A DNA stretch of 64,000 bases, from positions 391,902,001 to 391,966,000 of the forward strand of contig OZ024741.1 of NCBI GenBank assembly GCA_964016885.1. The letters are read 5' to 3'. Numbering within the stretch: position 1 is the first letter of the stretch; every line of letters begins with the position of its first letter. The stretch is from Eledone cirrhosa (taxonomy: Eukaryota). A model generated the notes under the pieces. It was not told the origin of the DNA. It saw only the letters and a program-made list of their open reading frames with translations, and ran no database searches. The position numbers and the translations under genes are program-made. Shown one piece after another: positions 1 through 64,000 of the stretch.

Positions 1-97
1 ACACACACACACACACATATTAACACAAGCATGACTCCATACAATTCATCAATACTGCATGCAGCAACGATGACAGAGAACAACAATAAAGACTTAC

Positions 98-159
98 AAG
101 AAACTGCATTCTCTGTTGGAATGTGAATAGGTAAACGTGATGTTCAATTCAAAAGGACT
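98..159 (-). CDS. PUS10: Pus10 exon 7 (gene continues off the left edge)
   Basis: CAG acceptor, GTAAGT donor. SPFELNITFTYSHSNRECSF matches SLFEVSVVFAHPETVEDCHFL. Confidence 0.85.
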
Positions 160-602
160 CTGTGTAGAGACAAAAGGCAATATTAAAATAAAACGGACAA
201 GTTATATCTCTGAGTTAATGACGAGCTTGTGTGTCTATTCCATCTACTTGAAATAACAGCAAAATCTCCATCAAATGACACCACCACCATCTTAGAAAAG
301 GATATGCATCTGGAAAGTTTCTCTTAAGATGCAAGCATTTTTAGATCTTTTTTCTAAATGACCAGCAGTTGCCAATACATGAATGCCTCCCCTCTTCCCG
401 CCACTGATGTTTTTCAAAGGAAAGGCAAGGGCTGATACAGTTTAGGACTAGTGATGTTGCAGGGGAACTTAGAATGCAAATGCTTTGATGCATTAACATC
501 TTTCCCAATCCACTGCCCTAGACTGGTACTTTATTTATTGATCACAAAAGAATGAAAGGTAAAGTTAGCCTTGGCATAGTTTAAACTCAGAATACAAAGA
601 AC

Positions 603-651
<49 letters not shown>

Positions 652-1528
652 TATGTGTGTGTGAATTTGTTTTTTCTACATGTCTTTATACTTGACACTA
701 TTTGGGCAGACAGTAATGTTTGTTTGTCCTTCATAAACAATATTTCCCACAGTTTAACAATTCGACATGTAATGTTTATTAGTGAACAAATACCTTGCTT
801 CAAAAAACAGGAAAGGCATCCTGTCATAGAAACTGTCACAAAATGTCTCATCTCAGCCATACCAGCATGGAAAAGTGGACATAAAAACTTGGTCAGAAAG
901 TGCTGCCAGATGACTTTACCAGCTCAAGAAAACCTTACAGGTACAGTAGAGCTGTAAATCAGATGTGTACGAGATGTAGGGAGTACAACAAAACCATCAG
1001 CCATACACATGTTTAATATTTGACTATTACTAACATGTAGAGTTATGTTTAACTGTTGTTATGAATAGGATGGATCCTGTTGTCAGCTGAGTCTCTCATA
1101 GAGTTGATCCCTCAGCCATCAACATATAGGAATACTGAAAACCATAGCTATCCATGTAATCCTACCCTAGAATTAACCAAGAAAGTAACCTTTACATAGT
1201 CATTTGTTCTGCTAAAAATAGCAACCAGCTTATAAGAAGGCTTGAAACCATAGCCAGTTATATAAACGTCTAGAATAAATCAAAGGCGAGCCTCTACAGA
1301 GTCATTTGACCTGCTAAAAATAGTAACTAATCCACCTGCAAATCACACCATAATGTCTTTAAAAAATGTAAAGGACATATTGGATGTAATCAAAAGCAGA
1401 ATGGTCACTGCTGGAGTACTTTTCATTAGAAGTCTGCTCAATCAGCAATTTAAACAAGAAAGATAGCATGTCTGGAGGAATACTAAGTAGTTAATAGTTT
1501 GGGGAAATGCATATGGAAAAAATGTTAC

Positions 1529-1640
1529 CTTCATATAGAAAGGTGCACCGAGAGCATCAGCTAATATAGGTCCATTCTGCCATTTCCATACTTCTTTGAT
1601 AGCTGGGATATCATCATCTGAGATACCATGGTACATAGCA
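1529..1640 (-). CDS. PUS10: Pus10 exon 6
   Basis: CAG acceptor, AAG|GTAAC donor. AMYHGISDDDIPAIKEVWKWQNGPILADALGAPFYMK matches GRDDIVQLKEAYKWITHPLFSEELGVPIDGK. Confidence 0.9.
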
Positions 1641-1751
1641 CTGTTCCAATATTTCAAAAGTAAGATAAAGAAGAGTATTTCGCAAACAAAACACATTCTG
1701 AAATGCATGTCAAATCTTCTGTCTAGAAAAAGGAACCACAAGGTAATGCTT

Positions 1752-2560
1752 TATGGGTTTGGTGCTAGGAATGAGGAAGGTTTCAGGCTCCTGGAATTCT
1801 TCAATGCTAATGATCTGTAATATGAACTTCAAAAAATGAGACATCCACTTAATCACCTATAGATCAGGTGAGCACACAAGCCAGATAGATTTTATCCTTA
1901 TCAGAAGATGAGATAGAGTGATGCTTGTAAACACAAAGTCCCTCCCTGGTGAAGAACGCACTTCCCAACATAGCCTAGTAGTTAGCGACCTTATAATTAG
2001 GGCTAAAGGAACCCAGCAACACAGATCAACATGGAGAAGAATATGGAAGTTAAAGGACCTATCAGTCAATAAAATTCAGAGGTATGTTGATTGACACTTT
2101 CGACAGTAATGAGGGACAAATAGAGACATGCGATATAGAGGAGCAGTGAGAGTTTCTGAAAGATAACCTACTGTGGTTGGAGCAGGTCTATATGGAGAAG
2201 GAGAGTGACTTAGTGGTAGAATAGTAGGGTAGATGAGATAATTAAGGCAAAAAAAACAGGCATGGAAAGAATGACAGAATTGGGGAAGCAGAGTCTCTAC
2301 CAGAATGCTAGGAGAGAAACTAGGCAACAAATATATCTTACAAGAAGGGAAGCAGAAAACAAAAAAAATGTAAGCACGTTTTGCAGAATGAGGTGTTCAG
2401 GATTGCAAGGCAGTGTGTTAGGGAAAATTGCGATGTTGATGGGGAGAAGTGTCTGAAATGATGATGGCGAACTTGCCTTCACTGACTCTGAAAAGAAGAT
2501 ACAATGGAAAACGTCATTATGAAAGATTGCTGAATGAGGAGAATGCATGGGAAGAAAATA
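1752..2560 (+). mobile_element. RTE-clade LINE fragment (APE end/linker), decayed
   Basis: YGFGARNEEGFRLLEF and QIDFIL motifs; collinear with 7410-8240; stops and deletions. Confidence 0.85.
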
Positions 2561-2682
2561 GTTGGAGAAGTGATCTTTCAACTGTCCATTTTCCTTTCCA
2601 AATCTGAAATTTAGCCACAATCGACCAAAATGTAAAAAAATAAAATTGTATTGGGGAAATATTTAAAAATATATATGCACAA

Positions 2683-3021
2683 TGGAGGCACATGGCTTAG
2701 TGGTTAGAGCATTGGCCTTGCAATCAAAAGGTTGTGAGTTCAATTCTCAGACCGGGTGATGTGTTGTTCCCTTGAGCAAGACACTTTATTTCACATTGCT
2801 CCAGTTTACTCAGCTGTAGAAATGAGATGATAGGGACTGCGGTCTCTATCATTCCACTGCAAAGTGGTCGTGGAGGTGCCACGGCAAAAAAGCACCCAGC
2901 ACTCACTGTAAATGAGGTTGGTGTTAGGAAGGGCATCCAGCTGTAGAAATCAAGCCAGAATCAGTTCCCGTCCCACCCTTGCAAGCAGGGAAAAGCGGAC
3001 GTAAAATGAAATGATGATGAT
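2683..3021 (+). mobile_element. tRNA-derived SINE with CORE-like middle and RTE-derived 3' tail
   Basis: A box TGGCTTAGTGG, B box GAGTTCAATTC, CCTTGAGCAAGACAC core, tail shared with the RTE 3' UTR, ends in (GAT)n. Confidence 0.85.
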
Positions 3022-3308
3022 GCACCTTTCACATTTTCAGCCACAGAGATGATTGCATAATAATTAGTCGGATTTTTGATTAAACAGAACTTATCCCCTG
3101 AAATAAACAGTGTGTTTTCCGATCTATGTCCGTTTCTTTTCTTCAAATAATATGTAAACAGCGATTGTAATGGGTAAATATATAAAAATATTTATGCAGT
3201 TCTCACAACTAGTGTCAGATTATTTGTAGAGATAAGTGGTGAAATAATTTGTTGAATTTTCGTGTTAGGGAATACCAAATTAATTATTATTATTATTACT
3301 ATTATTAG

Positions 3309-3742
3309 AGTGGTGGATTGGCAGTATCGGTAGAGGGTCAGACGCCATGCTTTGCAGCATGGAGTTACGGCCCTTTATGGTCTGAGTTCAAATCCTGCCG
3401 AGGTTAACTTTGCCTTTCATCCTTACGGGGTTGATAAAATAAAGTACCAGTAATACACTGGGATAATTGCTGGCCTTGTGCCAAAAGTAGAAACAATTAT
3501 TATTATTATTATGAAGGGCGGTGGATTGGCAGAATCGGTAGAAAGTTCGACACCATGCTTTGCAGCATAGAGTTACGGTCCTTTACGGTTTGAGTTCAAA
3601 TTCCGCCGAGGTTAACTTTGCCTTTCATCCTTATGGGGTCGATAAAATAAAGCACCAGTAATGTACTGGGTCGATTTAATCAACTTTCCCCTCCCCACAA
3701 ATAACTGGCCTTGTGCTTATACTAGAAATCATTATTATTATA
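3309..3742 (+). mobile_element. Two tandem copies of a second tRNA-derived SINE family
   Basis: GGTGGATTGGCAG...GAGTTCAAATYCYGCCGAGG...TTTGCCTTTCATCC...(ATT)n, repeated twice. Confidence 0.85.
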
Positions 3743-3872
3743 TAATATATATATATATAAGCAAACATAGTTGTGCATGTGCCTCTACATTTCTCAGCAT
3801 ATACATGAGTATTTATGATATATATATAAATATTACTTTCAAAATATTTTAATTTTGATAAAAACTACTTAC

Positions 3873-3907
3873 GTAAATTCATCTCTTAAATGAAGGTAAA
3901 CTGAATG
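3873..3907 (-). CDS. PUS10: Pus10 exon 5 (35-nt mini-exon)
   Basis: TTTTTCAG acceptor, GTAAGT donor. Encodes HSVYLHLRDEF+AC (compare HAAWLLVKQEM); the phase-2 end matches the next exon. Confidence 0.8.
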
Positions 3908-4479
3908 CTGAAAAATAAGGATAATTATAATTCAATAATTGTATTTGCCTTTAGAACTTTAATTGGAATAATTTATTTTCAAAAACATCATTTATTAAAA
4001 CAAAGACTATGAAAATTCGGGTAATGCTAATTTTTCAACAATCAAAATTCCCAACCTGCTTTTTATAGTAAAGGAGCATCTATATAGTTACTCAACTTGC
4101 TAAAAATAACAGCCAAATATCCTTGCAATTACACCCTACCACCTTAGGATACATCAAATAATGTAGTCCAAAGTACACTATGTGCCACTGTAAGCAGTCT
4201 ATATTAAACCAAACTTTAGAGAAAATAAACAAATAATCATTTGGACACAGGAATGAGTGTAGTTTGCCTCACAACTATACTGTTTTGGGTTTGGAGTGAG
4301 ACCTAAGATCTTCTACCATAGCCCTAGGTCAACCAAAGCCCAGTCTTATGATTGAAATTTGGTCAACATATACTGCAGGGATGCCCACTGGAAAGACCAT
4401 TCCTTTTCTTGTATGAGATATAAACAATTATCTAGTTTAACACCACGGAAAACCACATCGTGTTGATATGTTTTGTTTC

Positions 4480-4875
4480 GGGCATGATTTCTATGATTGA
4501 ATGTCCCTCCTAATGCCAACCACTTCAGTGTACTGGGCACATTTTATCATGGCACCAGCACTATCACTTACAGTGTACTAGGTGTATTTTATCATGGCAC
4601 CAGCAGTACCACTTACAGAGTGTATTGGGTGCCTTTTAACATACCTGCTCTACTACTTACAAGATGTACTTGGTGCATTTTATCATGACCCCAGCACTAC
4701 CACTTTACAGTGTACTGGGTGTATTGAATCGTGGCACCAGCACCACCTAATACCTTATACTGTGTATTGGGTAACACTACCTACCACATTACAGCATGTA
4801 CTGGGTGCATTTTATTGTGGCACTGGCACTACCTAGCACTTTACAGAGAGTACTGGGTGCATTTTATTGTAGCCC
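4480..4875 (-). repeat. Degenerate ~40-bp tandem array derived from the RTE/SINE 3' UTR repeat unit
   Basis: About nine units resembling ACTTTACAGTGTACTGGGTGCATTTTATCATGGCACCAGCACT, the reverse complement of the unit in RTE tails. Confidence 0.75.
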
Positions 4876-4990
4876 TAACAGAATATAGTTGACTATAGCC
4901 TTGAAGGTGGTGCCTCAGTGTAGTCACAGTCCAATGAAAGAATAAAAGAGTGTATTATATGAAAATGAAAAATATGGAAGTTCAGTTTAC

Positions 4991-5077
4991 CTGACGGACT
5001 ATTAAAGAGACAGGCAACATCAACGAACAAAAATAATTGGAAAAGACGTAGCCGGATGATTTTACATGATCAATAAT
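4991..5077 (-). CDS. PUS10: Pus10 exon 4
   Basis: AG/GT bounded, 87 nt. IIDHVKSSGYVFSNYFCSLMLPVSLIVRQ aligns to PUS10 VCQKVEASGFEFTSLVFSVSFPPQLSVRE. Confidence 0.88.
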
Positions 5078-6410
5078 CTATTGAAGGAGAAAGCAAAAGG
5101 TTTTGTTTAGAGACTCATTCAATGTCAATAAAACAAAGTTATTTACAGAAATGTATGAAACATAACAACCATCATTTTATGTCCACTTTTAATGCTGGTA
5201 TTGTTTGGACACCTTGTTACAATTTGAGTCAGATTTTATTCGGTAGTCTGCTGCTGGATGCCCTTCCTAACACCAAACCCTTTATAAAATGTACTGGGTG
5301 CATTTTGTCATGGCATCAGCATTAGAGAAGTTGTCATGTCTTAAAGAAAACTAAAGAGCCCTCTCTACTCTCCATTGCTTCCATTCCTATATACTTTACA
5401 GACTATACTGGGTACACTAGAAAGGTTACCTTTCTCTTACATGGCATAGAGTCCTATTCACTTTACATCATCTGCATTCTTTCAAGGAAAAAATGGACAA
5501 AAGGTTAAATGAAGAGAGAATATAAAGACAATCTACTAATTCTTTCATTACCAAGTTGCCCAATACTACCTTTGTTTCTATGAAACAAAACTGCACCCAT
5601 GTTAAAGTTGTTACAATTTAAATTAAAACGTTCATATATTTATATCAATACATTCTGTTATGTTCCAAACACCAATTTAGAAATGAAAAAAATTAAAGAT
5701 ATCCTAAGATAACTATGTGACATGATGTCAACACTAGAACATCTAGTCAAAAATTAAAACAACTATTAACATCAGTTTGATTCCCAGACCAGGTGATGTG
5801 TTATGTCCTTGAGCAAGACAGTTTATTTCACGTTGCTTTTTCTGCAAGGAGTTGTGACCAGTAGATAGTATCTGTAATGGAAAGACGAATGGAAACATTA
5901 TTTCCTTGGTCCAATTTGATGAGTTCCACCCTAATTGGTAAGTAAAAGAGGTCCGGGAACTTGACAATTGATTTGATTGAGAATAAGTACCAGTCTAAGT
6001 GGGTAAACTGATGGAATTGTTAGAACATCCAAGATGCCTTGCAGTATTTGCTCCAAATCTTTGCATTCTGAGTTCAAATACTGCCATAGCCAACTTTACC
6101 TTTCATTCTTTCAGAGTTGATAAAATAAAGGACCAGTCTGTGATAGTGGATTGGTGAAAGTGTTAGAGTGTTGGATGATATGCCTTATTCTCACTCTTTG
6201 CATTCTGGCTTTAAGTTCTGATGTGGCCTACTTTGGTAGTAGACATAATCCACTGTCCACTCTGTTGAAAGCAATTAAGCTTGGTCCCTGATTTAAACTT
6301 ACCTTCTTCATTTCCTCCAGTTTTGGAGGCCCTAGATAGGATCGTAGGTACTGCCTTCCAGCCCTGATCAAACAGCAAAAAAAATGATAAAACTAGTGCA
6401 AAAGACTTAC

Positions 6411-6542
6411 TTTTTGTGTAAATGTATCTGAGCAAAACTGTTGAAGAATCCCTAAACAGCAGATACAAATTTTATCTGTTGCCTCAGGTACTGTTCCCAA
6501 AGTTTCCCCACACATTTCCTTGATAAATTTCACAATCTCAGG
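6411..6542 (-). CDS. PUS10: Pus10 exon 3
   Basis: TTTTTAG acceptor, GTAAGT donor, 132 nt, phase 0. ...DKICICCLGILQQFCSDTFTQK matches PUS10 NVCNVCLGILQEFCEKDFIKK. Confidence 0.92.
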
Positions 6543-6904
6543 CTAAAAATAAACCATCAAATTATTAGATTAATACAATTTGAACAGACTATAATAATGT
6601 TTTTTTAGATGTGGGTGGGGTAAAACTGGAAGGATGTAGAGTTACACAGTATTTATCATGGGAAATGATAAATAATAACAATAAATATGAACAAAACAAA
6701 ATCAGACTAAAAGAGACCTTAGGACAAATATTTCCAATGGAAAAATGAAAGATCAACAAATATAACCAAATGAACTAGACACGCACACACGCACTCATCC
6801 TTACGGGATCGATAAAATAAAGTACCAGTAATGCACTGGGTAATTGCTGGCCTTGTGCCAAAAGTAGAAACAATTATTTATCATTTCCCATGATTGAAAA
6901 TATC

Positions 6905-9900
6905 ATGCTTCCATCTCCTAAAGTCACCCAACTTCAGAGTTGGTCCCATAAATGTAGGCACATTGAAAGGTCGACCAAATGAGGTTGTAAAGATGCTTGA
7001 ACGTAAGGAAGTTGATGTGTGGTGTGTTCAAGAGACTAGGTGGAGAGGTGGGTCTGCTAGATTCATTGTGGATAAAAAACGATGCTATAAACTTTTCTAG
7101 GTGGGAAATGACAACGGACTGGGTGGAGTAAGAATTATGTTAGCAGAAAAATGGGTAGATAATGTAATTGCCATAAATAGAGTGAACGGCAGAATAATTA
7201 AAATAAGACTAGTTCTAAATAGAACAACTGTGTCAATAATATCTGTTTATGCACTCCAATCTGGTCTACCAGACATTATAAAAGACAGGTTCTATGAGTT
7301 GCTAATGCTCACTTCCTCCCAAATAACCGACAGTGACTACTTAATTATTGCTGGCGACCTTAATGGTCATGTTGAACAACATTGTGATGGCTATGATGGT
7401 GTCCATGGAGGTTATGGGTTTGGTACTAGAAATGAGGAAGGCTTCAGGATCCAGGAATTCTGTGATGCCAATAGCCTAACTATCTGTAACACAAACTTGA
7501 AAAAAACAAGACAATCGTTTGATCACCTATAGATCAGTGGAGCACACCAGCCAGATAGATTTTATCTTTACTAGAAGACCAGACAGAATGTTTGTTGTAA
7601 ACACTAAGTCCCTCCCTGGTGAAGAATGCACCTCCCAACATAACCTAATAGTTAGTGACCTCATAGTCAGGGCTAGATGAACTTGACAACAGAGAACAAT
7701 CTTGAGAAGAATGTGGAAGTTGAAGGACCCCAAAGCCAATAACAAATTTAAAGCCATATTACTTGATGCTTTTGACAGTAAGGAAGAGCAATTAGAAACG
7801 TACAATATAGAGGAACAGTGGGAATTTCTGAAAGATAACCTGCTGAAGGCAACAGATAAAATCTGTGGCTGGAGCAGAGCTTTAGGGAGGAGGAGAGTAA
7901 CTTGATGGTGGAACAGTAGGGCAGAGGAGGCAATTAAGGCCAAAAGGCAAGCTTGGAAGGAATGGCGGAAGTAGAGAACACTATCAGGTTGCTAGGAGAG
8001 AACTTGGGCGACAAGTGTACTTTGAAAAAAGGTAAGCAGAGAATAGAATGTTCAATGCGAGGACCAAAAACGTGAGGTATTCAGGATTGCAAAGCAATGT
8101 GTCAAGTAAAATTGTGATATTGTTAGGGAGAAGTATGTCCATAAGGATGATGGTGTACTTGCCCTCACTGATACTAATAAGAAGGTAGCTTGGAAGTGCC
8201 ACTACGAGAGACTACTAAATGAGGAGAATGAATGGGATAAAGATAGTTGATCCCACAGAGGGACCAGCTGTGCAAGTTAGTGGTAGTATAGTAAGTAAGG
8301 CAATCAAAGATATGAAGACAGGCAAGGCAGCTGGGCCTTTGGAGATAGTTGCTGAGATGTTGAAAGCACCTGGAATGGTGGGACATATTATGGTCACTGG
8401 AATAGTAAACCAAGTAATACAGAATGGGGTCATACCAAAAGACTAGTGTAGCAGCATCATCATTAACTGCTATGAGAGCAAAGGAAACGCTCTAGATAGA
8501 GAAAACTATAGCGGCATTAAGTTAGTTGACCAGGTCAGGAATGTCACAGAAAGAGTTATCGCACAGCTGATTAGGGACCAAATTGATCTAGATGAAATGC
8601 AGTTTGGGCTTGTGCCAGGTAAAAGTACCACGGGTGCTCTCTTCCTTGTACAGCAAGTACAGAGGTACCTAGCTAAAAGTAAACCCATCTACTTAGCTTT
8701 TGTAGACTTGAAGAAAGCCTTTGACAGAGTCCCTCGCTCCATCATCTGGTGGGCTCTTAGAAAACTAGGAGTAGATGGGTGGCTTGTGAGAGCTATACAA
8801 GCCATGTATAAAGAAACAGTCAGTAAGGTTAGAATTAACAATGAATATAGTGAAGAATTTAGTGTAAAAGTTGGTGTTCATCAAGGCTCCATCCTTAGCC
8901 CCCTCCTATTTATTATTGCACTACAGGCTATAACCGACAAGTTTATGACTGGTTGCCCATGGGAACTTCTAAATGCAGATGATCTAACTCTCATAGTTGA
9001 ATCTATGGCAGAAGTAGAGAAGAAATTTCAAACTTGGGAGTCTGGCCTAGAATCAAAAGACCTTAAAGTTAACTCTTCTAAGACTAAAGTTCTAGTATGT
9101 AGAAAGGAAAATAGGGCACAGGTTCCCTCTGGGAAATGGCCTTGTTCAGTGTGTAGGAAAGGAGTAGGTAGAAATTCCATTCTATGTCCCAAATGCAAGC
9201 TATGGGTACATAAAAAATGTAGTGGGATCTCAGGCAAGCTATCAAAGATGTAGGTTTTATACATGGCTGATGCTTAGGTGCAGTAAGTAGCAAGTGCCAC
9301 TGGATACTAGCTCCTTCAAATACCCAGATGGTTCTATAGAAATAGTATATAGTAGACACTTTCCGTTAGCTGGGTGATAAAATCAGCAGTGGCTGGGAGG
9401 GCGTTTTGAAAGTACAGTAGCCAGAGTAAGAATGGAATGGAAAAGTTCAGCTAATACTGCTGTTGGCCACAAAAGGTTTCTCTCTAAAAATGAAAGGCAG
9501 ATTGTATGATGCTTGTATACGAACAGCAATGTTACATGGTAGTAAGACCTGGGCATTGTATGCAGAGGATCTGCGCAGATTGGAAAGAAACGAAGCATGC
9601 ATGCTCCGATGGATCTGTAATTCATGAACGGCAAAGCGTAAATGAACTAAGAGAGAAATTAGGTATAAGAGGGATCAGATGCTATATGCTAGAGAGGAGA
9701 TTGTGTTGGTATGATCATGTGATGCGTATGCCGGATGACAGCTGTATAAAAAGGTGCAGGGCAATCAAAACTGATGGAAGCTATGGAGTAGGTAGACCCA
9801 GAAAGACCTGGGACGAGGTGATAAAAGCTGACCTTGCACACTAGAACCTCTCTAAGACAATGACACATTATCGAGATCTTTGGCATTATGCAGTAATACA

Positions 9901-10306
9901 GAAGACTTTCCCTTGCACACGGACATAAACTTACTCAGTAGACCCTTCTTAATCCAATATACACCTCACACACCCCCTTCCACTTCTGCCCACACCATCC
10001 TTATTCTGTAAAGTTATGTTGGTACCATAAAACATCCAGCCCACACTGTAAAGTGGCTGTGTAGGTGTAACAACAAAAAGTTCCCAGTCCACACTGTACA
10101 GTGGTCATGTAGGAGACATGGCAAAAACACCCAGCACACACTGTAAATGTTGTTGGCGTTAGGAAGGGCATCCAGCCATAGAAAACCAGCCAGAAAGTCC
10201 TATACGAGCAAGACACGGTCACCCAACCTAACTTGCCTCAAATGGGACAAACCCGTCTAACCCAGGCTAATGTCGAAGATAGACATTAAACGATGATGAT
10301 GATGAT
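6905..10306 (+). mobile_element. Near full-length RTE LINE (APE + RT + PHD-like finger + 3' UTR), inactivated; antisense in PUS10 intron 2
   Basis: APE motifs (NVGTL, VQETRW, IAGDLNGHV), RT motifs (QFG, FVDLKKAFDRVP, GVHQGSILSP, NADD for YADD), GRPRKTW C-terminus, (GAT)n tail; many stops and frameshifts. Confidence 0.95.
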
Positions 10307-10860
10307 GTGTGTGTGTGTGTATGTCTAAATATGTATACAAGTGGCTGTTTGTCTCCTCTCTTTGCATTCAACACCACAGGAAATATTTGCTTATGTTCCA
10401 TGTAACTAGAAATCCCACTAACCAGTTGTTAAGTATGAAAACACCTGCACATTACTTTAAAAAAAAAGTGAAAGTTGGTGCAAGGAAGTGTATTTGGTTC
10501 CCAAAACGCCTCAAACCAACCCAGCATGGTGAAACATCAAAACTAATGATATGACTACAATGATGTCACATATCGGATCTATCCCACCTATGGTCATATG
10601 AAGGTTATTCTTGTACTGGTTTCAGTCTTCAGACTGAAACCATGCTGGGGCACTGCCTTCAAATGTTTTAATTGATTATATCAACGCAAGTGTTTGGCTG
10701 GTACATATTGTATTGATCTGGCATAAAAGGACATAAATCAATAACTAAATACTACAGGAAAGGAATCCCCCCAAAATGACAAAACATTCATGAGGTTACT
10801 TAGAGGATAATGATATCAATGATGATGATGGTGATGACCCTGATGATCATCATTACTTAC

Positions 10861-10995
10861 TTTTCGGTTTCTATGATAGAAATGTAGCTTCTTTTCTCCA
10901 AGAAAGCGAAGAACACAATAATGACAACAGCCAATTTTCACCAGTAACTTAGCAGCTTTCTGTACAGTTTCCTCATCACTGCTAAAAAACTCATG
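10861..10995 (-). CDS. PUS10: Pus10 exon 2
   Basis: Pyrimidine tract+TAG acceptor, GTAAGT donor. HEFFSSDEETVQKAAKLLVKIGCCHYCVLRFLGEKKLHFYHRNRK resembles the human PUS10 N-terminal Zn-site region (VAQLLLNTGTCPRCIFRFCG). Confidence 0.88.
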
Positions 10996-11129
10996 CTATA
11001 TAAGAAGAAAGGAAGAATAGCAGCTGAGAAAAAATCAAATTAAAACAGAAACACTTGGAAAAATCTCCAGTCCTGGAAATATTTATAGTGTAAACTAGAT
11101 ATTTTAAAGGACCCCATGATGAATTTAAT

Positions 11130-11313
11130 TGTTTCTACTTTAGGCACAAGGCCAGCAATTACCCAGTTCATTACTGGTACTTTATTTTATCGACCCCGTA
11201 AGGATGAAAGGCAAAGTCAACCTCGGCGGGATTTGAACTCAGATCGTAAAGGGACGTAACTATGCTGGAAAGCATAGCGTCCGACCCTCTACCGATACTG
11301 CCAATCTACCGCC
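11130..11313 (-). mobile_element. tRNA-derived SINE with target-site duplication
   Basis: Same family as 3309-3742 in reverse; flanked by the direct repeat CATGATGAATTTAAT. Confidence 0.88.
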
Positions 11314-12419
11314 ATGATGAATTTAATGATGCTTGTCATGGCGCCGTATGGCTAATCCTTGCTTTAACTCTTAATATCCTGTACCACATGAAACCCCATT
11401 AGCAAAGCATTCATGAAAAGTAAAAAACAGCACTATGACAGCATCAGATTAAAAACTTTACTTTAAACTATAAACATTTGTATTTTTTCCTGTTAAATCA
11501 TTACACGATGTTAAGAGTTAATGGAAAATTTCATTGAAAAACTTGTTACATAGGAAGAACGAAAGAATGGTACTGAGAAATAAATCAAATCAAAACAGAA
11601 ACTATTGAAATAATCTCCAGTCCTGGAAATATTTATAAACTGTGTAAAAAGTAGATATTTAAAAGGACAGCATATTCAGTATGGTTAGATCTCCTATCAT
11701 GGATTCGCCTGCTAGAAATAGTTACCAAACCCCCTCAAAATACCCCTACTGTTTAAAAAAAAAAAAGGATACATTAGATAATGTAGTATTTCTAAATATG
11801 TTAAGTCTGAAAAAAAAAAAAAACAGTATTACCACGAGGCAAACTCATTGTTTGATATATAAACAAGTTATTCTAACAAATAACGCTATAGATGAATATG
11901 TAACCATGCTGAAGATGTTGAAATAAATATTTATTAGAACACTGTTTATATATGATTTACACAAACAAACCAGTAATAATTAATCTGGGAAGGAAAATGA
12001 GAGAAGACAATAACACTCAATATAACAGGGAATGCTGGTGTTTCCCAATGAAAAAAATCTTTGAGGCAAGCCACGACACTGCCGCAGGTGACTGAGGTTA
12101 AGCATCCTCATAAACATCACTTGATATTTCAGTAAAGCTAACTCCCAACGATGACAAGAACTTCAAGCGACCCAGCTCCATCGGACGCTGGGATGAAAAT
12201 GTCACCTACTGGTAAACCACGGTATTTCGGTAGTTTATTTAGTTCGCTTATGAATGCAGTGACACCATATTCACTACAGCATCCAAGATGTGAGAAGGAG
12301 CGAAAGAGTTGCTGACAGTGATGTCCCATATAAGGCATCTACTTCTAACTTAAACGTAAAAAAGTATGACCATCGGACCCCTTATCAACCATTGATAACC
12401 TGACTGGCTTCAGAATTGA

Positions 12420-12835
12420 GGATAATAATAAAAATTATTCTGTACAATGCACATGTGTACTACAACTCATCAAAAGTGCATGTATAGTACATAGAATAAT
12501 GTACAAATGTCAGGAAAATAAACAGTGTATGAGTCATGATATACACATGCGTACGTGTTTGGATAAGGGATATCAGGTGTAGTGTTGCCGAATTTCAGGA
12601 TGCATTCAAGTTTTGAAGGATGCAGTGTCCCGACAACTAACAACTGATGCAAGTAGTTTGTTCAATGCTTCAGCAACTCTGGGCGTGAAAAAATGTTTCC
12701 AAAAGCCATGGGAACTGTACTGCTTTCTAATTTTGTAAGCATGTCCACAGGTGTTAGACACATGGAATTCAAAAAGGCGCTGAGGGTTGATGTTGTTGGA
12801 AAAATGGTTAATAATCTTGTGATATATTGACACAG
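12420..12835 (-). mobile_element. CR1/L2-type LINE 3' end
   Basis: NTCGHAYKIRK...KHFFTPRVAEALNKL..SVVS...SFK matches the CR1 ORF2 C-terminus; (ATT)n-type tail. A related tail piece lies at 20470-20650. Confidence 0.8.
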
Positions 12836-12961
12836 GATAGGGCCCCTTTTATTATTGTTGAAATTACAATATAAAGTGTATTTAAGGGATGCTTGGCCAG
12901 TTATATATAATGTACAGACCAGTAACGTAACTATAACATCATTAACGAAAGTAGAAAATAC

Positions 12962-12982
12962 CTCATGAATCAGTGATGCCAT
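12962..12982 (-). CDS. PUS10: tRNA pseudouridine synthase Pus10, putative coding exon 1 (MASLIHE)
   Basis: ATG in a caaacATGG context and donor GAG|GTATTT. Phase 0 fits the next exon, which has no start codon. The exon is too short to confirm by homology. Confidence 0.65.
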
Positions 12983-13322
12983 GTTTGACTGAATTAATGA
13001 TTATAGTACTAATACCGCACTGAATAGAACAACAAATGGTTTATAAATATATATTTATCAGTTTCTTTAGAATTTTATCAACGTCAAAATTAATTGTAGA
13101 ATAATTTATTAATAAAACATATTTAGTTGAATAATATTTTTTGATAATTAGGTATCTAATATTTATATCATAATTAACAAAATACATCCGAAGACATAGT
13201 TATGGTTTCCTCGTTAATATTTCTGTATCAAATTTGTTTCTGTAATCACTCTCCAATTTGTATTTAGTACCATTATTGTTGGCATTTTCTTTCCCTTCTA
13301 CCCCCATCTCTTGTGTTCTTAG
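12983..13322. promoter_or_regulatory. Probable bidirectional promoter / 5' UTR region between PUS10 and C1orf198
   Basis: Divergent start codons separated by 357 bp with no recognisable transposon between them. Inferred from gene geometry only. Confidence 0.5.
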
Positions 13323-13339
13323 GTTTAAATGAAAGAAGG

Positions 13340-13615
13340 ATGGAGGTCGAACAGCAAGTTAGTTCATATTTTAAATCAAACAATTTGTTATCTAGACGGA
13401 TCGTTGAAGAACAAGAATACATTCAGAAAATGTATGCGGAAAAGTGGCAGCAGATGACTTGTGAAGAACGAGAGTCTATGTACAACAGTTTCGCTGTACC
13501 AACGTCAGTGTTGGAAAAATATTCCAGTATCGCCAAAATAAATGAATATCCAGATTCTTTTCCAAGGCATGTTGTGGCCTGTGGTGAGAAAATTGTTGTA
13601 GACTACGACAACGAT
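13340..13615 (+). CDS. C1orf198: C1orf198-like (DUF4706) protein, coding exon 1
   Basis: MEVEQQVSSYFKSNNLLSRRIVEEQEYIQKMYAEKWQQMT...FPRHVVACGEKIVV resembles C1orf198 ([27 protein letters not shown]...GQKVV). GTGAGT donor at 13616; upstream acceptor-like TAG ending at 13322. Confidence 0.85.
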
Positions 13616-14174
13616 GTGAGTATAAAACTGCACACACACACTTATATGTACTTGTGAAAACACTATCTTAAAGCTAGTGCTTTTGTAATATATATTCCTA
13701 TAGATAAAGTGCCACATTAAAATGTGTACATGTATATATATATATATATATATATAATATCCAGGAGATTCCAACCAGAATGGTTGCATTTTTTAAGGGT
13801 ATGTCAATATTTATCTATAAAACTAATCTATATTATATTTTATCTGATGAAAGCGCACCATAGTTTGCTCTGGTGGCCCTTGAAATATGTATAATGAAAT
13901 AAATATAGTTTCCATTTGTTAATATATTGTATATTTACTCCAATAATTTGTTGAGTGCTTTATATCAGTTATAAAAATATTTTGCTTGTATCCCAACAAA
14001 TTAAATATAACCTATACATATATATATAATATATATATTTATACACAGATTTGAAGGTGGATCATCCAAATGGTCGCTGAACTTAACATAACCGACGGTA
14101 AATTTATAAAAAACCACTCCCACCGGTTTCAGTTTAAAATAATTATTGTTCCTCCAATTAAATTTACCTCCGAA

Positions 14175-14340
14175 TACATCACAAGGGACTTTTTCCCCGG
14201 AAAACGGAGGGGGTCCCTCGGACTTGACTCCCTACGGAATTTTCTTTACCCCCTAACCCCAGGCGTGAGTAAGAAGTTCGACGGACCCCTCCTCTTCCCT
14301 CTCCGTTTTCCTTGGAAAAAAAGTCCTTTGCAGTATGTTT
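14175..14340. repeat. Short GC-rich inverted-repeat (MITE-like) element
   Basis: CAAGGGACTTTTTCCCCGGAAAACGGAG pairs with CTCCGTTTTCCTTGGAAAAAAAGTCCTTTG. Confidence 0.6.
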
Positions 14341-15260
14341 GGAGGTTAGATTAGTGATAATCCATGCAAACAACCATACAGTGATGAATAAATCAAAAGT
14401 CATTTCACTCAGCTGCGTCTTTTCCAATTATTTTTGTTCACTGCTGTTACCTGTCAGTTTAATGATCCACTAGCTAAATTGAACTTCCACATTTTAAATT
14501 TTCATTCTTTTACTGGTTTCAGTTATTGGACTGTGGCTACACTGGGGCACCACCTTCAAGGGTATAGTCAATTATATTGTGCTAGGGCTACTATAACATA
14601 CAGCCAGTACCATAAAGTGGTAGGTAATTCTGGTGCCACAGTAAAATACACCCAGTACATTCTGAAAAATAATAGGTAGTACTGGTACCACAATAAAATA
14701 CACCCAGTACACTGTAAAGTGGTTGGCATTAGGAAAAGCATCCAGTCATAGAAACCAAGCTAAAAATAGAATGTATGTTCGCCAATCCATCTTGTCTCCG
14801 ACTGGAACAACCCAAACAGCCTATGCCAGAATGAAAAACAGGGAAAATAACAATGATGATTGGAGATGGGATTTGCACTTAGAAATTTTCCCCCCAAGGC
14901 TCAAACCTGGACAAGATGTTTTTGTGGATGACCAGCAGTTACCCATGCATACCAGTCTCCCCTCTCCACATCACTGATGTTGTCCAAAGGAAAGGCAAAG
15001 GTGATACAGCTTGGCACCAGCAACGTCACAGCTCATTTCTCCAGCTGAATAAACTGGAGCAACATGAAATAAGGTGTCTTGCTAAAGCACACAACGCATC
15101 ACCTGGTCCAGGAATCAAACTTACAACTTCACAATTGCAAGTCCAATTCTCTAACCACTAAGCCACATGACATCACATAGACAAGGTAGTAGCTGAGCAA
15201 TAAGAAATCATTCTGTGGAAATAAAATAAAAGATATTTCTTTGCTAATTTTCTTTTGTAG

Positions 15261-15311
15261 TGTCAGACTTGGCCTGATGAACATTCTGGACCATTTTCTT
15301 GGAAGACTAAG
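15261..15311 (+). CDS. C1orf198: C1orf198-like coding exon 2
   Basis: TTTTGTAG acceptor, GTATGT donor. CQTWPDEHSGPFSWKTK matches the conserved TWQDEHSAPFSWETK motif. Confidence 0.92.
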
Positions 15312-18300
15312 GTATGTCTTGAAATTATATGGAATTTTTTTGTGAGATTTTGACTTTATTTGTGGATTATTTTATTAATCTAGTTGATTCAAAGGGAGCA
15401 CCACTTTCAGATTATATATCATGTTTAAACAAATGGACTCTTAATTTGTATGTATATATACATGTGTGTGTGTGTATCTTGCACAATTACACCTCTCAAA
15501 GGCAATGACACAGGACCATGACCTCTGGCGCTATGCAGTTTTTCAGAAGACCCGCCATCTATTATTCTCAGGCTGAGGCTTATACCTAGTAGGCAACACC
15601 TTCCTTAATCTTCTCCTCCTTTTGCGGTAACCTTATCTCTCCTATTACCTATGTTCACAATTTCCCAAAGCTACCTCCTCCCTCTCTAGTCCAAAGACAA
15701 AAGTGCCCAGTCCCCACTGTAAAGTGGTCGTTTCATGACAGGTCAAAAGTGCCCAGTCCACACTGTAATGTTATCATTTAGGTGTCATGACAAAACGTGC
15801 CCAGTGCACACTTTAAATGTGGTTGGCGGTAGGAAGGGCACCCAGCTGTAGAAACCAAGCCAAAATCTGCCCCAGGTGAGCTAAACATGGTTCACTGACC
15901 TGTTTTTCTCCCTTAGGGTCAAGCCATCCTACCCATGAATAATGGACACTAAACGACAAGGTTGGTGATATATATATATATGAAGTGCGTATGTATATGT
16001 ATATTGCATGTATGGTATATGTATATGAACGCAGATATATATATGTGTATATCATTATAATGATGGGTGCATGTATGTAGATATATATATGTATATTATG
16101 CTGGTACCACAAAACATCCAGTCCACACTAAAGTGATTGTGTAGGTGTCATGACAAAAAGCACCCAGCCTACACTGTAAAGTGGACATGTAAAAGACACA
16201 GCAAAAAGCACCCAGCACACACTGTCAATGTGGTTGGCATTAGGAAGGGCATCCAGTCGTAGAAAACCAGCCAGAAACACTCCTATATGAGCAAGACATG
16301 GTCACCTGACCCAACTTGTCTCTAAATTGGACAAATCCGTCTAACTCATGCTAGCGTGAAAGATAGACATTAATCGATGATGATGATGGTATTTAATGAA
16401 GAAAATCAGGAAATTTGGTTACTGTATTTTGCAGCTTATAAGATGTTCTGATGACTAATTCCAAGTAATATTTACTCCATTGAAATCTAATCTTATTTCA
16501 ACTTGAAATCCTCACCCATCGGGATAAATTAATCACAAACTAGGATGGAGCACTAAATTTATATCAAATACATGTATGTTTGCATATAGAAATAAAGTTA
16601 GGTATCATTTATTGGTATGTTAAAACTCACTAGGCTTAATACTCACTTGTTGAACACCTTATTTTAGTTTGAAATCCTAATCAATCCTGACTAATTCATA
16701 AAAAGCACTAAATTTACATTTAGTAAAATTTGCCAGTATGTTAATTCTAAAATAAAATTAGGTCACATTTATGGGATGGTTAAAACATTACAGCTATAAG
16801 CACCACTCACCATGTGACAAAAACATTGTTTTGGCTAGGAGAGGTGCATTTCTATAGAACATTCTATAACAATGCCTCGTTCAACTTGTTCTTTCAGTTG
16901 TGACTTCAGAATATTAAATGTGCTGGTATTACTGGTACATTTATTTTTTGTATATAAATTTTTTCAAAATCCGCATCTACAGTATGCATAAACAGATAAA
17001 ATTTTCTTCATATCTTCAATATCGTATGTGGTAAAGAGACAGCTTTTTATTGCCAGACTATAGCCATATTACATTGAATATATTGAAAGTCTTCACTTAT
17101 ATTTTTAAAACACTGTAAATGTGGTTGGTGTTAGGAAGGGCATCCAGCTGTAGAAAACCTGCCCGATACAATCCTATACAAGCGAGACACAGTCACCCGA
17201 TCAATCTTGCCTCAAGTGGAACAATTTCCATCTAACCCATGCTAGCGTGGAAGATAGACGTTAAGCAATGATAATGATGATGATAACCATTAGAGTTATT
17301 AAGGAAAAGAAACTATTATAATTTTGTATATTTTCAAATCCAGAAAATTCACAGCTGTCATCTGAAGTACCAGAAAAAATAGTTTTGAGCATTCTGACAA
17401 TCACTTCCTGAGTCATTTTATACTATTGAGATCATGAATATCAGACTGAACTATCTTCTGTTCATTTAAAGCATTTGTTAAAGGACTTCACAACAGTCTT
17501 GGTTTTCAATTCTTCCTTGCAATTTTCAGAACTTGGCAAACCTGTCTAATATTAGGTTCTTTTATTCTTCCAGTTGGTGTAAGATCATATGGAACTTTTG
17601 TTGCCATGTATTTTGGCTTAATCAACTACCATTCATTTAAAACTCATGGTGTATGTATGTCTCTTCTTCCCAGCCAGTGTACTAAAAAGAAAAAATGATT
17701 ATCTGTGAAAATATAAAAATTAGCTCAAACAATCTTGTACAATTTATTTCTCACTGACAGTAAAATACTGTATTTTGATCAAAATATTTCAGTCAGTTAT
17801 AAACAAACGGTATAAGTCCACCTTACCCCCAATGATCTCACAACTTGAACTAGTAAAACAGTGATTGGTGGTTGAGTTGCTGTGGCATGCACAACCCTAT
17901 ATTGTGACGGTCTCAGTGCATACTGACTTCTTCAGCTGTTGTCAGGCCATTGTATTTGCTTGGTAATATTTTACACTGTAAATAACATAAGATAGAGTAA
18001 ATATGATTACTAGTACCTACAATAGTATAGCCACCATGTGCTATCAAAAGCACAATATATGGTAGAAATATTTTAAAGTTGGTCGTTTTAGTGCCACAAT
18101 AAAGAGCACCCAATCCAATCTGTAAATGTGGTTGGCATTAGGAAAGGCATCCAGTTGTAGAAACCAAGCCAGAAACAGTTTTGTATGAGCAAGACATGGT
18201 CACCTGATCTGACTTGTCTCACAACAGAAAAACTCATCTAACCCATGCTACCATGGAAAATGGACGTTAAATGGTGATGATGATGATGCTCTGTGATTTT

Positions 18301-18641
18301 GGTAGTTTAAGAAATATGGAAGGAAGGTGTTACTTCAACAGGAATTTCATTTACAATCAATATCTCAGTATCTCAGTTTCACAAATAGCTTTTCACAAAC
18401 AATATTTAATTTTGGAACGCTAGTCATTTTATTTTCCCAATCTCAGCATTGGATGTAACTTGGAGAGCTCCTGTTCAACACACTTTTCAAACTTATAGTT
18501 CCTTCAGCTAAGAGGATGCAGGATGTTTTTTTAGAAACATATCATAGGGGAAAATTGCATCTCATGAACTACAAAATATGTAATTAGCATTCCTTATTAT
18601 CAACTCATTAATTAATTTCATTTTTTTTACATTATTGCTAG

Positions 18642-19598
18642 AGCCAGCAAGATTTATCATTACTGGATCTTGAACCTGACCAACTTACAAAGAAAAGTGA
18701 AAAACCTAGAAAGGCCCCACCTCCTGCTAAACAAATATTTGAAACAAAAACTTGTCCTCGGAAACGAGAGAATGGTGGTATATGGGATTCTCCTTTCCTC
18801 GCTGCTGAGCGTGGCATGGACCCTGTATTTACAAACAACATCATCGACCCCAGCACCAGCACCAATTCAAAAGAAGAAAAGGCTATTTCTCCTGTTAAAG
18901 AAGAGCAAATCTCAGAAGATGCAACAAAAGCCTCAAAACAACCACCTCCACTTCCTTCAACGCGCCCCCCTTCAATTACCAGACCCCCTTCTGTACGACC
19001 ACCTCCACCACCTGTCCCCACCACTGTGCCTAGAAAAGTAGACTACCATACTGTGCCTCTGGCTGATTCACATCCAAAAAAAGCTGGTCGCAAGAGTAAT
19101 CGCAATTCAAGATCTGAAATAAAGGCAACAACACAGAAAAACACTTCAAATACACAACCTAAACAGAATGTTGACCACAAACGAGATTCTGGCAGATTTG
19201 AATCTCAAGTTGCACCTAGTAGCCATATGTCAATAAATAACCCTGCTTTTACTGACAGTGATGAAAATGGCATTATAGAACTGAAAACCACCACTGCTAC
19301 TACTACTCTAAGTTCACAAGGGGAATGGTCTCATTTTATTGGTGAAAAAGAAGCCAGTAGCGCTAGCTCAACTCCAACTAAACAGCTTTTAAAAGAGCCA
19401 GAACCAATGACTATTTCTAGACAAATGGAACCTATTCCAGTGAACAATACTAGTTTTGTTGTTGATGAAGAGGAAAGTGCTTCATATTCCTGCAACAATG
19501 AAGAGTCAGAATCTTTGCTAAAGATCGACGACCAATTTGAAAAAGCTAATTTGAATGCTGTTAACACTCTGGAATCTGAAGAGAATGTTGAATCTAAG
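18642..19598 (+). CDS. C1orf198: C1orf198-like coding exon 3 (long Pro/Ser/Thr-rich, low complexity)
   Basis: 957-nt open exon starting SQQDL, which continues the ...TKSQ motif. In frame with ORF 18816..19625; AAG|GTAGAG donor. Confidence 0.85.
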
Positions 19599-20827
19599 GT
19601 AGAGACTTTATTTCATTCAACTTAGGTCTTATATATGCATTGGTCTTTTCTTTTGTTTCCTTTTGGGGTGCCCCATTGGACGACCAAGGATAGGATAGAA
19701 TTGTTTCCTTTTGTTTTTAATCTGTTGTCAATCTGATGTAGAGTGAGAGTAAGATGTCAGACTATCTTCTAACAGGCTTAAAATTGATTTAACTGCAAAA
19801 TATGAATTAATTAACATAGACACAGGCATGGCTTTGGGGTTAAAGAGTTTGCTTTACAAGCATGTAGTTTCATAGTATGTCTCACCCTTGCAAGCAGGGA
19901 AAAGCAGACGTAAAATGATGATGATATATATTATATTATTTATTATATATTTATATATGAATTAACAATTTTATTTATTATATATTATTTACAATTTGCA
20001 TGTAGGAAGGTCTCTCTGGAAATAGGGGTTGGGGGCGCTGAGGGTATTACGTGATCGTGGGGGGGGCAAAAGGCTTGAGAACTTTTGCTTTGAATTATAT
20101 CTGCTATTTTAACTGTACTATTATATCACCAAGTAGAAAATTCACAGGATCATCAAACCATCAGATTAAATGTTTTATGTTATTTGTTCTGGCACAATAT
20201 ACTCAGTTGAAATCCCTTTGAAGTCAACTTTGCCTTTCATTCTTTCAGTGTTGATAAATAAAGTATCGGTACAGGTTAGGTGAAATTGTCGAGTGTCAAA
20301 CTAGTTGCATTGTGATATCTGGCCTAGTTCTTTGTGTTCAAATTCCTAAATCCATCAACAATGATTCTAGACATTTACAGTCTCATCATTAGGATGTGGA
20401 GTGTTGTCTTTTTATTGCCTCTTCTATTGTAGACAAATGTAATTTGTGAAACCTTCTTTGCCAGAATTTATAATAATAATAATAATGAAATTATTGTGTA
20501 CAGTGCTCGGGTGCACTACAACTCATCAAAGGTGCATGTATAGTACATAGAATAATGTACAAATGTCAGGAAAATGAACAGTATGAGTCATGATATAATA
20601 ATAATAACAATAATGAAATATTGTGTACAGTGCCCAGGTGCACCACAACTTTATTGCTGGAATTTAAAGCTTGATCATTGGATTTGTACATCATCAATTA
20701 GGTGTATATTATTTATGTGTTCATTTTAACATTGTATTGTGATATGAGTACCACTTCCATAATTGTCAATGCTTATGAGGAATTAATACTTAGAAACTTA
20801 AATATATTCATATTTTCTTAATTGCAG

Positions 20828-20878
20828 CGTGATTCTAACATTCCTCGATCCGGATTTGACTTCTTGGATGATTGGTAG
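20828..20878 (+). CDS. C1orf198: C1orf198-like terminal coding exon
   Basis: TTGCAG acceptor. RDSNIPRSGFDFLDDW* matches the C1orf198 C-terminus (..GFDFLDNW). Confidence 0.9.
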   Translation, partial: RDSNIPRSGFDFLDDW

Positions 20879-20906
20879 ATGAAACGTCATTTTATGGAAA
20901 GCATTC

Positions 20907-20963
<57 letters not shown>

Positions 20964-21722
20964 TAAAAACTACTCAAATATAGAACAAGTGACCAGATGA
21001 TTTAACAAAGTAAACAAAAAATGAAAAATATCACCAAAAAAGAAGGCATAGGGTAGACAAGAATTATGCATAAAAATGTATATAAATTGTCTACAATGAA
21101 TATTCATGCTGAATGGAACGAAGAGAAAAGGATCTGACGTTTTGAGTTAAACTCTTTATCAAAGTAAAGAAAGAAAATTGTTTGAACGATACCAAGCTGA
21201 AGAACAGATATATATATATAACCATATCTTATATAGGGCTGTACGTGTGCACATTCATATACATGTCCGTGTGTGTGTTTGTAAGTACGAAGCTGTGAGC
21301 AAATGTATGTGGATATAAAGGTGTGTACAGAACTGTGTAGGTAAATATAGAGGTGTGTGTGCATTTTTTGTTGGTCTGTAAAAGCTGTAAGATTGTATGT
21401 TTCTGACCATAACAGAGCCATAGAAAGACGTGCTCCATCACCACCTTTTCAAAATAGGTATATCACAACTGTTTTCCAAGAGGTGGCAATATGAATGGAC
21501 CTGCTACTTTTCTCTAAAAAAAAGTTTTTCTGCCCTGTCCATCTCCTCAATCTTTCTATTTCTTCTTTAATTTCTCATTCTATCTTCTGATGAAGGACAA
21601 GCATCTGAAACATTAAGACTCTTTTCCTACTATATCAAGCATAAAACTTATAATATATTTCTTCATTGTACTGTGTCGTTTGCTTTATTTCTATTTGCCT
21701 ATTGCATACATATATATATATA

Positions 21723-22266
21723 TATGAGGGGGGGGGGGTCTTCAAAAGGTTTTTGGGAAAAGTACATAGCTAAAAATCATATGCAGGGATTTTGATTTCA
21801 ATGCACCTCTACGTTCTCGTACTGACATGTCATATGTTCTAACATGAATCCTTAAATGCATGTTGCAACATGGCAGCACCAGTTGGAAGTCAGCACCCAC
21901 TCAAGTAACATAGCCTCCATCAAAATTGAGACCAGAACAAACATCAAATTCATAGTGAAGCTAGGGTGGAAGAGCAGCCACATTATTGACGTTCTGGAGC
22001 AAGTTTATGGGGGAAATGCCCCCAAGAAATCAACAACCTACAAATGGATAAAATCATAGAAAGGTACCCATTTTCCATCAGTTGAAGATGTAAAAAAAGC
22101 TGCTTTAACAGGGTTTGCATTGCCCTCAGTTTTACACAGATCGACTTAAAGGCTGGTATCAACACTTGCAGAAGTGTATTGACCTAGATGGAGCATATGT
22201 TGACAAATAAACATCATAACTTAAACCATTTTTTCCAGCTGTCCTTTTTCCACAAACTTTTTGAAT
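21723..22266 (+). mobile_element. Internally deleted Tc1/mariner transposon
   Basis: N-terminal HTH (RTNIKFIVKLG..VYGGNAPKKSTTYKWI) fused to the C-terminus (..KCIDLDGAYVDK*); partial TIRs TTCAAAAGGTTT / AAACTTTTTGAA. Confidence 0.85.
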
Positions 22267-22634
22267 ATATACTCTACCAATGTATTGAGTACCTTTTTTA
22301 ACTGGTTACCCCCCCCCCCCCCCCCCCCCCCCTAACACCACTCGGGAATCTACATATATATATATATATATAGTAATAATAATAAATGTGAAGACTAAAA
22401 TCCATAGAGGGCGATAAGGATAATATATATATAATATACATAAAACCGTAGAGCAAATATTTATTAAAATAACAGATTAAAGTTTAAGCTAAGAATCACT
22501 GCTTTCACCCTTAACGGGATCTTCTGAAACTAAAAAAAAATCAATCTGTGGACACAGAAGTAAATATTTCGAAAAACATTGCAACTGAAGGAAAACAGGA
22601 AGACAATACTTTGGTTTGTGAAGAACGGAAAAAA

Positions 22635-22945
22635 GCGAAGATAATATGTCGTCATGTGGAGCGATGAGAACAATTACACGCATAGACAAAAAACCCAAAC
22701 CACGTTTATGGTATAAATGGAGTCATTAGACTAATATTCTATTTAGGAGACCGATTTAATAACCTGTCATTTTCATTCAACAAATTTATTTACATTATTC
22801 TTAAACTCCGGAGCTGAGAATCATTCGGTTGCCTAAATAGAATATTAGTCTAATGACTCCATTTATACCATAAACGTGGTTTGGGTTTTTTGTCTTTTGC
22901 GTGAAATTGTTCTCATTGTTCCACATAATGACGTATTATCTTTGC
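22635..22945. repeat. Foldback/MITE-like inverted repeat, ~115-bp arms
   Basis: AAAAAACCCAAACCACGTTTATGGTATAAATGGAGTCATTAGACTAATATTCTATTTAGG recurs as its reverse complement about 75 bp downstream. Confidence 0.85.
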
Positions 22946-22957
22946 ATGTTTTCCTGC

Positions 22958-24392
22958 TGGAGATAAATATGTCCGGAATGATGCTGGTGTACTTAGTGTC
23001 ACTAATGATCAGAAAAAGGAGGCCTGGAAATGTCATTATGAGAGGCTGATGAATGTGGAGAACGAATGGGCGAGAGAGAAACTACCCCCAGTAGACCCAA
23101 CAGAGGGACCAGCTATTGAGATTGACGAATATAGGGTCCAACAGGCAATTAAGGAAATGAAAAATGGTAAGGCAGCTGGACCGTTGGGGATAGTTGCTGA
23201 GATGCTGAAGGCATCAGAAGTAGGTACTAAATTGGTTGCATGCATCGTCAAGTTATATATGGCGGAGTCATATCCAAAGACTGGTGCAGCAGTATTCTCA
23301 TAAATTGCGACAAAGGTAAAGGAGATGCTCTGGAGAGGAGCAATTATAGAGGCATAAAACTGATGGATCAGGTTATGAAAGTGGCATAAAGAATATTAGC
23401 ACAACTAATTAGAGAAAGGGTCAAACTAGATGAGATGCAGTTTGGTTTTGTGCCTGGGAAAAGTACAACAGATGCCCTCTTCTTAGTGAGACAACTACAA
23501 GAGAGGTTCTTAGAGAAAAATAACCCACTATACTTAGCTTTTATACCTAGAGAAGGCCTTTGATAGAGTACCCCAATCTGTCATCTGGTGGTCCCTAAGG
23601 AAACTAGGTGTTGAGGAATGGCTTGTGAGGACAGTGCAAGCTTTGTACAGAGGTGCTGTCAGTAAAGTGAGGGTAGGAATGGAGTTTAGTGAGAAATTAC
23701 AGATACAAGTAGGAGTACATCAGGGTTCGGTCCTCAGCCCACTCTTGTTCATTATAGTCCTCCAAGCCATAACAGAGGAGTTTAACACTGGCTGTCCATG
23801 GGAACTTCTCTATGCTGACAATCTGGTTCTTATAGCAGAATCAGTACAAGCGCTAGAGAATAAATTCTGGCTTTGGAAATGGCAGTTGGAATTAAGAGAA
23901 CTGAGAGTGAACCTAGCGAAGACAAAAGTGTTGATAAGTAGAAAAGAGGACAAAACTCTGATTCTGTCAGGGAAATGGCCATGTTTGATATGTAGAAAAG
24001 TAACTAGCATAAATTCCATAAAATGTACACAAGAGATGTAGTAGGATAGCAGGCAAACTAACAGGTAGGGAAAACTACGTATGCAGTAGATGTACAGGGA
24101 AAGTTGACAGTAGAAATCGCATTTTTCCAATGCAGGTAGGTTCTATAGAAGTGGTTGATAGCTTCCGGTATCTAGGTGATCAAATTAACATGGGAGGAGG
24201 GTGTTCCAAGGCCATAGTATTTAGAATAAGGACGAGTTGGAAGAAGTTTAAGGAGCTGCTTCCTCTGCTGACAAAGAAGGGTTTCTTCCTGGATACGAAA
24301 GGCCGGTTATATGATGCCTGTGAGATGGGTAGTAACTGCAGAGGATATGCGATGGCTGGAGAGAAATGAAGTAAGCATGCTCCGTTGGACGA
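22958..24392 (+). mobile_element. RTE LINE fragment (RT region), decayed, diverged subfamily
   Basis: MKNGKAAGP, QFGF, GVHQGSVLSP, YADN and KWPC motifs. Confidence 0.9.
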
Positions 24393-25500
24393 TCCAACTG
24401 AACTGGAAAACACGTACAACACTGCATCAATCATATGCAGTTCTCTGACTACAACCAAAACACGTACAACACTGCATCAATCATATGCAGTTCTCTGACT
24501 ACAACCAAAACACGTACAACACTGCATCAATCATATGCAGTTCTCTGACTACAACCAAAGAGACAGAATCAGGGTGTACAAAGGAACCACAGAGAAATAT
24601 AAGACCCTCATAGAGATGGACATGGAAGGGATTTGCCCATTGTACAGGAGCAAATCATGGAATAGCATAGATAGGACTAAACATAAGATAGGTACGACAA
24701 CCAGCGATACCAGAGTGTCATGTTCGTGGATGCAATCCCTGGAGGTTAATTAGTTAACCTGTGTAAAATGGCCTTAAGAAAGACCCATTTAAAGATTAAA
24801 GTGGTAGAAAAACCAGGAACTACTATAAAATCCCTGATCATCAAAACTTACCCCTTTAAGAAAACCCACTGTACTAATAAGAAATGTGAATAAATCCACA
24901 AATAAATTGTAAAACTAGAAATGTAGTCTATAGCATAAGAGGTACAGGGGGTACTTTCAGAAATATGACAACGACATACATAGTAGAGACAGCTCGGAGC
25001 ATAGGGGAGGGAATAGATGAACACTGGGGGGAACTAAACGGACAAAAAGATGGTTCAGTACTATATGACCACGCCAGACAAAGACATGATGGTAATATAG
25101 ATAACACAAACATTAAAATAATATCCAAACATAGAAATGACTCAACAGGTAGACAAGTCAGAGAATCAACTGAAATAGAACTAAGAAAACCGAAATTGAA
25201 CAGAAAAAATGAATGGAATAACAACAACAACCATACACAAACACACAATAGTGACCTAAGATAAATATAAATAAATATACACAGGTACAATAACAACAAC
25301 CACACATAAACACACACTAGAATACAAACACACAGAGACTCAGACACGATCACACACCAAACAGAAAATACACACACAAATGCATGCGCAAACCGATTAA
25401 AAATAAATTTAAAAAATAGAATAGACATTACAGTACAACGGGAGGAAACATAATAGTACTACTGATGATGTCACAGGGTGTGATGAAAGAACTTTTATAG
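24392..25500 (+). mobile_element. Penelope-like element (Naiad-like) 3' fragment, copy A
   Basis: GIY-YIG region (YIVETARSIGEGIDEH..RQVRESTEI), collinear with copy B; starts with a triplicated ~50-bp unit and ends in a hammerhead-like motif. Confidence 0.85.
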
Positions 25501-26712
25501 ACGATAAACACTATAGACGAGAGGGCTCAAATTCTCCACTCACACTATGCTAAACCAATGGCCTCCAAATATCTGATACTCAAAAACTCAGCAATGTACA
25601 ATAGTGCTAAGTTTAATATTCTGATCGCAGACTTGGTAAGAGTGATGAAGAATGTGTCCCACATGTGCGACCCAACTGAAATGGAAAGACACATCCAACA
25701 CTTCATCAATCGCATGAAGTTCTCTGGTTACAACCAAAGAGACAGAATCAGAGTATACAAAGGAACCACAGAGAAATATAAGACCCTCATAGAAATGGAC
25801 ATGAAAGGAATTTGTTAATTATACAGGAGCAAATCATGGAATAGCTTAGATAGGACTAAACATAAGATAGGGAAAGTCATGGTTCGACAACCAGAGATAC
25901 CAGAGTGTCATGTTCCTGGATGCTACCCCTGGAGGAAAATTAGCTAACCAATGTAGAAAGGCCCTAAGAAAGATCCATTTAAAGATTAAAGTGGTAGAAA
26001 AGCTAGGAACTGCCATAAAATCCTTGATCAGCCAGACATACCCCTTTAAGAAAACCCACTGTACAAATAAGAAATGTGTTATATGTAAAATGAACCCCCA
26101 GATAAACTGTAAAACTAGAAATGTAGTCTATAGTATAAGATGTACAGAGGGTACTTGCAGAAACATGACAATGACATACATAGGTGAGACAGCTCAAAGC
26201 ATAGGAGAAAGAATAGACCAACACTGGGGGGAACTAAAAGGATAAAAAAAAAACGGTTCAGTATTATATGACCACGCCAGACAAAGACATGATGGTAATA
26301 TAGACAACATAGAAATTAATATAATATCTAAACATAGAAATGACTCAACAGGTAGACAAGTCTGAGAATCAACTGAGATAGAACTAAGTCGAACAAAGTT
26401 GAACAGAAAGAACGAATGGAATAGCAACAACCATACCCAAACAAACAATACTGGCTTAAGGGAAATATAAATATATACACAAATACAATAACAACAAACA
26501 CATATAAATACACACTAGTGAACAAAGATAGAATACAAAAACAAAAACACATACACTCAAACGCGAACGCAAACGCAGAGACAGAGACAGAGACAAGAAG
26601 AAATAAATTAATTAATTAAACTAAAAATGGCGTAGACATTACAATACAATGGAAGGAAACATAATAGTACCACTGATGATGTTGCAGATGGGCGACGAAA
26701 GAATTTTGATAG
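25501..26712 (+). mobile_element. Penelope-like element (Naiad-like) 3' fragment, copy B, in tandem with A
   Basis: RT thumb (HYAKPMASK..NSAM..), FLDATPGGKL, IKVVEKLG, Cys-rich linker, NVVYSIRC..YIGETAQSIGERIDQH (GIY-YIG). The clade assignment is from motif resemblance. Confidence 0.88.
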
Positions 26713-26879
26713 ACTATATATATATTTATATCTGTATTTTAACCACTGGTCAATCATTGATAAACATTGATTTCCAAATAAATTAACTATCGAGATATAA
26801 AAGATACAGAAGTGAAAACCAACCCAAACCAAACAGTGAGTGTGATCTGTTATTATTTCTGGCGATTTCCGGTCATCCA

Positions 26880-28150
26880 CCAATCGAGGTTCATTTTTAT
26901 CCACAAACTTACGCAATGCTTGAATATCGTAATTTGTCTCTTAAAAAATTATTGTGCTACCTCCATTTCTTCATCTGGCTCTGACATCCCGCATATAGCT
27001 AATGTGCTATTCGTTGCCTGAACTCGATTGGATAGGTCGCAGAGAGCTTGATTGTAAATCTTGGGGTATATTCCATATACATATTACCATGATGTCTTTG
27101 GGCTAGGTGTAGCTAGTCGTCTGACGTATTGTTTTTGTACTTCTGCTAGAGTAGATGAGTTTCATCAATTCCACATGCTGTGAACATAAGAGCAAACAAC
27201 CGGTTCTTCGTGTGATAACGATCCTGTCAAATCTGTGACGAGATTAGTGATATTGTTTGAATTGCCTGTGATCTCAGTGGTGATAGTTTCTTGACTGTCG
27301 CTGTTGTTGTAGTATGAAGAATTATTGTTGCGGTGATGTTTCTTGCAAAGCCATAGGAATTTTCATTTCAGGCATTTCTTCTCGAGATTGAGGCGGTTGT
27401 GATAAACATCGCTTTATAGCAGCGGTTGTTTTCTGGAGCAGTGACTCTAGGGTTATAATTAGTTTTGGTAGTATAACGGAACATTTTTGTATGTGTTGGT
27501 GGAGTTGGTAGTTAGTGCTAAAACTGGATATATAAGAAATGAGCTTACGCGTATCCGGAATAAATGCAGCAAGACAGAAGACCAGATCACTCACACTGCA
27601 CACTTCATAGATGTACTGAAGACGAACGAAGACCCAACATCCACAGCGAATCGTCTTAGGAATCGAAGGCACCGCAGACCTAAGATCTCCTCTAACACTT
27701 TCTTCATGAAAATACTACACTTTAGCGAAAGCATAACCACAGCTATCCGCAGAGCCATTTGCAAGGAAGGGCGAGACATACAATTAGCACACTCCGGCTC
27801 GTCACAGCATGGATACCTATCTCAAAAGCAATCCAGAGACAACAACAACCAATGCTTACTGCACGGGTATGTGCCAGCGGACACATGTGGTATATAGGAT
27901 TGAATGCAGTAAATGTGTAGCCTGACTCGAGCACTCCACACCCGCATTAAAGAACACCCCAACATACATGCATCTTCATTCAAAAAACACATTGACAAAT
28001 TCAGAAACACCAACAAAAGATAACAGTTACTATTGAAGCCAGAGAGAGAAATGTGGGCAACTTAAGAACTAAGGAAGCCTTGCTCATACGTAGGCTCAGC
28101 CCACAAATAAATAACAGATTAGAACTCAGCACACAATACTTGACATAAAA
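26880..28150. mobile_element. Rearranged Penelope-like element of another family (3' part on +, probable 5' part inverted)
   Basis: 27505-28150 (+): GYIRNELTRIRNKCS, LHTRIKEH, KEALLIRRLSPQIN (PLE thumb/GIY-YIG C-terminus). The minus-strand piece upstream is more tentative. Confidence 0.65.
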
Positions 28151-28887
28151 AGACCCACCCACACATACACACGCAACATAAACAACATCTAATACAAAAA
28201 CAAAAACAAAGAAAATTGGTTCCATGAAATACTATATTGGTAATTGACGTCATTCTTCTCATAAATAACAAAATAACCATCAAACAATGCTGGAAAGCAG
28301 TTTATAAGATTTAAATCTAAATTTGATTCCAAAGAGCAGAAACTGGAACATTTTTCTCTTTATGTTCCTTATACCCTGAAGAAGGTAATTTTACGTCCTG
28401 TAATAAAGAAACAACAGCAACAAAAAACAAACAAACCGAAAGACCCCCCTCCCCCCCAAAAAAAAAGAACAACCCCCAACAAAGATTACCAGGTAACTTA
28501 CTTTTTCGCTACCTCATCTTACTGTCCATTTTGCATTGTTTTGTCTAATATCACTTTCCACATTATATATTATATACAACTATGATATTTTTCAACACGC
28601 TGACGCGTATGTATATATATGTGTGTATGTGCATATGCATATATTTATAACGTGCACACACAGACACACTTACACAAATGCACATTCACATACATACATT
28701 GACACAAATACACATACATTCACATAAACACACACATACATTTACACAACCACATACAGGGTGGTAGCAAATGAAACGCCAGTCGGTGTTTTGCTATAGT
28801 TTTTTCACCATCCCCTTCCTTCTTTTTACATACATTCACACACACACATTGTGTGACGGACGGAAGTCGTTCAGATTTATATATAGA

Positions 28888-29868
28888 CTAGCATTAAAGC
28901 CCGGCATTGCTCGGGGTCATTAAGTTACCAAAGTTAGGTTGCACCACCCATTTTATGGCAGCACTTTTTTGTCTGCCAGGCACTGGGTGAATGAATTGCA
29001 GACCTGGAAGCATGAGCTGCGCCAGCAGTGACAATTGTAGTTTCGCCTATGGATATTATCTCTGTGCAAAAAAGTGTTGAAATTTATTGTTTCACAGTAC
29101 TTGCGCAACACGCGCGTAGACAATGCCAGCCGAACAACAGAGCTGCGATGGAGTTTTTCTGCATGGTTGTCTGTGTGTTTTCTAAATTTAAGACAGTAGG
29201 GAGGGTTGTGATATGAGGGAGAGTTAGCTGTTGTTTCTAGCAGGTTTAGTGACCTCATAGAGGATATGTGTTTTCTAAATTTAAGACAGTAGGGAGTGGT
29301 GTGATATGGAGAGAGTTAGCTGCTGTTTCTAGCAGGTTTAGTGACCTCATAGAAGATATGTTTTCTAAATTTAAGACAGTAGGGAGGGGTGTGATATGGG
29401 GGAGAGTTAGCTGCTGTTTCTAGCAGGTTTAGTAACCTCATAGAAGATATGTTTTCTAAATTTAAGACAGTAGGGAGGGGTGTGATATGGGGGAGAGTTA
29501 GCTGCTGTTTCTAGCAGGTTTAGTAACCTCATAGAGGATATGTGTTTTCTAAATTTAAGACAGTAGGGAGTGGTGTGAATAGACAGTATCACCATCAAGC
29601 TTGGAAAGAGAAAGTAGCAGAAAGTATGAAGTTGTATAGATTTTGAATAGTAGTAGAAAGAGTTCAGCAGTTTAAATGAGAGAGAAAAATCGTAAAATAT
29701 TGAGTTTTATCTATTTTTTGCGTAATTGTGGGTGAAATTGAAAAAATTATCTGCGTCAAGACGCAATCGAAACTATTTCGAATACTGAATTGTAAATTTC
29801 AATTGAAGAAATTCTATATCGTAGATTTCTATAACGAAGGAGCATGACCACACACTGAGCTTTATAGA
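28888..29868 (-). mobile_element. Non-autonomous Helitron with an internal ~91-bp tandem array
   Basis: Minus strand reads A|TC...CCCGAGCAATGCCGGG hairpin...CTAG|T; 4.4 tandem units at ~29177-29577. Confidence 0.75.
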
Positions 29869-29884
29869 TTATGATGCTTCAAGC

Positions 29885-30240
29885 AAACTACTCTTCGTCG
29901 CTGTAGTGGAGTTTGAGCTGCTGTATGAGTCTGAGACTTGGACACTGACCAGGAAACTCACTCAGATGGTGTATGGGTGCTACACGAGAATGCTGAGGAT
30001 GGCTCTGAACATTAAGCAGTATACACTGAGGATGAAGAACTCAGAGCTGTACGGGAGCCTCCCAAAAGTCAGCTCGAGAGTAGCACAGAGGAGACTGAGG
30101 TTAGCTGGACATGCTCACCGACATCCAGAGTTGATACTGAACTCAGTGCTCCTGTGAGAGCCCCTGCATGGACACACTGGAAGAGGAAGACCGAGGTTGA
30201 CATATGTTGATACCCTAAGGACAGACACTGGTCTCTTGGA
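29885..30240 (+). mobile_element. RTE-type LINE 3' fragment (different family)
   Basis: LLYESETWTLT..GCYTRMLRMALN..RRLRLAGH..RGRPRLTYVD. Confidence 0.85.
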
Positions 30241-30459
30241 GAAAAAAGAGTGCTCTATGTAGGTTACAGAGCTTAATAGTTATGTAATAAACAACATAAG
30301 GCAATTATTTCATTTACCAGTGGTTTCTTAAAAGCAAACAAATTTTGCTTTCAATCATCAGAATGAAAAAATCTTGGTGTCTTTATGGACATTGGATTTT
30401 AAAAACAAAAATATAATCTATATGAAAGTGAGGCTAGAAAGGAAGAAGGAAAGGAAAAA

Positions 30460-30470
30460 TAAACACACAT

Positions 30471-30507
<37 letters not shown>

Positions 30508-30667
30508 TACATACACACACATATATACATACACATATATATACACATACATACACACACACACATATGTGTATATATACATACACATACATACACATAT
30601 ATATCAACATATCCATACATACACATACACACAAATACACAAACACGCACACACACACACACACACA

Positions 30668-30715
<48 letters not shown>

Positions 30716-31076
30716 CACACAATCATACATATATACACACGTACATACACACACATACATACACACATATATACACGCATACATACGCATGCACAAATAT
30801 AGATATATGTACACACACCTACATACGCACACACACAAATAATTATAAGAAAAAATATAATAATAAAAATATCGTCACATAAGAATAAAAATGAATATAA
30901 AAATTATTATAAAGTTGACAGCGATACAGGCAACAAATAAATGAACAAACACACGTGGTAGCAATACACACAATTGCACATACACATACATACGTAAAAA
31001 TAAATACATACACACACACATATACATATACGCATACATACACATATACATACACACACATATACATACACACACA

Positions 31077-31120
<44 letters not shown>

Positions 31121-31125
31121 TGCAA
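30460..31125. repeat. Compound (CA)n/(TA)n/(TACA)n microsatellite field (similar fields at 32140-32560, 36353-36762, 37265-37470, 38067-38403, 38812-39640)
   Basis: Directly visible; source of the many spurious YI/HT/CV-rich ORFs. Confidence 0.95.
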
Positions 31126-31134
31126 AAGTTCTAT

Positions 31135-31499
31135 TTAAAGTTGTTGGGATACAACAAGTAAATATTTTTATAACTGATATAAAGCACTCGACAAATTTTT
31201 GGAGTAGATATACGATATTAATAAATGGAAACTATATTTATAAAACCATATTTATTTCATTATACATATTTCAGGGATTCCACATTAAATTATGGTATGC
31301 CTTCATCAGACAAAATACCATATATAACAGGTTTAAAGTAATGGTTGTATTTTAAAGGGTACGTCAAACCTATTTGTAAAACTGTTATATATTGTATTTT
31401 GTCTGATGAAGGCATACCATAATTTAATGTGGTATCCCTGAAATATGTATAATGAAATAAATATGGTTTTATAAATATAGTTTCCATTTATTAATATTG

Positions 31500-31500
<1 letters not shown>
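31135..31500. repeat. Penelope-associated terminal repeat forming a ~115-bp inverted repeat with hammerhead-like cores
   Basis: 31218-31335 is the reverse complement of 31377-31495; contains CTGATGA-stem-GAAA. A related copy lies at 13830-14000. Confidence 0.75.
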
Positions 31501-31531
<31 letters not shown>

Positions 31532-31636
31532 TATCTATACATATACACAAACACATACATACAAATACATACACACGCATATGTATGTGTGTAAAACTCA
31601 TTCTTAGATGTATTCATATGAACCTTGTATAACTCT

Positions 31637-31688
<52 letters not shown>

Positions 31689-31734
31689 CACACACATATA
31701 TATACGCACATACATATACATACATACACACATA

Positions 31735-32130
31735 TCTATATATATAAAGCTGTGGTTGTCTGTCTGTCTATCGATTTTTGGCACACATCTCCTCTTAGAA
31801 TCTCTGACGGAATTGCACCGAAATTGCTATACTTGTACATTGAGTCCTAGCGAAGACATCGGAAAAAAAATATTTCAAATTGACCCACCCTATGTGACGA
31901 AATCGAATCTAATGTATCGATTTTTGAGCGTAAGTGACGAGTTATTTCCCTTTGTTCTGTTTACATTGAGCGTCTTACGTTCTGTTTAGTTTACATTTTC
32001 TGCGTGCAAAAATTAAAAAAATTACGCTGGCTTTCTCAGCGTTTAAAATGACATTAACACAATACACGAACAGTTGTCGAGCCAGCAACATTTTGACCTG
32101 CAAAATTCATCAGTTCGAACAAAATTCATC
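31735..32130 (+). mobile_element. 5' fragment of a non-autonomous Helitron-like element
   Basis: A|TCTATATATATAAAG..(GTCT)n start resembling the 5' ends of the other two Helitrons; no CTAG end found. Confidence 0.5.
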
Positions 32131-32352
32131 AGTTTCGAACACTTACATATACATATATATATATATACACACACACACAACCATACAAATACACACACAT
32201 ATACATATATATACGTATATATATACACATATAGGAAAAAGTATGACCCCACGGCAGAGCTCAAGCCGTTTATGAGGCTATTATATATATATACACACAA
32301 AAATAATTATATAAAAATACACACACACAAATATACACACGCACACACACAT

Positions 32353-32388
<36 letters not shown>

Positions 32389-32459
32389 AATACAACAGAA
32401 GCATATAAAATACAATTATATACACACATACATATACATACAGATATATAAACATACAT

Positions 32460-32520
<61 letters not shown>

Positions 32521-32799
32521 TATATACACATATGCGCAACACACACACACACACACAGAGAAATAAATATCTAAAAATAAAAAAAGATGGGTATGTGAAG
32601 GGTAAGGTAGAAAGTAGGGGGCAAAAATAAGGAAAATAAATGACAGGAAAAGGTTTAAATATAAGGGGAGATAAGGGAGAAAAAGAATATAAGAGTACAG
32701 AAAGTGAATTCAGAAGGTAAAAAAATCGTAGTGGATGTAAAGCGTAGAGAGCAGAGAAGAAGTTCAAGGTGGTTGAGTTATCGTAGGAATGTCAATCCA

Positions 32800-33335
32800 G
32801 TTACAGATCAGATGTGATTTCAGGTGAGGACAACATCTGAAGATCTCGGTCTTAGAGTTCAGGCAAGTTGAAGTGGCTTTCAAGTTTTATAAAATCCTAA
32901 ATTTTTCAGTGGTACACAAAGAACAATTCTTTGTGCCCCTTTAGTACTCCCTCGAATGGTCTAAAATAGACCAATCGATAGAGTACGGGATGTTTTTATC
33001 CTTGAATTCCCACACCTTATTTGCGAGAGCCGTTGCTGTTCTTTTATCGGAGTGTTTAAAAGAAGTGACATGTGCATAAAACCTGGTTTTTAACCTGTCC
33101 TGGGTCATGCCAACATATCGTTCACTCCTGGCTGGCTGGTTGTTAATTAAAGGTGTCACTTTGGCCTCATATACAACGGATTTGGTGTTACATTTGCCCT
33201 GTAATGGGCATTCATCCGGCTTCCTGCAACTGCATCCTGGATGTATTCTCGTACGATTGGAATTAGTGATTTTAGACTTCATTGATGGGCAGCAAGAGTA
33301 ACTGATTTTAACTACATTTCTATTAAATATCTTAT
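32800..33335 (-). mobile_element. Penelope-like element (Nematis-like) GIY-YIG endonuclease fragment
   Basis: KIFNRNVVKISYSC..CSCRKPDECPLQGKCNTKSVVYEAKV..YVGMTQDRLKTRFYAH..IDWSIL..CSLCTTEK; bracketed by the inverted repeat 32140-32320 / 33335-33550. Confidence 0.88.
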
Positions 33336-33472
33336 ATTTTTATATAATTGTTTTTGTGTGTATATATATAATAGCCTCATAAACGGCTTGAGCTCTGCCG
33401 TGGGGTTATACTTTTCCCTATATGTGTATATATATACGTATATGTATGTATATGTGTGTGTATTTGTATGGT

Positions 33473-33543
<71 letters not shown>

Positions 33544-33723
33544 GTAAGTGTGTATGTATATGCATTATTACATACAGTGATTTAATACTTATTTTCATTG
33601 ATCATTTGCTCTAGGAACTTGTTGAGTGCTCTAAATCAGCTATAAACATTTATACCCTTTTCTAATTATTTATTTATTATTTGTCGTATTCCCAACTTTT
33701 TATTTATATATATATATAATATT

Positions 33724-35742
33724 TATGATAGATTACTAAATGAGGAGAATGCATGGGAAGAAGAGACCCTACCCCAAGTAGACCCTATAGAGGGACCAGC
33801 AGTACAAGTCAGCAGCAGCGTAGTAAGTAAGGCAATCAAAGATATGAAGATGGGGAAGGCAACCGGTCCATCGGGTATAGCTACTGAGATGCTGTAGGTC
33901 ACACTATAACCACACGTATCGTGATCCAGGTAATACTAGAAGGGGCCATACCAAAAGATTGGTGCAGTAGCATCATTGTCAACTGCTACAAAGGTAAAGG
34001 CGATGCACTAGATAGAGGAAACTATAGAGGTATAAAGTTGATGGACCAGGTCATGAAAGTAACAGAAAGAGTTATAGCACAGCTGATTAGGGACCGGGTG
34101 AAAATAGACGAGATGCAATTTGGGTTTGTACCAGGAAGAGGCACCACTGATGCCCTCTCCCTTGTGAGGCAATTACAGGAAAAGTACCTAGCTAAAAGTA
34201 AGCCACTCTACTTGGCATTTATCGACCTTGAGAAAACCTTTGACAGAGTTCCACATGCTGTAATCTGGTAGGCTCTTAGAAAACTAGGAGTAGATGAATG
34301 GCTTGTGAAAGCGGTACAAGCCATGTATAGGGGAGCAGTCAGCAAAGTTAGGATTAGCAATGAGTATAGCGAGGAATTTAGCGTACAGGTTGGGGTCCAC
34401 CAGGGCTCTGTTCTTAGCCCTCTCCTGTTCATCATAGTCCTGCAGGCAATAACGGAGGAATTTAAGACCGGATGCCCATGGCAACTCCTCGCACTCATAG
34501 CTGAATCTATGGTAGAACTAGAGAATAAATTCCAAACCTGGAAGCAGGGACTAGAAAGAAAGGGTCTCAAAGTCAACATGACAAAGACTAAGGTCCTTGT
34601 AAGTAGACGAGAAAACAGAACCCAGATCCCCTCAGGGAAATGGCCTTGCTCAGTATGTAGGAAAGGTGTAGGTAGGAACTCCATTCTCTGCCCCAAATGC
34701 AAACAATGGGTACACAAGAGATGTAGCGGGATCTCAGGAAGCTTAATTAAGAATGTAGGATTCACATGCAGCAGCTGTGCTGAGACAGCAAGCAGCAAAC
34801 AGCCACAGGAAACAAGTACCACCAATCTCTGGGAGGGCCCTGTAGAAACAGTAGACAGCTTCTGCTACCTAGGTGACCAAATTAGCAACGGAGGTGGGTG
34901 TTCAGAAAGTACAATAACTAGGGTAAGAACAGGATGGAAGAAGTTTAGGGAACTACTACCACTGCTAGCTGCAAAAGGCTTCTCCCTCAGAATGAAAGGC
35001 AGACTGTATAATGCGTGTATCCGAACAGCGATGTTGCATGGTAGTGAGACCTGGGCGCTGAAGGTAGAAGACTTACGTAGATTAGAGAGAAACGAAGCCT
35101 GCATGCTCCGATGGATGTGTAACAGTAATATACGTGAACGACAAAGCATAAATGAATTGAGAGAGAGACTGAGCATAAGAGGAATCAAATGCTGTGTGCA
35201 GGAGAGGCGGTTGCGCTGGTATGGACATGTGATTCGTATGAAGGATGACAGCTGCATAAAAAAGTGCAGAGCACTAGAAGTTGATGGAAACCGCGGAGTG
35301 GGGAGACCCAAGATGACCTGGGATGAGGTGATAAAAGCCGACCTTACCCAATTACACCTCTCAAAGACAGTGACACACGACCGTGACTTCTGGCGTCACG
35401 CAGTAATACAGAGTACCCGACCTCCCATGGGTACAAGCTGAAGCATATAGACAATATGCCCCCACACCCCCCACCGCTAGGTGGTCGTGGAGGTACCACG
35501 GCAAAAAAGCACCCAGCCCACACTGTAAAGTGGACGTGTAGGCGCCACGAAAAAGCACCCAGCACTCACTGTAAATGAGGTTGGTGTTAGGAAGGGCATC
35601 CAGCTGTAGAAATCAAGCCAGATCAGTTCCTGTATGAGCAAGGCATGGTCAGCCGACCAGACACTGCCCACAACAGGACAACCCGTCTAACCCATGCTAG
35701 CGTGGAAGAACGGACGTAAAATGGTGATGATGATGATGATGA
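33724..35742 (+). mobile_element. 5'-truncated RTE LINE (RT, PHD-like finger, 3' UTR); youngest-looking copy
   Basis: 378-aa ORF, but the YADD segment is deleted (CPWQLLALIAES) and there are upstream stops; (GAT)n tail. Confidence 0.95.
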
Positions 35743-35758
35743 TTTATGTATTTTCTTT

Positions 35759-35823
<65 letters not shown>

Positions 35824-35824
<1 letters not shown>

Positions 35825-36441
35825 AGGGTGACTTTGGACATCCTGCAGGACTAAAAACAAAACCTGTCAAAGGGCAAAGGAGCTCTTAAGAGTCAATGGC
35901 CATCCAAAATCACCGGGAGAGATGACCCCTTTAGCCTTAGTCAAGGCAGAATTCTAGGAGAAGGAAAACTCTGATATAACACCTGCAACCCTGATGGTAT
36001 CCAATGATGTTGACTTGTTCTTCTTTTTGGTAAATAGCATCTTGGTTAAGAGAGTGGGACTGGCTTTGTGCAGTGCCTTTGCTCACTATAAAAGCTTCAC
36101 GGCACAGGCATTGCTTTATATCTGGAGATCTCTCTGCACTTGTCCTCACATGGGCCCAGCACTATGTGTCAATAATTGTCCTACCATGGGCCTAGCACTA
36201 TGTGTCAATGATTGTCACAGATGTAGTGTTTGTACCAGAGGTTTCAAGTCGCTGGCTGGACTAAAAAGTCACACTCGTTCAGCGCTTCGGTAGGGGTTAT
36301 CCTACATGGATGTAAAGTAGTGGCCGTACTCGAAAACGAGTTGGCAGCCACCATATATATATGTATATATATGTATGTATATGTGTGTGTATGTGTATGT
36401 ATGTATATGTATATGTGTGTGTATATGTATGTATATATATG

Positions 36442-36488
<47 letters not shown>

Positions 36489-36611
36489 GTGTGTATATAT
36501 ATATGTATATATATGTATATATATATATATGTATGTATGTGTATATGTATGTATGTATGTATATATATATATGTATATGTGTATATATATATATGTATGT
36601 ATATATATATG

Positions 36612-36674
<63 letters not shown>

Positions 36675-37376
36675 GTATATATGTATATATATATATGTAT
36701 ATGTATATATATATATATGTATATATGTATATGTATGTATATATATGTATATATATATATGTGGAGGGTGACTTTGGACATCCTGCAGGACTAAAAACAA
36801 AACCTGTCAAAGGGCAAAGGAGCTCTTAAGAGTCAATGGCCATCCAAAATCACCGGGAGAGATGACCCCTTAGCCTTTGTCAAGGCAGAATTCTAGGAGA
36901 AGGAAAACTCTGATATAACACCTGCAACCCTGATGGTATCCAATGATGTTGACTTGTTCTTCTTTTTGGTAAATATCATCTTGGTTAAGAGAGTGGGACT
37001 GGCTTTGTGCAGTGCCTTTGCTCACTATAAAAGCTTCACGGCACAGGCATTGCTTTATATCTGGAGATCTCTCTGCACTTGTCGTCACATGGTACCATGG
37101 GCCCAGCACTATGTGTCAGTAATTGTCACAAGTGTAGTGTTTGTACCAGAGTTTTCAAGTCGCTGGCTGGACTAAAAAGTCACACTTGTTCAGCGCATCG
37201 GTAGGGGTTCTCCTACATGGATATAAAGTAGTGGCCGTACTCGAAAACGAGTTGGCAGCCACCATATGTATATATATGTATGTATGTATATATATATATG
37301 TATGTATGTATATATATATATGTATGTATGTATGTATATATATGTATATATATATGTATGTATATATATATGTATG

Positions 37377-37408
<32 letters not shown>

Positions 37409-38811
37409 TGTATGTATGTATGTATGTATGTATGTATGTATGTATGTATGTATGTATGTATGTATGTATGGTTCGTTTGTGCTTTGCCGTTCGCGTATGT
37501 TGCTGTTGCACATCCGCCGGGGCATGCGGGCTTCGTTCCTCTCTGGTCTGCGTGTGTCCTCTGCGCACGGTGTCCAGGTCTCGCTGCCATGCAGCGTTGC
37601 TGTTCGTGTGCGGGCGTCGTGCGGCCTGCCTTTCATTTTTAGGGAGAGCCCTTTGGCGGCTAGTGGTGGTATGAGCTCTCTCAGCTTTTTCCGTCCAGTT
37701 CTGACTCTGGCTACTGTACTTTCGGAGCACCCTCCCCCACTGCTGATTTTGTCGCCCGGGTGGCGGAAGCTGTCCACTATTTCTATGGAGCCCTCTGCGC
37801 AGTTGGGGGAGCTGGTGTTTTGTGGGCACTTGCTGCTACTTGTTTCACCAGAGCGCCGGCCACATGTGAAATCTACGTTCTTGGTTGGCTTGCCTGTGGT
37901 CCCGCTGCATCTTTTGTGCACCCATACTTTGCATTTGGGACGTGGAGTGGAGTTTCTGCCTGCGCCTTGCCTGCACACTGGGCATGGCCATTTCCCGGAG
38001 GGGACCGGCGCCTTGTTTTCTTTCCTGCAGACTAGAACTTTGGTCTTAGCCAGGTTAATTTTAAGGATATGTATGTATGTATATGTGTGTGTGTATGTAT
38101 ATATATATGTGTATGTATGTATATATATGTGTATGTGTATGTATATATATATATGTGTGTGTATGTATGTATATATGTGTATGTATATGTATGTATGTAT
38201 ATGTATGTATATATATGTGTGTATATGCATATGTATGTGTATATGTATATATATGTATATATGTGTGTATATGTATGTATATATGTGTGTATATGTATGT
38301 ATATATGTATGTGTGTATGTATATGTGTGTATGTATGTGTATGTGTATATATATGTATGTATATGTGTGTATCTATATATATATATATGTATGTATGTAT
38401 GTAGGGAGAGATGACCCCTTAGCCTTTGTCAAGGCAGAATTCTAGGAGAAGGAAAACTCTGATATAACACCTGCAACCCTGATGGTATCCAATGATGTTG
38501 ACTTGTTCTTCTTTTTGGTAAATATCATCTTGGTTAAGAGAGTGGGACTGGCTTTGTGCAGTGCCTTTGCTCACTATAAAAGCTTCACGGCACAGGCATT
38601 GCTTTATATCTGGAGATCTCTCTGCACTTGTCATCACATGGTACCAAGGGCCCAGCACTATGTGTCAATAATTGTCACAGGTGTAGTGTTTGTACCAGAA
38701 TTTTCAAGTCACTGGCTGGACTAAAATATCACCCGTTCAGCGCATCGGTAGGGGTTTTCCTACATGGATATAAAGTAGTGGCCGTACTCGAAAACGAGTT
38801 GGCAGCCACCA
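35824..38811 (+). repeat. Three direct copies of a ~0.4-0.5-kb unit (35824-36353, 36764-37264, 38404-38811) separated by TA/TG microsatellites; LINE 3'-end derived
   Basis: Near-identical sequence in all three. Encodes a remnant C-terminal zinc finger [17 protein letters not shown] typical of some RTE LINE ends. Confidence 0.85.
37471..38066 (-). mobile_element. RTE LINE fragment, A>G hypermutated on the + strand
   Basis: Collinear with 9061-9650 and 34565-35160 in reverse. Conserved residues are changed almost only by sense T>C (C>R, W>R, L>P, Y>H, I>T, F>L). Confidence 0.93.
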
Positions 38812-38851
38812 TGTATGTATATGTATGTGTGTATATATATGTGTGTGTATG

Positions 38852-38894
<43 letters not shown>

Positions 38895-39016
38895 TTAAGA
38901 GTTATACAAGGTTCATATGAATACATCTAAGAATGAGTTTTACACATACATATGTGTGTATGTATTTATATGTATGTGTCTGTGTATATGTATGTATATA
39001 TATATGTGTGTATATA

Positions 39017-39059
<43 letters not shown>

Positions 39060-40254
39060 CGAAGGAAATGTGGTAAGGAACCAGGTGGACCATAACGCAC
39101 CAAAGTACTCAATACTTAGGGTAGTAGAGTGGGTAATAGGAACGAGTAGGACCCCGACGAATTAGCCGCCGAAACGGCTTGAGCTCAGCCGTCGGGGTCC
39201 TACTCGTTCCTATATATATATATATATATATTTGTGCATGCGTATGTATGTATGTATATATGTGTGTATGTATGTGTGTGTATGTACGTGTGTATATATG
39301 TATGATTGTGTGTATGTATATATATATATATATATATATATGCATGTGTGTGTGTGTGTGTGCGTGTTTGTGAGTATGTATGGATTTGTTGATATATATG
39401 TATGTATGTGTATATGTACGAGATGTGTATGTATATATATATATATACATAATATATAAGATCAAAAGATGGTTAAATGAGTTCCATGTATTTTATTATG
39501 CGCATTTCAAAAATAAATATCATCATGTACTACAATAAAACTCACCTCCTACATATATATGTGTGTGTGTGTATGTATGTGTATATATATGTGTATGTAT
39601 ATATGTGTGTGTGTATGTAATTGTGTGTGTGTGTGCATGTGTGTTTATTTTTCCTTTCCTTCTTCCTTTTCCAGCCTCACTTTCATATAGATTATATTTT
39701 TGTTTTTAAATTCCAATGCCAATAAATACACCAGGATTTTTTCATTCTGATGATTGAAAGCAAAATTTGTTTGCTTTTAAGAAACCACTGGTAAATGAAA
39801 TAATTGCCTTATGTTGTTTATTACATAACTATATATATATATATATTATATTTATTTCTGCATTCACAGATTGATTTTTTTAGTTTCAGAAGATCCCGTT
39901 AAGGGTGAAAGCAGCGATTCTTTGCTTAAACTTTAATCTGTTATTTTAATAAATAAATAAATATATATATATACATCCAAAAGTGTGTTTGACCAACATA
40001 CCATTTTTATTTTATTCATGTGATATTTTAAATCGCAGTCATAAAGTCCCCCTTTATACTTTATTATATAAGGGTGGTGTATTGGCAGTATCGGTAGAGC
40101 GTCGGACATGCTTTGAGTTACCGCTCTTTACGTTCTCAGTTCAAACCTTGCCGAGGTTAGCTTTGCTTTACGAAGTTGATAAAATAAAGAACCAATAACG
40201 CACTGGGATCGATTTAATCGACCCACAAATTGTTGGCCTTGTGTCTATATCAGA

Positions 40255-41031
40255 CTAGCTGAATTACCTGGCGTTGCCCGGGTTACTGCTGTTCTTCTTC
40301 AGATTAGTAAATAATAAATATGAAGATGTTTTTTTTCTCATAATTATTTCAAAATATCTATATTTTATTTTAAAAATATCAAAATTGTAATGATAATAGA
40401 ATTTAGAAATGAAAATCTGTCAATCTTGAAGCACCTTAGGGTAAACAATATTCATTGTGTAATTTTTTGTTGGTGTCCAAATGAATAAATTGTTGCTACA
40501 CACTCACACACTCTCATATACATATACTAAGATAGACGCACATAGACATACATTCATGCAGACACATGCATAGCTTTTCACCTCATTTTTTTGTCAGTTG
40601 CCACATTTGTATATGTATGTGTAGATGTGTGTGTGTGTATTTAATAACTTACCTAATGAACATTTTTTTTGCCAGTCGTTTCTGCTGCACGTTGGGCTGA
40701 GGAGGCCAAGCTCCTCAAATACCGGTCGCTCTCCGACAGGTTTGCGGTCGTACCCCTGGCAGTGGAGACTTCTGGTGTACTCGGCCCCAGGGCTATTTCC
40801 TTACTCACCACCATAGGCGCTGAGCTGGCCAGCCACAGGTGTGAGCCCCGCGAGTTGGAGTGGCTTTTCCACCGCGTCTCCCTTGCTGTCCTCCGGGGAA
40901 ACGCCTTTTCCATTCTGTTCGCCGGGTCTGTGGGTGGGCCCCATCGCGTATCAGGCCGATAAATAAAGTACTAATCCGACATTGGTGTCGATTCTCCAGC
41001 AAAAAAAAAAAACAAAAACAAAAAAAAAACG

Positions 41032-41062
<31 letters not shown>

Positions 41063-41858
41063 GCATTTAATAACTTACTTAATGAACGCGCACACACACT
41101 CACAGACATATTCATATACATAATGTGACGTCATTGTGTTGTTTTAATCCAAATGAAAATAAAAATTATCACATATACACACACTCACACACATATACTG
41201 AGACAGACACACATTTACGCACACCTATTACTTGTCAGTCAACACATATGTATCTGTATGTGTAGATGTGTGTGTTTAATCGTCTGTGTGTGAAGATAAT
41301 GTGTATTCAAGTTACTAAGGCTATATGTATGTGTAGAGGTGTGTGTGATTAATTCTCTGAGGCCTAACGTTAAAATAAAAATTATCACACATACACTCTT
41401 ACACTGACATACATACACTAAGACAGACACACACAGACATGCATTCATGCACATCTATTACTTGTCAGTCAGCACATGTGTATGTATGTGTAGATGTGTG
41501 TGTGGAGATAATGTGTATGCAACTTACTAAGGCTATATGTATGTGTAGATGTGTGTGAGTGTTTAATTCTCTGAGGCCTAACGTACGTAACGAAGTCACA
41601 AACACACACACACACTCATATACAAAATGTGACGTCGTCGTTGCGGTTGTGGTGGTTTACTATCGTTGACTATAGAAATATTATTTTAGATAAAATGTTA
41701 TATTGTTTTAATCGAAATGAAAATAAAAATGACATCTTGACACTCCCGGGGTCTTATACTATTACCCTGTAAAATTTGATTTGATTTCGTCGAGCCGTTT
41801 GAAAATTCATAGGAACAGACAAACAGATAGACAAAGAATTTTATACATATAATAGAGA
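40255..41858 (-). mobile_element. Non-autonomous Helitron with a nested CRE fragment and an internal duplication
   Basis: Minus strand A|TC..TATAAAA..(GTCT)-like 5' end and CCCGGGCAACGCCAGG hairpin + CTAG|T 3' end; internal repeat 41150-41370 / 41370-41585. Confidence 0.75.
40665..41030 (+). mobile_element. CRE-like (RLE-endonuclease) non-LTR retrotransposon 3' end with poly(A)
   Basis: AARWAEEAKLLKY..VPLAVETSGVLG..HRVSLAVLRGNAFSIL; GC-rich, followed by AATAAA and an A-rich tail. Confidence 0.85.
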
Positions 41859-42199
41859 TCTTATAAATATTTATGATTGAAAAAAATAAAATAAAATAAT
41901 TGAGTTCGATCTTTCTTTCACTTTTTATTTATATATTTTTACTTTCAATGAGAACACCAATTTAAAGCAAAGGTTTCCGCTCTGTGTCTCGTAACACTTT
42001 AATGTGTCGCCAATAAGTCAGATCTTGAGCAAGACGCTTTTACACAGTTTTTTCATGAAAGGACTGGGGTTCCGAGAATTAAAAACCCCGCGAAATTCCC
42101 TATTAGATGCAACTTTGAATGAGGCCAGCTAAACCTGCATATGTGAGCTAGAAATTTAATATATATTTCAATTTTTACAAATAAGCTGTGAACTATATT

Positions 42200-42791
42200 T
42201 GGGAATGGTCTGTTGTCTTAGCGATACCTTCGCCAGGGGCTACTTGGTGTGGCTAACGAAACGACCTGTACCCAGACGACATAGCTACCCGGGAAGACAC
42301 ATCGACAATTTAATCCGGAAAAGACATCAGTCCAGACACTGAGAAATAAGGAGTTACTACAGGCAAAATGTCGATCAAATTAGCAGAAAATTTGACTCTA
42401 AGAGAAAGTGGGCGACACCCTCAATATTGATTAGATTGATCGAAAAGAAAGTTGAAAGTATGTTTTAACTGAACTAATTTATCCGGCGCTAGAAAAAGAT
42501 AGAGTTACTTCCCCTGATTCTTGTGATAATTTACTGATTAATTTTCTTTATTTCCTGCCATTGTTTGATAAACATCAATATTACTCTGTCAGCCCTCGTT
42601 TAGAACTAATATTTAGACGATTTAATTAATTATAGATGATTGGTAATTAACTGCGTAAAGTAATATGTATAAAATTATTTATGTTGACATGAAAATATAA
42701 ATCAACGTTTACTGTCAAATCTAGAACTTTTTTTTAAGGTGTCCACTGACAACTTATAACATTTTCTTCGTTGAGCCTTTTTAATAAGATG
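42200..42791 (+). other. Putative promoter and non-coding 5' exons of the zinc-finger gene
   Basis: Locally CpG-richer unique sequence ending in a GAAA|GTATGT donor (~42457), plus a small TTTTAAG...GAT|GTAAGT-bounded exon (~42740-42790). Confidence 0.4.
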
Positions 42792-43376
42792 TAAGTATTA
42801 TTTATATAAACATGTATATTGTACACGTGTATTATTTTATGTACACCTCTTTGCTTTAGTGTGTTTAGAAGGATAAATTAATTAAAAAAAGGGAAACTGG
42901 AAAAAACGGAAATTAAATTTTACTTAAGGAAGGATATCTTAAGACACACGATAAGATATAAGATATGTAACATTGTGAGTTTTAAAATTTGAATTTACCG
43001 AGATTATTATTATTGTTGTAATGCTTTCTTTTTCCTTTCGAAACTCCACTCCAATCTTCGTTACTCCTTACATTTTAATACATATATATGTATAAAGTGT
43101 TTTTGGATTTCTTAACACCAGTTCAATACCTTTTACCAATATTTCTACCATGTAAACTAAACAACATCCGTCGCATGCTGCTAGACAGACATCAATATTA
43201 ATTCTTTACTCCACCACAAAGCCATGAAATAGATTTAAACAATTATAAGACATGAGTGTAAAGGTCTACTTGTATCTAATTATTTGTCCGCGCGTCTGTG
43301 TATGTCTGAAATCTCCAATCAAATCACATTCACCAGAAGAATAAACTATTATGAAAAAGTAGTTATATTTATCTAA

Positions 43377-44025
43377 TACTAGGTGCATTCAAAAAGTATC
43401 CGACTTTAATTTTTTCGCCATCAGTTTCCAGCTATTATGCCTAGAGTACAGACCTGTTTTGCGCGCTCGTCAGATTTGCACAGTCCAGCGTGTCCTGCTT
43501 GATTTCCATGCAGAGTTTCTTCTGCTGCCCCGCCAGCACCTCGAGGACGAATTTTGCTGACACTGTCCGTTAAAAGGGAATGCACTGATCCTATGCTTAT
43601 TCCCACTTCTTGAGCAATTTTCTGGATTGTTACACGACATTCTTCCATGAATATTCGCGGAACCTTCTTAATCGGCTCCTCGTTTCAGCTTGTGGATGGC
43701 TTGCCTCACTCTCTACTGAGATGAGGCCATGTTTGAAGCAGTTGTACCACTCCTTGATCTGAGTTTTGTCTATGGCATCATCGCCAAAGGCATGCTGAAT
43801 CTTCTGGATGGTCTGAGCTTGAGTATCACCAAGCTTTTGGCAAAACTTGATGCAATATCTTTGTCTTATGCGTTTGGTCATCTTGCATGAAAACGAAAAT
43901 CTAACAAGTGCGCACTACACGCCTGCCGGCGTGAAAGTTTTCCCTCATGTGCAAGAAGGCTAGCGTCACTTCACACACAAAAGGTGTGAAAAAATAAGTT
44001 GGATAGTTTTTGAACGCACCTCGTA
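43377..44025 (-). mobile_element. Deleted mariner transposon with both TIRs
   Basis: TA-flanked TIRs (AGGTGCATTCAAAAAGTATCCGACTT / AAGTTGGATAGTTTTTGAACGCACCT); QRYCIKFCQKLG..IQHAFGDDAI..IKEWY..FK HTH. Confidence 0.9.
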
Positions 44026-44497
44026 TATTATAACACATACTTTAGTCTTGAAAAGGATTAATCCAATTCTTCAAGTAAAGGTATATATCTTACAATTTAA
44101 CAGTAAAGAAGATATGTTATATGTCCACTGTTGAATATTTACTTTTTAAGTATCTTCTTTATTTTATACTGTTTCTCTCATATTTCAGAATATCAGATGA
44201 CATTGGAAAAAATAAATTGGAATACATCAGATACATCTTTTAAAAACTAAAGGAAGATGTTATACAGAACACATACAACTCTATATAAATCTTTGATAGA
44301 ATTACTGGGAAATATTTGTGAGCTGACTTTAATAGCAACATTTTCCTGCTTCCTTATGAATTTGTATTCTAATTTAAGTTGAAATAGAAAGGAGTTTGCA
44401 GTTGATGGAAATATAGCAGAAGAAATATTCATTGGGAAGAAAATTAAATAGCAAAAGAAGAAAATCATCTGTATATTGTGGTGAGAGACAAAAAAGT

Positions 44498-46231
44498 ATG
44501 GAAAATAAATTATGTGAAGACACAGTTAAATGTGAAACTAAGTCTAAAAGTATTGATTTTCCTGGTAATGTAAAGAAAGAGAAAGGAAAAACATTACACC
44601 AATGTAATATCTGTAAAAAGTCATTCTCAAGAAAACACAGCCTCACCACTCACAAACATATTCATACAGGAGAGAGACCACATCACTGTGATATTTGTAA
44701 AAAGTCATTCTGTCAAAGTAGCGACTTAATCATTCACAAACGTTATCATACAGGTGAGAAACCATATCATTGTGATTTCTGTGATAAATCATTCTACACA
44801 AGTAGTAAATTGAGTGTTCATAAACGTACTCATACAGGTGAGAAACCATATCACTGTGATATCTGTGGTAAATCGTTCTATGAAAAAAATAAATTAACTA
44901 AACACAAACGTATTCATACAGGAGAGAAACCACATGTCTGTAACATCTGTGGTAAATCATTTTTTGAAGGTTGTGAATTAACTAGGCACATACGTATTCA
45001 TACAGGCGAGAAAACGCATTTTTGTAATATCTGTGGTAAATCATTCTCTGGAAGTGGTGCTGTAACTGCTCATCAACGTATTCATACAGGAGAAAGACCA
45101 TATCAGTGTGATGTCTGTGGTATATCATTCTCTCACAGTAGTGCCGTAACAGCTCACAAACGCCGTATTCATACTGGAGAGAAACCATATCACTGTGATG
45201 TCTGTGGAAAATCATTTTCTGTTGGTGGTAAATTAACTACTCACAAACGTATTCATACAGGAGAGAAACCATATCACTGTGATATCTGTGGCAAATCATT
45301 TTATGCAAGTTCTCATTTAACTAAACACAAACGTATTCATACAGGTGAGAAACCACATATTTGTAATATCTGTGGTAAAGCTTTCAATGAAAGTAGTCAT
45401 TTAACTACTCACAAACGTACTCATACAGGAGAGAAATCATATCACTGTAATAGCTGTGGTAAATCTTTCTATTCAAGTTCTCACTTAACTATTCACAAGC
45501 GTATTCATACAGGAGAGAAACCATATCATTGTGATACCTGTGGTAAATCATTCACTGAAAGTAGTCACTTAACTACACATAAACGCATTCATACTGGAGA
45601 GAAACCATATCAGTGTGATATCTGTAGTAAATCATTTGCTGAAAGGGGTAAATTAACTCGACACATTCGTATTCATACAGGTGAATCACCATATCTCTGC
45701 AACATCTGTGGTAAATCATTCTCTGGAATTGGTGCAGTTACGGCTCACAAACGTATTCATACAGGAGAAAGACCATTTCACTGTGATATCTGTGGTAAAT
45801 CATTCACTGTAAATAGTGCTGTAACTGTTCACAAACGTATTCATACAGGAGAGAAACCATATTGCTGTGATGTCTGTGGGAAATCATTCTCTGTAAGTAG
45901 TAAAGTAACTACTCACAAACGTATTCATACAGGAGAGAAACCGTACCATTGTAGTGTCTGTGATAAATCATTCTCTGAAAGTGGTCAGTTAACGAAACAC
46001 AAACGTGTTCATACAGGAGAGAAACCATATCACTGTAACACTTGTGATAAATCATTTTCTGAAAGTAGTCGGTTAATTATTCACAAGCGTATTCATACAG
46101 GTGAGAAACCATATCACTGTGATATATGTGGTAAATCATTCTCTGAAAGTTGTCGTTTAACTAGACACAAGCGATGTGTTCATATAGGTGGCACTCAGAC
46201 AAAGACACACTCTCAATCACACCTTCCTTGA
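44498..46231 (+). CDS. Tandem C2H2 zinc-finger protein, 19 fingers, single coding exon
   Basis: Intact ORF from the first ATG (MENKLCE..) with 19 C2H2 units joined by TGE(K/R)P-type linkers. No KRAB/BTB domain visible. Acceptor TTTCAG ending near 44188 suggests spliced 5' UTR exons. Confidence 0.95.
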   Translation: MENKLCEDTVKCETKSKSIDFPGNVKKEKGKTLHQCNICKKSFSRKHSLTTHKHIHTGERPHHCDICKKSFCQSSDLIIHKRYHTGEKPYHCDFCDKSFYTSSKLSVHKRTHTGEKPYHCDICGKSFYEKNKLTKHKRIHTGEKPHVCNICGKSFFEGCELTRHIRIHTGEKTHFCNICGKSFSGSGAVTAHQRIHTGERPYQCDVCGISFSHSSAVTAHKRRIHTGEKPYHCDVCGKSFSVGGKLTTHKRIHTGEKPYHCDICGKSFYASSHLTKHKRIHTGEKPHICNICGKAFNESSHLTTHKRTHTGEKSYHCNSCGKSFYSSSHLTIHKRIHTGEKPYHCDTCGKSFTESSHLTTHKRIHTGEKPYQCDICSKSFAERGKLTRHIRIHTGESPYLCNICGKSFSGIGAVTAHKRIHTGERPFHCDICGKSFTVNSAVTVHKRIHTGEKPYCCDVCGKSFSVSSKVTTHKRIHTGEKPYHCSVCDKSFSESGQLTKHKRVHTGEKPYHCNTCDKSFSESSRLIIHKRIHTGEKPYHCDICGKSFSESCRLTRHKRCVHIGGTQTKTHSQSHLP

Positions 46232-48281
46232 TCCAGCAGAACATTCTGGAAGAAGAGAGAGGGTTCCACTAACACTGAGCAGGCACTTTCATTATTCACT
46301 CTGAAAAGATGTAAAGTAAACTTTACAAGATTTGAACAGAGAGCTAGAACATATGTCTGACATCCATAAATTTTGTTTCCTTTTTCTTGTTTGTAAATTT
46401 AATAGGTATATGAATATTGGTACGTTTGCCAAGAAACAATAAAAGATTAATTTAATCACCAAATAACTAATATGTATTGCTGTGTTGTGTTTATCATGAC
46501 TCAACATTCATCATGATGATAAATAATGGGTCCTTCTGAACCCAGCTAGATAAGGAAATCATCTCCCATAACTTCCTTATCCAGCTTGGTTCAGAAGGAC
46601 CCATTATTTATCATCATCATTGTAATGGCTGTAAATAATTGTATGATGATGATGATGATGAAAGAGATTTAGACCCATACAACACTTCCTTTTCTCTATA
46701 CAAGATATGTGATGTTGAACATAAATGGAATGTAAGCTGAGAATGTCTTGGACATGAAAGAATGAAAAGCAGCACAGACAAAACATATTGTATAGCAAGG
46801 TGTGAATAATATGGCTGGATATTCAGATCTAACATACAATGGAGATCTGTCATTATAAAGACAATTTATAATGTTCAAAATATATAAGTAAAACACCTAT
46901 TAGAGAAATATAGGGAGAATATTCAGGTGCTAAATTTGACTATCAAAATCAGAAAGCCAAACAATATTACAGTTACTAGAGCAAGGATAAGCAATGTCTT
47001 TTTGTAATGGCCTACCTGTTGCTGAGCATTGTCTTGAAAGAAATTGATACCTCATACATTAGACTAATCTCTAGCCATCAGATCCTCTTAATTTGTAGTG
47101 TCTTTTTTATGAAGTGAACTGTAATAAAGACACTTATTTAAGAAGACAGCCTCCCTAACTTCCTTATCAAAATGTAAGCCACTCCTGTATATGTTCAATA
47201 ACAAACAGAACATAACTAATTTGAAACATCCACCAGTTATTAGTGCTGTACAAATGTGAACAAAATGTCTAAGTTATACATAACATTGTATCTATATTCT
47301 CATACATCCTTTATTTGCCACCTTCCTTGTTCAGTTCATGCCAGCATAGTCTCAATCCACACTTTGGGGTTCCCCACCTCCACTCACATCCTTCATCATC
47401 CAACCCATGCTAGCATATTAAGATAGATGCACTCTCTCATTAAGCTTCCCTTCTTCACATCCTCATCTCCAACTCACCTGCCTAACTCAGTCCCCTTCAC
47501 ATCCCCATCTCACCTGCCTAACTCAGTCCCCTTCACATCCCCATCTCCAACTCACCTGCCTCTCTCAGCCCAGCCCAACCCAACATGGAAAGCTAGACAC
47601 CCTACAATACACTGTCAAATACTACTCTCTCTTCAAGGCCAGTTTCATGACCTGGCTCCTGCTACCCCACACTTGTTATTGCTTTCCCATCAACACCGAG
47701 GACACAGCTAATACTCTAGTGTTGTTAAGGGGTAGTGCTGGTGTCACACTAAGTTATACCCAGCCTACTCTGTAAAGTGATAGTGTTGGTGCCACAATAA
47801 AAAGCATTGTTTCACCATGATAAAAATCATCTAGTTCATGCTGTAAAGCAGTTGGTGTTAGGAAGCGCATCCAGCTGTAGAAACGTTGCCAAAAACATGA
47901 GCTTACATGATCACCTGGCCAATCTAGCCTCAGGATATGACATCTCATCTAACCAATGCAAGCATGGAAAACATACATAGAATGGTGATGATGATATACA
48001 AGTGGGCATGGTGCATTTTATTTTGATACCAACACTAGCACTTATTGACACTAGGACAGTCATTGTGTTGCCCTCAGCCAGGCTGTGAAGACAGTGATGG
48101 GGAAAATAGGAGTGTGGGGGGTGCGCATGCTGCTTGCCTGCAGAGAGGAGAATGAGAGTGGCGGCTTTAAAGAAAGTGGATGATGTGATATCCCCAGCCT
48201 GGCTATTGATGGAAGGGGGAATGAAATACATGCTCCTTGCCAAAGAAGGGAGTGAGAGAGAAGTGCTGAGAAGAAAGATGC

Positions 48282-50311
48282 ATGGAAGAGCCATTATGAT
48301 AGATTACTAAATGAGGCGAATGCATGAGAAGAGACCCTACCCCAAGTAGACCCTATAGAGGGGCCAGCAGTGCAGGTCAGCAGCAGCGTAGTAAGTAAGG
48401 CAATCAAAGATATGAAGATGGGGAAGGCAACCGGTCCATCGAGTATAGCTGCCGAGATGCTGAAGGCATCTGGGTCTGTAGGTCACACTATAACCACATG
48501 TATTGTTAACCAGGTAATACTAGGTGTCATACCAAAAGATTGGTGCAGTAGCATCATTGTCAACTGCTACAAAGGTAAAGGTGATGCACTAGATAGAGGA
48601 AACTATAGAGGTATAAAGCTGATGGACCAGGTCATGAAAGTAACAGAAAGAGTTATAGCAGTTGATTAGGGATCGGGTGAAACTAGATGGGATGCAATTT
48701 GGGTTTGTACCAGGAAGAGGCACCACTGATGCCCTCTTCCTTGTGAGGCAGTTACAGGAAAAGTACCTAGCTAAAAGTAAGCCACTCTACCTGGCATTTG
48801 TAGACCTTGAGAAAGCCTTTGACAGAGTTCCACGTGCTGTAATCTAGTGGGCTCTTAGAAAACTAGGAGTAGATGAATGGCTTGTGAAAGCGGTACAAGC
48901 CATGTATAGGGGAGCAGTCAGCAAAGTTAGGATTAGCAATGAGTATAGCGAGGAATTTAGTGTACAGGTTGGTGCCCTCACCTGTTCATCATAGTCCTGC
49001 AGGCAATAACGGAGGAGTTTAAGACCGGATGCCCATGGGAATTCCTGTATGCTGATGACCTCGCACTTATAGCTGAATCTATGGTAGAACTAGAGAAGAA
49101 ATTCCAAACTTGGAAGCAGGGACTAGAAAGAAAGGGTCTCAAAGTCAACATGACAAAGACTAAGGTCCTTGTAAGTAGACGAGAAAACAAAACCCAGACC
49201 CCTTCAGGGAAATGGCCTTGCTCAGTATGTAGGAACTCCATTCTCTGTCCCAAATGCAAACAATGGGTACACAAGAGATGTAGCGGGATCTCAGGAAGCT
49301 TAATTAAGAATGTAGGCTTCACATGCAGCAGCTGTGCTGGAACAGCAAGCAGCATACAGCCACAGGAAACAAGTACCACCAATCTCTGGGAGGGCTCTGT
49401 AGAAACAGTAGACAGCTTCTGCTACCTAGGTGACCGAATTAGCAGGTGGGTGTTCAGAAAGTACAATAACTAGGGTAAGAACGGGATGGAAGAAGTTCAA
49501 GGAACTACTGCCACTGCTAGCTGCAAAAGGCTTCTCCCTCAAAATGAAAGGCAGACTGTATGATGCGTGTATCCGAACAGCAATATTACATGGTAGTGAG
49601 ACCTGGGCGCTGAAGGTGGAAGACTTACGTAGATTAGAAAGAAACGAAGCCTGCATGCTCTGATGGATGTGTAATAGTAATATACGCGAACGGCAAAGCA
49701 TAAATGAATTGAGAGAGAGACTGAGCATAAGAGGAATCAAATGCTGTGTGCAGGAGAGGTGGTTGCATTGGTAAGGACGTGATGCGTATGAAGGATGACA
49801 GCTGCATAAAAAGGTGCAGAGCACTAGAAGTCAATGGAAACCGCGGAGTGGGGAGGCCCAAGAAGACCTGGGATGAGGTGATAAATAAAAGCCGACCTTA
49901 CCCAATTACACCTCTCAAAGGCGATGACACACGACCGTGACGTCTGGCGTCACACAGTAATACAAAGTACCCGACCTCCCATGGGTACAAGCTGAAGCAT
50001 ATAGACAACATGCCCCCACACCCTCCCACTGCAAGGTGGTTGTGGAGGTGCCACGGCAAAAAAGCACCCAGCCCACACTGTAAAGTGGACGTGGAGGTGC
50101 CACGGCAAAAAAGCACCCACCACTCACTGTAAATGAGGTTGGTGTTAGGAAGGGCATCCAGCTGTAGAAATCAAGCCAAAATCAGTTCCTGTATGAGCAA
50201 GGCATGGTGAGCCGACCAGACACTGCCCACAACAGGACAACCCGTCTAACCCATGCTAGCATGGAAGAATGGACGTAAAACGGTGATGATGATGATGATG
50301 ATGATGATGAT
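48282..50311 (+). mobile_element. 5'-truncated RTE LINE, decayed
   Basis: Highly similar to 33724-35742; retains YADD; frameshifts; (GAT)n tail. Confidence 0.95.
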
Positions 50312-51059
50312 TCTTTGAATAGTACCCCTCCCCCCACACAGTAGTTTTTGTACGATTCTTTGAGAGATCTTGGGATTAGACATTGCTTGACCTGCTATAA
50401 ATAACACCAAAATCTTTAAATCACACCCTGCTGTGTTATAAAAGGACACATTGATATATTAGATATACAAAAAGATGAAGTGGTCAAATCTGGGATACCT
50501 TTGATCTTGGACATGCTTAATCAAGGCTAAGCTAGGGCTAAACAACAACATGATCATAAGGAGAGATAAATGGAAGTTTCAAATCCATAATAAACATATC
50601 ACCACATCTCTACATAAAGACAGTTTGACTTTTACAAAGCTTTATAAGAGCAAATATCAAAGGACACTACACTAATGGGACATAGTTTCCTTATTTAGAG
50701 GTATGCCAGCTAATTGGTCTCACTAATCGTTTTTGGTTCCCTGAGTTTAAATCCTGCTGAGGTCAACTTCACTTTCATCCTTTTGGTGTTGATGTATAAA
50801 AGACCAGTACAGAGGTAGTATAGTGTCAGAAGCTATAGTTCAACTAGATTCTTTGTGGTGCCTGGTTTTGTATGTTCTGAGTTTAAATCTGCTCCTTCCT
50901 TCCAGTTGTGACTGGCAGATAGTCTCACCAATGGAAACAATCGTTTCTTTCCTTTTTTACTTCATGCAGAACAAAAGAAAAATACTTTTGTTTTCTAGAT
51001 CTGTCATACAAAGAATTCTTTTTTGTCCACTTATTGCAGGGAAGGTTGTTGGGGCAGAA

Positions 51060-51420
51060 TCCTCAAGCATGCCTTCCAGTGGGTCTTGTCAGAGCTACCA
51101 TCTCCAATTGATCTGGCTGGATCACCAAGTGAGACCAGCTGAGCTTATGGATATATCCAACCATCTTGATTTGGGTCTCCTCTCGGTTGGTTTTGCCCAT
51201 AAAATCTGTCCAGCAATTCTTTTCTGATACAGTCTAACCACATGTCTATAGAATCGGAGCTATGATCTCTCAATTCGGAGAAGTTATGGCTCTACCTGGA
51301 GCAACGTACTCTATCGAGTAACATTAGTTTGAAGGAACCCTATTTCACTCACTTGTATTCATAATCATATTTTTTCAGTTGTTAACCAAGGTTCATGACA
51401 ATTAGAAAGAATACAGAGTT
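51060..51420 (-). mobile_element. Old RTE-type LINE 3' fragment (another family)
   Basis: Reverse strand shows remnants of LR..GHV.R and ILWAKPT.RRP..RW motifs. Confidence 0.55.
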
Positions 51421-52398
51421 GAAAATAGCAAGTTTGGCTTTTACATCTACCTCCTTTCTCTGAGTAAATGCTGAGGATGGACAAAGAGTTATTAAAACAT
51501 TGAAAATGCACTGATTTTCTAGGGTTAGTTTTATCAATATAAACAGTGTGACTCCAACATAGAGGGTTAGTTGATCAATGGAACTACACTCTCATTGAAT
51601 TATAATGTAAGTGGGTGACATATCCTCAATATAATCTTCAGATAGAATCAGTGTGACACTACATGCGACAAAACTGGCCCTTTGAATTACATATATAGTC
51701 ATTCTAATGGGTTTTCAGTTTCCATGTAATCAGTGTATTTCACAATGTCTGGTTTGACCTAAAATTATCATAAAAGACACTTTCATAAAATGCGCAGAAG
51801 AATCAGACCTGCAACCTCATGATACTGAAGTGAACTTAAATCATTTGGCCAAGTAGTCTAATAAGACAATGATGAAGCTGCTACATGGTTACTTGACTTG
51901 CTAGAAATAACAGCCATGACACCTCTATTGTCTTATTGAATGTTTTTATCATATGTCAGATTGAACAAGACTGGCCTACAGCTATACAATGGAAGTTGGT
52001 AAAAAGACAACATAAAAGAAACAGGAAATATCTTTCAATTGTCAAAAACTTTGTTTTGAAACACACACACATAGTGTGCAAATAGGAAGCAATTTTTAAA
52101 AATATTAACAACGTAACAAAAAGCACTTGGTCCACCCTGTAAGGTGGTTATGCTGGTGGCATGAAAATGAATCCAGTCAGTTGGTCATTTTAGTGCCACA
52201 ATAAAAGGCACCCAGTACACGATCAAAGGCATTCTGCTATGACCATCTCGTTTTTTTGGGAAATATCTAGGACTACATTAGTTAATGTGTATCCTTCATT
52301 TTTATAAGATAGATCTGGCTACTATTTCTACCAGATTGAGTGGGTAAGAAGAGATTTCTTTTTTGGCTCATACTTTCAATATTTCTTTTAAATGTGCA

Positions 52399-53284
52399 TA
52401 GAAATAGTAGACAGCTTCTGCTACCTAGGTGACCGAATTAGCAGCGGAGGTGGGTGTTCAGAAAGTACAATAACTAGGGTAAGAACGGGATGGAAGAAGT
52501 TTAGGGAAGTACTACCACTGCTAGCTGTAAAAGGCTTCTCCCTCAGAATGAAAGGCAGACTGTATGATGTGTGTATCCGAACAGCGATGTTGCATGGTAG
52601 TGAGACCTGGGCGCTGAAGGTGGGAGACTTACGGAGATTAGAGAGAAACGAAGCCTATATGCTCCGATGGATGTGTAACAGTAATATACGTGAACGACAA
52701 AGCATAAATGAATTGAGAGAGAGACTGAGCATAAGAGGAATCAAATGCTGTGTGCAGGAGAGGCGGTTGCGCTGGTATGGACATGTGATGCGTATAAAGG
52801 ATGCATAAAAAGGTGCAGAGCACTAGAAGTTGATGGAAACCGCGGTGTGGGGAGACCCAAGATGACCTGGGATGAGGTGATAAAAGCCGACCTTACCCAA
52901 TTACACCTCTCAAAGACAATGACACACGACCGTGACTTCTGGCGTCACGCAGTAATACAGAGTACCCGACCTCCCATGGGTACAAGCTGAAGCATATAGA
53001 CAACATGCCCCCACCGCAAGGTGGTCGTGGAGGTGCCACGGCAAAAAAGCACCCAGCCCACACTGTAAAGTGGACGTGTAGGCGCCACGAAAAAGCACCC
53101 AGCACTCACTGTAAATGAGGTTGGTGTTAGGAAGGGCATCCAGCTGTAGAAATCAAGCCAAATCAGTTCCTGTATGAGCAAGGCATGGTCAGCCGACCAG
53201 ACACTGCCCACAACAGGACAACCCATCTAACCCATGCTAGCGTGGAAGAACGGACGTAAAACGGTGATGATGATGATGATGATG
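52399..53284 (+). mobile_element. RTE LINE 3' fragment
   Basis: VDSFCYLGD..GSETW..RRLRWYGHV..GRPKMTW plus 3' UTR and (GAT)n. Confidence 0.95.
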
Positions 53285-54059
53285 TGTGTGTCTGTGATAC
53301 AAAGTTCTTTCCAAGTATAGTGGATGTAGGCATGGCTGAGAGGATAAGAACTTGGCTTTGCAATCATGAAGTCTTCGGTTCAATCCCATTGCTTAGTATC
53401 TTGGCAAAGTGTCTTTACTATAAGCCTTGCATCAACCCAAACTTTGTGAGTGGAAATAGGTAAAAGCTTGTCAGATAAATTGTCACATTGTGTAACACTG
53501 ATATGGCTTCAGAATTATGTTAAGGATGTACATGTCTGAAATACTCAGGCATTTATGTTAATTTAATGAGCAAGATCAGAAGATCATATTGCTAAAATAT
53601 GTTGACAAAGAAGGTAAGGAGAAGTTGGATTTCTATAATAGCTGATGATGTGGCATCATGGTAGATGAAAACTATGACAATATTGATTCAACATCGTCAT
53701 CATTGTTTAATGTCTATTTTCCATGTTAGATGAGTGCTGGGGCTAAACTGATCAAGTGACTGGGTCCTGCTCATATGCTGTTTTGGTTTGGTTTCTATGG
53801 CTGGTTGCCCTTCCTAATAAAAACCACTTTACAAAGTGCACTGGGAGTATTTTTGTTGTGACTCTGGTACTACCACCTACAGAGTGGACTGGTTGCTTTA
53901 ATTCATGGCACCAGCATTACCTCATTACAGCACTAGGTTGCTCAGTGTACTTGGTCTTGCTGGGAAGGCATGATTATTAGGCAAATAACTAAAATGAAAT
54001 ATTTACTTGGTTTCCTGAATATTTGAAGTAAGTTTAAAATTTTTAGAAAATCCATCCTC

Positions 54060-54685
54060 CACCCCCCGGCACACAGTACCCCCTCTCCGAGACTCCAGAG
54101 CTGCAACCATTAATGTAGGGATATTGAAAGGTATGTCAGTTGAGATTGTGGAGATGCTTGAGCAAAAGAAAGTGAATGTATGTTGTATACAAGAGACTAA
54201 GCAGAGAAGAGAATCTTCTAGACTCTTAGTAGGCAGAAAACGTTTTAAATTCTTCTGGAAAGGTTATGACAGCAGGCTTGGCGGAGTACATATGCTAGTA
54301 GAAAAATGGGTGGACAAGGTAATCACTGTATATAGAATAAATAGCAAAATCATTTTACTTAAACTCATCCTAAATACAACAACAGTATGAATCATGTCTG
54401 TTTATGCACCCCAATCTTGACTGCCAGACAAAAAGACTTGTTCTATAAATCCCTAATACACGCAACCTCCCAAACCAAAAATGGTGACTTCACCATTATT
54501 GCAAGCGACTTCAATGGACATGTGGGGGTGCAAAACGAAGGATACTATGGGGTCCATGGAGGCTTCGGGTTTAGAATAAGAAATGAGAAAGGAATTCTGC
54601 TACACCAACAAAATGCCTATCTGCAATACAAACTTTAAGAAACCAGCAAACCAACTTATCACAATAGACGTTAAACGATGATGAT
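54060..54685 (+). mobile_element. RTE APE-domain fragment joined to a (GAT)n tail
   Basis: INVGILKG, CCIQETK, ASDFNGHVG, HGGFGF motifs. Confidence 0.85.
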
Positions 54686-54896
54686 ATAAAAACAAACACA
54701 CAGATATTTAGAAATCTCAATTGAAATACATTTGAATATGTCACAGTAATGAACAGTTTAATTTAAAACGAGAATTACAGAAGCAGTTATATATGTTAAT
54801 GAGGTTTATGTTAAAAAAGTCCATTCTAAATATAGATTATTATGTTTTATTTTTAGTAAACAATTATAAAAAGAAAAAGAAATAGTTCAAACACTT

Positions 54897-55053
54897 TTAA
54901 TAACTGCGGCCAAACAAAGTAAAATATTGTGCTTTCTTTTTGCAATCGGGGTGGATACATAAAGTAGAAGGCTTAAGTTCAGCAGGTTGTTTAAATGGAA
55001 TACATAACCCTTTGGCACCCATGGATGGAGCTCCTTCTTCGACAACTGCATCC
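54897..55053 (-). CDS. EPRS1: EPRS terminal exon
   Basis: [14 protein letters not shown]...YFTLFGRSY*, the hallmark eukaryotic ProRS C-terminus. Confidence 0.96.
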
Positions 55054-55356
55054 CTGAAGAAGTAAAAATAAATCAGTAATTTAATTAGCACATTTAAGAG
55101 GATTAAACAGTATAAGGTCAACTATTTTACGAAGTGTACTGAGTGCATTTCACCGTGGCACCAACACTACAGAAGTTATTTATATTTAAATAAAAACCTT
55201 CCATCATAATATTTTGTGTAAGAATCGTTAAGATATGCTCCAAACACCAGTTGAATATAGTTATATTACTAAATTTTTCCAAATTCTTAATTACTTAAAA
55301 ATTATAGGCAGTGTCTTTGATTAGAAATATGATAACAAAAAAGTAAAATGATATAC

Positions 55357-55500
55357 CTTGCGCTGTCTTTCTTTATTTTGTCTTCACAACTTATTTCCCC
55401 ACAAAATGGAGATTGAATGATTTTCTTCTGATCAAGGGAGTTACAGAAATCATTCCAGCTATATGAGACACAGAGATAGTCATCTAGGTCTTTCTTGGCA
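55357..55500 (-). CDS. EPRS1: EPRS penultimate exon
   Basis: AKKDLDDYL...IIQSPFCGEISCEDKIKKDSA; phases match the flanking exons. Confidence 0.93.
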
Positions 55501-56019
55501 CTGATAAACACAAAGCATAAATGTAATCAATAATTTAAAGAAAAACATTTGGAAATAATACAGATTTACATAAAAAATATTTACCTTGTCTTATTTTTTT
55601 TCTCTTTATAAAGTTGAGTTGTTCTGTAAAATTGCTCAGACAATATTTCTAGTATTAAAAATTTCCTTTCTTAATACATTGTTTTAAACCTAACACCACA
55701 TTGGCAATCATATATAATCAACACAATGTTTTTACCATCAATTCACACAATATATCAAAGTTTTGAGTTTTGAGTTGTAACAACCAGACACTTTTGATTT
55801 CCTACTACTACTACTACTACACCATCATCATGATGTCTACTTTACCATGCTAGTATGGGTTTGGATATAACTTTTTTGAAGCAGTATTCAATGAATTGAT
55901 GCTCTTGTTTTTAATTAAGGTATTGATCTTCACAAGTTAAACTAATAAGCTTCAGAGCATAAACAAATGTTACTGCCTCTGCATACAGTGTCAAATGTGA
56001 AGTGAAGACAACACAGACT

Positions 56020-57300
56020 TCATCATCTTGGTAGGCAACTTCAATGGACATGTTGGAAAGTATCAGGATGGATTCACTGGAGTTCACGGCAGCTATGGTT
56101 ATGGATTAAGAAATAAAGGAGTGAGGCTCCTGGAATTCTGTCATGTAAATGAACTAACCATTTGAAACACAAATTTCAAGAAACCAGCTAGCCATCTGAT
56201 TACATACCAATCAGGCAAATATACAAGTTAGATTGATTTCTTACATTAAATCCAAGAGACAGGCATGGAAAGACTGGAAAAATGGAGGTAGCAGAGACTG
56301 GTACCAAGTAGCTAAGAGAGAAGCTAGATGACAAGTATATGCAGTTTAGAGAAAGGCTGAAAAAGAAAAAGTTTACCAATGTCTTGATGTCTTGCGATGT
56401 GGGACCAGTGACATGAAGTGTTCTGCATTGCAAGGCAGTGTGAATTGGGATATAGTTGGGGAAAAATGTGTTACAAAATATTCTGGTGCAATTAGCACCA
56501 CTGATGCTCAAAGAAAGAGGCCTGGAAATGCTACTATGAGAAGCTGATGAATGCAGAGAATAACCCATGCTAGCGTGGAAAATGGACGTTAAACGATGAT
56601 GATGATGAATGGGAGGAAGAGAGACTACCCTCAATTTACCCGATAAAAGGACTAGCTATTGAAGTTGAAAGTTTTAGGGTCAAAGAAGAAATTAAGGAAA
56701 TGAAGAATGGCAAAGCTGTGAGACCATCAGAGATAGTTGCTGAGATGCCAAAAGCATTGGAAGTAGTAGTTGAACTAGTAACACAGACAATCTATCAGGT
56801 AATACAGGACAGAGTCATACCCAATGACTGGCGCAACAGTACAATCATAAATTGCAACAAGGGCAAAGGAGAAAGGAGCAACTATAGAGGACCAAGTTAT
56901 GAAAGTGACAGCACAACTAATTAGAGAAAGAGTCAAATTAGATGAGATGAAGTTTGGTTTCATGCCCGGGAAAAGTACTACAGATGCCTTCTTTTTAGTG
57001 ATACTACAAGAAAAGTTCCTAACCAAGAATAAGCTGTGATATTTAGCTTTTGTTGATCTAGAAAAGGCCTTTCACAGAATACCTCAAACTATTATCTGGT
57101 GGTCTTTAAGAAAATAAGATGTAGAAGAATGGCTTGTGAGAGCCATACAAGCCATGTACAGAGGAGCTGTCAGTCAAGTGAGAGTAGGAAGTGATTTTAG
57201 TGAGGAATTCAGGGTTCGGCTAGGAGTCCACCAGGGTTCAGATTTTAGCCCACTGCTATTCATCATAGTTCTCTAGGTCATAACAGAGGAGTTTAAAACT
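56020..57300 (+). mobile_element. Decayed RTE fragments in an EPRS intron
   Basis: GNFNGHVG, MKNGKAV, KFGFMPGKSTTDA, DLEKAF, GVHQGS remnants. Confidence 0.85.
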
Positions 57301-57597
57301 TCCTAACACCAACCTCATTTACAGTGAGGGCTGGGTGCCTTTTTTCCGTGGCACCTACACGTCCACTTTACAGTGTGGCCTGGGTGCTTTTTTTGCCGTG
57401 GCACCTACACGACCACTTTGCAGTGGAATGATATGGACCCCAGTCCTTATCATCTCATTTCTACAGCTGAGTAAACTGGAGCAATGTGAAATAAAGTGTC
57501 TTGCTCAAGGAAACAACACATCACCCGGTCTGAGAATTGAACTCACAACCTTTCGATTGCAAGGCCAATGCTCTAACCACTAAGCCATGTGCCTCCA
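57299..57597 (-). mobile_element. tRNA/CORE-like/RTE-tail SINE
   Basis: Reverse complement of the 2683-3021 family. Confidence 0.85.
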
Positions 57598-57814
57598 TAT
57601 GTAGAAAAAGAGTAGGCATAAACTCCATACAATATACATAATGTGGTTGGGCCTTTAATCACCAGAGGTGAATTTAAGTTCAAAGTGGAAAAGTGTTTTT
57701 AAAATTTTTGAAAATTTGAAAGAAAAAAAATGGATAAATGCCCACCGCCCCACAAATGAAATAAAAACTCCCAGCGCCCCCTTTCAACACAACAGCGCCC
57801 ACATTGGGAAACAC

Positions 57815-58750
57815 TGCTCTAGACAGAGAAAACCATAGAGGCATTAAGTTTGTTGACTAGGTCATGAAGGTTATCAAGAGTCATCGCACAGCTGATTAGG
57901 GACCAAATTAACCTCAACAAAATGTAGTTTAGATTTGTGCCAGGTAAAAGTACCACGGATGCCTTCTTCCTCATAAGGCAACTGCAGAAGTACCTAGCTA
58001 AAAGTAAACCCCTCTACATAGCTTTTGTTGACTTGGAGAAAGCCTTTGACAGAGTCCCTGGTACCATTATCTGGTGGGCTCCTAGAAAACTAGGAGTAGA
58101 TGAGTGGCTTGTGAAAACTGTACAAAGAAATGAATGCTCCAACGGATGTGTAATAGTAATATACATGAACGGCAAAGTGTAAATGAACTAAGAGAGAAAT
58201 TAGGTATAAGAGGGATCAGATGCAGTATGCTAGAGAGGAGATTGTGTTGGTATGGTCTTGTGATGCATATGAAGGATGACAGTTGTATAAAAAGGTGCAG
58301 GGCAATTAAAATTGATGGAAGCTATAAAGTAGGAAGACCCATGAAGACCCGGGACGAGGTGATAAAAGCTGACCTTGCACAATTGCACCTCTCAAAGACA
58401 ATGACACAGGATCAAGATCTTGGCGTTATGTCGTAATACAGAAGACATGCCCTTCCCATGTGCACAGACTGAAACATACATCTAATAGGCACCTCTTAAC
58501 CTCTATACCCTTACACTGTGAACAAAATATATCCAGCCCAAATTTTAAAGTGGTCATATGGGTGTCATGACAAAAAGCACCCAGCCCGCATTGTAAATGT
58601 GGTTGGTGCTAGGAAGGGCATCCAGCCGTAGAAACCTAGCCAGAAACAGTTCTTTATGAGTAAAACACAGTCACCTGACTCAATTTACCTCGAATAGGAC
58701 AACCCGTCTAACCCATGGTAACGTGGAAAATGGGTGTATGATGATGATAA
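57815..58750 (+). mobile_element. Internally deleted RTE 3' copy
   Basis: RT N-terminal part joined directly to the C-terminus and 3' UTR. Confidence 0.85.
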
Positions 58751-59424
58751 TAATAGGTGCTGGAGGGAATCATTCGTCACCAAAATAATTCATATTCATA
58801 ACCATACATCTGTCTTTCTTCTCAATAAGAATAAAGTCAATTTGACAGTCACAGTACAATTTGACTGGTACAGTGAACTTTTAAATAAAATTACTGAAGA
58901 TGTCTTAATTTGGCTTATGGGGAATACTATTTAAGATATGAAGAAATAAAAGCATCTTCTGGTTTCTAAATTTTTCAAAAATTAAATACTCAGTACAAAA
59001 TTAATAAAAGTACTTTATAGAAAGAAAGCAATATATTGATATTCAACCATTGCATTTTATATTAATGAGGCAGCGTATTGGCAGAATCGTTAAAACGTCA
59101 GATAAAGTGCTTTGTAGTATTCGTTCCAGCTTTCTGCTCTCTGTTTAAATCCCGCTGAGATCAACTTTGCCTTTCATCTATTCGAGGTTTATAAAAAAAA
59201 GTACCAGTGTAGTAATGGGGTCAATTCTTCTACTATATCTCTTTCTCATTTCCTTTTTCTCACTCTCTATCCTTTTCTGTAAGAAATCTGCTGTACTCAG
59301 GCCAGGAGAGGGGTTGGGCTCTGCCAGGTTTAAAAAATGCTTTAAGAAAAGAAGTATGTCAATATGGCACCCTATGACTCCCTAGGAGTTACAGGTCCAT
59401 ACCATACCATATTTTAGTACTTAC

Positions 59425-59585
59425 TTGGCAAATAAATTGTCCTGAATTGTATCTAGTAATTCTTGGGTTTTCTTACTAGCATCATCATTTGTGATCTCGA
59501 CCTTTCCACCAGTATCTCTTCTTACAGCAACAAATTGGTTTTGTTTCATGTCACGAGGACCAATTTCAATACGAATTGGGACGCC
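59425..59585 (-). CDS. EPRS1: EPRS exon
   Basis: GVPIRIEIGPRDMKQNQFVAVRRDTG...; follows a 109-nt intron; GTAAGT donor, phase 2. Confidence 0.95.
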
Positions 59586-59694
59586 CTTCCAAAGAAAAAA
59601 AAACAAAAAAAACATATTACTCTCAAAGAAAAGAAAATGGAGAGAGTGAAAGAGAAAGAAAGGAAGATAATATTTAACTAAAACATGAAAATAC

Positions 59695-59868
59695 CTTAAG
59701 TTCCCAATGGTTAAATTTCCAGCCAGGGGAGTAATTATCTCGTAAGTCAGCTTTTGAACGAATGCCATTCTGTTTCAAAGTTTTATTTAAATTTTCACAC
59801 ACGTCTAGGAGTTTGGAGCGACTTTCAGAATCTAAGCTGGCTGTTATCCCACATGGAACAATCACTAC
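59695..59868 (-). CDS. EPRS1: EPRS exon (anticodon-binding domain)
   Basis: VVIVPCGIT...ADLRDNYSPGWKFNHWELK; CAG acceptor, GTATT donor. Confidence 0.95.
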
Positions 59869-60093
59869 CTGTGATAAGAAATTAAAAGAGAAAGACCATT
59901 TAGTTTTCTAAATCAGTTTGAATTCATATTATTGGTTGGGGCAGCAACTTTATAGATAATTTGTTTGAAAATTACTGCTCAAATGGTAATATTTTCAAGA
60001 AATAGAAATTGAGTGAACTCCTTATGCAGACTTCCTCAGTCTGTCTAGCTAAGTATCTCCCTTATTTTATAGTAAGTAAATTTAATTTCAACA

Positions 60094-61398
60094 TAAGTAG
60101 ACGAGAAAACAGAACCCAGATCCCCTCAGGGAAATGGCCTTGCTCAGTATGTAGGAAAGGTGTAGGTAGGAACTCCATCCTCTGCCCCAAATGCAAACTA
60201 CTGGTACACAAGAGATGTAGTGGGATCCCAGGAAGCTTAGTTAATAATTGTTTCTACTTTAGGCACAAGGCCAGCAATTACCCAGGGCATTACTGGTACT
60301 TTATTTTATCGACCCCGTAAGGATGAAAGGCAAAGTCAACCTCGGCGGGATTTGAACTCAGATCGTAAAGGGACGGAACTATGCTGGAAAGCATGGCGTC
60401 CGACCCTCTACTGATACTGCCAATCCACCGCCTTAGTTAATAATGTAGTCTTTACATGTAGCAGCTGCACCAAGACAACAAGCAGCAAACGACCACAGGA
60501 AACAAGCACCACCAAACTCTGGGAGGGCTCTGTAGAAACAGTAGACAGCTTCTGCTACCTAGGTGACCAAATTAGCAGTGGAGGAGGGTGTTCTGAAAGT
60601 ACAGTAACCAGGGTAAGAATGGGATGAAAGAAGTTCAGGGATCTACTGCCACTGTTAGCTGCAAAAGGCTTTTCCCTCAAAATGAAAGGCAGACTTTTTG
60701 ATGCGTGTATACAAACAGCAATGTTACATGGAAGTGAAACCTGGGCGCTGTGTGTAGAAGACTTGCGCAGATTAGAAAGAAATGAAGCTTACATGGTCCG
60801 ATGGATGTGTAATAGTAATATACGTGAACAGCAAAGCATAAACGAACTGAGAGAGAGACTGAGCATAAGAGGAATCAAATGCTGTGTGCAGGAGAGGAGG
60901 TTGTGTTTGTATGGACATGTGATGCACATGAAGGATGACAGCTGCATAAAAAGGTGCAGAGCACTAGAAGTCGATGGAAGCCGTGGAGTGGGGAGACCCA
61001 AGAAGACCTGGGATGAGGTGATAAAAGCCGACCTTACCCAATTACACCTCTCAAAGGCGATACAGAAGATCCAACTTCCCACGGGTACAAGCCGAAGCTG
61101 AAGCATATAGACAACATGCTCCCATCCCCTCCCACTGCAAAGTGGTCGTGGAGGTGTCACAACAAAAAAGCACTCAGCCCACACTGTAAAGTGGTCATGT
61201 AGGGGCCTCGGAAAAAAGCACCCAGCACTCACTGTAAATGAGGTTGGTGTTAAGAAGGGCACCCAGTTGTAGAAACCAAGCCAAAATCAGTTCCCATATG
61301 AGCAAGACAAGGCCACCCAACTGGGCACTGCCCACAACAGGACAACCCGTCTAACCCATGCTAGCGTGGAAGAATGGACGTAAAATGATGATGATGAT
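60094..61398 (+). mobile_element. RTE 3' copy interrupted by a SINE (60249-60431, minus strand)
   Basis: PHD-like finger to 3' UTR; the SINE is flanked by the TSD CTTAGTTAATAAT. Confidence 0.92.
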
Positions 61399-62499
61399 AA
61401 TTAAATAGTAAGAAAAAATAAAGATGGTAATAACTTTCCAATTAGACAGGCTTAGTAATGTACATGACAGCACAGACCAATGCTTTTTGAAGAGTTAGGA
61501 TGGAGAAAATCCTTCAGTTGTGTCAAGGGTACGACAAACGAAGGAGCGAGAAGATAATTCAGCTGTGTCAAAGACATGATACCTCCCTAGTGTTGGTGAT
61601 CTATATGATAAACACACCTAGTACACTCAGTAAAGCAGTTGGTGAAAAGAAGAGCACCCAGCTGTAGAAAATCTGCCAAATGAAGAGTTGGGATGACTCT
61701 TCAGCTGTGTCAAAGACATGACAACCTTCTTAGAGCTGGTGCTACAAAATGCACTCAGTAAGTGAGATGTGCGTCCTTGACCCGCCTGAGCACTTGGCAG
61801 GATGCAGGAATGTAAATAAGTGAGATGCATGCTCTTGGCCCATTTGAGAGGTCAGTGACAGCTCATCCAACATTTGCTAACAGGGAAAACAAACATTGAA
61901 TGATGATGATGATATATACACAGTGGTTAGGAAAAGCATCCAGCCATAGAAACATGCACAAAATGTGAATGAGACATGGTCCACCAAGCCATCAAAGAGG
62001 GTGGTAATTCTGAATAGAAATTGACATAGACTGTGATGACTTGCCTAGCCAATGCCAGCATGGAAAATAGATATAAGATGATTACATATACACACACAAG
62101 AATTAAAAATAATATTACTTTACATGAGATGATAAATTTAATCTCATATAATTGAGTTCATCAAAGACTTGTAGTTGAAATCTGCTTGACATTGTCTTTT
62201 GTTACTTAATACCAAACAAAGTACTGAGGTAGATATAATTGACTAAAATCTCTTGAAGACAGTTCCCCAATCACAAAAGACTACATTAACCTAATTATAT
62301 TAGGAAGTTTTGTAGTACTATTATACAATATTGACTAATTTATTGAACAGTGAAATACAAAATGAAAAAAGAACCCCCCCCCCCCACTCAAATTTTCAAG
62401 ATAAATATATTAGATAGAAAAAAAGAAAAAAAAAGAGGATTGACTTGACAATTACTGAAACTAATTTTCACACTGATGTAATATGGTTGGCATTAGTGA

Positions 62500-62940
62500 A
62501 GGCGCATGGCTCAGTGGTTAGCGCAATGGGCTTGCGGTCGAAAGGTTGTGAGTTCAATTCTCAGACCGGGTGATGTGTTGTTTCCTTGAGCAAGACACTT
62601 TATTTCACATTGCTCCAGTTTACTCAGCTGTAAAAATGAGATGATAGGACTGGGGTCCCTATCATTCCACTGCAAAGTGGTTGTGGAGGTGCCACGGCTA
62701 AAAAGCACCCAGCCCACACTGTAAAGTGGACGTGTAGGTGCCACGGAAAAAAAGCACGCATCACTCACTGTAAATGAGGTTGGTGCTAGGAAGGGCATCC
62801 AGCTGTAGAAATCAAACCAGAATCAGTTCCCGTATGAGCAAAACAAGGTCAGCCGACTGGACACTGCCCACAACAGGACAACCCGTCTAACCCATGCTAG
62901 CATGGAAGAACGGACGTAAAACGATGATGAGGATGATGAT
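62500..62940 (+). mobile_element. tRNA/CORE-like/RTE-tail SINE, long-tail variant
   Basis: A box TGGCTCAGTGG, B box GAGTTCAATTC; full RTE-like tail ending in (GAT)n. Confidence 0.88.
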
Positions 62941-63103
62941 CCAGTCGTAGAAAACCAAGCCAAAGTCGTGATCACCTGAGTTGACTAGTTACATAACTAA
63001 CAACCTGTCTAACCCATACAAGCATGGAAAATGTTAAACAGTGATGATGATGATGATGTATATATAAATATATGTAAATGTTGAGTGGGTTAAGATTGTT
63101 ATG

Positions 63104-63315
63104 AAATGTAGAAAATCTAAAATGCAGTAAATAACTGTGAACATAGTTGATTGTTATAAATGATAGCTTAAAAGATTGGATAAAATAACCCTATAGATGG
63201 AAAAAGTAGCCAATTTTTCCATCTATAGGGATATTTTGTCTGATTTTTAAGGTATTATTTATAGCAATCAACCGTATTCACAGTTATTTACTGCATTTCA
63301 GATTTTCTACATTTC
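63104..63315. repeat. Long palindromic hairpin (~100-bp arms, ~8-nt loop)
   Basis: GAAATGTAGAAAATCT...CCCTATAGATGGAAAAA pairs with TTTTTCCATCTATAGGG...AGATTTTCTACATTTC. Confidence 0.85.
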
Positions 63316-63602
63316 CTAAGAATATAATATATATACATATATAACTATGTGTAACTGGTTTAGAATAGGGACACTGTATCCCTGTACTCCATGTTATAAG
63401 AAGTGACTAAAAGAGTTACGAAGGTCATCTGGCAATAAAACATTGCCTCAAAAAGTCTCATCCAAACAATGCCAATATGATCTAAAAATTGATGACAATG
63501 ATGATTGAAAACTCTTTTGTAAATAAAAATGAGAGGGAAAATATTGATAATTATTGATTTGGATAGAGAATTGATGTAAATATTATAACAATAGTGACTA
63601 AC

Positions 63603-63797
63603 CTGTATAGAAGCAACTCTAGGTGGTAGTACCAAACCAATATTATCTCCATGGACCATACACATAACTCCAATTGTCCGAGTAGTTAAACCCCAAGAAT
63701 TCTGGTAAACATATACTTTTTCTTGAGTTTCAGGATGCTCAAACTGAATATCAAACATCTTTGAAAAATTCTGTCCTAAATGATGTGAAGTTGCTCC
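63603..63797 (-). CDS. EPRS1: Glutamyl-prolyl-tRNA synthetase, ProRS catalytic-domain exon (gene enters from the right edge)
   Basis: [15 protein letters not shown]...[34 protein letters not shown] (class II motif 3 region); AG/GT bounded, 195 nt. Confidence 0.95.
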
Positions 63798-64000
63798 CTA
63801 TTGATATAAATAACATGAGAAAAAGTTAAAACCATTAAAGATTTTGGTTACAATAATTATCTCAGACATTCAAAATATTACAGGCACCCTGTCCACTCTG
63901 TAAAGTGGTCGTGTTGGTGACATAACAAAAAGCACCTGGTTCACCCTTTAAGGTGGTTGTGCTGGTGACATGATGAAAAAGTACCCAGTGCAACGTGTCC

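What the first reader, a model, noticed from the sequence alone, without database searches (positions are those of the whole stretch)
37471..38066. ADAR-type A>G hyper-edited retroelement fragment present in the DNA sequence
Seen: compared with sibling RTE copies in this window, the fragment carries dense one-directional A>G changes on the + strand (T>C in element sense). Example: the reverse complement of 37921-37980 versus 9147-9206 shows 7 T>C, no C>T and 4 other differences in 60 nt. The protein shows FCYLGD>FRHPGD, TGWKKF>TGRKKL, GRLYDACIRTAM>[12 protein letters not shown] and CMLRW>RMPRR, so this copy is the derived state. By eye, TA sites are mostly converted while A after G tends to survive (GGAG, GAGAG, TGAG). 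Established: clustered A>G with a disfavoured 5' G is the signature of ADAR hyper-editing of dsRNA, and coleoid cephalopods edit very extensively. Genomic hypermutation of retroelements is normally the APOBEC G>A/C>T type. Inference: an edited RNA was reverse-transcribed and written into the chromosome. The edited strand is antisense to the LINE, and the piece has no 3' tail or visible TSD and sits inside a microsatellite. That is unlike ordinary LINE retrotransposition and suggests RNA/cDNA-templated break repair or trans-mobilisation, i.e. a route for heritable fixation of RNA edits. The main alternative is RNA-derived sequence incorporated during assembly, gap-filling or polishing.
Basis: partly seen in the sequence, partly recalled or inferred. 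Interest (0 to 1): 0.93.

Follow-up and report, generated by a model that had tools for sequence, protein, structure and literature searches.

The report
RNA edits written into the genome
A piece of a jumping gene carries the chemical fingerprint of RNA editing, and sister cases in the same genome, one with its unedited original on another chromosome, indicate that edited RNA was copied back into chromosomal DNA, so RNA edits can become heritable sequence.

Summary
Confirmed and extended. Window 37471-38066 is a unique antisense LINE piece differing from its nearest copies by 69 A>G of 137 A, no G>A and 7 other changes, with ADAR's 5' preference (T 32/47, G 4/19). Three more edited LINE inserts and one edited SINE-like copy were found. 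For one (C1:284.01 Mb) the unedited source lies on C3. There, 54/82 A in a hairpin stem are changed against 1/36 outside it. In its LINE part 27/57 A are changed where an inverted partner 3.3 kb away (not copied) pairs, against 1/114 elsewhere, and TA repeats became TG. So editing struck a folded transcript before copying. Another insert has a 17-nt target duplication and a 5' inversion, hallmarks of LINE-type insertion; this favours trans-mobilisation over break repair. A public contig (run kind unrecorded) and genomic RAD reads from another sample carry the edited form, but no listed record spans a junction, part of the fragment is uncovered, and its own source was not found. The scan earlier noted ADAR-type A>G in a provirus of another genome. 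New variant of known processes.

The parts
37471..38066 (+). Hyper-edited piece of a young LINE (end of the RT open frame), antisense on +; 69 A>G on +
   Evidence: sibling frame has RVT_1 and a PHD finger
38067..38403 (+). TA/TG microsatellite, TG share 0.44, the highest of the four TA-based arrays beside it (0.26, 0.38, 0.30); inferred to be edited (UA)n of the same RNA
   Evidence: by analogy with the C3/C1 pair; not shown for this array
38404..38812 (+). 5'-truncated copy C (positions 199-608) of a high-copy 608-nt SINE-like unit, unedited; possible carrier of the insertion
37266..37470 (+). Microsatellite at the 5' junction, ending in about 27 perfect 4-nt repeats; target or slippage product
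36760..37265 (+). Unit copy B (104-608), unedited; part of the tandem array that received the insert
35824..36354 (+). Unit copy A (108-608), unedited
38812..39058 (+). Microsatellite region 3' of unit C; probable target repeat

Best explanation
The piece is a chromosomal cDNA copy of an ADAR-hyper-edited nuclear RNA. (1) A long transcript runs antisense through a LINE copy and folds onto a nearby inverted copy: shown at a sister locus, inferred here. (2) ADAR turns about half of the paired A into inosine, including A of self-pairing (UA)n repeats: signature shown, enzyme inferred. (3) A fragment of this RNA is reverse-transcribed at a nicked (TA)n site by a non-LTR retrotransposon protein, often joined 5' of a SINE-like RNA by template switching; inosine is copied as G. 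Target duplication, inversion and a chimeric junction are seen at one sister locus; the route is inferred here. (4) Because it is in the assembled sequence and seems present in other samples, the event was in the germ line or early embryo (inferred).
For: Spectrum and 5' context match the ADAR motif as given in passages of PMC5625713. Unique in the assembly among the scored hits. Source/daughter pair C3:318.63 Mb to C1:284.01 Mb: hairpin stem 54/82 A changed, outside the stem and loop 1/36. LINE part 27/57 where an inverted partner 3.3 kb downstream in the source pairs, 1/114 elsewhere, p=1.5e-14, and that partner is not in the daughter. Microsatellites went from TA 14/TG 2 to TA 7/TG 7, and from 10% to 38% TG. 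C1:5.73 Mb: a 17-nt direct repeat flanks an inverted and a forward LINE piece (both A>G on the LINE-antisense strand), further pieces and a full-length unit; its LINE/unit junction is unique in the genome. C3:106.93 Mb: 56 A>G and 2 other changes in 689 nt, same context, partly different sites. Run X1 has a 185-nt contig, depth 16.8, 4 differences from the window where unedited copies differ by 20 or more (0 of 100,000 simulated independent edited copies came as close). Genomic RAD run X22, another sample and study, has depth 2 over 37473-37526 at 94% likeness or more, ending at an SphI site, where unedited copies differ by 7 or more of 54. A co-oriented unit lies downstream in 2 of 3 edited loci found without the unit, against 0 of 30 random LINE ends (p=0.006).
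Against: The window's own source was not found (each DNA search scored only 40 candidates, and 30 of 76 pattern hits were fetched), and 6 private non-A>G changes are unexplained. X1 and X2 show zero depth over 37517-37604, X2 lists no piece over 69 nt, no listed record spans a junction, and the X1 contig reads A at edited site 37758 (the tool warns that filtered records leave holes). The kind of X1, X2 and X4 is not on record. The X22 signal may be one molecule and could come from another edited copy (3.9% in simulation). No target duplication can be seen inside the microsatellites. Unit C is truncated and 337 nt away, so it may have inserted separately. C3:106.93 Mb has no unit nearby.
Confidence: 0.72

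Rival explanations
1. Same edited RNA, but patched into a double-strand break in the fragile (TA)n array (class 2 templated insertion; LINE RT acting without its nick, or a repair polymerase), with the SINE-like units inserting independently.
For: No tail or visible target duplication at the window; 0-2 nt of microhomology. C3:106.93 Mb has no unit and joins the repeat directly. Class 2 is defined in the abstract of PMC5110952.
Against: Target duplication, 5' inversion and a chimeric junction at C1:5.73 Mb; co-orientation with units; this LINE family itself often joins TA repeats at its 5' ends.
Confidence: 0.18
2. Assembly artefact: RNA- or cDNA-derived sequence entered the assembly by gap filling, polishing or contamination.
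For: Holes in X1 and X2 and no junction-spanning record listed. An N gap lies about 0.4 kb beyond the unit at the C1:284.01 Mb locus.
Against: No N in the window. Edited form seen in a genomic RAD run of another sample and in X1. RNA polishing would alter the source in place; it would not create a copy on another chromosome with new junctions, nor a target duplication with an inversion. The known Sanger-trace error is G-to-A (passages of PMC2873906).
Confidence: 0.05
3. Deamination of DNA rather than RNA: ADAR acting on the antisense cDNA strand of an RNA:DNA hybrid during LINE insertion, or on an R-loop in place.
For: All four edited LINE pieces are changed on the LINE-antisense strand, which is the first cDNA strand. 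ADARs can edit DNA in model hybrids (passage of PMC12925331).
Against: Both arms of a palindrome are changed on one strand, and only in the stem. LINE patches follow an inverted partner that exists only at the source locus. The source stays unedited.
Confidence: 0.04
4. A GC-rich subfamily, or an error-prone polymerase with an A>G bias.
For: Edits lean to codon position 3 before correction. Polymerase eta favours A>G after A or T (recalled).
Against: Single copy; the other edited copy shares 24 sites and differs at 39 of 104; half of all A changed with almost nothing else; confinement to duplexes.
Confidence: 0.01

Closest known systems
ADAR A-to-G hypermutation of avian retroviruses (Rous-associated virus, avian leukosis virus; Hajjar and Linial 1995, Felder 1994, as cited in a passage of PMC12925331)
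   Same: About half of A changed to G in an inverted-repeat region of an RNA that was then reverse-transcribed.
   Different: There the virus copies its own genome in cultured or somatic cells. Here host nuclear RNA, antisense to a LINE, is copied in trans into an animal's chromosomes at several loci.
APOBEC DNA editing of LTR retroelements (PMC4866542, passages)
   Same: Clustered, one-way, strand-biased changes fixed in genomic retroelement copies.
   Different: G>A on the sense strand, made on cDNA, in vertebrate LTR elements; reported absent from 19 invertebrates; the screen covered LTR elements and its text has no mention of ADAR.
Chimeric retrotranscripts by template switching or twin priming (U6/L1, U6/RTE, U6/SINE; PMC4476161, passages)
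   Same: A second RNA joined 5' of a non-LTR element or SINE inside one target duplication, sometimes inverted.
   Different: The passenger there is an snRNA; here it is hyper-edited repeat RNA from another locus.
Templated sequence insertion polymorphisms (PMC5110952, abstract and section list)
   Same: Sequence from a distant locus inserted by LINE protein (class 1) or as a break patch (class 2).
   Different: No editing is mentioned in the abstract; class 1 needs poly(A), whereas here TA repeats appear to take that place (inferred).
RNA hyper-editing of inverted repeats and palindromes across Metazoa (PMC5625713, passages)
   Same: Same substrate and 5' G depletion; octopus is one of two species with an exceptionally high rate.
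   Different: Described in RNA reads only.

Membership tests
ADAR hyper-editing product | One-way A>G on one strand | tested here: met
   69 A>G, 0 G>A, 1 T>C
ADAR hyper-editing product | G depleted 5' of edited A | tested here: met
   4/19 against 65/118, p=0.007; 1/20 at C3:106.93 Mb; 4/15 in the hairpin
ADAR hyper-editing product | Edits confined to double-stranded RNA (sister locus C1:284.01 Mb) | tested here: met
   54/82 against 1/36; 27/57 against 1/114
ADAR hyper-editing product | Edits confined to double-stranded RNA (the window's fragment) | tested here: inconclusive
   Source locus not found
ADAR hyper-editing product | Inosine in the RNA and dependence on an ADAR | not testable with these tools
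   Needs biochemistry or knock-down
APOBEC-edited retroelement | G>A on the element's sense strand | tested here: not met
   Sense-strand change is T>C; G>A (C>T on +) occurs once
Ordinary LINE insertion from its own RNA | Sense RNA template with intact 3' end and tail | tested here: not met
   No 3' end; edits are on the antisense strand
Chimeric retrotranscript (template switch) | Passenger and carrier inside one target duplication (C1:5.73 Mb) | tested here: met
   17-nt direct repeat, 6 nt of it TA repeat; unique junction
Chimeric retrotranscript (template switch) | Same, at the window | tested here: inconclusive
   Both ends lie in microsatellite
Class 2 templated insertion (break patch) | No target duplication, deletion or microhomology at the empty site | not tested
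   No empty allele in hand
   RVT_1 E=2e-15; trinucleotide tail
   No tree built; label recalled; nearest Atlas clusters are unnamed RVT_1+PHD proteins of Cnidaria and Mollusca

The most novel reading that the evidence does not exclude
In this animal, ADAR editing is a recurring, heritable mutational process. TA-targeting retroelement machinery repeatedly copies edited nuclear RNA into the germ line, at hundreds of loci, and part of the genome's strand-biased TA/TG microsatellites are edited (UA)n. The genome then holds a datable record of germ-line ADAR activity and RNA folding, and the same route could fix recoding edits in retrocopies.
Probability: 0.45. Interest if true: 0.92.

Novelty: new variant of a known kind. 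Interest (0 to 1): 0.8.

Why it matters
A-to-I editing is treated as an RNA-only change, and genomic hypermutation of retroelements as APOBEC work absent from invertebrates. A source/daughter pair in which the edits trace the folded source transcript shows edited RNA becoming chromosomal DNA. That makes three things testable from assemblies alone: whether ADAR is active in the germ line, what its in-vivo substrates and motif are, and whether editing feeds sequence evolution (repeat divergence, microsatellite composition). It also warns that A>G differences between repeat copies can confound editing calls from RNA reads.

Tried and rejected
Source of the window's fragment: not found. One search gave 76 copies matching one private base; 30 were fetched, those that aligned shared few or none of the other private bases and none was a close match. 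Searches gave no outstanding hit (loci share at most 1 of 6 private bases; loci were judged by score only). The pattern missed even the self site and is void, and a further pattern search across private bases was not run, so this stays open.

L064 (C4:205.35 Mb) has the same right breakpoint and an inverted copy 2.3 kb away. It was rejected as source: it has its own private changes, none of the six, its microsatellite fits worse than all 9 control arrays, and such breakpoints are common. The microsatellite alignment test is weak in itself: the true source scored no better than controls.

A candidate source for C1:5.73 Mb on C25 lacks its private base and flanks; not established. My impression that repeats upstream of units are TG-richer than those downstream failed (40% against 38%). 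Rfam gave only microsatellite noise for the region and nothing for the unit; a DNA search with the unit returned nothing.

The pattern was designed from two known loci and returned only those, so its 2 versus 0 in 12,841 unedited ends is circular. It shows, (1 hit), that edited ends are rare. Short same-type runs shared by several copies were read as subfamily differences and not counted.

Full report
Observation. The stretch 37471-38066 is an internal piece of a young LINE, antisense on the + strand, between TA/TG microsatellites. A genome search scored 40 of 4931 candidates: the self hit and 39 ungapped copies at 87-88%. Against the majority of 29 of these it differs by 69 A>G of 137 A, no G>A and 7 other changes; 74 copies give the same. 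Edited shares by 5' neighbour are T 32/47, A 15/25, C 18/46, G 4/19 (p=0.0013), and the 3' neighbour is flat. Depletion of 5' G is the ADAR motif in passages of PMC5625713. The lean to codon position 3 disappears after allowing for context (p=0.17). A sibling frame has RVT_1 and a PHD finger. 'RTE' and 'octopus' are recalled labels that I did not test; nearest Atlas clusters are from Mollusca and Cnidaria.

Is it in genomic DNA? I laid 4 of 24 listed runs. X1 (kind not on record; family depth in the hundreds of thousands suggests whole-genome DNA) has a 185-nt contig at depth 16.8 on 37735-37919 with 4 differences. Unedited copies differ there by 20 or more, the other edited copy by 16, and none of 100,000 simulated independent edited copies came within 4. 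X22, a genomic RAD run of another sample and study, has depth 2 over 37473-37526, ending at an SphI site, where unedited copies differ by 7 or more of 54. This may be one molecule, and an independent edited copy would fit 3.9% of the time. Against: X1 and X2 have no depth over 37517-37604, X2 lists no long piece, no listed record spans a junction, and the X1 contig has A at 37758. The tool warns that a filter drops records. The reads therefore support, but do not prove, a real polymorphic allele.

It is not alone. A pattern with edited bases found a second locus, C1:284.01 Mb. The window's own 31-mer with 3 mismatches found a third, C3:106.93 Mb: 689 nt, 56 A>G and 2 other changes against the youngest copies, same context, sharing 24 edited sites with the window and differing at 39 of 104. 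The window's insert sits in a tandem array of a 608-nt SINE-like unit with a fixed 3' end and variable 5' truncation (21,697 exact hits of its end). A survey of 158 sequences (691 kb; overlapping loci dropped) found derived same-type runs against many partners only at the window, C1:284.01 Mb, C1:5.73 Mb and inside one unit copy, L074. Two of 69 unit-anchored loci were edited, and none of the 89 LINE-anchored loci L002-L060 and L099-L128. Edited copies are rare among LINE ends; no copy among 210 alignments showed a comparable excess on the sense strand.

The decisive pair. The C1:284.01 Mb insert is a composite: about 300 nt of another element, microsatellite, a truncated LINE, microsatellite, a 328-nt palindromic element, microsatellite, then a full-length unit. 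A junction pattern gave 3 hits, one being the same composite, unedited, on C3:318.63 Mb, sharing private bases and breakpoints. The palindrome folds into a perfect 115-pair stem: 54 of 82 stem A are G in the daughter, on both arms of one strand, against 1 of 34 outside and 0 of 2 in the loop. In the LINE part 27 of 28 edits fall where an inverted piece 3.3 kb downstream in the source can pair (27/57 against 1/114, p=1.5e-14). That piece was not copied, and a more distant inverted copy of 86-89% likeness left no edits. The unpaired upstream element has 1 change in 92 A. The repeats went from TA 14/TG 2 to TA 7/TG 7, and from 10% to 38% TG. So a long single-stranded transcript of the C3 locus folded and was edited, and part of it was copied to C1.

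How it inserts. At C1:5.73 Mb a 17-nt direct repeat (6 nt of it TA repeat) flanks about 1.85 kb. Inside are an inverted LINE piece and its forward continuation, both A>G on the LINE-antisense strand; microsatellite; a LINE end; an edited duplicate of that end with about 50 nt of its repeat; and a full-length unit joined without spacer. That junction is unique. Target duplication, 5' inversion and a passenger RNA 5' of a SINE match template switching and twin priming as described in passages of PMC4476161. Two of the three edited loci found without using the unit have a co-oriented unit just downstream, against 0 of 30 random LINE ends (small numbers). C3:106.93 Mb has none, so the unit is not required. 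For the window I infer an insert of edited LINE plus the TG-rich repeat 38067-38403 (TG share 0.44), possibly with unit C. Its source was not found, and six private non-A>G bases may be later mutations or belong to a source that is missing or was not scored.

Rivals. Break repair with the same edited RNA cannot be excluded here (0.18). An assembly artefact (0.05) does not explain a copy on another chromosome, a target duplication with inversion, or the read evidence. ADAR acting on cDNA or R-loops (0.04) fits the antisense bias but not the hairpin-confined edits. A subfamily or an error-prone polymerase (0.01) fits neither uniqueness nor density.

What is known. I saw passages of PMC4866542, PMC5625713, PMC12925331, PMC4476161, PMC2873906, PMC12548423 and PMC13282606, and abstracts with section lists of PMC5110952 and PMC6007223; no supplements were read, and those of PMC4866542 may bear on non-G>A clusters. 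ADAR hypermutation is known for avian retroviruses; one endogenous mouse provirus has an A>G excess without ADAR context; an octopus repeat annotation does not mention editing. Seven searches aimed at edited RNA copied into genomes listed no paper whose title or abstract start reports ADAR-edited non-LTR or nuclear RNA copies in a genome; the library lacks most subscription papers. This scan earlier noted ADAR-like A>G in one LTR of a provirus in another genome, which I did not check.

Verdict. The feature is real in the assembly, very probably real in genomic DNA, and explained by two known processes in a combination I did not find described: hyper-editing of folded nuclear RNA, then retro-insertion at TA repeats. 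New variant of a known kind; interest 0.8. The bolder reading, that this is a genome-wide source of heritable change that also shapes TA/TG microsatellites, rests on one source/daughter pair and on a strand bias of repeats beside units (TG over CA in 64 of 71 upstream and 70 of 77 downstream) that a TG-containing tail would also explain.

Noticed in passing
window 44417-46231 (+): 604-aa open frame with 18 C2H2 zinc fingers, 6.4 kb downstream of the insert on the same strand as the edits; the array may lie in this gene's transcription unit.
   Followed up: partly
window 35824-36354, 36760-37265, 38404-38812; genome-wide: 608-nt SINE-like unit, at least 21,697 copies, fixed 3' end, 42 of 94 sampled copies near full length, tandem in TA repeats; no Rfam match; autonomous partner unknown; related older families seen.
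   Followed up: partly
L074 1126-1438: A unit copy with 9 A>G in patches on its sense strand.
   Followed up: partly
flanks of 94 unit copies: Microsatellites are TG-rich and CA-poor on the unit's strand on both sides.
   Followed up: partly
L064 / L180 (C4:205.35 Mb): Unedited LINE copy with the same right breakpoint as the window's fragment and an inverted copy 2.3 kb away; probably chance.
   Followed up: yes
run X4 on window 37514-37595: Low-depth contigs with 2-3 differences where X1 and X2 have no depth; look like independently edited transcripts if X4 is RNA (kind not on record).
   Followed up: no
window 39456-39527: Unedited partial copy of the palindromic element that is edited at C1:284.01 Mb.
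   Followed up: no
window about 39130-39210 and 33372-33420: Another TA-flanked repeat with strong hairpins, also in L090 and L244.
   Followed up: no
L066-L067 (C1:284.01-284.02 Mb): About 8 kb of TA repeat with roughly 15% TG on one strand, interrupted by AT-rich palindromic repeats; an N gap lies 0.4 kb past the unit.
   Followed up: no
L176 1-78: A unit end lies about 6.2 kb upstream of the copied part of the C3 source, on the transcribed strand.
   Followed up: no
L004 1256-2407 (-): The LINE's frame carries a PHD-like finger just after the RT domain.
   Followed up: no
window 29175-29578 and 24407-24559: Tandem repeats of 91 nt (4.4 copies, 94%) and 50 nt (3.1 copies, 100%).
   Followed up: no
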